NCBI GenBank assembly: GCA_021613535.1
Contig: CP075497.1
Location: 1,860,001-1,924,000, forward strand
Direction of reading: 5' to 3'
DNA length: 64,000 nucleotides
From: Adineta vaga
Lineage: Eukaryota > Animalia > Rotifera
Shown here: piece by piece, positions 1 through 64,000 of the stretch
Layout: each line of letters starts with the position of its first letter
Numbering within the stretch: the stretch's first letter is position 1
Program-made: the position numbers and the translations under genes
Notes under the pieces: generated by a model
Told to the model about the DNA's origin: nothing
What the model saw: only the letters and a program-made list of their open reading frames with translations
Databases searched by the model: none

Positions 1-36
1 ACAGAAAAAAAGTAAATAATTTATTATAAAAATCAT

Positions 37-3000
37 CTATAAACGTTTATCAATAATTTTTAATAATTTATTCGATGTTTTATTGCGAACTAATTGACTA
101 AATTGAATTGATTCGAACTGAACAATTAATTCATCTGAAAGGCTTGTTAATTGATTGTCAAAAAATTTGTCTAAATAATTTCTTAAAATTTTTTCTAAAT
201 TTTCATTTGTAATTGAATCTGGTTTTACATAACGAAATAAAAGAAGTATTTGATTCGTTTTTGTAGATGAAATATAATCAATAATCAATTGCCATTCAAT
301 TAAATCGATTTGTTTCATTGTTTCTTCGATATCCGATTTTGATAGAACATCATTACCAATCATGATTAATCTTTGACTATGAAAAACTTCGATTAAACCA
401 TATTTTGAATGTGAATCTGTTGGAAGAATTCGTCCGAGATCTCCTGAATCAAAACGAAATAATTGATTTCGTTTTCGGATAAGATTTGTAACAATTATTT
501 TTGAATCAATTATTTCAATTTCAACTAATTCTTTTGGATAAAGATAAATTTTTGTTGAAGAATATTTCGATGATTGACATGCATAAACTCCTGTTTCAGC
601 TGAACCATAAAAACCAAGATAAATTGAACAATGAAATATTCGTTGAAAGTATTCCTGTTTAATTTCATCAATTGCTTCACAAGCAAAATAAATTTTTTCA
701 AAATAAATTTCCTTTTTTCCTTGTTTTTCCAAATAAAATGCTAATTGCATTAAACGATACGGTGAACCCATTAAGATAGTTGGTTTAAAATATTCAATGA
801 TCTCCAATACATCTTCGTCGGTTGTATTCGCACTCATAGGAATCGTTGTACAATTTGCCATCGAACAAAAATCATTGAAAATTTCAAACGATCGATAAAT
901 ATTATCCGATTGAAATAAATTTAAACAAACATCTCGATCGGAAATAATATCTTCATCTAACATCATATTAACTAATATTTGTCTTTGACGAAGATTTTCT
1001 TGAATATCTGTCGAGAAAAATAATCGTTTTCCTCCACTTCCACCAGATGATGAAATATAAACGGATTGATTCCATTGATTATCATAGAGTTTCGTTTGAG
1101 TTAATTGTTCATGTAAGTTTTCTTTTATTAAAATACTTCCATCGTTCATAGTATGAATCAATTGTTGATGAACATATGGACGAATGTAATAACCTCCACG
1201 AGATATATTTACAATTTTATTTGGAGCCATTCGAATAACTCCCATATTAAAACAATGTTCATTAAAACATAATAACATTCCACATAAATTCATAGATTTA
1301 TATGGAACATAATCAAAATATTCTTGAACGATCCATTCGTTATGAGTTGAGTCTAATAATTGTTTAGACCATTCATCAATTGTCACATCAATACCTAGAA
1401 AAGTCTTTTCATATAATCACGAAAACATTTTTAGAAAGTAAGTCTTTCAGGTTCCTCGACATACACATTTTTGTTCAAAGAAAGATCAGGTCGAGAAACC
1501 CTTTGAGACTACAGGAAAATATGCGGAATACAATCATTCTTAAGATAAGTTTTTGATAAACTATCATGAACAAGTAACACTCATTCTTCACATTCGCTAA
1601 TCCTTTTCTGAAAGAATGATATCTCATTTTGAATATGAAATAATTCTATTTAAAAAAAAAGAAGTACTTTATATCGATAGAGATCAATTATTCTAAGGTC
1701 ACTTGTTTCTCACAAGGGGCGGATCCCACTGTTCGGCGCCCCGTACCCTTACTGCTCACCTTGAATAGAAGAAGTTTTTTGGCAATAAAAGTTTACTGTA
1801 ATCTAATTGGATTAGACAGACAAACAAACTTTAAGGATTTTTTCTCGAGCTTATATTCGAACTTAATTGTTCTTACCTATGGTAATATTTTCTCCTTTTC
1901 CTGAAGAATTTGGTTTTATACACCAATGTTGTTTGTTGTTAATAATTGAATCTTTGAGATAATTTGGTAATTGTTGAATAACAAACGTTTTTGGTATTAA
2001 TTGTAAGATTTTATCTTGTTGAGTATTTAATAAAGCATAAAGAAATTGTTGATTTGATAAAAGTGAAAATAAACGTTTATCATGTAAAAGAAAAATAGTT
2101 CGTAAATCATTGATATAATTGATTTGATTATTTCGTATAAGAAATTGAAGAATTTCATGAGATAAATCTAGAATTTCATTTTGATGTAATTCAAGAATAA
2201 ATTGTTCAATAGATAAATTCGTTTTTTCATCAATTAATTGATTATTTTCAATTTTTAAATCTTTTGGATTAATAATAAAACATGTTTGAGAAGATTTCTT
2301 ATTCCAATATTGTTCAAATAAATGAATATCATAACCATGTTCTTGAGATTTTAAAATAAACATTCGTTTTGTTAAATCAAATTTTGTTGATTTTATCATT
2401 GTTTCGATCATTCTTGAAGATTTTTGTGAATATCGATTTCGACGATCTGTTGAACATAAAGCGGAGGATAGAAAATATCCATTAAATGGAAATCTTGCAT
2501 TAATTTCACATATCTTTGGTTGAAATGAATATTTTCCATTTATTTTAAATAAATCACCGCGACTAAACATAAGATCAGGTCGATACGAACCAAAATCATA
2601 ATTCGGTCGATAAATATTCAATTCTCTTAAAATCTCATCAATTTTTCTATCAAATTGAAATGTTCGTCGAATTTCTTCACCTAAATTCGTTGATTGATCA
2701 TATTGTTGAACAATTAAAGTTAAAATTTTCCTCAAATTTTCATGTTGATTTTGTAAATAATCATAAAATTCATTAGAAAAAGTTAAATATTCAGGAAATA
2801 ACTTTTCTTTTTCATAAATTGAATGAACATCATATGATAATACTCGATTAAATCGTATTCGAAGTAAATGTCGTCGATGATCAAGAATTTTTGTTCTTCC
2901 ATGAAGATATTTTTGATTATCTAAAATAATCATTGTAAATTTCTTTAATTCCGGTTGAAATCTTTTCACTTGTTGAATAATTAAATTCAATTCTTCATGA

Positions 3001-3563
3001 TTTTCTTTCGAAATTATATCCGATCGATAACGAATTTTATTTGAATCTAATAATATCGGTGCATTGATATGATCAATGTTCGGTGATTTACGAAATTCCA
3101 ATGGAATATCAATTCGAAAATTTTCTTTCGATAATTTCTCTTGAGTTTTTAATGATAAAGATTTTAAAATATCGGATAATTGAATAATTTCTAATTGTCC
3201 ACCACCTAATTGATCTTGTTCTAAAACAAATAATGCCATATATTCAGGTGGATTGATTTCATAGGAACAATCAGTATGAAATGAAAATTCATCATCAGTT
3301 TGAGATCGAGCTAAATGTTTTTTCTCTTCCGATGAATTGCTTTCCATTGGTCGAACATGCCATACAAATGAATTTGGTTCGTCATTATGAGTTAAACATT
3401 CTCCACCAAGTTTTTCAATAATTTCAATGAAGAATTTCTCAATATTAACAGGTAAATGTTCATCAGAGAATTGAATACGAACATAACCATCTTCTATCAG
3501 AGTTTTTTCAATTTCGAATAATCTATTTGGATTATAATCATAACTTTTGAATTGAATATTCAT
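37..3563 (-). CDS. Tri-domain enzyme: TauD/TfdA-like Fe(II)/2OG dioxygenase + ATP-grasp-like ligase + phenylacetate-CoA-ligase-like adenylating domain; exons 3563-1877 and 1394-37, ~1014 aa
   Basis: ORFs 1863..3563 and 37..1386 join in frame across a 482-bp GT-AG intron (1876-1395), reading ...GKGENITIG|IDVTIDEW.... Motifs: FHTDCSY, DNQKYLHGR (HxD...H); RPDLM, CEINARFP, IKPNSSGKG, WIVQEY; SSSGGSGGK, YGSAETG, RFDSGDLG. A pyrimidine tract + AG just before the ATG suggests an additional upstream (UTR or trans-spliced) exon. Confidence 0.85.
1713..1750. mobile_element. Possible solitary DNA-transposon terminus inside the intron of the tri-domain gene
   Basis: GC-rich CAAGGGGCGGATCCC...GGCGCCCC island in AT-rich intron, resembling CAGGGGCGGATCC-type hAT ends; no partner TIR seen. 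Confidence 0.3.
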
Positions 3564-4435
3564 ATTATCTAAAAGAGAAAAAGATTATGAACCATCTGTT
3601 TAAATCAATTGAGAAATAAATAAAATAAAACTATTTCCGAATGACATCTATTTATATCGATATTCTTTATTCAATTATAACCATATGGTAAGTTTCTCGA
3701 TATATCCTCGGATTTTATAATAAAAATCGTCAACTAAACAATATTTGTATAATGACGTAGAGGTACTAATCGTCATATGCCATAGGGTTTCTTCCAATTG
3801 ATTCATGGTAAAGTAGACGTAAATTTCTACTGCCTGATACATATGTCAAATCAATGAAAGGGAGAAAGAAAAAGAACAACACATATGCATATGAGTCATA
3901 GTTTGTCATCAAAAATATTGACGTCACATTACCTCAGTTATGCAAGTAATTTTAGAATCAAGCTCAAAAAATCAGATTTATAAGTAGAAAATTGAATCCA
4001 TAGAGAAGCTTATTTTTTTATCTCAACATAATTTTCATCAAGATTCATTGTTTTTTTTGCATATCAAAATATATTGTATGTAGAGTGAACTCGAGTTTCG
4101 GTGACTATACGAAGTTAATCGAGGCATCATAGATATCGTGTAACATGCATGAAGAAAAGCAAGAACGAGAGTTAAATATAATCATGACGTTGACATGATT
4201 AGACTGCAAGACGTAGAAAAAATGTTTTGATGTATCGATGAAATTTTTTATTACATTTCTTTTAGTTGCCATCAATAGCAACCAAGATCTTCTATGATAA
4301 AAGGTTTCCTACATGATCTCGCTTCATTTTTCTATTCTTTATTTGACATGAATTAAAACTAACAATTGGCCTTATTCATTAATACATTTAATCGTGAGAT
4401 CATAGCAATTCGTTAGGAATATGTCATAGAGATAG

Positions 4436-5662
4436 CAGTGGCGGCGCGAAGAGGTAAAAGCAGAGGGAGGGTATTTTCCAAAATGGGAGAAAATTTGCAA
4501 AATCGTTGGAAATGTAAGAAATTAAACTATTAATATGTAATGGTAAAAAAATTGAAATATACCACTTTGTCTGTTCATCATATATTTAATTAAAACTAAT
4601 TTTTATAAAACAAAAAGCAAACAAAAAAGTTAAATTCGACGACCAGTTTTATTTGTTGACCACTTTTGAAGCAAGTCTTTATTATCAATTTGATCTAAGA
4701 TTGGCATTTCTAATGTACACATGAGCAATAAATGTAAACGATCATCCTTCATTTTCGTTCGTAATCTATTTTTTACTAATTTCATTTTACTGAAAGATCT
4801 CTCTACACTTGCTACACTAACAGGTAATGTCAAAAGATATACATAAGCTTTAGCCAGTAATGGAATAACTAATTTATGTTCATGAATAAATTTACTTGCA
4901 AGATTAACTGTTTCAAATTCACATATTTTCGTTTTGAATAATTGAACTTCATGAAATAATCAATCATAATCATCGATTTGTGTAATTTTACATATATTGC
5001 GAGCATTAGTTTTGGTAAAATTGATTATATGTTTAGGAGATAGTTTAGATAATGATTGAACATTTAAATCAATAGAGGTTAAAATTTGTTTATATCCCAC
5101 AATTAATTGATCCATTACTTGTCGAAATATACTTCTATAATGTTGTGATCTAGATTAGTAAAAAATATGAATAGATAGGTCTTCAGATTTTGGATTTATA
5201 GGAATTGTACTATTAAATAGCAAACAAAATCCTCTTTTGAATAAAAAAATTACCTTGAAAATTGATGAGCTGTTTGTAGATTATCATCAAGCTTTTTTTG
5301 TCAGATGAAGATCAAATCTTTAAACTTTCATCATAAATCGGACGAAATTGAAAGAGCTCAAATAAGTTTTTTTTTATTACCGAGAAAGTTCGGACACATA
5401 TTCTCTAAAATTAGAGAAAATCTCGCTCATATTTTCTCAAACATCAGAGAAATTTTAGAAAATTTCACGTTTAGTTTCTCTTAAATCATAGAAGTTTTAC
5501 ATAGTTTTCTGGAAAAATGGGAGAAAATTACAAATAAATTTTTAAGAAATGGGAGAAAAATTCAAATAATTTTATGGCAAAATGGGAGAAAGTTCTGTTA
5601 AAATGTTCTAAAAGCTGGAGGGAGGTACCTCCCCCCACCTCCCCCCGGTCGCGCCGCCACTG
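4436..5662 (-). mobile_element. Non-autonomous (internally deleted) hAT DNA transposon, 1227 bp
   Basis: Perfect 14-bp TIRs CAGTGGCGGCGCGA (4436-4449 / 5649-5662); identical 8-bp TSD AGAGATAG (4428-4435 and 5663-5670); subterminal AAATGGGAGA repeats near both ends; hAT dimerisation-domain remnant inside. Confidence 0.95.
4630..5150 (-). pseudogene. hAT transposase C-terminal remnant (dimerisation domain)
   Basis: LLTLPVSVASVERSFSKMKLVKNRLRTKM is the hAT C-terminal motif; upstream frame has an in-frame TGA (QIDDYD*LFHE, ~4960); catalytic core missing. Confidence 0.85.
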
Positions 5663-5788
5663 AGAGATAGACGCAGTATTATATGGACTTTTTCCTATGA
5701 GAAAAATCATCTAATTAGTTTATAGATTTATGTAAATTAAAAATGAAATTTTTATTCGATTAAGTGAACAGAATAAGAAGACTTATGT

Positions 5789-6799
5789 TTACATAGTAAG
5801 GAAAAGATAGAAAATATACAAAATAAAATATCTACATATATTCAAAAACGAATTATGAGTAGAAAAATGAAGAATATTGTTAGTAATCGATGATGATGAT
5901 GATGATGTCGAAGGAATATAAGTACATTGCGTACAATTGACTTCAGCTAAAAATCTTATAAGTGATTCAGTAAAGAACTGTGGATCTTGTAGAAATGCAA
6001 AATGACTTGTTCTTGGTAAAATCAATTCACCTGCTTGTGTTATCCATGTTGTCATTTTGTCAGGTTGTTCTCGTAAGATGGCTTCTTCATGATCACCATC
6101 AACAATCCAAATAGGTAAATTTTTATCGATTTTTTCGAAATCTTGTTGAGCCCAATTTGGAAGTGTAGCCCACATTGTCGTTAAATAACTGTATAAATTC
6201 GAATAATTCTTCGCTGGATTTATTGTTTCATATTCAGTTTCAGATCGTTGAAGAAATGTTGTAAAAACAGTCGAATTTGAAATATCCATTACTCCCGAAG
6301 GAATATAATTAGCAGCAAATGCATATAATGAACTTAATCTATTCGGATATTTCATTGCTACATTGAGACCAATAATTGCACCATCACTCCATCCAATTAG
6401 ATGTACTTTTTGAATACCAAGATGATCTAATAATCCAATAACATCCGATGCCATCAGATCATATGTAATACCGTTCGATGTTACTGTACTTCTACCTTGT
6501 CCTCGAGAATCCATAAGTATACATCGAAAAGATGACTGAAGTTTTTCAACTTGTAAACCCCAGTAAGCACTTTGAGCAAAACCACCATGAACGAAAAGAA
6601 GAGGAGCACCGTCCGAAGGACCATATGTAGTATACCAAATGGAAACATTATTAATTTGCACAGATGAACCCAATTGAGGTGAGGGTAATTGTGGCGTTGA
6701 TGGTAATCGTAACCATGGATAAATTGAATTCAATACGGTAGAATTTTCAGTTGTAATATAAGAAAAAAAGCATACAAAGAAGAGATGTATGATATGCAT
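5789..6799 (-). CDS. Secreted alpha/beta-hydrolase (bacterial/fungal-like), intronless, possible GPI or TM tail
   Basis: Hydrophobic N-terminus; VHGG, MDSRGQGRS, GWSDG nucleophile elbow, DGDHEE, SHFAF; Ser-rich linker then hydrophobic C-terminus. Confidence 0.85.
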   Translation of the reverse strand: MHIIHLFFVCFFSYITTENSTVLNSIYPWLRLPSTPQLPSPQLGSSVQINNVSIWYTTYGPSDGAPLLFVHGGFAQSAYWGLQVEKLQSSFRCILMDSRGQGRSTVTSNGITYDLMASDVIGLLDHLGIQKVHLIGWSDGAIIGLNVAMKYPNRLSSLYAFAANYIPSGVMDISNSTVFTTFLQRSETEYETINPAKNYSNLYSYLTTMWATLPNWAQQDFEKIDKNLPIWIVDGDHEEAILREQPDKMTTWITQAGELILPRTSHFAFLQDPQFFTESLIRFLAEVNCTQCTYIPSTSSSSSSITNNILHFSTHNSFLNICRYFILYIFYLFLTM

Positions 6800-7512
6800 C
6801 GAATCGTCTTATGATTATTTTCTCTTCTCCCTTAAATACACCGTATATAATCATATGATGCTGCTATTCGATCAAGCGAAAACAACAGGTGAATATGTCT
6901 ATCGCCTAACATATGTGAAATAGGCATGTGACAAAATATAATTGCCGCATTGATCGCTATTCACAAAAAAAAACAAGTATATTTCAGTCATTGATACCTA
7001 GATGCGATATAAAAGTGTAGTTTTTTCTTTGTGTTAATTACATATTCAATCAAATGATCTACCTATAAATGTTATTCGTTTGAACGAAATCTTAGAAATA
7101 AAAAACATATAGACAGTCACTCTTGAATGTTTCTAATTAATCAAATAAGATACGACCTGGTCGAAAGCGACAATCATAAGGAAACTTTTTATTTTGATTA
7201 TAAAAAGTGTCACACGTTGTAAATAAAACACTTGACTAATGTTTATTTCTAGTTATATAAAAATCAAATTTATCGATACAGTATTCACATTGAGATACTT
7301 ACAAGTAAATCTGATAAAGGTGTTCTTCTATTCTTAGCATTATGTCTTCAAGAAGATCAGTTGATTTTTCTAAAGATCAAAAATTCCTTAAAAAAAATGT
7401 ACCCAAATTTGACATTTGTATGAAAGCATATTTCTCTTATCAATTCTTTTATGAGAAGAAAAGGTTATGAACGATAGACTTGAAACAAAGATATAGATTG
7501 ATTAATTTAATC

Positions 7513-10464
7513 ATGTTTGATCGTTTGAAAAGTCGTTTTTCATCGCGTAAAAAATCATTAGAACAAGTTGAAGTAAATTCATTTGAAAATTGTTTTGTCT
7601 AATGGTATGAGAAGAGAATATTTTAGAGTACTATTTCGGAAAACAAAGAAGAAGATCGAGAAGAATGGGATCGACCCATGGAATTTTTTCTTTCATTAAT
7701 CGGTTGTTCGATTGGTAAGTTTGAAAAGAAAACGTGTAATTGCTCAGTCTTCTTCGTATTCAAAGGTCTTGGTAATGTTTGGAGATATCCATATATTGGT
7801 ACGTATAATCATTCATGAAATCAACATGTCTTTCCATATTCTAAACATCTTTTTTAGCATTTAAAAATGGTGGAGGTAAACTTTCTTTCTTTAAATATTC
7901 TAACTGATCAGTTTTTATAAAACAAGGTGCTTTCATTATTCCATATTTTTGTGTTTATTTTCTTGTTGGTACACCACTTTTCTTTCTTGAAATGTCGCTT
8001 GGTCAATTTACAAGTAGTGGATCAGCAGCTGCTTTCAAAATGTCACGAATGTTTAAAGGTATTCAATAAATTTTTTCGAAGAATTGAATTGAATTTCTCA
8101 TTCGAATCAAAGGACTTGGCTGGGCAACAGCGATCAATTCATTTTTAGTATCGATTTATTATAATGTAATTATCGCTTGGTGTCTTTTCTATTTTTTTGC
8201 TTCATTTCGACGTAAACTTCAATGGAGTGATTGTGGAAATTGGTGGAATACTCCACGCTGTGTTAATCCAGGTGAAAAGATTTTCTCAAGAATAGAACGA
8301 AAAAAAAAAGTTCGAATGAATTTCATTTTTGATTTGTTTAGAAACTGAAAATCTTTCTAATTCAACATATTTTTGTAATATCAATCGTCAAATGAATTGT
8401 ACAATTCCTATTCTTCCACCTGAAGAATATTTTGAGTAAAATTTAATGAAATAAATCTTCATTCTTTTTCATTTTCTCTTTTAGTAATTATGTTTTACGA
8501 CGAAGTGATTCAATTGATCATTTAGGTACACCAAGTTGGTCATTAACTTTATGTTTACTATTAGCGTGGATTCTTGTTGGTCTTTGTATTATTCAAGGTA
8601 TTAAATCATCTGGCAAAGTAAAATTTTTCATTCATATTCATCTTCCGAATGATTCAATTGATGCTTTAGGTCGTTTATTTTACGGCATTATTTCCATATG
8701 TGGTTATTTTTGCATTGATTATCCGCGGTGTTACATTACCAGGTTGATCTTTTGTGTTTATTCATAGAAGAAAATCAATTTGAAACATATTTTCTAGGTG
8801 CTCGAGCAGGTCTCACATTCTATTTGAAACCTAATTGGCAGAAAATTCGTGAATTTGATGTAAGAAATGAATGGTGATCAACATCAATGTAATGAAATGT
8901 TGTGTTTTTTCTTTGAATAGGTTTGGATTGCTGCTGCATCTCAGGTTTGATTTAAATAATTGATTTAAAAAGAAAATTCATTATTTTTTCATCTAGGTAA
9001 CATTTTCTCTTTCAGTTGCTTTTGGTCCTCTTCTTGGTTATGCAAGTTTCAATAAATTTCATGCGAATTATCTTAGGTAAACCAATATTTTATTCGCTAT
9101 CTTCACAAATTGATGAATCTATTTTTAGAGATTGTATTTTTGTAACTGCATGTGATTGCTTTACTTCAGTAAGAATTTATGATTGACACAGTTTTGTATC
9201 TGAATAATTCAAATAAGGTCTTTGCTGGTTTTGCCATTTTTTCTGTTCTTGGTTATATGTCATTTAAAACTGGTTTACCAATTGAACAAGTAGCAAAAGC
9301 CGGACCTGGTTTAGCATTTATTGCTTATCCACAAGCATTAGCAAGTATGCCGGGTGGACCATTTTGGGCGGTTATTTTCTTTTTTATGCTTTTAACACTT
9401 GGATTGGATTCTCAAGTAAAATTTGTTAAGAAAAATTTCATTGTTTGATAAAGATTCGTTTCAGTTTGCTTTTGCTGATGTAATCATATCGGGTTTATTG
9501 GATACATTTAAACGTTTACGTCGTCATAAAATGTTTGTTACAATTGGTTATTGTATTGTTTGTTTTCTATTAGCATTGCCAATTTGTGCACCGGTAACAT
9601 AAAGAAATCGTTTGAGTATATTTCGAATCTCTTTTCGTTTTCTTAAGGGTGGAATTTATTTGTTTGTATGTATTTATTAGAAATAACGTTTTGATGTGAT
9701 TCTAATCGTTTATAGATTTTAATGAATGAATATGCAGCGAATTTATCCGTGTATTTATGTGGATTTTTTGAATTTATTCTTATTGCTTATATTTATGGTA
9801 AAGAAGATTTGATTCTAGAGATATGTTTTTATAATTGAGTTTGATAGAAGTAAAATCTATTCTCGTGCTTTCATCTACTTTCTTCTTTTTATAGGATTTA
9901 ATAATTTTATGGAAGATATTCGAATGATGTTAGGAAAAAGACCGTTAGAACCATTTTGGTTTATAACATGGTGTGTTACTGGTCCAATTATAACTATAGT
10001 AAATCTTTCAAAAGAATAATTTGATAAAAACTTTTGAAATTAGGTTGTATTCTTTTCATCAATTATTCGCTTTCGAACGCCAACAGCTGGTGACTATGAA
10101 TATCCTGCATATGCAAATGTACTTGGTTGGCTAATGGTTTGCTCATCATTGATATTTATTCCTCTAATCATGATTTATGAATGCATCAAAGCATGGAAAG
10201 TTACAAATCGAGTAAATCTTTTCTTTTAAGTTTTTTTTTTTGAAAATTGCTTCTTATTTCTTAAAGATTAATGAACACATGCCACATTATCTACGAATGT
10301 TAACTTATGTTAGTCAACCAGATGACGAATGGGGACCAATAAAGAATGAAAATCGCTCGGGACGTTATAAACCTAAAGTTGAATCAACTGATCAAACAAA
10401 TATCGCCAATGGCGATGAAAATTTCGCTTTTGATTTCGGTACAATTTATCTAACACGATTATAA
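7513..10464 (+). CDS. SLC6 Na+/Cl- dependent neurotransmitter/amino-acid transporter, ~20 exons
   Basis: Spliced translation gives [91 protein letters not shown]; about 19 short GT-AG introns. Confidence 0.93.
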
Positions 10465-11050
10465 AAAAAACGAAATCATTTCTTAAATTAGAAAATTATC
10501 AATATAAATCAAAGATTCTAATCCTAGTTTGTAGATTCTTTTCTTCCAAAATAAAAATTTTCAAGTAAAAGATATTCGCTTATTTGATTGATTCATTAAA
10601 CATAAAAATAAATATCCGTTGAAAGGCAAATTGCTCCTAAAATCACAAGGATACATTTATGCTCCTAAAACGAATTAATATTCATCCATGCGAACAATAA
10701 ACTGATTTTATGAATCAGAATGAATTATGATTTGATCAGTTTATCACTAAGTAATGATTATATACATAGGCATGATCATAGTTGTTATTCATTCAATCCC
10801 AAAAAATGATTTATTTACGATGAATTACATTCTTGTATGTAGAAATCACGTTAGAATTCTTACAAATTTTGTTTGTGAAACTTTCGTTCTCTTCGTAAAA
10901 TTGTTATTCTTCGAAACATGACTTTCATGTTAAGCTGAGAGGTTTTGTTTTTGCGTCGAAAAAGGAACACGAAAAATAAAATTAGAGATTGGAGTACTAT
11001 AAAGAATGGTATGAAAAAAAGGCACGTGTTGTATTTTCGAAAAATTTCTA

Positions 11051-12997
11051 ATGGAACAAAAATCAAATCGTGTACAACAGTTCATACAAAGTCTACGAGA
11101 AAGTAAAAGACCTATTCATCTTTTTCGTTAAATATTCATTTAAAATAGAACATCACAATCATCAACCTCCACAATGTGAATTTTCAACAGGTAAGAATTT
11201 CTTTGTTTTATTAAATAAATAAATAAATGAAGATTTTATTTTAAGATAAAAAATGGCTTGATATTCAGTTTGATTCTCATGAACGAATAGTAAAGCCTAA
11301 TGATCTTCTACATGATATGAAAGACCCACCGGGTTCAATCAATCGAAGAATATTAAACAAAATTCAAGGATCTTTAATTGGAATAGCTTTAGGCGATGCT
11401 TTAGGAGCGCACGTAGAATTTCGTCCTCGTCAATATTTAGTGGAAAATCCAGTTAAAGATCTCGTAGGAGGTGGCACTTGGGGTCTTAAAAAAGGACAGG
11501 TATTGTACTACGACAAGATAAAAAGCCTCAGCAGTACATTCATGTTTGCCTTTTTCTAATCAGACAAACAATTGTATGCTATAAAATATAAAAATAAGTC
11601 ATGTCTTTTTCTAAGTCATACATTCAGCAGTAGTATGACGTCACTTGAAAATTTGATATCTTCGAAAGTCATGCCGAGTTATACTACACTAAACAAATAT
11701 TAAATAGCAAAGAAATCGACTTCTGAAAATATGTTTTGAGTTTCAATGACAAATGATTTATAAGAATATTTTCGAAATACTTAAAAAAGAATCACGATAT
11801 TCCATCGCATAGGAATGACTGAGTGTGTAAATAGTTTCGCTCGAGATTAAAGAATTTATATTTTAGTTTACTGATGATACTTCGATGACACTATGCTTGG
11901 CTATATCATTAATCACTCGTCGTGGTTTTGTTCCATATGATCAATTAGTTCGATATAAATGGTGGTATCAAAATGGATATATGTCATCAACTGGACAATG
12001 TTTTGATATAGGTGCAGGAACTCGACAATCCCTTGAAGTATTTATTAATCGTCAACGTAAATGGGAAAAAAGATATAGGACCCGTGTTTATAGCTTGGAT
12101 CGACTCTCAGATGATGATTATCTTCAAAGATTCAAGGTCTATTGTAGTAGAAATATTGGAGCTGGTAATGGAGCTCTAATGAGAGTAGCACCAGTTTCAC
12201 TTTTTTTTTATAAGTTTCCAAACATAGCCATTGAATATTCAGGTATTAGTGGACAGATTACTCATGGAGATAAGGAAGCTTATGATGCTTGTCGGTACTA
12301 TGGAGCTTTGATATGTGCTGTTATGAATGGTGTTGAAAAAGCACAACTTCTTGACAACAATTTTTATCAAAGTCAGAGAATTTTCGATGATAATCCACTT
12401 TGTGATGAAATTAGGATGGTTGCTGAAGGATCTTACAAGAAGAAAGGTGGTTATGATGAAGGAATAAGAGGAAAAGGTTATATAGTTTATGCTCTTGAGG
12501 CTGCTTTATGGGCATTTTGGTCTGATAATGACTGTTTTGAAAAAGGTGTACTAGCTGCTATCAATTTAGGTGATGATACTGATACGACAGCTGCTATTTA
12601 TGGTCAATTAGCTGGTGCATACTACGGATATGATCGATTACCTCAGAATTGGGTTAAAGAACTGTATGCAAAAGATTTTATATTAAACATCAGTAAATGG
12701 CTAGCATATGAAGGCGAAAAATGGAAAGAATCAGACATCACACCACCAACACATCATCCATCAAAATATTCATCTTCTTGTGATAATCTTACAGTCGATG
12801 TATTAACTAGAGATTATTCTAGAGATCTATCGGCTCCTGTTTCTGAACCATCATCACCAAAGAACAAATCTTTTTGGAATAGATTCTTGCACCCTTTTCG
12901 CGGTAAGAAACAATCATCACATTCGCTTACGAAAATGTCTTATACACCTCATCCTCCAAGAAAACCAAGACAACGTCGTCTTTCAGATCCAAAATAA
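11051..12997 (+). CDS. ADP-ribosylglycohydrolase (DraG/ARH family), 4 exons
   Basis: GIALGDALG, GQ|FTDDTSM joined across a 367-bp intron (11500-11866), GNGALMR, ITHG, GDDTDTTAAIYGQLAGA; two short 5' introns give an in-frame start at 11051 (start less certain). Confidence 0.92.
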
Positions 12998-13547
12998 ACA
13001 TTCTTTCGAAATAATTCAATCGTACGAGATAACTTTGACTTTAAAGATTAATTTTATTTGCATTTAGAAAAAAAACGAATTTTTTCGTAGTTTTTTTAAA
13101 CATTCGTTGATGTATATGATTTGAATGAGGAAACAAAAATAGTATATAAAATTCAACAAATATATGAGATACAATTCAAATGAAAATCTGTCTTTCATGC
13201 TAAATACATAGTTACAATCTTCTATTTGGTAAACGAATAAATATACTTATCGACATGTCATGGTATACCATACGGTTTATCATCAGTGTTGATAAACTAT
13301 AAAGAGCCTGTTTCTGCGAAACATGAAACTAAATATTCTCGGAATTGATTCATCGAGTTTCAATGAGTAAATATTGACAAAGTATGACAACCATATTTTA
13401 CTTTTTTTTCTACCTACTTTTTCATGGAAAAGTATAATCGAACATTGTCTTTCATTGCTCAATGTAATTCATGAATGGTGACATCTGTAACTCATTCTAC
13501 GTAATGGTTAAATATTTCCTTCATTTCAGATATTGAGAAAGATCACG

Positions 13548-14519
13548 ATGGCATCGACTAGTAAATCTGCGAATGTAGATGTAAATCAAACAATGGATAC
13601 TGAAATGAAATCATTAATTAATCAAGCAGCTGAGTTAATAATTAGTTGTGAAGCGATTTTATTCACAAGTGGTGCTGGCATGGGTGTCAGTAGTGGACTT
13701 GGAACATTCCGAGGTATTGCAGCTGGTGTTTGGCCACCTCTATTGAAACATAAAGATTTAGATTTTACTGATATGAGTAATCCACAATGGTTCGAAAAAG
13801 CACAAGGAAATAGTGAAGAACATAATACAGCAAATTTCGGTTATGCATTTTGGGCATATCGATATAATGCTTACACATCATCAGCTCCACATATTGGTTA
13901 TGAAATTGCAAAACAATGGAGTCGTTTCAATCATGTTAAGTATTCATTTAGTTTTACAAGCAATATTGATGGTCATTGGATAAAATCAGGTTGGGATGAA
14001 TCATCGATTTTAGAATGTCATGGATCAATTCATTATATGCAATGTATTCAACCATGTCGTAACAAAATATGGGAAACAAATAGTTCATTAAATCTTCTAA
14101 TTGATCCAAAAACTGATTGCGTCATTGATAATTTACCAAAATGTCTTTATTGTAAAAGATTAGCAAGACCGAATGTCTTAATGTTTGGTGATGGAAATTA
14201 TTTAGGACGAAGAAAGAATGAACAAGTATTAAATTTTTCTAACTTTCAATCAAATATAGAAAAAATGAAAGGAAGATTATTAATTATTGAATTAGGTGCT
14301 GGTACAGCTGTTCCAACAGTTCGAATAGAAAGTGAAAAAAGATTTGCAGATAACCGATGGAATGCTGATTTTATTCGTATTAATCCATTGAAAGAAGATG
14401 CAATAGTTAGTCCTTATTGGAGAAATAAAGGACAAGGACAAATATTAGAATTGACTCTTGATGCATTGACAGCTTTAACATTAATTAACGAAGTTATTAA
14501 AGAGAAAATGAAATCATAA
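13548..14519 (+). CDS. Sir2-family NAD-dependent deacylase, bacterial-type, intronless
   Basis: GAGMGVSSGLGTFRG, TSNIDGH, ECHGS (catalytic His), CxxxC...CxxC Zn site, RPNVLMFGD, IELGAGTAVPTVR, IRINP. Confidence 0.92.
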   Translation: MASTSKSANVDVNQTMDTEMKSLINQAAELIISCEAILFTSGAGMGVSSGLGTFRGIAAGVWPPLLKHKDLDFTDMSNPQWFEKAQGNSEEHNTANFGYAFWAYRYNAYTSSAPHIGYEIAKQWSRFNHVKYSFSFTSNIDGHWIKSGWDESSILECHGSIHYMQCIQPCRNKIWETNSSLNLLIDPKTDCVIDNLPKCLYCKRLARPNVLMFGDGNYLGRRKNEQVLNFSNFQSNIEKMKGRLLIIELGAGTAVPTVRIESEKRFADNRWNADFIRINPLKEDAIVSPYWRNKGQGQILELTLDALTALTLINEVIKEKMKS

Positions 14520-14790
14520 GAATACTTTGCAAGTGATATTTTTTTTAACAATGTAATATTTTATGTCAAATATCAAATCTATTTTTCTTGATTTTTAAAT
14601 ATTAATAAACATAACTATGAGTTTATTTGAAATATTTAATCTTGATCAATACTTGACGTTCATTATAAAAGAATGACGCGTGGGTGAATCATAAAGTGCA
14701 AATGATTGATCTTGTCATCATACAAAATCATGATTTTCCTACGTATATATAAAGCTGATTTCCATATGTTTTTTACATTTCAATCGAATC

Positions 14791-17700
14791 ATGAACTTTA
14801 ATTTTATCCTTGTATTTATCTCTTTAATACATTCAATTGATACAGTTCGAATTCTCGGACTTTTTCCTCGATATGAAGATACATCTGTTGATTATTCGAA
14901 ATATTATCCTACTAATCATTGGACATTTCAAACTATTGCAATGTTTCGTGCAGCTTTAACTCTTGCTGATCAATATCAAATCCATATAAATTCTACAATT
15001 ATTCAAACAACAAGTGAAGGAAATGGTTTTACCGAATTAGATTTAATCTGTCGAGAAATCAAAGATACATCAAAATCAGATATTATTGGTATTATTGGAC
15101 CATCAGCATCAACTAAAGCACGTTTTCTTGCAACATTTGCTGGACATATCGGTTTACCATTGATATCCTATGCTGCAACGAATGCTGAACTTAATGATCC
15201 ACTTGTTTATCCAACATTTTATCGTACAGTTCCATCGGATATTCTTTTAGCTGAAGCAATTATTCAATTATTCGAATATTTTAAATGGAAAACATGTACA
15301 TTGATTTTAACGAAAGATGATTATGGTTATGGTGGATTGAAAATTTTATCAGAAATTTATCATTTAAATTTAACGATTAAAGAACGATTAATTTTCGATC
15401 CAATATCTGATAAATTTCATGTAAATATGACAAAAACATTGAAGAAAAGTCAATCACGTATTGTATTAATTTGGGCAAATCACGATTCATCAACAAGAAT
15501 TCTTCAACATGCATTTAATGAAAATCTTTTCGATAGTTCATATGTTTGGTTAATGACAAATAAAGTAAATTTTAAAAATCTATTCTTCTTCTTCTTCTTC
15601 TCAATCTTCTAATGAGTTTTTAGATCGATTTCAATGCATTTCCATCGATACATTTATTAAAATTAGAAGGTATTCTTGCGGTAATTCCAATTATCGATAA
15701 TGAAACCAATGAAAATTTACGAAAACAAGCTTTAAATATTTGGCGTCAGTCAGAGAAAGATAGAGATTATTTTCCGGATCATATTTCTTCGTTAAATCCA
15801 TATGCAATGTATACATTTGATGCCGTGTGGAGTTTAATTGAAGCATTGAATAAATCTTCATCTGATCATGAATCTCCATCGATGTTTACTTCAACACATT
15901 GTTTTGATAATCGATTAATAAATGATGAGAAATATCAAATGTATTTACAAAATACACACTTTTTTGGTGTATCAGGAAAGGTTCAATTTGTTAAGAATAT
16001 TTCAAATGATCGTTTTAATGATGTTTCTTATGCACTGTATAATTTACAATCGATGAAAGAGGAATATGAAGTAAGAAAAATCGAGATAAAATATGTGAAT
16101 ATTATGATTTGGTATAAAAAAACTCGTCAATGGACATTGGTGAATGATAAACAAAACACTGATATTATCTGGCCAGATGAAAATTTAGATTATGTACCAA
16201 CGGATTATCCTCAACTTCAAGGTTAGTTCAATCAATTCGTTTATATTAAAGATGAAAAGATCTGATTGAAACTTCTAAGATTTATCTAGTGGACAAAATT
16301 TACGTATTCCATAAGAATATCAACTTTCCCATCCTTCAGGATTTCTCTCGATGTACTCTTTCTTTAGTCTATCAAAACTTTTCTACAAAATCGTTGGGAT
16401 TCGATACAACGCATGGTAACAAATTGATTATTTTATCTACTTGTAATGATAGAGAAACTAGTTCTCTACACAATTAGTTCCTCTATCATCAGAAGTAGGT
16501 GAACTAATGATCGTAATGAGTAGCATTGAAACTACAGTCCGATACATTCTCTCTCGAGATGATCTAGACCGACTTTCGTGTGAAACACACTTATTCACAT
16601 AGATTTTGTCGATCCGACTAAGATCTGAGTATGAAAATTCTATTTAGGTAAATTTGTACGTATTTTCGTTATTGAAGCTCCTCCATTTGTTATTGTACGT
16701 AATATTTCAAGTGAAAATTATCCTTCAAATAATTTTGATTATATCAATTTTCGTTCTGAACCATTGAAAACTCTTGATAAAAATATTCTTATTTATGGCT
16801 TTGTTGCTGATTTTATTCATGAACTTCAAGATGCAATTCATTTTAATTATAGTCTTCGAGTAGCTGATCCAACAACAAATTATCATTCGCTTGTTGCTCT
16901 ATTAACACATCAACGACGAGAACATGATATGATTTTATCGGATATTCGAATAACTTCAAATCGTTTATTAACAGTGGATTTTTCTAAGCCATTTCATGAA
17001 AATACATTTCGAATTATTATTCGACAAAATCCTTATTCATCTTCAACACTTTTTTCATGTTTTAATCCATTTACTTGGGATGTTTGGATTGCAATACTAG
17101 CTGTGATTATTTATTCAGGTATTATTATCTATTTCTTCGAATGTCGAAATAAAATCATTGAAAATGATCAATCAAGAGTGAAATCTATATTGATTGGTGT
17201 ATGTCATGCATTGAGTAGTGTAATTATAATGAATGCGGATATACGTTTAACAACAAATCCAAGTCGATTAACTGTTTTAGGTTTATATGCACTAGGAATT
17301 ATACTTGTTGCAACGTATACAGCAAATCTATCGTCGTTTCTTACATTAAATCGTGGTCAACCATTGATATCAGGTATTGATGATATTAAAAATGGTCGTT
17401 TACCATTCTCACGTATTGGTATTGTTGTTAATTCTGCTGTTTCAGATTATTATATACAAAATATTCATTCAATCTATCATCCATTATCATCAGCCGAAGA
17501 AATCTATTTACGTTTATTAGATCATACAATTGATGCAGCTATATGGGATTCATCTGTACTTGAATATGCAGTTAATAATTTCTATTGTAATCGATTAACT
17601 GTTATTGGTGTTGGTTTTGTTAAATCATCATTTGCTGTTGTTTTACCAAAAAATTGGCCGTATAAAACGGATTTAGATGTTCATATTTTAGAAATGCGCG

Positions 17701-17939
17701 AAAGTGAAAAATTAGATAATATTGAAAATACATGGTTAGATTATCGACAATGTTCTTCAACATCAATGATAAATAGCGGAAGAACAAATGAACCTAATAT
17801 TCAAATCTTTTCATTGGATATTATGTCCGGACTTTTTCTAACATTTCTTATTATAACTGCAATCGCATTTGGAGTTCATTTATGGTATTATCGAACAATT
17901 ATTATTCAGAGTTTTTGTCATCGTATTCAACGAGTATGA
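14791..17939 (+). CDS. Ionotropic glutamate receptor-like channel (ATD + LBD, plant-GLR-like); exons 14791-15564, 15624-16221, 16648-17939
   Basis: Signal peptide; ATD motifs IIGPSAS, PLISYAAT, YPTFYRTVPSD; S1 DIRITSNR, VDFSKPF; PFTWDVW; M3 ATYTANLSSFLT; M4 SGLFLTF. Confidence 0.9.
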
Positions 17940-18095
17940 TTCATTCTCAAAATCATCACAACACATCAAATCGGAAATCTATTATTGACACGATTTTTGT
18001 TTTTATCTAAGATTTATACTGATAAGTTATCTAAGATTAAACTGATTTCTTAAAAAAGAAAAAGGAAAAAATATTTACTTCGATATTTTGTAAAG

Positions 18096-18611
18096 ATGAA
18101 AAGTATTGTATTTTTACTAATGTGTATTGTTACTCAAACTACTGCTAGCAATAGTACACGTAAGGAAATTATTTAACTTAATCGTCTGTTCAGAAAATCT
18201 CTATTTAAATTAGAATCAATTTCATCGTATGTGAGTTTTGTTACCCCGAAGATTGTTCCATTTCTACTTGGTACTTATCGTTTTGATACATTGGAATCCG
18301 TTGAATTTCCACTCGATGTTATATTTCCATCAACTGCACGTAAGGTGAATATAATCGTTTTCATTCGAAGTGGAATGAATTCTTATGAAACTGCGTTTAA
18401 TCTTTGGCTATGGACAGAATGTCCTGAGAAAAGTCTCATTGATACAAAATTCAAACGTGGCTATCGATATAATCAAAATGCTTATTCATTTGATTCTGAA
18501 ACACTTGAATTTTCATATTGTTCATCGAAACCGAAACTTTATGCAATTACAGACAATCAAGCAAATAATGTACATGTAGAATTATATGCTGCAGGTTATA
18601 CAAAGGTTTAA
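18096..18611 (+). CDS. Small secreted protein of unknown function (~153 aa), 2 exons
   Basis: MKSIVFLLMCIVTQTTAS signal peptide spliced in frame (intron 18160-18213) to ORF 18231..18611; AATAAA downstream. Confidence 0.7.
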
Positions 18612-18982
18612 AGAGTTGTTCAACGATATGATACACAATTTCTAATTATATTGAAAGGCGAAAATAAACATGTAGTTCTTTCGTGTTATTATTGAAATAA
18701 TAACATAGAAATGTGTGATAACAAAATTATTTCTATTGATAAGTCGAGTCTTAGACAAATACATAGAACTAATGTTGATATTTCTTATCTTAGGTTTATA
18801 ATTAATCCGAATTGTCAAAAGATAAGAACAACGATGAAATATGAAGTTCTTACAATATATTCGAAGTTAAAATAAATGTATAATAGAATTTGATTTATTA
18901 GATTTGAAAATCAAACGGTTAGTTTCACAAATCACGAATAAAAAAATGATCTAAAATGCATAGATGTAAATCACAGAAATAC

Positions 18983-21900
18983 TCATTCATCGATCGATCG
19001 AATATCTAAACAAATTTATCAATAGAAAATATCTAATCATATCAATAACACAACCCTTACCACTTGTTGTTATCGCTGATCGCAATCTTGGTTTTGGTTC
19101 TCGAGACATTTTCACACGTTCCATTGCATCCATCATCCATTGCATACATCGATTCATCTTAAATAAATAAAATAGAAAAAGAAACTTTTCATATTATTTC
19201 ATCTTACTTCTTCAGCATAAGTACGAAGATCTCCAACAGCCTTTTTAATTGATGACATTTCATCTGTAATTGCTTTTATATCAACATTGGATGAGATTTG
19301 AGGAGTATTAAGTGCATCTGATGTTGCAGATGACGTTTCTTGTCGTGCAATAGCTGGTATAAGAGCAGCAGCAGATGTTGGTTGACCAGTAACAACTGTT
19401 CGAGCATATAAATTTGTTGCATAACTTTCAAATTCTGACCATTCTTTATCAATATTTCGAGTAGTAGCAACCATTTCTAAAATATTTTGTATGAAATTAT
19501 TTTTCAAAGATAATCTTAGAAATCTATTTACTAAATGTTTTCGCTCGTTTTGTATATAAAGATGAATGTTTTGAGCATTGTATATGTCGTAAAATTAATT
19601 TGATTAATTCTATCAAATGAGTAATGAAAATAAATGGAGGAAAAAGTGGTGGTCGATCGAAATATTCTCGAACAAATGAATATCGTTCATAACGCCATAC
19701 AAGATCTGTTTGAGTTTGAACTGATTCAAACGTGAAACTAGAAACATTTCAAAGTTCATTATCTTATTTCTAGAAAATGGAAACGTTACCTAAACATCGC
19801 AATAAGAAGATTAATAAGTAGAATATTAACGAATAACATATGAAATGCTAAAAGAACATGTGTTGCAATAGATGTGGGCATATTTGGATTTCCTAGGAAG
19901 AAAGTTCAAAAAAAAATGTTGATAAACAAATCTTATTCATACGATCAAGTGCATCCATTTCGCCACCTGTTTCACCATACATAAGATAATAACTTGGATA
20001 CATAATATGTCGAAAAATAGATCGACCATTAAATGCTAAATCATCACTATCATCATCTGAATTATAATTATACATCGCTCGAGATGTAACACCATATGCA
20101 ACCATGGCAACCAAAATAATATAGATAAAGAAAAATAAATCAATAACCTAAAAAGTATTGAATGAGAAAAGTTCGAAGATGTTCAGATGTTTCAAACAAA
20201 CCATTCGTCGTATCATAACAAGTTTTGGTCCAAGTTTTTGTGCAATACCAAGAAAAGCTAACGATCGAATAAACCAAATTTCTAAGTCATAAGCCAGAAC
20301 AATTTTTGCCGCTGATAAGTCCTCTTCCGTTGATGCTGCGGTAAAACGAAGAATTAAACCAATATAAAAGAGTATATAAGATGCTAAACGAATTGAACTA
20401 AAAAATAGATCTTTTATAAAATAATTTTGTAATTTTCCAACAAAGGATCGATTGTCTTGACAAAGAAACTAGAATATCAAATGAATAAATTAAAGAAATG
20501 ATCAGAAGACAAGTAATTTACTTTTCGAAAATCTTCCATTAACATTGTCGTAACTGTAATAATCACTAAAATTTCTGTCCAATGTATACTTGGAATTTCA
20601 TCTGTTGGGGGATCGAAAGCGAATAAAAGATAATATGAAAATACCAATAAGAAAAAGAGATAACTGGCAGAATTGTATAAAAATTTAATATATGGTGATT
20701 CATGAAATTGTTTTAACCGACGAAAATATCGTTTACATCGTAATGAACAAGTTTTGTTTGTTAGAGTTAAATTATTATCCGAATAATTAATACCATGTGC
20801 ATCCAATCTAAATCATTCAGAACGAACTCATTCGATTCGATTTTTCTTTATTCTTTATTTACCTTTGTATTCTTTTGGGTATTAATGCTCTGGTTTCGTC
20901 TACTGTTTCATTAACAGTCATTTCATGATCTTTCTTTTCATGTTGATGATCAAAACGTTCGCTTTCTCGTTCATCTGGTTTTCGATATGAAACTACTAAT
21001 GGGCCTAATAAACCGAACGTACAAATACTCAAAAGAATTAATAAACGTCGAATTATTGTTGATTGATATGAATCTAATTTATCGTACCAAACATTATTTA
21101 ATAATTGATCACAACATGGTTGTCCAACAAAGTTTTTATCATCTGCATCAACAGCTACCTAAATAAAGACATTTCAGTTTTTTCCGTGCAGACCTTTTGA
21201 GATTAAAGTATGAAACTAACATAGTCTATTTGTGCCTGTGAGAGAGGGAAGAAAAATTCTTTGACTTGAGAAAAAAATCTTACTTGAAGACATGAAACAC
21301 CACCAAAAATATTAATCCGTCGAATGGCGATTTCGCATGCAATAGCTTCATCATAATTATAACAACATTTCAAACATTCATTTGCATATTCTTCAAATTG
21401 CTCAGCTTCCTGAAGTAGAAGTTCTTTGGATTCATTATCACGAGCATATTCTACGTATGATTTCAAGATTTTTGATGCAATTAAAGCAGCACAAATACGT
21501 GCTTGCATATGACTTAAAAACACTTTGGCCATATCGAGACGATTTGTAAGAACAGCCCAAAAAAACAAATCACGATAAGCTAATTCTCGTGCTTCTTTTT
21601 TTGCTTCGTCGGGATCGGGAACTTCATCTTCATCATTTTCATCATCAGAATATAAATCAGTACGACTATCTGAAACTCGACCTCGATTCGTACATCGACA
21701 ACATATTAACAATCGTCCCCAAAATCCATTCACTGCCGGAGCATATGTAGATTTCATATAATCACCTACAACTGTTTTCAAAACATGATCAAGATGGTGT
21801 CTCATTTCAACTGGTCGATTTCCATTACATTTCTCCAAAAGATAAAGACGTTCTTTCTAAAACAAAACAAACCGAATCAAATCATTGACTAAATCGATAT

Positions 21901-24083
21901 TTCTATGTATTTACATCTTTCCCATATTCTTCTTTATAGATTTCAACTAATTGTTTCCATTTTAATTTCCATGGTTTATTTGTTTGACTTTCGTAAAAGA
22001 TTTCTGTTACATCGAAATTTAACTTGATAAATGTATTCACAAATTGTGAACGATCACGTTTAAGTGCTTCAAGAAATAATCCAGTTCTTGATTTATCCTA
22101 ACAATCGAAAAAGAAAAACAATTATCAATGCCAATTTCTTCGTTGAAGAAAACTTTACATCAAGATCACTTAAATCATCTTTAATAATCAATTCTTTGGC
22201 AACTTCAATTGCATCCCAAGCCAAAGCTAAACGTAACAGTTGTTTCTTTGTTGAGACATCGGAACTTTCCGCTTGTTTTGCTAGAAATGAAATAACAAAG
22301 ATAAAAGAAATTGAATAATTATATTTACCATGAATAATCGCTTCAAAGATTGTATCATCTAAATCTAGATCACTATCAAGACTATAAATACGAATTTTTG
22401 AACGAACAGCGGGTTGTAAACAATAAAGAATACAATGAAATAATTCTTCAAAATTTCCATCTTTTTTCGATCCTTTTGATATATCTTTTAAACCATCACA
22501 TATTTCTTCAGCATATGGATGAAATTTCATTTTTAATCTGTCAAAAAAACCCAAAATAGTTATTAAATTCTCTCATGTATATGTTTACCTTTCAATATCA
22601 TTAGTTTCTTTAATATCAATTGCCTTTTTCCATATTGCCATTTCATCTTTTCCCATTCGATTAATCATTGTTTCTGTACGAATCAAAAAATTTGTCAACA
22701 AATTCGGTACTCGACCACTGCCCTATAGAACAATTTCAATAAAATTACATTAAATCTAAGTAAATCAAAGGAATTTACATCAATTAAAACAATAGGAATA
22801 TTTTGACGAAGATCTTTACAGATTGTAAATAAAGTATCTGGTCCACCTTCGACAACGATTGTCACCACAGGAACTTAAATAAACAACGAAACTTTAAGAA
22901 AAAAGAAAATATGTTTAAAAATACCATTTTGTTGTTTAGAAGTAGTATCATCATTGTATTTATAATTAGCAATTTCAAGAACAAGTCTTGAACGATAATC
23001 TCCTGTATCATAGTTGTAATATGTACCATCATCAAGTAAAATAAAATGTGTATGATTAGGTTCTAACTCTTGTTGACTTTTCTTTTCAGTTGTTTTTGAT
23101 GGATTCACATTTACTATCGTCGTTGGTTTAGACTAGAAAAATTGTCAATAGAAAATCAATAAAGGAAAGAAAATTATTGATGTTTCTTTTACAGTAATTA
23201 ATGCTTCGCGATTTTTCGTTGCACCCCATTTTGGACAACCAATAGCTGTAATTTTACTTCGTGGATTTGTTACTTTATGATCATGAATAGCTTCACCAAC
23301 AAGTTGTACAACACCTGTTTTAAATCCAGTTGTTACAATCCATCCATCTAAAAATCGAATTAAACAAAACGAATTTCTTGAAATCCAATAAAATCTTTCG
23401 TTTTTTCACCTGCTTTCAATGCTGCTTGTATAATACCTTTCATAAATTCTCTTTCAAGTCTTTCATTTAGTTTAAAATATTTCGCACCACCAATAATACA
23501 CATGATCAAACGTGGTGGTGTTATTTTCCAAACATTTATCATTAATTCGGCAAGAATCTTCTGATCAGTTTCAATATCACAACGAACATAATGCGCATGA
23601 GTATTTGGAGTATATCCATAGGCATTGTTATAAGCTGAAATTGTATGACGTTTCGCATCCCATTTACCATCATCATCATCAAATATACTCCAAGAATGTT
23701 CACGGTGAAGACGATTACAATAACATTGAGTTTCACTTCGACCTCTAAAATATATGTTAAGTGTTCATTATGCTTTTTCAAATTATATTTATACAACAGA
23801 ATTTAATCAAAATATTGATATCTATTGAATACATACCGGCTAAGTTTACTCTTATCTTTAGGAATAAATGTTGTACATGTTCGTCGTTTAATATTGAGAT
23901 CATGATGAATTGCTCGAGTCCAATCTCCATCCGTGGATAAATTAGACTAATTTGAAGAACAAAAAAAGAACAAACGTTAAGCAATGAAATTAAGATTAAT
24001 TTATCAATTACCAGATGATAATTTGACTCAATACTCTGAATTTTGTTGGAGGCTCGTGTTGATTTGCAACAGTTCGTTGCCAT
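18983..24083 (-). CDS. TRPM-family cation channel without C-terminal NUDT9-H or kinase domain, multi-exon
   Basis: WKITPPRLIMCIIGGA, GWIVTTG, LEPNHTHFILLDDG, IVVEGGP, LALAWD, DLFFWAVL, ALIASKIL, LGPKLVMI, NILLINLLIAMF, TRP box WRYERY and PLFPPF; ends in a coiled-coil tail. Confidence 0.93.
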
Positions 24084-24468
24084 AGTTAAACCTAATAATA
24101 AAATTATTTTATGCAAAACTTTCTAATACATTTTTAGACATATATATATATATTTTTTTTTTCAACTTTCGTTCTCCAACACAACATAACGTCATAGTTG
24201 TCAAAATAAAAAAAACGATAGAACATTATGCTCGCTGTAATCTATGCGATAGCCTCCTATCACTAAGAAAAAAAAATAGCAACAGAAGGACATGAAAGAA
24301 AGAGGTCGCATTTTTTTTAAAGCATTTGACACTTTTTTCCTATGAATAAACTAAGAATTGAACAGTAGAGATTAAAATCAAATCCAATAGATCACATTTG
24401 TATTCTTTATTAATTATTGAAAAAGAAGATACAATACTATGAGTTTATTTCTAAAGAAAACATGAAAT

Positions 24469-24801
24469 CTATTTGCCCCAAAATGCCATAACAATTTTCT
24501 TTTCAACAATTCCTTGTTGAAGTTTAACAAATGCTTTATGATCATCATGAGCCATATATGTATCACGATCTTGTTCATTATCAAAACTTAATAGAAACCC
24601 ATGAGTAAAACCTTGATTTAAATTTTCTTTTCCAATATGTGTTCCACTTTCAAATGCACGTACTTGTGGAACTTTCGTTGTTGCTAATGCTCGAAATTCA
24701 CGTTCAATTTTCGTTATATCAGCTTGACTAGCTGCATCATGAAATTTAAAAAAAACAACATGGCGAAGAAGTTGAGCACCGTTTGCAGCACGACGAAGCA
24801 T
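24469..24801 (-). CDS. Dabb / stress-responsive alpha-beta barrel protein, intronless
   Basis: LRHVVFFKF, NQGFTHGFLLSF, YMAHDDHKAF are the Dabb family pattern. Confidence 0.85.
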   Translation of the reverse strand: MLRRAANGAQLLRHVVFFKFHDAASQADITKIEREFRALATTKVPQVRAFESGTHIGKENLNQGFTHGFLLSFDNEQDRDTYMAHDDHKAFVKLQQGIVEKKIVMAFWGK

Positions 24802-25294
24802 TGTTATTGAGGAAAAAAAATAAGAAAACGAAAGGTTAAAATCTATTCTTATTTAACAAAAAAGATAAGAAGTGAAAAATGATAAATGTAAGAAGAGAAG
24901 GTGTGCTCTTATGATATCTATCTAATGATTGTTTTCATCACGTGTTTAAATCAAAGATAGATTATCATTGAATAAATACTTATTGACTTTTAAACAATTA
25001 ACAACAATGAAATGCTTGGAATTTATTGATAAATTACGAATATATATTGTTAGTATAAAAATCTATCACATGAAATATAATATTCATTAAAAAATATATG
25101 TTAATTTCTTTGATATAGAACTGATGAAACAAATATTTTATATAAATTTGAGATACGATCGTTAAAAGTTGATTAAACCTTGCAGCTTTTCATAAATAAT
25201 CTTATCTTCAGGTTCTTTATTTATATAAATGATAAAAACAATGTGTGAATAGATATGCTGACAGTAAATAAAATACATTAGTAAATTTATTCTA

Positions 25295-27587
25295 ATGGGT
25301 ATACTGTCTTGTACAATCTTTGTATTATTGTCGTGTTTATCATTGACAACATGTCAATCAAAAAATGATGATATATCAACCATTCGTCAGCGTGTTTTGG
25401 AAATGATTATATGGCCAACAAATAAAACAATTCCAAGTATTGTTCAATCTGCTATAACTTTCAATGAAACAATGAACAGTTCTTGTTATTGGGAGGATAT
25501 TAATTATGCTGATAAAACGTTAGCTATTTGGGCAACTGAAGAACATTTAACACGAGTGAATATCATGATTCAAGCATTAACTGTTCCTGGTTCAAGTGTA
25601 CAAAATGATCCTCGATTAGCCATTCATGTTCATTGTGCTTTAAATGTTTGGTTAACACGTGATTTCTTAAATCCAAATTGGTGGTTTAATCAAATTGGTA
25701 TTCCATTATTAGTTACTGGTCAATTATTAATGTTAGGTTCAAATGCTACGGATTATGAAATTGAAAAAATTACTCAAATATCATTTCGCTCAAATTGGTG
25801 GGAACATGATCCAGGAACAGGTGCGAATCTTGTATGGATGATTCAAATTGAATTATATCGATCTTTAGCAACAAATAATCGAACTGGTCTGCAACAAGGT
25901 TTCACACGAATGTGGAAAGATATTGTTGTTCTTCCGTTAGGTGGACAAGGAATTCAAGTGGATTGGTCATATCATTTTCATGGAACACAATTACTATCTG
26001 GATCTTATGGACAAGATTGGGCATTAGCAATAATGATATTTGTTTTATGTACTGAAAATACTGAATATGCGTTGAATCAAAAACAGATGAATGTATTTGC
26101 AAAGTTTTTGATTGAAGGTGATGCTTGGATGATTGTTGAAAATCTTTGGGATTGGCAAGTTCAAGGACGTGCAATTGATCGAACGGGAAATAATTTTGAA
26201 ACATTCAAATTTGAATTACAGTCAATGTGGATTCGATCATTAGGAGAATTGATTGAAGATGAAAATTTAAAAAAGGATTTATTTGATTTTGCGGATCGTC
26301 TTGAAAGAAAATCGACTATTATGCCATTGATTGGTAATAAACATTTTTACACATCCGATTATCAAGTTCATCGTCGTCTAAATTGGACTTGTACAATTAA
26401 AATGCAATCAATCCGAACGCAACCAACTGAATGTATTAATTATGAAAATCAAAAAGGTGAACATCTTGGTCAAGGTGTATTAAATATTTATACAGCAAAT
26501 CCAACAGAATATCGTCATATCTTTCCTCTCTTCGATTGGCAAGCAATTAATGGCATTACAGTTGAACATAATATTCCACTTGAACAGTGTATACGTGGAA
26601 GTTTTGATTTGATTAAATTAAGTTTTGTTGGTGGAGTTACTGATGGAAATTATGGCTTAGCGATGATGGATACAGCATCACATAATTTGACAGCAATGAG
26701 ATCATGGCATTTTTATGACGAAGCTATTGTTGCGTTAGCAAGCAATTTAACTGTTACAACACAAAATACAGTTTGGACCACATTGGTAAGTCGTGTAGTA
26801 TCAACAGGTATGATTACTATTGGTTTATTTAATGGTCAAAGATTAACTCTTGTTGATGGAATGAATTATTCATTTCCTTATACTTCTAATAATCAATCAA
26901 ACAATGTTCAATGGATACATATTGGTGAAAGTCAAATAGCATTTCTTCTACAAAATCAAGGTTTATATTCACATATTGGTGCAGAAATAAGTACAAAAAC
27001 AGCATCCTATAGTACAATTGGACCTTATAATGATACAGTGACAAAGCGTACAGCAACTGTATGGATTGATCATGGTATTGGTCCATATACTCGTGATTAT
27101 AATTATATGATTTTACCAAATATTGATCTTCAAACTCTACCAGATCGAATAAAGCGTTATGAAACTGAAGAAATCTTTTCTTGTATATCAACAAATAATC
27201 TTTTTCATGCAATAGCATGGCCAACACTAAAACGAGCATCATTTGTTGTTTGGAATGATCTTTCAACAAAATTTTCATGTCAAAGCTCTCTTTACATTAA
27301 ACGTTCGATTACAAAATGCATCTGGTTCTTATTTATTCAATGAAACTTCGACTGATTTCTCTCTTACAGTCTCTCATCCAACACGAGTGAATGGTTCAAT
27401 CACAATTAATCTTGATCGAATTGGTTATGGATCAAATTGTGTACGTCAATCAGATAATACAACTAATATTCAAATAGATTTACCAACATCAACACAGTAT
27501 TTAGGTTCATCAGTAACAGTAATCTGTTCAAAAGAAGATAGATTATCCGAAAAATTAATTGACTACATCAATTTAACCACTGTTTAG
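25295..27587 (+). CDS. Secreted polysaccharide lyase family 8 (chondroitin AC/hyaluronate lyase-like), intronless, with a frameshift at ~27290
   Basis: Signal peptide; NWWFNQIGIP, TGANL, GIQVDWSYHFHG, SGSYG, QGRAI, FVGGVTDG, WIDHG; the C-terminal domain continues in ORF 27243..27587. Confidence 0.88.
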
Positions 27588-28918
27588 TTCGTTTTGATAT
27601 TCGATATCTAAATGAAATACGATAAAATCAAATAATCGTCAATAAATGCATAAAAAGATGTGATATAATAAAGATTAGAAATAAATGTCGATATAGTCGC
27701 GTATCTATCGAAAGTTAAAAATGAAGATAAAACACTTTCGATCCACAAGTGTTCGTTCGATAGTAGAAGGAAATGTAATAGGTGTAAGAAGAAGTTTTAT
27801 AGTAATTTAAAGACAACTTGGTGAAAGACTATCAAAACCTGAAGAAAAGAATTTATCTTTATTTTCACAAAGAAATTAAAACTAGTTTCATTTTAGTGGA
27901 CTAGAAAATGTGAAAAACGCACATATCATGGTAAAGATACAAGGTAATATTCTTCTACTACTGTGATTTCACCATACATGTAGAAGTCGGAAAAACTTTT
28001 CAACTATTCAACTTAACCGTGACATCAAAATTAGCACAAAAATTCGAATACTATTGAGTATTTGTTGCATTTCTATTTGATTTTAAAATAAAATTGTATC
28101 TGTGATAATCTTCTCAATCCAAGTGTTTATACCCTGGAAGAAATAACGTTGAAGTGCAACTTGCTATTCTTTCAGCTTTTTATGGTGAGAAAAATTAAAT
28201 ACAAGCTGATAACGAATATCGAAAAATAATAAAACAGATATATTGAGTATTTCTATCTATTAACAAATAATTCGTAAAAAAACGAATATCAACATGCTAT
28301 GAAAACTTGCATCTTTGTCATAAAGAAAGTTTTATCAGAGTGAAGTACCTTTTATTGTGACAGCAATTAATAATTTATTTAAGTCAATGGATTTTATTGT
28401 TGATTATAAGTAGATAAACGAATGATTTATATGTAAGATACTTTTTTACAGGTTTTATTTTGTTGAAATGAAAAGTAAAAGTAAGTTCAATTTGAATTTC
28501 TAGTAGATATTTTGTTGTTTTCTTTGTATTTGTATTCGCCTTAAAAGTATAACATTATGCATACGATATCAAGGTCATGGAAAGATATATTTTTGAGAAG
28601 TATATAAGATGAGATATACAATACTCTAGGTAATTAGGCAAAAGAAATCAGTTGAGAAAAAGTTCTTCGAATAAGAATTTGTTTTTCTTGATTTAGCAAT
28701 CTGTTTATCATCTCTTCTCTTTCATCATTAGTTCTGCCTTTTCTTTTGTTTATATATATATGCATCTTTTCTGTATGTATATATATATATAACCTCTGAT
28801 AAATCTCATTAAAGGCAATTGATCCGATGATATCAACAGCTGATAATAGAATTCGACGACGTAAGATAATAGTATTCCTAGTTATCACATTCTCTTCATT
28901 ATCATAGATGACTATAAC

Positions 28919-30725
28919 ATGCTTATTATTCGTTTAGGATTTTCGATATTAATTATACTATTTACTCAATTGAGTAAGATCTTTGTTCATGGTGGTAGAA
29001 CAGATTGGTCAATTGAAAAAAATCCCTCGTTTTGGAGAGAACAAGCTCGTTTATCTATTGATGAACTATTAAAAACACGCGATAATACAAGAATAGCAAA
29101 GAATGTTATTATGTTTTTGGGCGATGGAATGGGTGTATCAACTGTTACAGCTGGAAGAATTCGTAAGGGACAAATGAATGGTCAATTAGGTGAAGATCTT
29201 ATTACAGAAATGGAACAATTTAGTCATTTAGGTTTAGTCAAAACGTAAGCATTTGTTTCTATTAGAAAATTTTTCTAAAACAAACATATCACTCTTTAGT
29301 TATAATATTGATTATCAAACACCTGATTCAGCTGCAACTGCAACTGCTTATTTATGTGGTGTTAAAGCTCAATTAGGAACTATTGGTGTTGATGGACATG
29401 CAAAACGAGCTAATTGTCCAAGTTCTATTGGTACAAATGTTTCAAGTATTCTTCATTGGGCTCAACAAGCTGGTACATATATTCATAATTGATTCATCTT
29501 TCTGTTCTCATCTTTTAATTTTGATATTAATTTAGGTAAAAAAGTTGGAATTGTTACTACAGCTCGTATAACTCATGCAACACCGGCAGCCGCTTATGCA
29601 CATATTCCTGAACGAAATTGGGAAGGTTATGATACACGATATTTTGGTGCTATTCAAGCTGAACAAGGTTGTGTAGATATCGCTGAACAACTTGTTTCAC
29701 ATTCGCCACCAATTGACCTACTTTTCGGTGGTGGCCGTCGATTTTTTTATCCAAATACAACACGTGATGTAGAAGATTCTTCGTTATTCAATTCGCGTAC
29801 AGATAAAAAATCACTTATTGATGATTATTGGAGAGGACGTTATATTTGGAATAAAACTGATATGAATAAAATTCCATTTGGATCATCGGAACCTATTTTA
29901 GGTTTATTTGAATATGATCATTTGCAATATGAAGCTGATCGATTATCGAAAGGAAAGGATGAGCCAACTTTAACTGAAATGACAAGATTTGCTTTAGAAC
30001 ATTTTTTAAAAACAAATGAAGGATTTTTTCTTCTTGTTGAAGGTGGAAGAATTGATCATGGACATCATGAAACACGTGCAAGATATGCTTTAGATGAATT
30101 TGCTCATTTTGATGATACTATTGGACATGCCAAACAATTTTTGAAAGACCGTGGTGTTCTTAATGAAACACTTCTTGTTGTTACAGCTGATCATTCACAT
30201 GTCTTTTCGTTTGGAGCATATGCATCACGTGGTTCAAATATATTAGGTTTTGGTTCCTTAGAACAATTGAATGTAAGTGATGTTGATCGATTACCTATTA
30301 ATATCATTGCTTATGGAAACGGACCAAATTTTGCATCAAAAAGAAATGCATCCTATTTATATTCGCTAGACACGAATTCTACACAATATTTATCTCCATC
30401 AGCATTACCAATGAGAGCTGAAACACATGGTGGTGAAGATGTACCTGTTTATGCTCAAGGACCGTGGAGTCATTTATTTGTTGGAACAATGGAACAACAT
30501 ACAATTGCACATAAAATGGCTTATGCAGCATGTTGGGGAGATTATATCAATCGAGATGGATGTACATCCAGTGGAACACAAACCATGTCTTCGACAACAA
30601 CTCGTCCAACAGAATCGAGCCAATCAACAACATTCAGTGGAACACAAACGATTCGTCAAATACTATCAATAAAAATCTTTATTTTCATCTTTAGTTTTTT
30701 TCTTATTATAAAAACTAATGATTAA
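28919..30725 (+). CDS. Alkaline phosphatase, probably GPI-anchored, 3 exons
   Basis: AKNVIMFLGDGMG, PDSAATATA (catalytic Ser), THATPA, EGGRIDHGHH, TADHSH, THGGEDV; hydrophobic C-terminus. Confidence 0.95.
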
Positions 30726-30988
30726 TTAAACAATTTATTTTATCTTTCGTTTATTGATTTTTTTGGATTCGTCTTCAATATATTTTAATAAACTAAAATA
30801 ATCAACTTATTATGAGTAGTTATCAGACGTTGATGGAATACATATTATAAATTGAATTACTCTTTTTTCTTTATCAAAGAAAAAAAGATTGATTTATTTT
30901 ATAAGAGAAAAAAAGATTGCTTAGATTAATTTTTTGTACAAAGAAAACACATATTTTTCTGCATATCTACATCAATGAGATTTCTCAT

Positions 30989-32579
30989 TCAAAACCAAAT
31001 TGAAAGAGATTTATCTTGAATATAATTTACATGAGGTCGATTGATGTCGAGTAAATACCAATTTGAAATTGAATCTTCAACATTATCTTCATCAACAATT
31101 CGAATCGCATCAATATAAAGATAATTGATATGTGGAAATTTTTCTAATAAAAGTTCTTTGATTAACGTATGAACATGTAATTCATGAGTTCCATCATACA
31201 TTGATGAAAAATAAATTGATTTAACATTGCAGAGTTTTTCGACAGATTCACTTGGAATAAAACAATATTTTTCTGGAAATTCTAAATCTAATTGATGGAT
31301 TTGATTTAAAAAATTTGTATGAAGAAAATATTCTAATTGTCGAACTGTCGTCGATAAACGTTTAACATGATTGAAACGTTGATAAAGTTCATTTTGAATA
31401 TTCAATGAAAGATCAAAATATGAACACCAATATTGACTACGTATAATTAAATGTGAAATCTTATTTGTATATTCAATATGGTGAAAATTTTCAATACATT
31501 CATTTAAATAGAGTCGATCTAGTTGATCAAATTTTGATGAATTGATTCGAAAAGAATGATCAAATGGATTATAGTCAACTGAATAGTTGGGAAATTCATA
31601 TCTCCATTCTTCAATATCTGAATATTGTACATTACGATTGTTGGATAAATGAAGATCAAATCGTTCGAGAGATGAATACTTCGAAAGTAACATTTTCCAT
31701 GGTTTAGGATTGATGGTTGTTGTTTGACCAATAAATGCAAGTCGTTTTAGATTTGTATTCGATGGAAGAAGAAATTGTATTAGATAAAATGGAATTTGAC
31801 AAATTTCTAATTGATAATCAATTAAATAGGGAAATATAATTGGACAATGATATTCGCTTTGATCAATAGAAAATATTGATACATAAAGTTTTTCAATATG
31901 TATTGGAAGTTGAACATGAAATAAATGAAAATATTCTGATAGCTTTGAGAATGTAAGCCGCATATGAACAATAACTGAAGTTGATAAAAATTCCAAATGA
32001 TTTTCGAAGTAACTAAATATACAATCATAAAAAATTTTCTTTTAGAAAATAAATAAGAAAATGAGATTTAACCTACTGTTTAGCATCTTCTCCAGTTTCA
32101 AATTCAATGTGTAATTGTTTTATTGATGTTGACAACAATTTACAAGGTTTACATGTTTGATTAAATGATGTTATAACTAAATTTAATATCTCAGGTTGCA
32201 TTTCTTTGGGAAGATCATCTTGTAAATCAATTCCATGATCAATAAGTTTAAGATGAAATAAATTTTCTAATTGAATAAATTGAGTTTTATCAAATAAATG
32301 TCTTCCTATTTGATAGTTATCAAATGTTAATGAATAAATTGAATTTTGAATAATGGGAAGAAATCTTTGTGAATACTTATCGATTTGATATTTGGATAAT
32401 ATTGATGAAAAATTGATATGATGAAAATATTTCAATAGAAGAGAATTTATTCGTACATTTAATTGTAAAAATGATTCTAATAATTCAAATTTTGTTAAAT
32501 AAGAAAATATTATCAAAAATAGTTCATTTGGTAAATGTTCTAAACATATCATTTTCACCATCTGTTTAGTTGTTTTCAT
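30989..32579 (-). CDS. F-box domain protein with degenerate LRR-like region, 2 exons
   Basis: LEHLPNELFLIIFSYL F-box; ORFs 32073..32579 and 30989..31996 separated by an intron-sized gap. Confidence 0.75.
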
Positions 32580-33073
32580 CTCGTTCTTTTACCTATATAT
32601 CTCTCTCTCTCTATATATATATATGTATAAATAATGGTATTCTACAGACTGAAGATATATCAACTAAACATAGACGAAGAAAGAAATGAACTAACAAACA
32701 AACAAATAAGTAAGTATTCCTATTCGAAATCTCAAAGAGTAAGACAGTATCAATCGATTGCTTAATCATGAATTAGTGCATTGGTTAATGGCATGATTCA
32801 TGTAGGTTCGAATCTTAGCAAAGGAACATTCGATCATTGATAATAAAGTTGCATGAGTTTATAAAAATAAATTCACTTTAAATAATTATTGAAGTGAAAC
32901 AACTTGTGCAAAGATAAAAATTGAGATTTCGCTATCGACATTCGACTTTCAAATGTGTTTGTCGTTAGTAAATTTCATACAAAAAAAAGCCTTGTTATCT
33001 TCTATTCTTCACTGATAGTCAATCCGTTATCTTATCGACCATTCATTCTTACAATTTAGATTCAATTGAAATA

Positions 33074-33844
33074 ATGTTATTTCGTAAATCTCTTCTTTTA
33101 ACTCGAAAAATTCATACATTAATCAATCATAAACTTTATCCATTAGATAATCGTCAATCAGAAACATACAATCAATTAGTAAAAAATAGTCGTGAAGAAT
33201 TTCTTTCAACTGGTTGTTTATATCTTACAAATTTTTTAACTCAATCAACTCTTTCAACAATTCTACAAGAAATCAATTCAATTGTAATGCATTCTTCTCA
33301 AACATTATTTCAATCTTATGTTCAACATACAGAAAATCTTTATAATATTTCGAAAAATTTCAATGAAATTGAATCCAGTAGTAAAACCATAATTGCTTAC
33401 GATCAAATCCCTACTGACTCACTTCTTCGAAAGATTTATTTATCAAATTCATTAATTCAATTTTTAACTGATGTTATTGAAATCTATCCGCAACTCTATC
33501 CAAGTTGTGATAAATTAGGTGCATTGTACATCAACATATATCGACAATCCAATAAACTTAGTTGGCATACAGATCATTCACATTTCTTTGTTAATCTTCT
33601 ATTACAACAAGCATCGAATAATAACGAAGGAATATTTGAATATAAAACTGATAAAATCATCTCTAGAAATGATTTTCAATCGGGTGGTCTTGTTCTATTC
33701 AATGGTCGAAACTATGTTCATCGGGTAACTGAAATTCATTCATCTAAATTACCTCGAATAAATGCCATTCTCACGTATGATTGCACTCGTGAACATTATT
33801 TAAGTGATTATGTTTTACAAAAATTTTTTGGACGTACAACGTAG
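33074..33844 (+). CDS. 2OG-Fe(II) oxygenase, bacterial-like, intronless
   Basis: LSWHTD (HxD), GGLVLFNGRNYVHRVT (distal His), downstream R in PRINAIL; basic/hydrophobic N-terminus resembling a mitochondrial presequence. Confidence 0.8.
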   Translation: MLFRKSLLLTRKIHTLINHKLYPLDNRQSETYNQLVKNSREEFLSTGCLYLTNFLTQSTLSTILQEINSIVMHSSQTLFQSYVQHTENLYNISKNFNEIESSSKTIIAYDQIPTDSLLRKIYLSNSLIQFLTDVIEIYPQLYPSCDKLGALYINIYRQSNKLSWHTDHSHFFVNLLLQQASNNNEGIFEYKTDKIISRNDFQSGGLVLFNGRNYVHRVTEIHSSKLPRINAILTYDCTREHYLSDYVLQKFFGRTT

Positions 33845-33955
33845 AAAAAAATAAATTAAAATTTGTGTACATTTAAACTCTTCATGTCTCAGAAAAAAGA
33901 CGAAGAGAAAAAGATTTGTTCACTAAAAAAATCTTGTTAACGAAAAAAAGAAAAA

Positions 33956-36109
33956 TCAATCAGTTTCATTGATATTATTGGATGTTAGAGGTTGTTTTTC
34001 ACGTTTAAGTATACTGTTAGTATTCTAAAAATAAAGAGAAGAAATTCGTTGGATATTGGTTCGGAGAAAACTTACAGGTAATTTCGAATTTAATGGTTTC
34101 ATTTCTACAAGCGATTGATTCTCTTTTATTAGCGATCCATTTTGATGCGAATCTTTCTCTCCGAAATATTTTTTCCAACGATAAAAAAGTTGTGTAGTTT
34201 GAAAACGACGTTTCAGTGCTTCACGAACCTTAAGAGAGAAATTCAATGAAGATTTCATAAGAAATAAATGAATTTACCTCAGCATTGAGAAAACAATAAA
34301 GTAATGAACAATAAAAACCTTGAAGACTTATTAAAACGGCATTGGCACAACAATAAATCGCAAATACTGCAATTGGTTTATCATCTTAAAAGAGGAAATC
34401 GTTTTAACATTCTCAGATTTTTTTTTACAAAACTTACCGGCTGATACGAATGTTTCTAGTACATGTGTTATACCTAGTAAAGGTAAAAGAAAAATGGCAG
34501 CTTTGAAGGCTTTTCGAACAAATTTTGTATTCATTGATCCTCGACGTTTTCTACAAGAGAAAAAACAAAAATTCAAATTAAACAATTTCAACTGATTATC
34601 GGTTCTTATTAAGCAATTCGGGATTTATTAGAAATTATTGAGCTATTAATTACCGATGTACAAAATGTTTAACACGTGAGATAACTTCTGGCGAGTGAGA
34701 ATTATTTCGCCTATTTGAGAATTAATATCAAAGCATGAGAATCATGGTTGATTACTTACTCTTCACGAAGTTGTTTCTCTGAACCTTGTCTCATTTTGAC
34801 CATTAAAACTCGAAGAATATTCAATAAGAAAATAATATTGATCTTTAGAATGAAAAGAATAACATCGTTTGAAATCGATTATACTAATTTAGAACTTACA
34901 ATCATCACAGCATATCGTGGTCCATCGATTATCCAATAATAAATCAAATGATTATAATTATAGAAACACCTAGAAGAAGAAAAATCTTGTTTCTTTTTCG
35001 AATTTCTTCGAAACGAAATTTACCTTCGTCGACGTTCTTTTATAAACATAACTATACTCCAACTTAATGTTATACAAAACGGAACAACTAAAGAACAAGA
35101 AAACGAACCTTAAAAGAAAGAATTCATTAATCAACTTACTCCAACCAAGTATATGATAATAATATGTTTTAAAACGATTTTTAAAAACACCAACTGTTAA
35201 AATATTATTAAGTTGAATTCCTTCACAAAGCATCCACATAAATGTTGCTGTTTTCGAATATTGAAGAAGTATAATCATAATCGTACAAAAACCATTGAGT
35301 ATAATTGTATTTGGTGGTGATTGAATACCACCAGAAAGATGACATTCATCTATTCCCGATTGTCTTTTTCGAATCATTTGAATTCTAAATAAAACAATCT
35401 TCTTCACTTTAACATAATGTGTTCAAAGAAATACGAACGCATATGTTGTTAATCGAGCAAACAGTTGTATAATAATTGCTAATAATAGATTAACATGAAT
35501 TTTCGTTCGATCACAGTATAACGATCTATTGAAAGAAAAGAAAAACGTTTTTTTTCTCTCTTATGGAAATTTTCATCTTGTATTTATTTCTGATTTACCT
35601 GAAGGTGAAGAAGATAATTAATGAAATAAAAACGCTAATAAATGAAATTGATATTCCACCCACTTCAGTATAAAAAAGTATCTGAACAAGTTTTTCAAAT
35701 ACCTTTTCATTGAAAAAGAAACATTTTTTTCGAGATAGAATTCAAAACAATCTTTTCAACAAACTTCTTTTTCTTTCGGTGGTCGTTGTGTAAAAGATTT
35801 TCTCAACAAAGTCAATACATCAGGATGAAAACAAGGTGCAAAATCAATATTTGACCAGTTGCCAGATGAAAGACATTTTCGAGTAACATATTCTAATAAC
35901 GAAAAAAAAACAGTTTTCTTTAGTAGAAACAAAACCAAACAACTTTATTTATCCAACTAACTTAATGTATCAACACCTTGATGTGAAAGCATAGCACATG
36001 AAATATTTGCTAATTGATTCGAAGGAGTTAACGGCCAACAAATATGTTGATGTATAGCTGGACAATAGGAATTATTTAATAATGAACTTACATTAAATGT
36101 GTTCGACAT
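33956..36109 (-). CDS. Class B (secretin-family) GPCR, PDF/calcitonin-receptor-like, multi-exon
   Basis: Hormone-binding domain CPAIHQHICWP...YVTRKCLSSGNW; SLYCDRTKIHVNL; FMWMLCEG; KAAIFLLPLLGIT; LQGFIVHYF region. Confidence 0.88.
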
Positions 36110-39100
36110 TAGTTAATAATATTGGCGTATATCATCAATTGATGGACGGGTTATGATCTAAATAAACAGATTAAAAGTTATTTTTCTTTCTTTCTTTCAA
36201 TCGTATTTGATATTCAATTGGGATTTTATTTAAAAACGTAATTTTTAATAATAATATTTTCGGTAAGTCGATGCCTTCTTTATCGGATTTCTTTTATTAA
36301 AAACAAAAGTAGAACGTATAAACATGTATCTATTTCTAATCTTTTCTTTCTCGTTCTGTTGTTATTGATTGCAGGTTGAGAGAGGAAAATCACTTCTATT
36401 AGCTATAACCACCTTGCTGTTCTACGATGTATAGTAGACGAATAAGAAAGAAAAGATGTATTTAGATGTTCTACATGCATCTCATTCTTAATAAAAGAAG
36501 TCAAACCACGAAGACAATGACCTACTAAGATGGTATTATTAAAATTAAATTGCTTGAAGAGGAATTTTCATAGAATACAATTTAATAGAAAGAAAATGAT
36601 GTAAAGAGATAAGAACTGAAAATTTGTTCTCCTATTCTTGTCATAGCAGATGTTAAATGAAATATTTAAGATAAAATCTTAATAATATATCAAAAATAGA
36701 ATTAATCGAAGATATATTTTGAGTGTATCAATCTGTCTAAACCAAACAGTAACAGAGAAAAGAATGTCAATATACAATAGTAGACAAAAGCTTGAATAAT
36801 AATAATAATAATACCGTATGGAACATCATAGAAATGACATATTAATCTCATCATTAATATGTTTTCAACACAATATAGGAAAAACTATATCGAACTCTAT
36901 CATAGTTATGTTAAACTAACATATTTGATTAACCAATCAAAAATCTTCTTCATATATTCTTTTTCTTCTATTCTAATTAGAAAAAAGAAACCTTTCTTTT
37001 CAGTTTCTTTTTCTGAATATAATTTGATGATACTTATATGACAAGTATTATATCAATTCATGTATCTGAAGCGAACTCATCTCTATTATACTTTGAAAAA
37101 GAACGAAAAACAAAAATCTTAATGATATTTTGTTATTTTAAAGGATCAACTTTCTTACCTTTTTTTTACAACTTGTTGATTAGAAATTACTGTTGTATTC
37201 AACGCTTGATAAAAAAAACAAACTCTCTATTCACTGTTGTGGATGTTTGTAAAATGGGAATTTTTTTTTAGGAAATTATAAAGCGAACGTGATGTGACTA
37301 TTTAAATATTCGATGAATAATTTTGACAATATTCATTCAGTCATTTATTATTGAATGAATGATGATCGATCATCATTAATCAAATATATAATGAGAAACT
37401 ATACTTGTTGTACAAAAAATGAAAAAGAAAAAAAGATCAAACTTGGATAAGTTTTATATGTTTTTTTTTCTTTGGAGATTTTCATGTTCGAAGAGAAAAT
37501 AAAGATCAGAATCAAACACATGGCCTTTTATTTCTTATATTTTTTGAATGTCAATTACTTTAGTTTATGTATTTACCAATCGTTTTAATAAATCGATGTA
37601 ATTTGTTTGAATGATGAAGAGAAAAGAAAAATAATATAAAGCGATTTATCTGAAAATCTATGATTCAATTTGACTGTATATACGCATTGATGATAAAATA
37701 TTCTCATTAAAGTATTCCTCTTTTAATCTCTACTATCTTATATCTTTTCTTTGTAATTTTTCTTTATCCTGTAAGCATTATTAGAAGAGAAAGAAGAAAA
37801 AAAGGTCGTTCTATTGTTACGCTTTTTCCTGTAATTAAACTTTTGCTCAATATTGATATTAAATTTCTTGTTGAATATGTTATATTAATTCTTTAAAAAT
37901 AGATTTTGTATCATAGGAGAAATATAACTTCTACGAATAGTGATCATAAACTACACAAACACGCAATTTCATCAATAATGAGAAAGAAAAAAAAATTGTA
38001 TACTGAATTATTTGACCTATGCAAAAGCTTTTTATCATTCATCATAGAAAACATTCACATGTTACTAATATAAATAATGTTTCGTTTTTCTTTTCGTTCG
38101 TCTACAATTACTTACAATTATGAAATCGAAATAGGATTGTTTCGTAGTAAACCACTAGATATTTTGCTTCAAATGCTGATTTTTCAATAAAAGAGATATA
38201 TAATCATCAATATATCTATATATATGAAAGGCAAGATGATGAGAGGAAGAAAAAAGAAATCTACAAAGTAACATTATTCGCATGAGAAAAAAGAAAAATA
38301 TCACTCTGCAGTTTTTCATTTCCTTCTTCATCAAATCTGATGAATGCAATAAATAATAGATTTAATACACCTGAAAATATGCATCTAACTGATTCATTTC
38401 TACATAAATAAACTATTTCTATGGTTTTTCTTCAAAATTATTTCGTTGATCTCATTATCTTCTAAATAAGCCTTTCTACGTCAAAATAGCGTTGAAGATT
38501 TCCTTTTCTACAGAGCAAAGGAGAAGAAGAAAAAAAATGAATTAATAACGTCAATTGGCAATTGAAGCATATACTTTCTTGCGAACAATATCTTCTCTTC
38601 AGTTTTGTGACAAAAACAAATGATTTCTTTTGTTTCATAGAGATGAAAAATAAAATACATGAAAAACTTGTTCATCTGTCAATTTTGATCAACTGTGATT
38701 GAGCAAATTTCCATAAAAGAAATCCTTTATATTCATTTTCTTTCAAGCAGATAACGATGTTCTCTATGATGAATACTTTGTTGAAAGATAAGAGTGGATT
38801 TTCTATTTATAAACTTCAAGTATGTAAAGACGAACAGATTAGTAGAAGAGAAGAGATAATAAGAAACTTTCTTTCTTTGAAATATTCATAAAACTCTTCT
38901 CTTATTTCAAAATCAAACTTAATTATTCAAAAGAATCTTGTTTACTTTATTCAGTACTTTTATTAATGTTGTTCAAAGATCGTTTTATGAAGATAATAAT
39001 AACTATCAGATGATACATTTTCCTTCAAATTTCTTTGATAGAAAACTAGCGCATGTGCAATCAGTTACTTCTCTTGTCTCTCTTATCCTTGTCATCTACT

Positions 39101-40353
39101 CGATTTAGATGAGACAAACGACAATAGGAAGAAAAGAAAGAATAGATTCTATGTTAAATAAATGATCACTATTAGTTTTATGACGAAGATAAAAGAAATC
39201 TGATGATAAACATGTATCCTCTTTGAATATTGATTCGTCTATAACAAAAAAATCAATTATAATGATGAAAATTCTCTCGAGATTTAAACATTTGCTTTTT
39301 TCTTAAACTTCTAAAACAAATAACAACAAACTATACCTTCTCTTCATACGATGATGTTATAATCAGTAAATTACAATCATTAATATAATATTTATCAGAG
39401 CAAAGCAATGACCATTTGCAAGTACTTGTAAATATATATACAACGATGTTAATTATAAAGATATGCATGACGTCAATATACAAATGGTTTTTTTCTTCGT
39501 CTCTCTGTGTGTATTTCATCGCAAAAACAAATCACGATTACTATTATTTTCTATTGTTTTTTTTTCAACAGAAATATCAAAATCAGTGAAGAGAAACAAG
39601 ATAAAAAGAAAGACGACAAATACGAACGACGACGATATGTTTATTTTTATATTAATTGTATAATTTTTCTCTATTCTATTCAACAGAAATATTCCATCAT
39701 TGATTTAATGATGCGAAAACTATCGACTGAATAGCTTAATCTATTGTTTTCATAATAAAATAGTCAAGAACATATCTTTACACATGTATAGAAACTTCTC
39801 TTATCAAGAAGATTAATGGCTAAACATAAAATTCTTGAAAGTTAACCTTAGAAATCAATGCTAGATAACAAAAAAGAGAAAACATATTCTATGACAATAT
39901 AGTTAATAAAAGAGAATTAATCATCATTAATATCAATGTTAAATAAATAAAAAAGAATTATTCGAATTTCGATAATCTTAAGTCAGATCGAATCGAACAA
40001 AATGTAATGACACGTAAAAACAATCAAGCGTTTTTTTCTTCTTCTTCTCTCTATCATTGATGGGAGTATATTCAACTGTCGTTATTCTAAAAGACAACAA
40101 CGACTGGTAAATGAGACATATCATGTACATGATACATTAATGTCAAAACATATAAACAAAATGTCACATATCGAACTTACTTGAATGAAGATATCTCATA
40201 AGTTTTGATGAATATTCAACAAAAAAGGATAGTTAGGATGAATGTTTTCCAAGTTGTATTATTTAAGATAATCTTGTCAGATAACTAACAATGAAAAATT
40301 ATGTGCGAAGAATAAATAGACGATGAAAAGTCTTTTTGTTATGAGAATCTTTA

Positions 40354-41923
40354 TTAAACATTGGAATCGATTTCTTCATCTGTTTGAATTAGATGAGAAT
40401 TTGAAATGGAATCTGAACTAATTGTCGTTGCATTATTTGTATAATTATAAGGAATGGAATTTTGAGGAGTTATTCTATATAAATCATTTGTTAATTGAAG
40501 ATCACGTGGTAATTTTCGGTGTCGACTTGTTATTGGAAGATTCTTAGGAAGAGTTAATATCAATAGATTTATGTTTTTGTTCTTTTTTTATCTTACAGGA
40601 TTTGATAAATTTTGAAGACGAAGTATTGTTTCAATGGGAATAGCTGTACGGAGATGTAAATCTTCAGATTTAAGTGATGAATCGAGAAGAATCGATGTTG
40701 GTTGAATATTTGATTCGAAAATAGTTGAAACGGATGGAGATGGTAAAGGAGTTTGATCTTGATTTTGAGATTTTGCTTGTGGTAATGAAGAACGATGAAT
40801 AGTTGGAAGGATTATATCTAAAGAAAAATAATTGGAATTATTTTGAATTTGGAATAGTTCTTCTTTTAATAAAACGAACGTTCATCATGATTTTTAATCG
40901 AAGATTTCTTATCTCTTGTTGAATAATCAATTATTGGTCTATCATTTTCAAATTGTATTTGTTTTGTTCGTTGAATATTAAGATAACGATCAATGCTTGT
41001 TCGACCACGTAATGTAATTGTATCAAATTGATGAAATATCTCCGTTAATGTTAATTGTTGATTAGGTATCGTTTTATCTGTTAGATTCTTTTCAATTAAA
41101 TACAAATATTCATATGCTGTTTTCAATTCAAATGTCGTAAAAGCCACAAATATTGGTAGATTTCTTTGTTGAATACCTTGTTCAATTAATTTGATCGAAC
41201 GTCTTAACTAAATTCGATAGAAATATTTCTTCTAAATAAATGTTTTCTTGTTCTCTTCGATTACTTTATTCAATGTATCACATTTGAGAATTTGACAGAT
41301 TTCTTTCATATCACCTTCATATTTCATATAAAGAAAATAGAGAATATTAATTTCAGCAATATCCTTTTCTGTATCGAACATTTGAAGAAATTCAAATGTT
41401 TGTGTTAAACGACGAATACGATCGATATCTTTTTGTTTTGTAAAGAAAGAAAACTGAAATGATTCAAAGAAATGAAATTTTTACATGATGGAAATTGAAG
41501 AATCTTAATAGGTTCAAGATGTTTCAATTGAAGATCATTTGAAAGTTGTTCAAGAAGATATTTAGCGAAATGAATTGAATTCTTATTACTTGTATGATAA
41601 TCACAACCAAGATAAAATAATTTTAAATCTTCAACAATTTCATCGATTTCATTTTCACTAAACCATGTCCAACCAACTTCAATTGATTCACGTAAACGAT
41701 ATAAATGAAAACGTGAATCATGTTTCGATGTTTTATAAAGACCAGTAAAGTTATACGGATGTCCCATATATCCATATTCAGCTGAATGTGTTTGAACAGC
41801 ACAATGATAATATAAAAAACCTATCGTATGAACACAAGCATTCGTACATCCACCTAAATCATAGAGATTTAGATAGACTGGAGTTACATGACTACCAATA
41901 TGAAGACTAGAAGCAGAGGACAT
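40354..41923 (-). CDS. PPPDE/DeSI-like domain protein with low-complexity C-terminus, multi-exon
   Basis: PVYLNLYDL, YYHCAV..HSAEYGY, RLRESIEVG, YHTSNKNSIHFAK match the PPPDE fold; the expected catalytic Cys is Ser. Confidence 0.75.
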
Positions 41924-42311
41924 TGAGTAAATTGAATAATAATATTCATGAAATATGATCAAGACATTTAGTTAGTATTCAAGGAAAAGATTTGCATGTA
42001 TTTAGCGCGTCTTTCTCATGAAATTTGAGTGAATTAGAATACTAAATTAAGAGCAAGGAGCAAAAAAAATGATCATCAAGAGAAGAACTCGTTTTTTTTC
42101 TTCTTCTCTTATATGAACATTTTTGAATATTCCCACGTGCATATATTTCGGATAAAGAGTTATGTGTTGATTAATCATTTGAATATCTGGAGATGTTTAT
42201 TTTAATCTTGTTTTGGATAAATAGCAAAAAAGAAACAAAAATATAGTAGAAGACATTTACATAATAAACATAACATAGAGATAATCAGTTTCAATCCAAA
42301 ACTATTTGTTA

Positions 42312-45300
42312 TCAATTTGAAAGTTCAAATAAACATGAACTTAGAATATGTGATGCTTCTGAAGCTTCTAATGTTAAATTTGCCAAAAGTTGTTCATATT
42401 GACGAAGATTCCTTTAGAAAGAAAAAACAGACAAATATTTCATTGAAAATGTTCTTATTCACTTACTGTTTTCCACTCGATGAATATTTTGCAATATTTC
42501 TTAGAATAAGTGCAGCTGTTAATCGAATACTTTTTGTTAATGGACCTTCTTTACTTTTATTCTAGAAAAATTCGAAATTACATAGAAAGAAATTGTTTTA
42601 ACGAAAAGATAATCTTACAATTTGTTCATCAAATGAATTTATTTGCATATGACGTCGAATAGCTAACCAAGCAGCATCCGATGCATACCCAATAGAATTC
42701 GTTGATGTTGTCGAACGAGTTGTATTAATTGTTATTGTTGAAGTTGGTACAGGATTTGTTAAACGTAATTTTGCTTGTCGAAATGCAGCTTCCGAACAAT
42801 GACGATCCTAGAAAAAAAAGACTCAAATATAGAAGAAAAAGAAAACGATTTCTAAAAAGAGAAATTTTACATGAACATGACTAATTAATGCCCATTTTTG
42901 TCGTTTCAATCGATCACATCCATTCCATAAACAAACATAATCATTTAAAGATTTAATATGAGATGAACAAACATGATGTAAAACTGATCGTGCAGTTGGA
43001 AAAGCTCTAAAAGAATTCTTTTTTTATTCATTAATTTTCTCGTTAAATATTCTTACAATCGACAATTTTCCCATTCACAAATAAAATCATATGATAGATC
43101 TTCTTTCTTTTCAACTATGATTGATTTTGGTTGTTCTTCAACAGGAGAAATTTCTTTGGTTGATTGAGTTTGCATTTTTCGTTTAAATACGGGTGAAGAT
43201 AATGATTGATCAAGAATAAGTGAAACACGTTGACATAAATCATTTAAACATGAACGAACATCCGTATCTAAAGATGAACAACGATCAAGAAGATCATTGA
43301 TGGTTGAATGAACTGGATTGATTTCATCTTTTGAAGGTTTTGTTGGAATTGAAGGTAAACAAGAACGTTTGGATGCATCATTAAGTATTGTAGCAATTGA
43401 ATCTGAATAAAATCAATATGAAAATATTGAAATAGATAGAATTTTTCTTACCATCAAGTTTTCGTTTTTTATCATTTACTGTTGGTGTTACAGGTAAAAC
43501 ATTCTGTGGTGAAACTATATCGGTAATTATTAAAGGTTTTGAATATTGTCCAACTTGAGATTGAAGAACAAATTTTGCATTGGTTCTATTCAACTCATAA
43601 TTATCCATTGTATAGGTGGAATATTGTGATGATGTTGATTGATTTGTTGGAATAAGAACAACTGATTGAGGTGCTCTGGATTGTGGTGGTAGTGGTTGAT
43701 GATATGAAGGAAGAAGAACAGGACCAGAGGACATTTCAACTATTTTGATTGTTTTTATTGTTTGAGAAGAAAAACTTCGAGCTTCGATTGTTAATAAATC
43801 AATTAAAGTTGTTAAAATTGATGATGGAGAGTCAACATTAAGAATTGCATCACATAATTGTTCACCTAGGAAAAAAGTCGTTTAGTTTAAAAGTAAAATT
43901 TTCATTTCTTTAAATTTACCTAATTCTGTTAATTGATATAAACATTCTAATGTATGAACTAAAATAAGTATATCAGGAATATGTAAAAGACGTTTAATAA
44001 GAATGTCAATGAAATCAATTAAATACATTCCATTATCATTTCCAGCTTGTGCTAAATTTGCCAGAATTTCCAATGCTCGAATAATTTCCAAACGATCTTG
44101 TTGATGATTTTCATCTTCATTTCCATTTAATAATAAAATTAATAATTGTCGAAGAAGATATCCTTCATCATTACTTATTAAACGTAAATGCATATACAAT
44201 GCTAAATTCGTCCAAATATCCAATGCATATTTCTGTAATTCCACATGTTTTTGACACGAGGATATTAATAAGAGAAGTCGATAGGTTAATGATGATGATG
44301 ATCGTAATGATTCAAGTAGAAAAAGTGCATTAACACGATCGAATGAAAGATTTCGTATGATCATTAAGATTTGTTCAATACGAAATTCCTGTTCTTGTTG
44401 ATTGGAATTGAAATTGAAATTGAAATTTTTATAGAGAAGATTCGATTGATTCTCTAAATCATGATTAAAGAATAATTTGACTAAAGAAGATGAACATGAT
44501 TCAATCCAAAACGATTCCATATGATAATCAAAATGTTTTGACCAAAGATTTTCATATAAAGCTTTTAAATAATGATCAGAGAGAATAGTTTCTGATGGTA
44601 GAAATAATCCAATATGACGATAGAGTAAATCTAATAAACGTGGACATTTATATAGATGAAACGATTTCGAATGAATCGATGAAGATGAAAGAAGAAGTAA
44701 AGTATTTAAAGTAAATGTTATTTCATTTGGAAAACCACATATTAAAGCTAATTCTAATTTTTCAAATTCAGTTCGAGGAATAAAATCAGTAAATAGACCA
44801 TGTTGAATACGTAAAGCTTCTGCAAAAATAAAAAAATAAATACATTTGAATAATGAAATCATAGTTTTACCTGAAACTGAATGTTGAGCATAATTATATG
44901 TTTGTGGTACTCGTTGTAGTTGTGCAAGTGTTCGACGTTTTGCATCATCATTTTCTCCATCATGTGTATCGAAATTTTCTCCATGGGTAACTTTTTCATA
45001 TGCATATAAATATCTAAATATGAAAACTAACAAAATAAATTCATTCGATTATTTTCATTTCTATTACCGAATGTAGATATTTTTCAATGCCTGTATACCA
45101 TTGAGACATGTATCATCAATAGAAAAATGATTGGCAATCATTGGCCATAAATGTCGTTCATGAATTTTTTCCCAACCACCATGATTTATAACTGTATTGT
45201 ATAATAAATGTAAATCAACAATTTGACCAGCAATGGTTGGTAAAGTACGAAATGTAGTTCTATGGTATATTGATCGATATGATTATGTTTTACGATGATT

Positions 45301-45559
45301 AGAAAAAGAAAACTTACTGACGACTTCGATGAAAATCACGAAGACGTTTAAGAAATTCATCGGAAGGAGATAATGGTGTAGAATAAATTGAAGGTGTTTG
45401 ATTCGATGAATTTATATCGGAAGTTGGTTGATAGATATTAGTGTTAGTTACTGTTAGAGTTTGAACAGGGTAATGTGGTGATGAGGAATATTGAGCATGA
45501 TTTATTGCTGATGGTTTACTTAGAATTGGACGAGGTTGAATTGGTGGATAAGTTGTCAT
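42312..45559 (-). CDS. ARID2: ARID2/BAF200-like PBAF subunit, multi-exon
   Basis: ARID domain ([27 protein letters not shown]...YLYAYE), [31 protein letters not shown], two C-terminal C2H2-like fingers (CEWENC, CLWNGC), [12 protein letters not shown]. Confidence 0.88.
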
Positions 45560-45732
45560 TATCTACGAATTCAATGAGATAAAAACGAAGACTAATTTGT
45601 TCAATATCGAAATTTTCAGTTTTATTCAAATTCAAAGAAACTTCTTCCTTTTTTTTGAAACAAAAAAAGTTTCATTTCAATGAAAGAATGATTAGATTTG
45701 TCGAATAGAATTACAATCATAGACATTAGCAA

Positions 45733-45745
45733 TAGATGGCAGCAC
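45733..45745. promoter_or_regulatory. CTCF-like motif upstream of ARID2
   Basis: TAGATGGCAGCAC resembles the CTCF core consensus; single site, sequence similarity only. Confidence 0.25.
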
Positions 45746-45872
45746 TTGATGAACATATTCATATATCAAAAGAATATAAACAAAATATCTTGTTCGATTT
45801 TATTCTAACTATGAAATACTTTTTCTTTTTTTTTATCTAACTAAACACACAAAATAATGTTTTTATTAAAAT

Positions 45873-46070
45873 TTATTTTTGAGCATCATCTTTTGCTTGA
45901 TTTTGATCATTTGATGAACTATCTGCCTTAGTTTCAGTTGTTGTTGCAGTACCTAATGTTCCACCTGGTGATTCAGCATTACTACCAACTGATGGTCCTG
46001 TTTGTTTATCAATATCATCGCTTGGTTTTCCACTTAATCCTGAATCAATATTACCAGCTGTTGCCGACAT
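45873..46070 (-). CDS. Small hydrophilic, low-complexity (probably disordered) protein, 65 aa
   Basis: MSATAGNIDSG...DDAQK; higher GC than the flanks; TATA-like element near 46195. Confidence 0.55.
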   Translation of the reverse strand: MSATAGNIDSGLSGKPSDDIDKQTGPSVGSNAESPGGTLGTATTTETKADSSSNDQNQAKDDAQK

Positions 46071-46667
46071 GTTTCTTCTATTCAACAAATGAACAAAATG
46101 TTTGTTTCAACAACGGTGAAGAAGAAAAAAGTCTTACGTTATTCTTTTTTTTACGATTAATGAATGTCTGTCTGTTTCTCCTTCCCGCTTTCTTATATAT
46201 ATTGAGAAAAAAAGAAAGCACCTTGAAAAAAGAAACCTTGACAACACTTTCTTTTGTTACTCCCAACAGTACTATTGACAAAGGCTCTCTTTCGATGATT
46301 TGAATTTCTAGGGATGCTACTTCGAATACGCTCATTTTTTATTCGACAAACTATTTTATGAATTCTATTCAAATATTTGTCTTCGAACTATAATTAATAC
46401 GAATAGTCTCGTTTCGAGAACGTCTTTTGTATATACATTTATCAATCTAAAGTAGAAAATCGTTGAATCAGCATAGTATTCATCATTGACTCATATACTA
46501 TTTTGCGTTCTCGATGACGAAGACAACGCATGTTGTTCGTTTTATTGACGCGTAAAAATGTTATTTAAGGAATATTTCTCATGATGATGCAAGTCCACCT
46601 AATATCTTATAGTATATTTATACAAAACAAGTTTTCGATTGATTTCTAATACACAAAAAAGTATCTA

Positions 46668-48311
46668 ATGGCATCTTTTATTTGTAACGTTCCATCCGAT
46701 GTATCTGTACCACCACGATACGTTGTTAATCTTGATTTACCACCTGCTGTAAGATGGCAACATATTCTTCGTTTATATCTCGATCAATTTCATGCTGTTG
46801 AAAAGAAAATTGATTCAATGATCAATGAAATTATTGGTCAATGGGCAGGACCAATGCTTGAAACAATTTTATCAACAATTATGTCTGGTATAACACGATT
46901 AGGATTAGTTTATTATGGTGAAGAATTAAAAGGTTTTTCTCAAGAAACAGGAATAGCATTGGGTAAATTAGTTTTAATACAATTTGTTTATGAATGTTTC
47001 GCATGTTGTACATCGATTGTTTGTCAAAATAAAGAAACAAATATTCCAATACATATTCGAACAATGGATTGGGAATTAGATTTTTTAAAACCATTAACAA
47101 TCGGTATTTATCAAATATAATTCGAATGAAACTAATAAATAAGATGTTGAAATTTAGATGTTGATTTTCAAAAAAATAATCAAACGATTTTTAAAGCAAC
47201 AACATGGGTTGGATATGTTGGAATTTTAACAGGAATGAGAATGCATAATGGATATTCTGTATCCGTTAATTTTCGACATACAGGTGGATCATTAACAACA
47301 AATCTTAAAACAGCTTTAGCAAGGTAAATCGATTTTAAACTTATAAATTACAAAAACAAATTTCTTCGAAATTAGTGGTTGGCCTATTGGTTTTCTTGTA
47401 CGTGAAATTTTAGAATCAACAAATAATTATGATTTTGCTGTTGAACATTTTGGACATTCATCTATCATTGCACCATGTTATTTTACAATATGTGGAACAA
47501 GCCAAAGTCGAACTATTGGAACGTTATTAACACGAAAACAAAACATCGAGGAAAAAAGGTAAAAAATTAAAATGAAAACAATTTCATATTTACAAATTTT
47601 CTATTCTATTAAAAAAGATGGATTGTATCTGAACAAGGAGCAATTATTCAAACAAATATTGATCATTGGAGTTCAGCAGAAAATGAAGATATTCTTTTTT
47701 CAATTAGACGTCGAAATTTATCTAAACAATCATTAAATCAAATGAAAATAATTAACGAAGAAAATCTATGGAAGGTAATTCTACAATAACAATAATTCTC
47801 TAAATATCGCTATCAAAATCGTTTCTATTTAGTTAATATCTGAATATCCAATATGTAATAATATTACAATTTATGGAACATTTATGTGTCCAGAATATGA
47901 TATTTATCATACACGATATCCACAAGATGATATACAATTTCAATCGAAAGAAAAAGCAGAGTTTATCTTAACAACAGATTTAAAAGTAAGTCATGAATGT
48001 CTTCGATCAGAATATCAATATTTCAGTTTTTTTTTCTTAAGGAAATTTCAAGTACATCATCATCATCAACATCAACTCATATTTGTCATAAATGTGAACG
48101 TGAATTTAATATAAATGATAATTTAGGTGGTAATTGTGCGCATATGGGTAAATGGCATGCAAAATTTGATGATTGTTCATATTTAAAATGTGGTTTTCAT
48201 CTGGGTAAAACAGCTTCTATTGGTAAACAACATTGGTCTTGTTGTTATTCATTAGATCAACATTCGAATATTTGTAGTAAAAGTGCTTCACATACATTTA
48301 TTAAACATTAA
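46668..48311 (+). CDS. Acid ceramidase/NAAA-like Ntn hydrolase with a C-terminal Cys/His-rich finger, 6 exons
   Basis: YVVNLDLPPAVRW, CTSIV (nucleophile Cys), IRTMDW, TTWVGYVGILTGM, IAPCYF, IIQTNIDHW; last exon CHKC...CAHMGKWH...HWSCC...C. Confidence 0.88.
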
Positions 48312-48655
48312 TTAGTGAAAATGTATTTCTGTGATAATTTATATATATATATATAAACTTGAAATATTTTGTCAAAAGAGAAAGATCTATCGGATAAGAT
48401 TAGATTTCACATTACCTTTTAGGATGAATCATATGAAGGAAGATCGGTTTACGTTTATGCTGTTATGAAAAAAGTATAACATTATTTGCTTTCGAATGAT
48501 GCAATTATAACAAACACATGGGAATTTCTTTTTTTATTTTCTGTTTTTCCCACGAGAAGTTGTCCGAGAAATTTCAGTTCTATAAGCATTAATCATCGCT
48601 TTGAATCAAACATTGTTTACTGATCGTCTGTTTTATAAAATAAAATAGTAACAAT

Positions 48656-48844
48656 ATGCAAATGTCATCATCATCATCGTCGTCGAATTCTAATACTCTT
48701 TGTGTTGTATGTTCAATAAGACATCGTGCACTAGCTTTAATACCTTGTGGACATTTCAATGTATGTGTACAATGCGGACATGGGTTATGTGTATGTCCAA
48801 CATGTGGAACAAATATTAAAGGATTGATACGAGTATACGATTGA
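48656..48844 (+). CDS. Stand-alone C3HC4 RING finger microprotein (62 aa)
   Basis: CVVC...ALIPCGHFNVCVQC...CPTC...IRVY, the IAP/RNF34-type RING pattern. Confidence 0.8.
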   Translation: MQMSSSSSSSNSNTLCVVCSIRHRALALIPCGHFNVCVQCGHGLCVCPTCGTNIKGLIRVYD

Positions 48845-48962
48845 ATTATATATTGGATATGTGGGATTTCGACACAGTTTTCAATGACTTAATCCTGATT
48901 CGAAGAACTTTTTTATTGTAATAAAATATTGTTTATGTTCTGAATTATTCTAAATGATTATT

Positions 48963-50027
48963 TCAGACATGTTTAAGAAGAAATGCAATAACATCTTTGA
49001 TATATTTGTTATAAACTTCTTCAGCATCTGATTCAGCATTGAAACCATGACCACGACCTTCAGCTAAAACAAGCACATGAGTAATATGATTTAATTGGAG
49101 TTGTTCAGCAAGATGAGTTGCATTGTCAACAGGTGTTACTTGATCAGCTGTCCCATGAACAAAATAAGTCGGAGGAAAAGTTGCAGCATAAAGTTCAGGA
49201 AATAAACAATGTGATTCTTGGGGAATTTTCTTCAATACATCTTCATTGGGTACTGAACGAAGTGATGCAGAAAGACCACTAATACCTGTGAGATAATCGA
49301 GAAATGTCCCTGTTTCTGTAAATATCTGTATAAGAACACCAGTGGTTCGCGCTTTTTCACCACTTTCAGGTATTGGCCATGCAAGAGGAACATCACTTAC
49401 TGGATGATGAGAATGATTTGTTTCTCCACTGATTATCTTGAGATAAGATTCATATTCAGTAGTATCAATTGTTATGGGTGATTTAACTGAATAATAAAAT
49501 GAAGAAATTAAATGACCACCTAATCCATAAAGACTAAAAACAGCTTTGGGCTTTGGCTTTGCATGAATAGCAGCAAGATATGCAACATAAACACCTGCAC
49601 TTGCTCCACCAACAGCAAGTCGAGAAGAATCAATGCGAAATGATGTATCATTCAAATCTTGATTAATTCGATCAGATGAAAGATAATTGAATAAGTTCTT
49701 AACATCAGCAAGAATATCATGACCAGTACATGGAATTAAAAGTCGATAATCAGCAGAAATAAAAGCCCAACCAATCGATAAAATATCTTCTGAAACAGAA
49801 AATAATTACAATTATAGCCATGAAAACTTTATAATTCTTTTCACTTACTTTTTAGTTGTAATGGAATGAAAGATTGTCTATTACCTCCAATTAATCCACC
49901 ACCATGGAAAAATATGAAAGCAGGAATATTTCTATCAGTGACTTTTTCCGTTGATGGAAAATCGATATCCAAATGTATATCTAAATCATTCACACGTGAA
50001 TAAATGAGAGTCGTTGTTGGTTGACAT
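48963..50027 (-). CDS. HSL-family esterase (alpha/beta hydrolase), 2 exons (intron 49790-49848); 5' end out of frame
   Basis: FFHGGGLIGG, SADYRL, GGASAG, VHGTADQV, HGF; the nearest ATG (50027) is not in the coding frame. Confidence 0.82.
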
Positions 50028-50635
50028 CTTAGCAGAAAAGATTTTTTTACAAAAGAAAGGATATGAATAACAAATATATATAGAGAGCAATGTGGTTTGA
50101 TAATGATGAATCAGAGATGATAGAGCAAAATAAAATGTCCTTCAAAGACATATACTGGAAAAATAAGAAGAGCAGAAAAAAGTTGTAATATGATGATTCA
50201 TCGCTTAGTGCATATGCACACATTCGTTCAATACTGAGTCATCATATTCAGAATGAAGTTAGAAATTCTAATTTCGTACTAGAATAATTTGATTGAAATT
50301 TATTGACTGATTTTATGATATTATATCCGTCTTTTTACATTGTGCTCACATCATTCAAATGTGTTGATAATATATTTTCATTAGAAATCTATTCAAGTGA
50401 TTATTCAATCGTTTGAAATGTTTGATGTATTTATAAACCATACATACGTTTTGACGAGGTCGAATAATAGAACTGAAAAGAAAGAATAGTCACAAAACAC
50501 ATACATACATACATAGTGATGAAAAAGAAAAAGATATGATTGCTCGATTTGTTTACAGACAGAAATGTAAAACGATCTTTGTTCATTCTTGTCTATAAAT
50601 AAAATATCCAAACAACCACACGCATAGTTTAAATC

Positions 50636-51927
50636 ATGCATTTTATTCTTCTAGTAATTTTAGTCACGTGCCAAGTATGAAATTAAAAATCATCGATTTC
50701 TATATTGTAAATTTTTTTTTATATTATATAAAAGATTTGTACATCAACAGTTTTGTTTCGTCTTACAAGTAAAAATCCTAATGTTTCAATTGATTTCGCT
50801 TATTTTCTTGGTACAATACATGTTATACAAGATCGTATTTGGCCTTATTTTTCTAATGAAACAATAAATATCTTGAATGAGAGTGAAGAAATTTGGGTTG
50901 AACATGATTTCACTGATCCACATGTTAGTAAACATATATATGAATGCGCAATTGCTAAAATGACACCAAAATTACAATCTCGTATTCGTGAAAAAACATG
51001 GTCAGAATTTCTTAATGAAACATCGAATAATAATTCATCTCAATCAAATAGTATTTATATTTATTAATGAAAAATATTTCAAATAAAGACCTATATCTCT
51101 TTTAGATACTGAACAATGGCGAACATGGTTTATAAAAAAACAATCAACAACAAATAATTATTTGTCACGTAATCGAACAATCGGTAATGATATTATATTT
51201 GATCATCGAATTATTCTCGAAGGTTATCTAAATAAGAAATTTGTTGGTTCACTTGAATCAATTCCTGATGATTGTTTTCAAGTAAATCATTATTAAAGTT
51301 AGTTTTTTTTGCGAAAGATTAAATTTTATTTTCATGTAGATTGTCAATCCAATCAATGGTACAGATTCTTGGAAACCAATTAATTCCAAACAAGAAAATT
51401 TTCTCTCTCTTCTCTATAATTGTGGTTTAGTTGCTGATGATTTTATCAATGAAATTTATAAATATTTAGATTTAATTAAAATGAAATATCGTAATCAACA
51501 AATGATGAAACAAATTCGAAAATTATTACAAACAAATCCACATAAAAAATATCTGTTTGCTGTTGGTTCAGGTATAAACATTGAATTTCTTATTTTAAGC
51601 AAAAACAAAAAAAAATGTCATTTTTCAATTATTTAGCTCATCTTTTTGGAAATATAAGTATTATTCAAATGTTACAAGAACAATATCAAAATGATTACCA
51701 TATCGAACGATTAAATATAACAAATCCATATTTTACCCAACAGTATGATTTATTTAATTCTTTTTCTTCTTATTTTAATTTGTTTTGTTTTTTTTTCAAC
51801 TAGAAATTGTTCTGATAATGAATTTCAACGATTGATTAATGAAATGAATTTCGTTTCAAACAATACAATTGGCAAAAGATTTCTTAATAATGAACTATTT
51901 AATCAATTATCAGCATCTTTTTTTTAA
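50636..51927 (+). CDS. Secreted TraB/PrgY/GumN (TIKI-like) family protein, multi-exon
   Basis: Signal-peptide exon MHFILLVILVTCQ; YFLGTIHV, VGSLES, RNQQM, LFAVGSAHLFG. Confidence 0.75.
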
Positions 51928-52357
51928 ATAAAATTCTTACATTTCTATAATGTCGATCAATGTTCTTGAATATGTTTTCTTTCTCGTTAACAATGACAAA
52001 TGACTTGTACATAACTTTTCGTATTAGAATGATCAATGGTATCTCTCGTCGTGATTTCGTCACCGGTAAAAATCGTCTCGTTGAAATAGAGGGAGAAAGA
52101 GAAGAAAAAGATTAGTAGTCTTCTTTCGTCGTTTGTTTTCAAATGTCGATGTAATGAAGAGAGAGATGTACACAGATGTGTGAGAACATGTAGAGATGAA
52201 TGACATATCTTTGTTCGATTCTCTTTGATTAAAAAGAATTTCACATTGAATATATAAATTCAAAATCTTAACACATTTATTGTTCACTAAATAATCATCA
52301 GTTAGTTCAATGTTGAACAAAAAAAACCCGCTAATAATGAGATGAAGATTTATCATC

Positions 52358-54514
52358 ATGATTAAATTTCAATTGATAATATTCTTTACATTAATAATTG
52401 GAGTTTATACTCGATGTAAGTTTATTCAATTGTTTAGAAAGAAATAAATAAATCAATTGATTTTTATCTTTAGTTTTCGAATATGAATTACCAAATCGAA
52501 CGATAACAATATGTCCAAGTTATTCATTAATAACTCTTGAATGTCCTCAAATTCCATCGATATTAGATCAACATTCATGGCGACCAACTCTTCCGAAATA
52601 TTTAATATCAATTGATTATATTCGTTCCTTTCCATTACGTCTTGGTTTTGATCCTCGATCATGTCAACCAGATGTAAATCATGCTTGTTATAATTACGAT
52701 TTACGTTATATCAATACGTTATGTAATGGAAAACCTCAATGTTCGGATATATCTGCTTATCAAATACGTGAACGAAGTTTATGTGCTTTTAAAGCTGTAA
52801 CTGAAATTGGCTTTCATTGTGTTCCAACATGGAATTTACCGGAAATTCAGACGAAATGTGACATATGTCAAAATACTTCAATCACAAGTGATTATGGTTT
52901 TATTTATTCACGAAATTATCCATTAAAAACAGTTCGTACATCTTGTTTTACAACAATTTATGCTCGCCCAAATCATAAAATAATTCTTTATTTTGTCGAT
53001 GGAGAATTAAATCATGATCAATTACGAATTGAAAGTGTTACAGCGAATAGTATATCAATATTAAATATAAGTTTAAATGGAAATTTAACTACACAACGAT
53101 TAGCAGCATCGATTCATGAAATGAAAATTACATTTCTTCCAAGTCAAATTTATTCTTATCATCCAACTTATTATTTACTTTATTTTTATATGATACCGAT
53201 TTGTTCAATTACTGAACCATGTTTACCTTTACCACCATCGATCTTATCAACCACACCTTTTTATCCCACAGGAACAACAAATCGAATGAGAATTCAATCA
53301 ATTGGATGGATGAAAATACCAAGTAGAAAGAAAAGATTTCTTCTAAATATTCATTTCTCTTTTTATTTTGTTTATAGACTTATGGATTGTTATTCCAATT
53401 ATTCTTGCTTATATTTTACTTTTACTTTTAATCGTTGTTCTCGCACTTTTATTACAGTAAGTCAAATCTTCATTGATAAACTTAATTCTAAATCAAATCT
53501 TTCAGACGACGTCGTAAACAACGGAAATTATCGGAAGATTTACGAAAAGCACCAATCTCCTCGCGATATTTAAATGCAAGTGGTACTTCAAGTCGAGCAC
53601 AATTAGTAACACCATTACCACCTCCTCCTCTTCCTCCTCTCAATAATCCAGATCTTAACTATGGCACTCATTCATCACGTCGTCATCGTCAAATGAGTGT
53701 ATCACAAAGTACTCATCAACCATTTCCAACATCTTCATTTGTTCAAAATTCCGATCGATATTATCGTTCAAGTCGAAGTGATTTTGATCTTCATCAAAAT
53801 AATTCCAATGGAATCAATTCTCATTTTCATACATCCATACCTTCACGTACTGCTCATCCTCGAACATTTAATGAAAATCCTCGTGGTTATGATACAATTG
53901 ATCATACATCAACGAATCAACGTCGTCGTGCAATACCAAAATCATTTTCTGATTGTGATTTATGTAAACGACGTGTAATTGATGAAGAATATGAAGAATA
54001 TTTAAATAAACATCATGAAGATGATAATTGGCGATTAGAAAATACGAATTCTCAACGTCGAATGGAACCTCGACCTTATCGAGATAAAATCAAAGAACGT
54101 GTTCGTGAACGTTTAACTGTTCGACAAATTCCTAATGATGAATATGTACCATCAGCAACATCGACAGTTGAATATTCAACAGTTTTACCACGTCATCAAA
54201 GGATTTCAAGTGAATCCAATCAATCTCTTCGACAATTACCATTTGAATATATTCCCCATGAAAAATCTTCCACAACTGAACGTTTAACAACAGCAACAAC
54301 AACAAATAATCTTCCAATCACTGAAAATCATGCACGAATATTTACACGGAAATTTTATGAACATGATGATAATGATACAAGAAATCGTCATTTTCCCGAT
54401 ACACGTGAAATTCAAGAAATGTCGCTTAAAATGAATGAACAACAGAATTTCACTCGACAACCATATTATCATCCTCAACAAAAACATTTTAATGAAAATA
54501 CAAGTGAAATTTAA
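52358..54514 (+). CDS. Type I membrane protein with SUEL-lectin-like and CUB-like ectodomains and a long disordered tail
   Basis: Signal exon; Cys-rich region (LECP, CNGKPQC), CUB-like GFIYSRNYP...C..TIYARPNHKIILYF; TM LWIVIPIILAYILLLLLIVVLALLL; Pro-rich cytoplasmic segment continuing into ORF 53693..54514. Confidence 0.7.
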
Positions 54515-55318
54515 GTTTTTTTTTCTTCTTCTGTTCATGGTCAATGTAAATGTCTTCATCTCTTTTTGAAATGTAACTCTCAGACAAAAAACCTTGAATT
54601 TCAATTTACAATGTGACATACAAAATCATTTGACACTTATTACATAGATAATCTTTCAATCGAATCATTCATCTTTTTTTCTTTGATTGATTCGAAAGAA
54701 GAAAAAAAATGAAAGAATGAATGATTGTGATTATTCAACTAGATCAAGTGGTTTTCCCTCTCCTATTGTTAATCTATGTAAATATCTTGTTAAATGTCAA
54801 TATTAACATAAGAAGATTGAAACAAAGCCATGTTCATATTAATTATGAATATTCAGTTCACTGTTCTTTTACACCTTAAGAAATCTGTTTTATTTTCAAC
54901 TCACAAAAGATTTCAACGTAAACATCCAGTAGAAGAAAGATCATATTTGTACTGTTTCTCTCTTTCTGTATTGAACAAATCTTATGTGTTCCTACAGATT
55001 ATTATCGTGTTTTAATTACAGTTAAGATTTTTTGTTTGTGTTGATCTTGATTATCATAGAAAGCACTCTAAGGTCATTTTCTTAATGCTTTTGGCATGAA
55101 GACAACTTGGATTCTACTTCTGAACAAGAATGACATTTTCATTTGATAGTCGATTATTGAAATTGAAAAGTTTAGCTCAAAGCTTCTTTTCTTTTGAATA
55201 TACTAATTAGATATACTTTGTAAAACGAGATAAATTCATTATTATTTATTAATAAAATGTTTTTTTGTCATAAACTACTCTGTGTGACATAAAAAAACAT
55301 TCTGAGAAAAGTGCATTC

Positions 55319-56383
55319 ATGTCGTCAACATCCAATACAACTCAAATTGAATCTTCAATTCCTTCAAATCGAATAATAATATTCTATATTTATATATTTC
55401 TATTGATTCCATCATTTCTATGTTCATTTTCAATCTTCTATTATGTTATTCGAATGCCACAATTACGAAAACAACACGTTAATCATACTATTCTTTTATT
55501 ATCATTCGTTTTATTTATTGAGGTAAGTTATATCAACATTTCAATTCATTTTCATCCTTTTTTTTTGTTGCTACTCTAGGCTTTAACCGATCTACCCATT
55601 CGTTTATATTATCTCCATGAAAATACAGTTCTTATTCATACAGGTGCATTTTGTATGTTTTGGAATTGGGAAGCTTCAGTTTTAAATATCATTGGATTAC
55701 ATTTAATAGCATTTGCATCTATTGAACGGCATCTCTTTGTTTTTCATAATCAATTTCTTACGCGACATCGTTTATTATTTTCAATTCTTCCAATGATATT
55801 TAGTATCATTTATCCATTAGGATTCTATACAGCAATTGTTTTTGGTTCATGGTGGTGTACAAATACTTATGATTATTCTTCATTAGCTTGTGGCGCACCT
55901 TGTTATTTGATTACGTCAACATTTTTTCCATTTTTTGGAATTTTAACACATCATGTTCTACCAGTATTTATAGTTCTATTTGCGAATTCAATAATTGTTA
56001 TTCGTGTTTGGTATCAAAAAACTCAAATGCATCGAGCAAATGTTTGGCGAAAAAATATTCGTATGAGTATTCAATTATTTTCAATTGCATTTACATATTT
56101 AATTGTATGGATTCCTCAATGTATTTTATTCTTGTTACTTTCATTAGGAACTAGTCATCTTCAAGCGTTATCTGGCTGGTTAATTTATGAATATACGGGT
56201 AATTTTACTTCATTTACTGTTGTATTTTGTCCATTTGTTGTATTGGCTGGTCTTCCTCAATTACGTCACCGAATGAAACAAGACTTTACAAAGGTTTTCT
56301 CTCGTCCAAATGCCGTAAATCCAAATACAAGGGAACTTGCCAATAATATGAGACAAATAAGACTAACACAGGAAAATCAATAA
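55319..56383 (+). CDS. Class A (rhodopsin-like) orphan GPCR, 2 exons
   Basis: Seven hydrophobic segments; FC at the top of TM3, ASIERH (DRY equivalent), YLIVWIP, CPFV. Confidence 0.82.
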
Positions 56384-56461
56384 AATATTTTGATTTTGTT
56401 TTCATTGTATTCTTATTGTTTGTTTTGAATAAATCGACATTTATTAGCAATGAAGTGTTCT

Positions 56462-57624
56462 TTATATTGAACTGTTTTTATTTACATGTAATTCTTTTTG
56501 CTCTTTTATTAATGCTTCATTTTCAGTTCGACGTCGTACACATAGATCTGTAATAAGAACAGGTGATTTTCCATAACAAGGTAAAACTTTAGTTGTTTCA
56601 ATATGAATTTTGCCAGGCGCTACACAATATTGACCAGCTAATGGAAGAAACCAAAACCAATGATCATCTCTTAATGCTGCAAATATATAAAAGCAAGCAG
56701 CGATAAAATAAAGTATATCAGCAGTCACATATAAGTCGTCTGTATTGTATAGTTCGGGATGAAGATTGATTCGTATATAATATATGACATACATAAATGA
56801 AGCAGTCGTCGTCGTTACGTATGCAGTAGTATCTGGATCATCGAATGTAAATCCACGACCTAATGTTCGGATATAAGTCATATACCAAGACATGATCCTA
56901 TAAAAATAATATTTATTGCACACAACTACACCTCCCTCATCCTTATTCGTGTAAAATTGTTTTTAACTTACCATCCAAATGATGCAATTAGTTCAATTAT
57001 TGATGCAGCCATTTCTATCCTGTGCACTGCAATTGTATATGAACCACCAAGAGTATCTTGTTTTGGATACAACATAGCTGACCATATATATAATGTAGCT
57101 GCTATTACATTCAAATATTCAGGTATCATAATAATATTTAGCCACGATTGATCGCGCCATGCCCATATATAAGTAAAAGCTGATATTAAGTGAATAATGT
57201 TAAAAACTAAAAACTAAATTTTTTTTCAATACTTAGTAAAATACGAATATCATTTACCAAGATAAAGTCGATTAGTCAACAGAGTATGGTGTACAGGTTG
57301 ATCAAGAATTGAAATTGAGGGTGTTGTCATTATATTACTGAACGATTCTCCAATAGACGTAATTGATGATTCATCAAACGAATGAAAACTCGTAATTAAC
57401 ATTCCAATTGCATAACCAAGATATATAAGATTAGCAAACATATACCGACTACGTAGTGTTTTTCGAAAACATATTGGTATTCGTGTTCGTATCTGTTTCC
57501 AAGTCAATGCTTGCCAAATCGAATCAAATGATTGTTGTTCATAAAAAGGTGCTGTTGGATCTAATGTATCATCATCAGAATTATCTTTTCGAACAAGTAT
57601 TCGTTTTTCATCATCAGAACGCAT
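56462..57624 (-). CDS. Multi-pass membrane protein of unknown function, 3 exons
   Basis: ORFs 57250..57651 and 56462..56923 are bridged by a middle exon (HLISAFTYIWAW...PEYLNVIAATLY); several TM segments. Confidence 0.65.
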
Positions 57625-58292
57625 CTTTCTTTTTTTACCAAAATGCCCCAATCATGTAAAGAAAATATTTTTCTCTTCGTTCTCAATGACACGAAATATA
57701 TTCACACGTGTCGTAGGTATGAAAAGAAATCTGTTTATCGTATAGGTGAAATATATTGATACAAACGAGGTTTGAATGAATCAAATAGCATAGACATATT
57801 TAGTCACACTTTTTCCTCTTTATGAGTATTAAAAAAAAACAGTGAAAACGTTCGATGATGAAAAAAAATGATCTTGAACTCATCATGTTTTGTAATGTGG
57901 ACTGACGTTCATTTATGAAAGAAAATTGATGAATTGATTAAAAATAAAACTTATTGAAAGATATCAAATTTCAACTGTCGTTTAACTCAATTCAATATAA
58001 TAAACTCATTCATCAAGGACAATTATTAAGATAAAAAAAAAAGCATAAAATCCTGTTCATGAGTAAATATTAACATAGCTTGTTTTTCCTGACAATTTAT
58101 ATCAAGCACAAACATCTGCTGTCAAATAATATGTATTGATCAGTAAAATATCACGCATTTCCTTTATTCATCACAGACATTATCTATATTTATTTTCATT
58201 TTTCTCGCATTTTCCAGGTAGAATTTTCTACAAATATAAATACAATAAAATCCAAGCAGATTTGCTATCAGTTTAGAAACAAAACTTACACA

Positions 58293-58943
58293 ATGAAGTT
58301 AGTTCTTGTTTTTGCTTTATGTTTATTAGTAAGTTCACTTTTTTTGCTTTGAAAATTATAAATTTCTTATGAATATATAGATCTGTTATATTCATACAAC
58401 ATCAAGTGAATCATCCGGAGCAAAGAAACAAGCATCAACAAAAGATAAAGTAAAAAAACCTGACAATGTTCATTCAAAAGCAAAAGACAAAACTAAAGCC
58501 CATGGAAAACCACCAATCAATCGAGATGGAACAAAAGAGAAACGAACACCTCAAAGTAAATCTTTTATTATCTTAATTCAAAACTTTCTTTCTAAAATTT
58601 CGTTTCAGTTCGAACTCCATTCGATAAAGTTCTTGATAAATTATCAAAATGTGCCTTATCATCATCAGCATCACCATCATTAATTGAAGTTATGGAAGAA
58701 AATCTTAAAGAACTTCAAACCGATGAGAAATATCGCTCACTTTTCAATGCAGCTCCACATGTAGCTACTTTCTTGAAAAAACAAAGAAAAGATTCAAGTA
58801 AATTTATTCCTGGTTTACAACAAGCTTTGAATGCTGATTGGTCAAATCCAGCATGGAAATCCGCAGATGAAATTGAAACACTTTTTCGTCCATTAAAACA
58901 ACAATTTGTCTATGCAATGATGAGATTTAATTGTACATCTTAA
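58293..58943 (+). CDS. Secreted protein with Lys-rich N-terminal region, unknown function, 3 exons
   Basis: MKLVLVFALCLL|ICYIHT signal peptide; basic low-complexity exon; helical C-terminal exon (ORF 58692..58943). Confidence 0.65.
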
Positions 58944-59018
58944 TTTCTTATGAAAAACAAAAACAGAAACGAAAAAGAACTTCTGATTTCGTGATTACAA
59001 TACATTTTATTTAAAAAT

Positions 59019-61176
59019 TTATTCTTTCTTTAAAATACAATTTACATATTGTTCAATACGTTTATTCATATTTTCTACATTGATTTGATATTGACTTGAT
59101 AAGATCTTTGCTAATTCACTTGATAACTCAATTTTTTCTTTAAAAATCACAATTTCACTTGCATATTTTTCATAAAGACGACGTTGTTGTTTTGATACTT
59201 TACTCATAATCATTGTTAAAGGATCATTTATTTTCTTTTCTTTTTCTGATCGAATTTCTTCAAAATCAATTCCACAAATTCCTTTTCTATTATCTCGTCT
59301 TACGAGTATATTCCACGTTCCTGAATCGCCAATATTTACTAAATATCGAAGATACATATGTTGTAAACATGCTGGAAGTATTTCTTTATTTTCATTTCGA
59401 AAATTTGATTCATCTTTCTCTAATTCATTTAAACGATTGACATGTGAACCACGGCGAAGAACTTTAACATTACTTTCAACTTTAGTTGTAACTATTTCAT
59501 ACTGATCTTCATCTATTGATAATTGTCCTAATGTTTTTTGCTTTAAATAATAATCATTTGTATTCGTTATTTTAATAATTGAATGCCAATCAACAATAGA
59601 TCGATATTGATCAGGAATTTTCAAATGTTCTTCTAAGATTAATAACGCACGAGTAAAATGTAGATTATAAAGAAATCTTTTACGATCACCGGGACAATTA
59701 GATGAATATGGACCTTTGTAAATGTAATCTGTTGATATAAAAACAGCTTTTTTACGTTCACTTGTTCGACGTTGACCATGAGAAAGTTTAGATAATTCAT
59801 CAATGATGAACGATTTAGGTTTTGTATCAAGTTGATAACCTAGATGAATTATTTCCGCATCGAAATCATCATCAATCATCTGTTTTTGTTCAATATCTAC
59901 CTAAAAGATAATAATAATGCAAATTGTGATCATAGAAAATCGTGTTATTTTACTTTAATTTGTTTCTTTGTGGTACTACTTTCTTTTTCATTTGAACTTT
60001 TTCTTTTTGTTTTCTTCTTTAATTTTTCTTCTTCTTCGTCGTTATCAATCATAATTTTAAATTCTTGATACATTTTTCGATATTTTTCATTGAATAAATC
60101 TTTACATTCATTAGTCACTTGTGCACCTTCAATAGCAAAATCGTTTCTCGATGTTGCAACACCTGTATGTCGATCAAATACAAATGAATCTAATTCAATT
60201 GTTATATTTTCATTTAAATGCTCTTGATATAATCGATCGACATCAACATCTATTAAATCCATTGTTTGCTGATCTATTTTTCGAATCATATCTTCATAAA
60301 TAACAAATGCCATTGCATGATATAAATATAAATAATGTTCTTTATGTTTTAATGTTTTATAGAAGAATGCAAGAGCTTTTGTACTCTCTGGAAATGGTGA
60401 TTTTTGTATAAGATATGGCCAAAGTTGCTTTGTGATTAATGTTTGATCATCTCTTTGAAATAAAATGGATAGATAAGCAAAAGCAAGTTCAGATTTATTT
60501 GAAAGATGTTCAATAATTAATTCATACAATTGTTGTTTCTGAGAAAAAACTAATATAAAACAAAAAATCATTTTCTCTAACTTACTGTTTTTCCTTTACA
60601 TTGATTTCCATACATAATATCAATGAGTTGAGTCATTTGAAATTTTTCTAATAATTTCCGATGTAAATTAGTTTTATCTGTTAAATATTCTGGAAGATTA
60701 TAAACTGTTCGAAGATCACTCAACAATCGTATACGTTGAGTTTTATCATTGGCTAAACAATGATAAAGTTCCACAAGAAGTTTTCGACTCGAATTTTCTC
60801 GACGATTTTGAATCCATTGTAAATATAATTTATGTATTCGACTTGGTAAATGAATATTACATGGACCTACATCTTCACTCATCATAGCAATAAGACGATT
60901 GATCATATTCGAACGCATTCGTATAGCATTCTGTTGAATTTGTTTTTCAGTTATTTGACATTTCGGATATAAATTAGGTTTCATTTCAAACAAAGAGAAG
61001 AGATCAAGTTCAATTAAACACCAAAGACCTTTGGGAGAAAACATTGCTCGACGAGCATATTTCTGTATTGCACTTTTTAAAATTCGTGTATCAACATTAT
61101 GAAAACTTCGTTCACGATGAAGAATAATACACATAGAACCAATTTCATCAGTTCTTTTTTCAATCACTTTTGACAT
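59019..61176 (-). CDS. Uncharacterised 685-aa protein: MgsA/RarA-C-like helical domain + atypical kinase-like domain; exons 61176-60586, 60538-59954, 59900-59019
   Basis: Three ORFs join via phase-0 GT-AG introns; LKSAIQKYARR, RLIAMMSEDVG, VFDRHTG; YIYKGPY, IGDSGTWNILV, GIDFEE. Confidence 0.75.
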
Positions 61177-61509
61177 TCTTTACCAAACAAATGATTAGAA
61201 AATGAATATGACAACGTATTTTATACATGAATGTTACTTGTCAATTGTGAAATATTTATTTCGCAATTACATCGACATGACTATTATAAAAAAGAGTATG
61301 GATTGGTGTGTTTTTTTTCTTTCTCATTTTGTTTAACAGAACGGAAGATGGTGTATACAAATGAAGTGATACTGACATGTACCTTTTATAGAATTTGATT
61401 GTGTAGAATTTCGACTAAATGATTTTTATGATTTATATATTAAGCTATGAAATATCATTAGACATAATTACCAGTTTCTATTAACTATCTTTCTTGTAGC
61501 GACCAACTA

Positions 61510-61671
61510 ATCAATGATGAACATTCATTTTTTTTCTATTTCAAAGAATATTACCTTGTTGACAACATTCTTGAGCTGATTGAAGTAAAAGAAGATCATA
61601 ATCCATTCTCATTCGTTGGGCTTGCATACCAATTGATGGTAAATATGTTTGATCAATTAATAAATGAACTT
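61510..61671. repeat. Direct partial duplicate of 62662-62914 with a 90-bp internal deletion
   Basis: Near-identical sequence in the same orientation; includes the exon/intron junction of the KH gene. Confidence 0.93.
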
Positions 61672-62076
61672 AGACAATTTTGAGGAAAAAAGACAAAAAA
61701 TCGTGTTTGATTATCGGAAGAAATAAAGATTGATGAGCTTTTACGATGGTACACACCAAAATTCTGATCGAGTAGCTTTTTTTCCAATGACTCTTCTTGT
61801 ACCTTGTTCTTTAGTTTCCCATCTTGATACATTATCTAGTGTGTAAAAGATACTTTCAAATTGGATAAGTGAGTGTAATCTTATATCGTTTTCTTTTTTC
61901 TTAAGTAGTCAAATGAATATCAAATATCTGATTCTTTCTTTGAGAAATACATATTTTCTAAAGAAATAGTATTTCTTGGTTCTTTTTTTACCTCTCATGA
62001 AAAAATACATACACTCATAAAAGAAACAAGATAAAAACCTGAGAAAAACAAAATTTAGTCACTTAAAGTCAATCTT

Positions 62077-63515
62077 TCATATTTTCTGTATTTTTCCTGC
62101 ATCTTTTTTCGTTAAATCATCTCCAACAATGTCATCATCACTGTTATTAATCATCAATAATTTTCTTATTGCTTGTAAAGCATTATTGACTTGCTGTTGA
62201 CTTCCTTGAACATTCACCATTCGTTTTCGTCGATCACCATTTTCATCATTCATATCACTAATATTAACAATTGCACCAGTTTCACGTTGTAATTGTTGAA
62301 TTCGTTCACCTTTTGGTCCTAGCAAAGCTCCTGCTTGCATATCGGTAATAGGAAGTGTTTGACGAATTGAAACTGGCATAAGAACACGATCAAAATGTTG
62401 TTGAGACGAAGATGATGGAATTGGATTGTTTGAAAGTTGAAAATAATTTGTAGATTGAGGAGGAAATAAAGGATTTTGTTTCGTAGTTTCATCGTTGATT
62501 GATACAGGATTGACTAGTGGAATATCTGAATAGCCATAATAGAGATGAATTTTTGTTCGATTATAATTAATTGGAATGTATGGAATGAATGAAACTGGTA
62601 TAACTAAAAACAAAAGTATTCTTATATTTTGAATCGTTCTAACAAAAAATGAATTAAATTGATCAATGGTCAACATTCATTTTTTTTCTTATTTCAAAGA
62701 ATATTACCTTGTTGACAACAAATTGTATAGATTTCTTCTAAACATAACATCAGCTTGACAGCATCTTTACAAATAATTCGAACAACTCGTTCACTTGATT
62801 GTGGACAACATTCTTGAGCTGGTTGAAGTAAAAGAAGATCATAATCCATTCTCATTCGTTGGGCTTGCATACCAATTGATGGTAAATATGTTTGATCAAT
62901 TAATATACGAACTTCTTCATCATTACCTAATAGTTCACTAAGTAAATCAAATGGACAAACAAGAATACATTCAGCTGTTTGACAATCAATTCTTGTAATT
63001 AAATCATTATAAAAGAAGACATCAGATACATATCGATCATGTGGAACAAGTAATCGACACTTTGTATTTGATTTATTGAATGAACGAAGATGTTGTCGTT
63101 GAGGATTTGATAATTTTAATAATTGTAAATCACCTTCGAGTTGACTAGCTCGATCAAAATCAAATGTAAATTCAGCATTACGTAGAGTATTTAAACTGGA
63201 TTCGATATGTGAGAAAGAATGATCAATTGTATCTTGTTCATTCAAAAGATTAATTATTGTCGAACGAAAACGATTTAATTGTTCATAAGCATTGTTTAAT
63301 TCTGAAAGAGATGTTTCATGTGCTGTATTTATTTGATCTAACATTTGTGAACGCCATTGACGTAATGTTTGACGACATGTATCATAACTTGAATCAAGTA
63401 GAGAGAGAGAATCAAGTTGAGTACGAGCTGTTTGAGTACGTGATAGAAGAGTTGAACGACGTTTTTCAAGTAATTCTTCAGGTGTTAATTGTTTAAATTC
63501 GTTCAATGAAGTCAT
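62077..63515 (-). CDS. KH-domain protein, divergent hnRNP K-like, 2 exons (intron 62604-62707)
   Basis: C-terminal KH with AGALLGPKGERIQQLQRETGAIVNI; QECCPQSSERVVRI resembles hnRNP K KH2; N-terminal coiled coil. Confidence 0.8.
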
Positions 63516-64000
63516 AGTAAAAAAAGAATCTATAATAAAACAAAATGTTCAAATGATATTTAGCATCTTCAGATAGTATAAGGTAATAAGGGATAAAAAT
63601 ATGTCTATAATTAAATATAATCTACAAATTCGTTTCTTGTTTACATAACTTCTTACTGTAACTATTGATGTGTGAAGGATTCTTGAATTGCACACATATA
63701 TTATTCAATCTGATATTTTCATAAATAACTAAACTAACTAAAAATGTTCCATAAGCATCATTGATTTGATTAAGTATGTGCGAATACGGTTATTGAAGTT
63801 TTTATCGCCATCTATCATTAAAAAGAATGATCTTTCCTTTACAACGTAAGATAATTTTATTATGATACAATACGAAGAAACCGTCATGCTGTGAAATCCC
63901 TAGAAAATTGGCTAGTTAAATGAATAGTCTTAACTGTGTGATTGTATTTTTTGCTGAGCTATGTCTTATTTTAAGCAATTACATTGATCATAACATTGTA

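Follow-up and report, generated by a model that had tools for sequence, protein, structure and literature searches.

A spliced single-protein gene of the bdelloid rotifer Adineta vaga probably encodes an E-64-type cysteine-protease inhibitor synthase

Introduction

E-64 and its analogues are standard research tools and drug leads, yet their biosynthesis was solved only in 2025, in fungi (Liu et al., Nat Chem Biol 2025, PMC12568646). In Aspergillus flavus, cp1A, cp1B and cp1D form the minimal cassette: Cp1A epoxidises fumarate, Cp1B (structure PDB 9CJN) ligates an L-amino acid, and Cp1D adds an amine. The same work describes the cp2 and tcp clusters and the cyanobacterial mfa cluster, and it shows that MfaA, although only 30% identical to Cp1A, is a trans-epoxysuccinate synthase too. 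It also shows that the PLP decarboxylase is dispensable, that malyl and fumaryl analogues are made when Cp1A is absent, and that homologues of Cp1B and Cp1D also occur in clusters unrelated to E-64. Other related enzymes are glutathione and homoglutathione synthetases, the glutathionylspermidine synthetase-like ligases YgiC, YjfC and GspS, and the PaaK family of ANL enzymes. Horizontally acquired biosynthetic genes are known from bdelloid rotifers (Nowell et al., Nat Commun 2024, PMC11258130), but we found no paper linking rotifers to the E-64 pathway, and no E-64-like compound is known from them.

Here we analyzed a 64,000-nucleotide stretch of Adineta vaga DNA (GCA_021613535.1, contig CP075497.1, positions 1,860,001 to 1,924,000), hereafter the window, in which an earlier note made from the sequence alone had proposed that two open reading frames form one gene with a TauD oxygenase, an ATP-grasp ligase and an adenylate-forming ligase. 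Searches were made exon by exon or with the public 1014-aa protein I4U23_027815, which is annotated as a hypothetical protein and equals both exon translations piece by piece.

Results

The two reading frames are one spliced gene

The proposed gene structure was confirmed, and its features are collected in Table 1. Splicing is shown by contigs and not only by prediction, because a joint that skips 482 bases (CT..AC) was found in two transcript-like runs of one study; in run X2 the joint has 167 nt on each side, and in run X1 it has 24 nt on the shorter side. Neither run is on record as RNA, and we call them transcript-like because they have no depth in the intron or upstream of about 3640, while the DNA-like run X7 covers the whole stretch. 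The split codon G|GT encodes Gly563. An intron sits at the same codon and phase in A. ricciae (48 bp) and R. sordida (63 bp), and the repeat inside the A. vaga intron has at least 27 other copies in the genome.

Table 1. Features of the gene in window coordinates
Feature	Coordinates	Strand	Residues	Details
Exon 1	1877..3563	-	codons 1-562 plus the first base of codon 563	ATG at 3563
Domain A, TauD/TfdA-type Fe(II)/2-oxoglutarate oxygenase, Cp1A-like	2829..3563	-	1-245	HTD at 96, LHGR at 220; iron-binding triad His96, Asp98, His221; Arg231 and Arg235 invariant
Domain B, N-terminal part, Cp1B-like ATP-grasp (Pfam PF28486 AnkG_N)	1877..2828	-	246-562	RPD at 328, EINAR at 353, KPNSSGKG at 550; Arg328, Asp330, Glu353 and Asn355 correspond to Cp1B R139, D141, E163 and N165
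Intron	1395..1876	-		482 bp, GT..AG, phase 1, inside the ATP-grasp domain; dispersed repeat at about 1549-1663
Exon 2	40..1394	-
Domain B, C-terminal part	1102..1394	-	563-660
Domain D, PaaK-type ANL adenylate-forming domain, Cp1D-like	40..1101	-	661-1014	SSSGGSGGK at 677 (P-loop 677-685, window 1027-1053), YGSAE at 825, SGDLG at 879, invariant Lys1005 (window 67-69)
Stop codon	37..39	-		TAG

Each domain resembles a member of the E-64 cassette

The oxygenase domain scores 35.1 bits against the Pfam TauD (PF02668) cut-off of 27, and 38.5 bits were obtained for an orthologue. Its triad and both arginines are invariant in 34 homologues. The nearest solved structures to its profile are asparagine oxygenase, clavaminate synthase and glutarate hydroxylase. 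A profile search with this domain returned no Aspergillus protein within its candidate cut-off, and a scan of 401 Cyanobacteriota genomes gave only two hits at E 1e-12 or better, one of which is not an mfa cluster; similarity to the printed Cp1A and MfaA sequences, including the long conserved motifs around the HxD and the distal His, was therefore seen only by eye.

The central domain gave only a weak DUF5905 hit in the Pfam library searched, which lacks PF28486, but its profile hits Cp1B at E 8e-79 and the single sequence hits it at 1.4e-15, with the RPD and EIN residues and the Cp1B C terminus aligned. The AF2 model of residues 245-665 has a pLDDT of 93.7, and its top Foldseek hit is again Cp1B (E 4e-21, TM 0.74), followed by glutathione synthetases, YjfC/YgiC and GspS. 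The four Cp1B residues whose alanine substitution abolished or strongly reduced activity (PMC12568646) are all conserved in the rotifer protein; in 40 sequences the R, D and E are invariant and the N is nearly invariant.

The C-terminal domain scores 18 bits, below the Pfam AMP-binding (PF00501) cut-off of 29.9. Nevertheless, the NCBIfam DVU_1553-family AMP-dependent ligase model hits it at 2.6e-12, its profile matches PaaK-family structures at 5e-25, and its AF2 model (pLDDT 87.8) finds PaaK1 and BT_0428 in Foldseek at E about 1e-21 with TM up to 0.76, as well as NatL2, AjiA1 and ClxA, which are probably CoA-independent ligases. It is a divergent member of the PaaK branch, inferred to work like an ANL enzyme. 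The P-loop, YGSAE, GD motif and terminal Lys (K366 of alignment A4) are conserved, although the A8 "GR" hinge motif of the bacterial homologues reads "SQ" in the rotifers. No IucA/IucC domain was found in the Pfam or NCBIfam scans.

The trio recurs in fungi and bacteria

A Trichoderma protein matches Cp1B at E 8e-118, and we take it for an orthologue of the tcp cluster. In its locus the rotifer TauD, ATP-grasp and ANL domains match the three adjacent coding regions at E 5e-33 (over 250 aa), 7e-22 and 2e-16 (71 bits), although the identities are low (31%, 26% and 22%), and identity to Cp1B in the structural alignment is 23%. The stand-alone ATP-grasp homologue of Trichoderma virens does not sit in a cassette. 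Among 40 bacterial loci found with the ATP-grasp domain, the TauD gene is adjacent in 31, the ANL gene in 22 and both in about 21, and the order A-B-D occurs in Vibrio and in some Obscuribacterales. Independent fusions B-A, B-D and B-A-D exist. The cassette extends well beyond the fungi and cyanobacteria named in PMC12568646, to Obscuribacterales, Vibrio and Midichloriaceae.

The gene is conserved and under purifying selection in bdelloids

The three-domain protein is conserved across bdelloid rotifers, which carry the parts fused in the order A-B-D; full-length orthologues and paralogues occur in Adineta and Rotaria, whereas the Didymodactylos model is A-B only. The intron position is the same, and the same PLC gene lies next door, in Adineta and Rotaria. 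Between A. vaga and A. ricciae, dN/dS is 0.16-0.18 in both exons, and 26 of 36 strain variants fall at third codon positions (p = 2e-6). Bdelloids are monophyletic in all three domain trees, but these are quick searches rooted at the midpoint, in which the bdelloid sequences sit on long stems outside the fungal clade, and the donor of the transfer could not be resolved. Other apparent animal homologues are doubtful: a firefly protein nests inside Coxiellaceae on a short branch and is probably symbiont DNA with two genes merged into one model, and a partial Brachionus protein is nearest to Melainabacteria-type sequences, not to bdelloids.

Discussion

According to the above analysis, the locus is one expressed, spliced gene that descends from a horizontally acquired microbial three-gene cassette, now fused into one polypeptide. 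By homology to Cp1A, Cp1B and Cp1D, we infer that the N-terminal oxygenase turns fumarate into trans-epoxysuccinate, the electrophilic warhead; that the ATP-grasp ligase activates one carboxylate of the warhead as an acyl-phosphate (ATP to ADP) and joins it to an L-amino acid; and that the PaaK-type amide-bond synthetase adenylates the amino-acid carboxylate (ATP to AMP) and joins it to an amine such as agmatine, putrescine or cadaverine, with no carrier protein or CoA involved. The product would be an E-64-like epoxysuccinyl pseudotripeptide, a covalent inhibitor of papain-family cysteine proteases, most plausibly used in defence against pathogens or predators or to restrain cathepsins. We consider this reading more likely than not, although every substrate, the epoxide chemistry, the product and its biological role are inferred from homology only.

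The earlier note was right that this is one spliced gene of foreign origin that has since gained an intron, that its three catalytic domains are intact and of the named classes, that amide bonds would be formed without a carrier protein, that it is probably a defence-type metabolite enzyme, and that no characterised enzyme has this fused architecture. However, its proposal of a horizontally assembled enzyme making a hydroxylated acyl-peptide needs revision, because the trio was not assembled domain by domain in the animal but is a pre-existing cassette that became fused, and because the three separate enzymes have been characterised as the E-64 pathway, so that the likely first step is epoxidation of fumarate. 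Nothing supports its siderophore-like reading.

The main alternative, which we regard as possible but unlikely, keeps the same logic of acid, amino acid and amine but gives the oxygenase another small acid, for example a C4 or C5 dicarboxylate or an amino acid, to hydroxylate or desaturate, so that the product would be a non-epoxide pseudopeptide serving as an osmolyte, signal, metal ligand or other inhibitor. Fe/2OG enzymes change reaction type and substrate easily, so epoxidation of fumarate is not demonstrated; identity to the fungal oxygenase is low, the nearest solved structures are hydroxylases, including the glutarate 2-hydroxylase CsiD/GlaH, which acts on a dicarboxylate, no member of the nearer bacterial groups has been characterised, and the occurrence of Cp1B and Cp1D homologues outside E-64 clusters fits the same view. 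No PLP decarboxylase or exporter lies nearby. On the other side, all three partners recur together in fungi, bacteria and rotifers, and Cp1A and MfaA both make trans-epoxysuccinate despite their divergence and share their long motifs with the rotifer domain.

It is very unlikely that the gene is a decaying or functionless relic that is transcribed without making a useful product. Many horizontally acquired genes in bdelloids are of unknown use, and one stand-alone oxygenase paralogue carries an in-frame TGA, but here the frame is open for 1014 codons with all catalytic residues intact, the transcript is spliced, and selection acts on both exons. Contaminant microbial DNA, or two genes wrongly joined, is hardly tenable and in our view already refuted. 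The closest non-rotifer relatives are indeed bacterial and fungal, and gene models cut at about 575 aa, as well as separate pieces of about 450 aa, exist for relatives on metagenome contigs; however, the gene has a spliceosomal intron that is removed in transcript-like contigs, lies on a 13.9-Mb chromosome among animal genes (a PLC, a Cys-loop receptor and a hAT remnant), has a GC content of 28%, like the rest of the window, and shows conserved synteny and intron position in other bdelloids, and a relative carries an uninterrupted 1016-codon ORF.

It seems about as likely as not that bdelloid rotifers are the first animals found to encode a complete pathway to such an inhibitor, by a single trifunctional enzyme that arose by fusion before the bdelloid radiation, with the compound serving as chemical defence or as a control on cathepsins. 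If so, this would be a new source of such inhibitors, a rare case of an animal making a warhead-bearing natural product with a horizontally acquired enzyme, and a ready-made catalyst for three consecutive steps, possibly with substrate channelling. It gives a concrete candidate for chemical defence or for protease control, for example during desiccation and recovery. The fusions found here also give independent evidence that the three enzyme families work together across fungi, bacteria and rotifers.

Like the horizontally acquired biosynthetic genes described by Nowell et al. (PMC11258130), this is a foreign biosynthetic gene domesticated with an intron and conserved across bdelloids, but the enzyme is NRPS-independent, and a search of the text of that paper for TauD, ATP-grasp, phenylacetate, cysteine protease and protease inhibitor found none of them. 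The central domain has the fold of the glutathione synthetase-like ligases (Foldseek E 1e-16 to 1e-11), including the acyl-phosphate residues and the KP..G.G loop, while its sequence similarity to them is marginal (best profile hit 1.6e-8) and it belongs to a separate Pfam family. The C-terminal domain has the compact two-lobed fold, P-loop and C-terminal catalytic Lys of PaaK1, NatL2, AjiA1 and ClxA, but it is much closer to the Cp1D/TcpD-type gene than to any PaaK (24 bits) and is predicted to use an amine, not CoA, as acceptor. With the E-64 cassette the rotifer gene shares the three enzyme families, homologous domain for domain, the absence of a carrier protein and the Cp1B catalytic residues, and the TauD triad and ANL core motifs are conserved within the rotifer-bacterial family, whereas Cp1A and Cp1D themselves were compared only by eye; it differs from that cassette in that the three parts form one polypeptide in an animal genome, with an intron inside the ATP-grasp domain.

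Gene structure and splicing

The Adineta vaga stretch (C6:1,860,001-1,924,000 of a 100.8-Mb, six-contig genome) is AT-rich throughout, with a GC content of 26-33%. On the minus strand, two ORFs lie one after the other, and reading of the sequence between them revealed a GT donor directly after base 1877 and an AG acceptor directly before base 1394, which define a 482-bp intron in phase 1. The split codon G|GT encodes glycine, and the spliced gene contains 562 + 1 + 451 = 1014 codons. The coordinates of the gene and of the other features described here are collected in the table.

Features of the three-domain gene, its surroundings and two oxygenase paralogues
Feature	Position	Strand	Description
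First ORF	3563-1863	-	starts at the ATG
Second ORF	1386-37	-	
Intron	1395-1876	-	482 bp, phase 1
Dispersed repeat in the intron	about 1549-1663		at least 27 other copies on all six chromosomes
Point of contig divergence	3563-3564		5' end of the gene
Short ORF	4630-4833	-	resembles, by eye, the C-terminal dimerisation domain of hAT transposases
Alpha/beta-hydrolase gene	5789-6799		
ADP-ribosylglycohydrolase and SIR2-family ORFs	11885-14519	+	in tandem
Stand-alone oxygenase paralogue L002	contig C3:17044929-17045678		
Stand-alone oxygenase paralogue L003	contig C6:10945253-10945975		

By aligning sequencing runs to positions 1-4200, we found that contigs of two runs from one study (X1 and X2) carry a joint that skips exactly 482 bases, with CT..AC ends on the plus strand, and in X2 this joint is flanked by 167 nt on each side. 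These two runs show no depth in the intron or upstream of about 3640, whereas the DNA-like run X7 covers everything. None of the runs is recorded as RNA, so X1 and X2 are called transcript-like on the basis of this pattern, and as they are contigs, they show that the spliced form exists but not how strongly it is expressed. It is worth noting that one X1 contig follows the gene up to the A of the ATG and then continues for at least 255 nt of sequence unlike the genome; no AG acceptor sits at that point, and the contig could reflect a diverged allele, an upstream exon or an assembly join. A protein search returned the 1014-aa "hypothetical protein I4U23_027815 [Adineta vaga]" (P0164 below), encoded on a 13.9-Mb contig, which is identical piece by piece to the translations of both exons, with Gly at residue 563. 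The spliced model is already present in the public annotation, without a function, and it served as our full-length reference.

Predicted folds and conserved residues of the three domains

The N-terminal domain (residues 1 to 245) scores above the Pfam threshold for TauD. In an alignment of 34 homologues, His96, Asp98, His221, Arg231 and Arg235 are invariant, and the nearest solved relatives of the family profile are asparagine oxygenase, clavaminate synthase and glutarate 2-hydroxylase. The same genome holds two stand-alone paralogues of this domain, which are 47% and 39-42% identical to it; one has an in-frame TGA and the other is an open 260-aa frame, and no ATP-grasp or ANL coding sequence lies within 1.5 kb of either.

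The central domain (residues 246 to 660) has no match in the Pfam copy searched, while the precomputed annotation and the Atlas name it PF28486, "AnkG_N." A profile built from 40 homologues hits one solved structure far above all others, namely ligase Cp1B (PDB 9cjn), at an E value of 8e-79, followed by glutathione synthetases at about 1e-8, and the single rotifer sequence hits 9cjn at 1.4e-15. The AlphaFold2 model of P0164 residues 245 to 665 has a mean pLDDT of 93.7, and its best Foldseek match is again 9cjn (E value of 4e-21, TM score of 0.74), followed by yeast, human and plant glutathione synthetases, Escherichia coli YjfC and YgiC, and glutathionylspermidine synthetase. The domain is thus an ATP-grasp ligase of the glutathione-synthetase type, as the earlier note had supposed, and specifically a Cp1B homologue.

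The C-terminal domain (residues 661 to 1014) is below the Pfam cut-off for AMP-binding but matches the NCBIfam DVU_1553-family AMP-dependent ligase at 2.6e-12, and a profile of 28 homologues hits PaaK-family structures at 5e-25. Its AlphaFold2 model (pLDDT of 87.8) matches PaaK1 and BT_0428 at E values of about 1e-21, with TM scores up to 0.76, and also NatL2, AjiA1 and ClxA. The P-loop (SSSGGSGGK, 677 to 685), YGSAE, the GD motif and an invariant C-terminal lysine (Lys1005) are conserved.

The three domains correspond to the genes of an E-64-type cluster

Cp1B is the ATP-grasp enzyme of the E-64 pathway (Liu et al., Nat Chem Biol 2025, PMC12568646). According to that report, the Fe(II)/2-oxoglutarate oxygenase Cp1A epoxidises fumarate to (2S,3S)-trans-epoxysuccinate, Cp1B ligates the epoxysuccinate to a hydrophobic L-amino acid with formation of ADP, and Cp1D, an ANL-family amide-bond synthetase, adenylates the product and couples it to putrescine, cadaverine or agmatine. 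These three genes form the minimal cassette, and the PLP decarboxylase Cp1C is dispensable. Alanine substitution of R139, D141, E163 or N165 in Cp1B abolishes or strongly reduces activity, and these residues align with R328, D330, E353 and N355 of the rotifer protein. The cassette is reported from more than 100 fungal species and from cyanobacteria, and the cyanobacterial MfaA, although only 30% identical to Cp1A, is also an epoxysuccinate synthase.

The other two rotifer domains were compared with a fungal cluster rather than with Cp1A, Cp1D or MfaA themselves. The Trichoderma austrokoningii protein P0188 is a merged gene model, of which the N-terminal part matches Cp1B at an E value of 8e-118 and the C-terminal part is a TauD domain, and we take it for an orthologue of the tcp cluster listed in the supplement of PMC12568646. 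In its locus (L046), the next gene encodes a 461-aa protein with no Pfam hit. When the three rotifer domains were searched against L046 with tblastn, the TauD domain matched with 31% identity over 250 aa (E value of 5e-33), the ATP-grasp domain matched at 7e-22, and the ANL domain matched the neighbouring gene with 71 bits (E value of 2e-16), far better than it matches any PaaK structure (24 bits). All three rotifer domains therefore correspond one-to-one to the three genes of an E-64-type cluster.

Recurrence of the cassette in other organisms

A scan of bacterial genomes with the ATP-grasp profile gave 40 loci, and searching of their flanks found the oxygenase gene adjacent in 31, the ANL gene adjacent in 22, and both in about 21. 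Cassettes with the oxygenase (A), ATP-grasp (B) and ANL (D) genes occur in Obscuribacterales, Vibrio caribbeanicus and V. ostreicida, Midichloriaceae and a Myxococcota MAG, while the Coxiellaceae and Patescibacteria loci show the oxygenase and ATP-grasp only. Many of the hosts are intracellular. The gene orders include B-D-A and also A-B-D, which is the order of the rotifer domains.

Several fusions arose independently, including B-D in Midichloriaceae (843 aa), B-A in Orbilia, Peziza and metagenomes, and B-A-D in P0012, a 1145-aa protein from an ENA metagenome contig of unknown organism, whose ANL part is 28% identical to that of the rotifer. These fusions are independent evidence that the three enzymes act together. 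A protein of the firefly Abscondita terminalis (P0211, 693 aa) with the oxygenase and ATP-grasp domains nests inside Coxiellaceae/Aquirickettsiella on a short branch in two trees, and it is probably symbiont DNA in the insect assembly, with two genes merged into one model.

Evolutionary history in rotifers

Full-length three-domain proteins of 1005 to 1036 aa occur in Adineta ricciae, Rotaria sordida, R. socialis and two further Rotaria species, with several paralogues in Rotaria, while A. steineri has only partial models (912 and 729 aa) and Didymodactylos has an A-B model. In addition, a relative 55% identical carries the same three domains in one uninterrupted 1016-codon ORF on a 3.15-kb contig. 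In quick maximum-likelihood trees of each domain, built without an outgroup, the bdelloids form one clade (SH-aLRT of 100, 99 and 95) on a long stem, which lies among bacterial and metagenomic sequences and is apart from the fungal clade in the ATP-grasp and TauD trees (no fungal row is in the ANL tree); the donor is not resolved. A partial record of the monogonont rotifer Brachionus calyciflorus (P0051, 329 aa) holds an ATP-grasp homologue that is nearest to Melainabacteria-type sequences (38% identity) and not to the bdelloid clade; it is either contamination or a separate acquisition.

In A. ricciae and R. sordida, the gene has an intron at the same codon and phase but of only 48 and 63 bp, respectively; the A. 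vaga intron is larger and includes the dispersed repeat. The convergent downstream neighbour is the same phospholipase C (PLC) gene in all three species. The dN/dS values between A. vaga and A. ricciae are 0.18 for exon 1 and 0.16 for exon 2, and of the 36 strain variants listed from the aligned runs, 26 fall at third codon positions (P = 2e-6). The flanking genes are ordinary animal genes, namely, the PLC, a Cys-loop receptor fragment and a hAT remnant, the last being probably a transposon remnant between this gene and the alpha/beta-hydrolase gene. Together, these observations point to a single ancient acquisition, a fusion, an intron gain and then vertical inheritance under purifying selection, and contamination and a mis-joined model are excluded.

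Inferred function and comparison with the E-64 pathway

According to the above-described analysis, the most likely function of the protein is that of a trifunctional synthase for an E-64-like epoxysuccinyl-amino acid-amine inhibitor of papain-family cysteine proteases, which would run in the order oxygenase, ATP-grasp, ANL without a carrier protein. The gene structure, splicing, folds, catalytic residues, domain-by-domain homology, recurrence of the cassette and selection are supported directly by our data, whereas the substrates, the epoxide and the product are inferred. The main alternative is that the same ligation logic operates with a different acid or oxidation, because the identities to the fungal enzymes are only 22-31%, no member of the nearer bacterial groups has been studied, and Fe/2OG enzymes shift chemistry easily. 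We consider the E-64-like reading somewhat more likely than not, and the alternative unlikely but still possible.

Full-text searches found no paper linking rotifers to epoxysuccinyl compounds or to this enzyme trio, and the study of horizontally acquired biosynthetic genes in bdelloids (Nowell et al., Nat Commun 2024, PMC11258130) contains none of the terms we searched for this enzyme type. PMC12568646 does not mention fusions, rotifers or animals, and the range of bacterial loci found here is wider than the fungi and cyanobacteria named in it. The enzyme families and the pathway have been known since 2025, while the single-polypeptide architecture, the animal host, the conserved intron and the breadth of the cassette in bacteria are new here.
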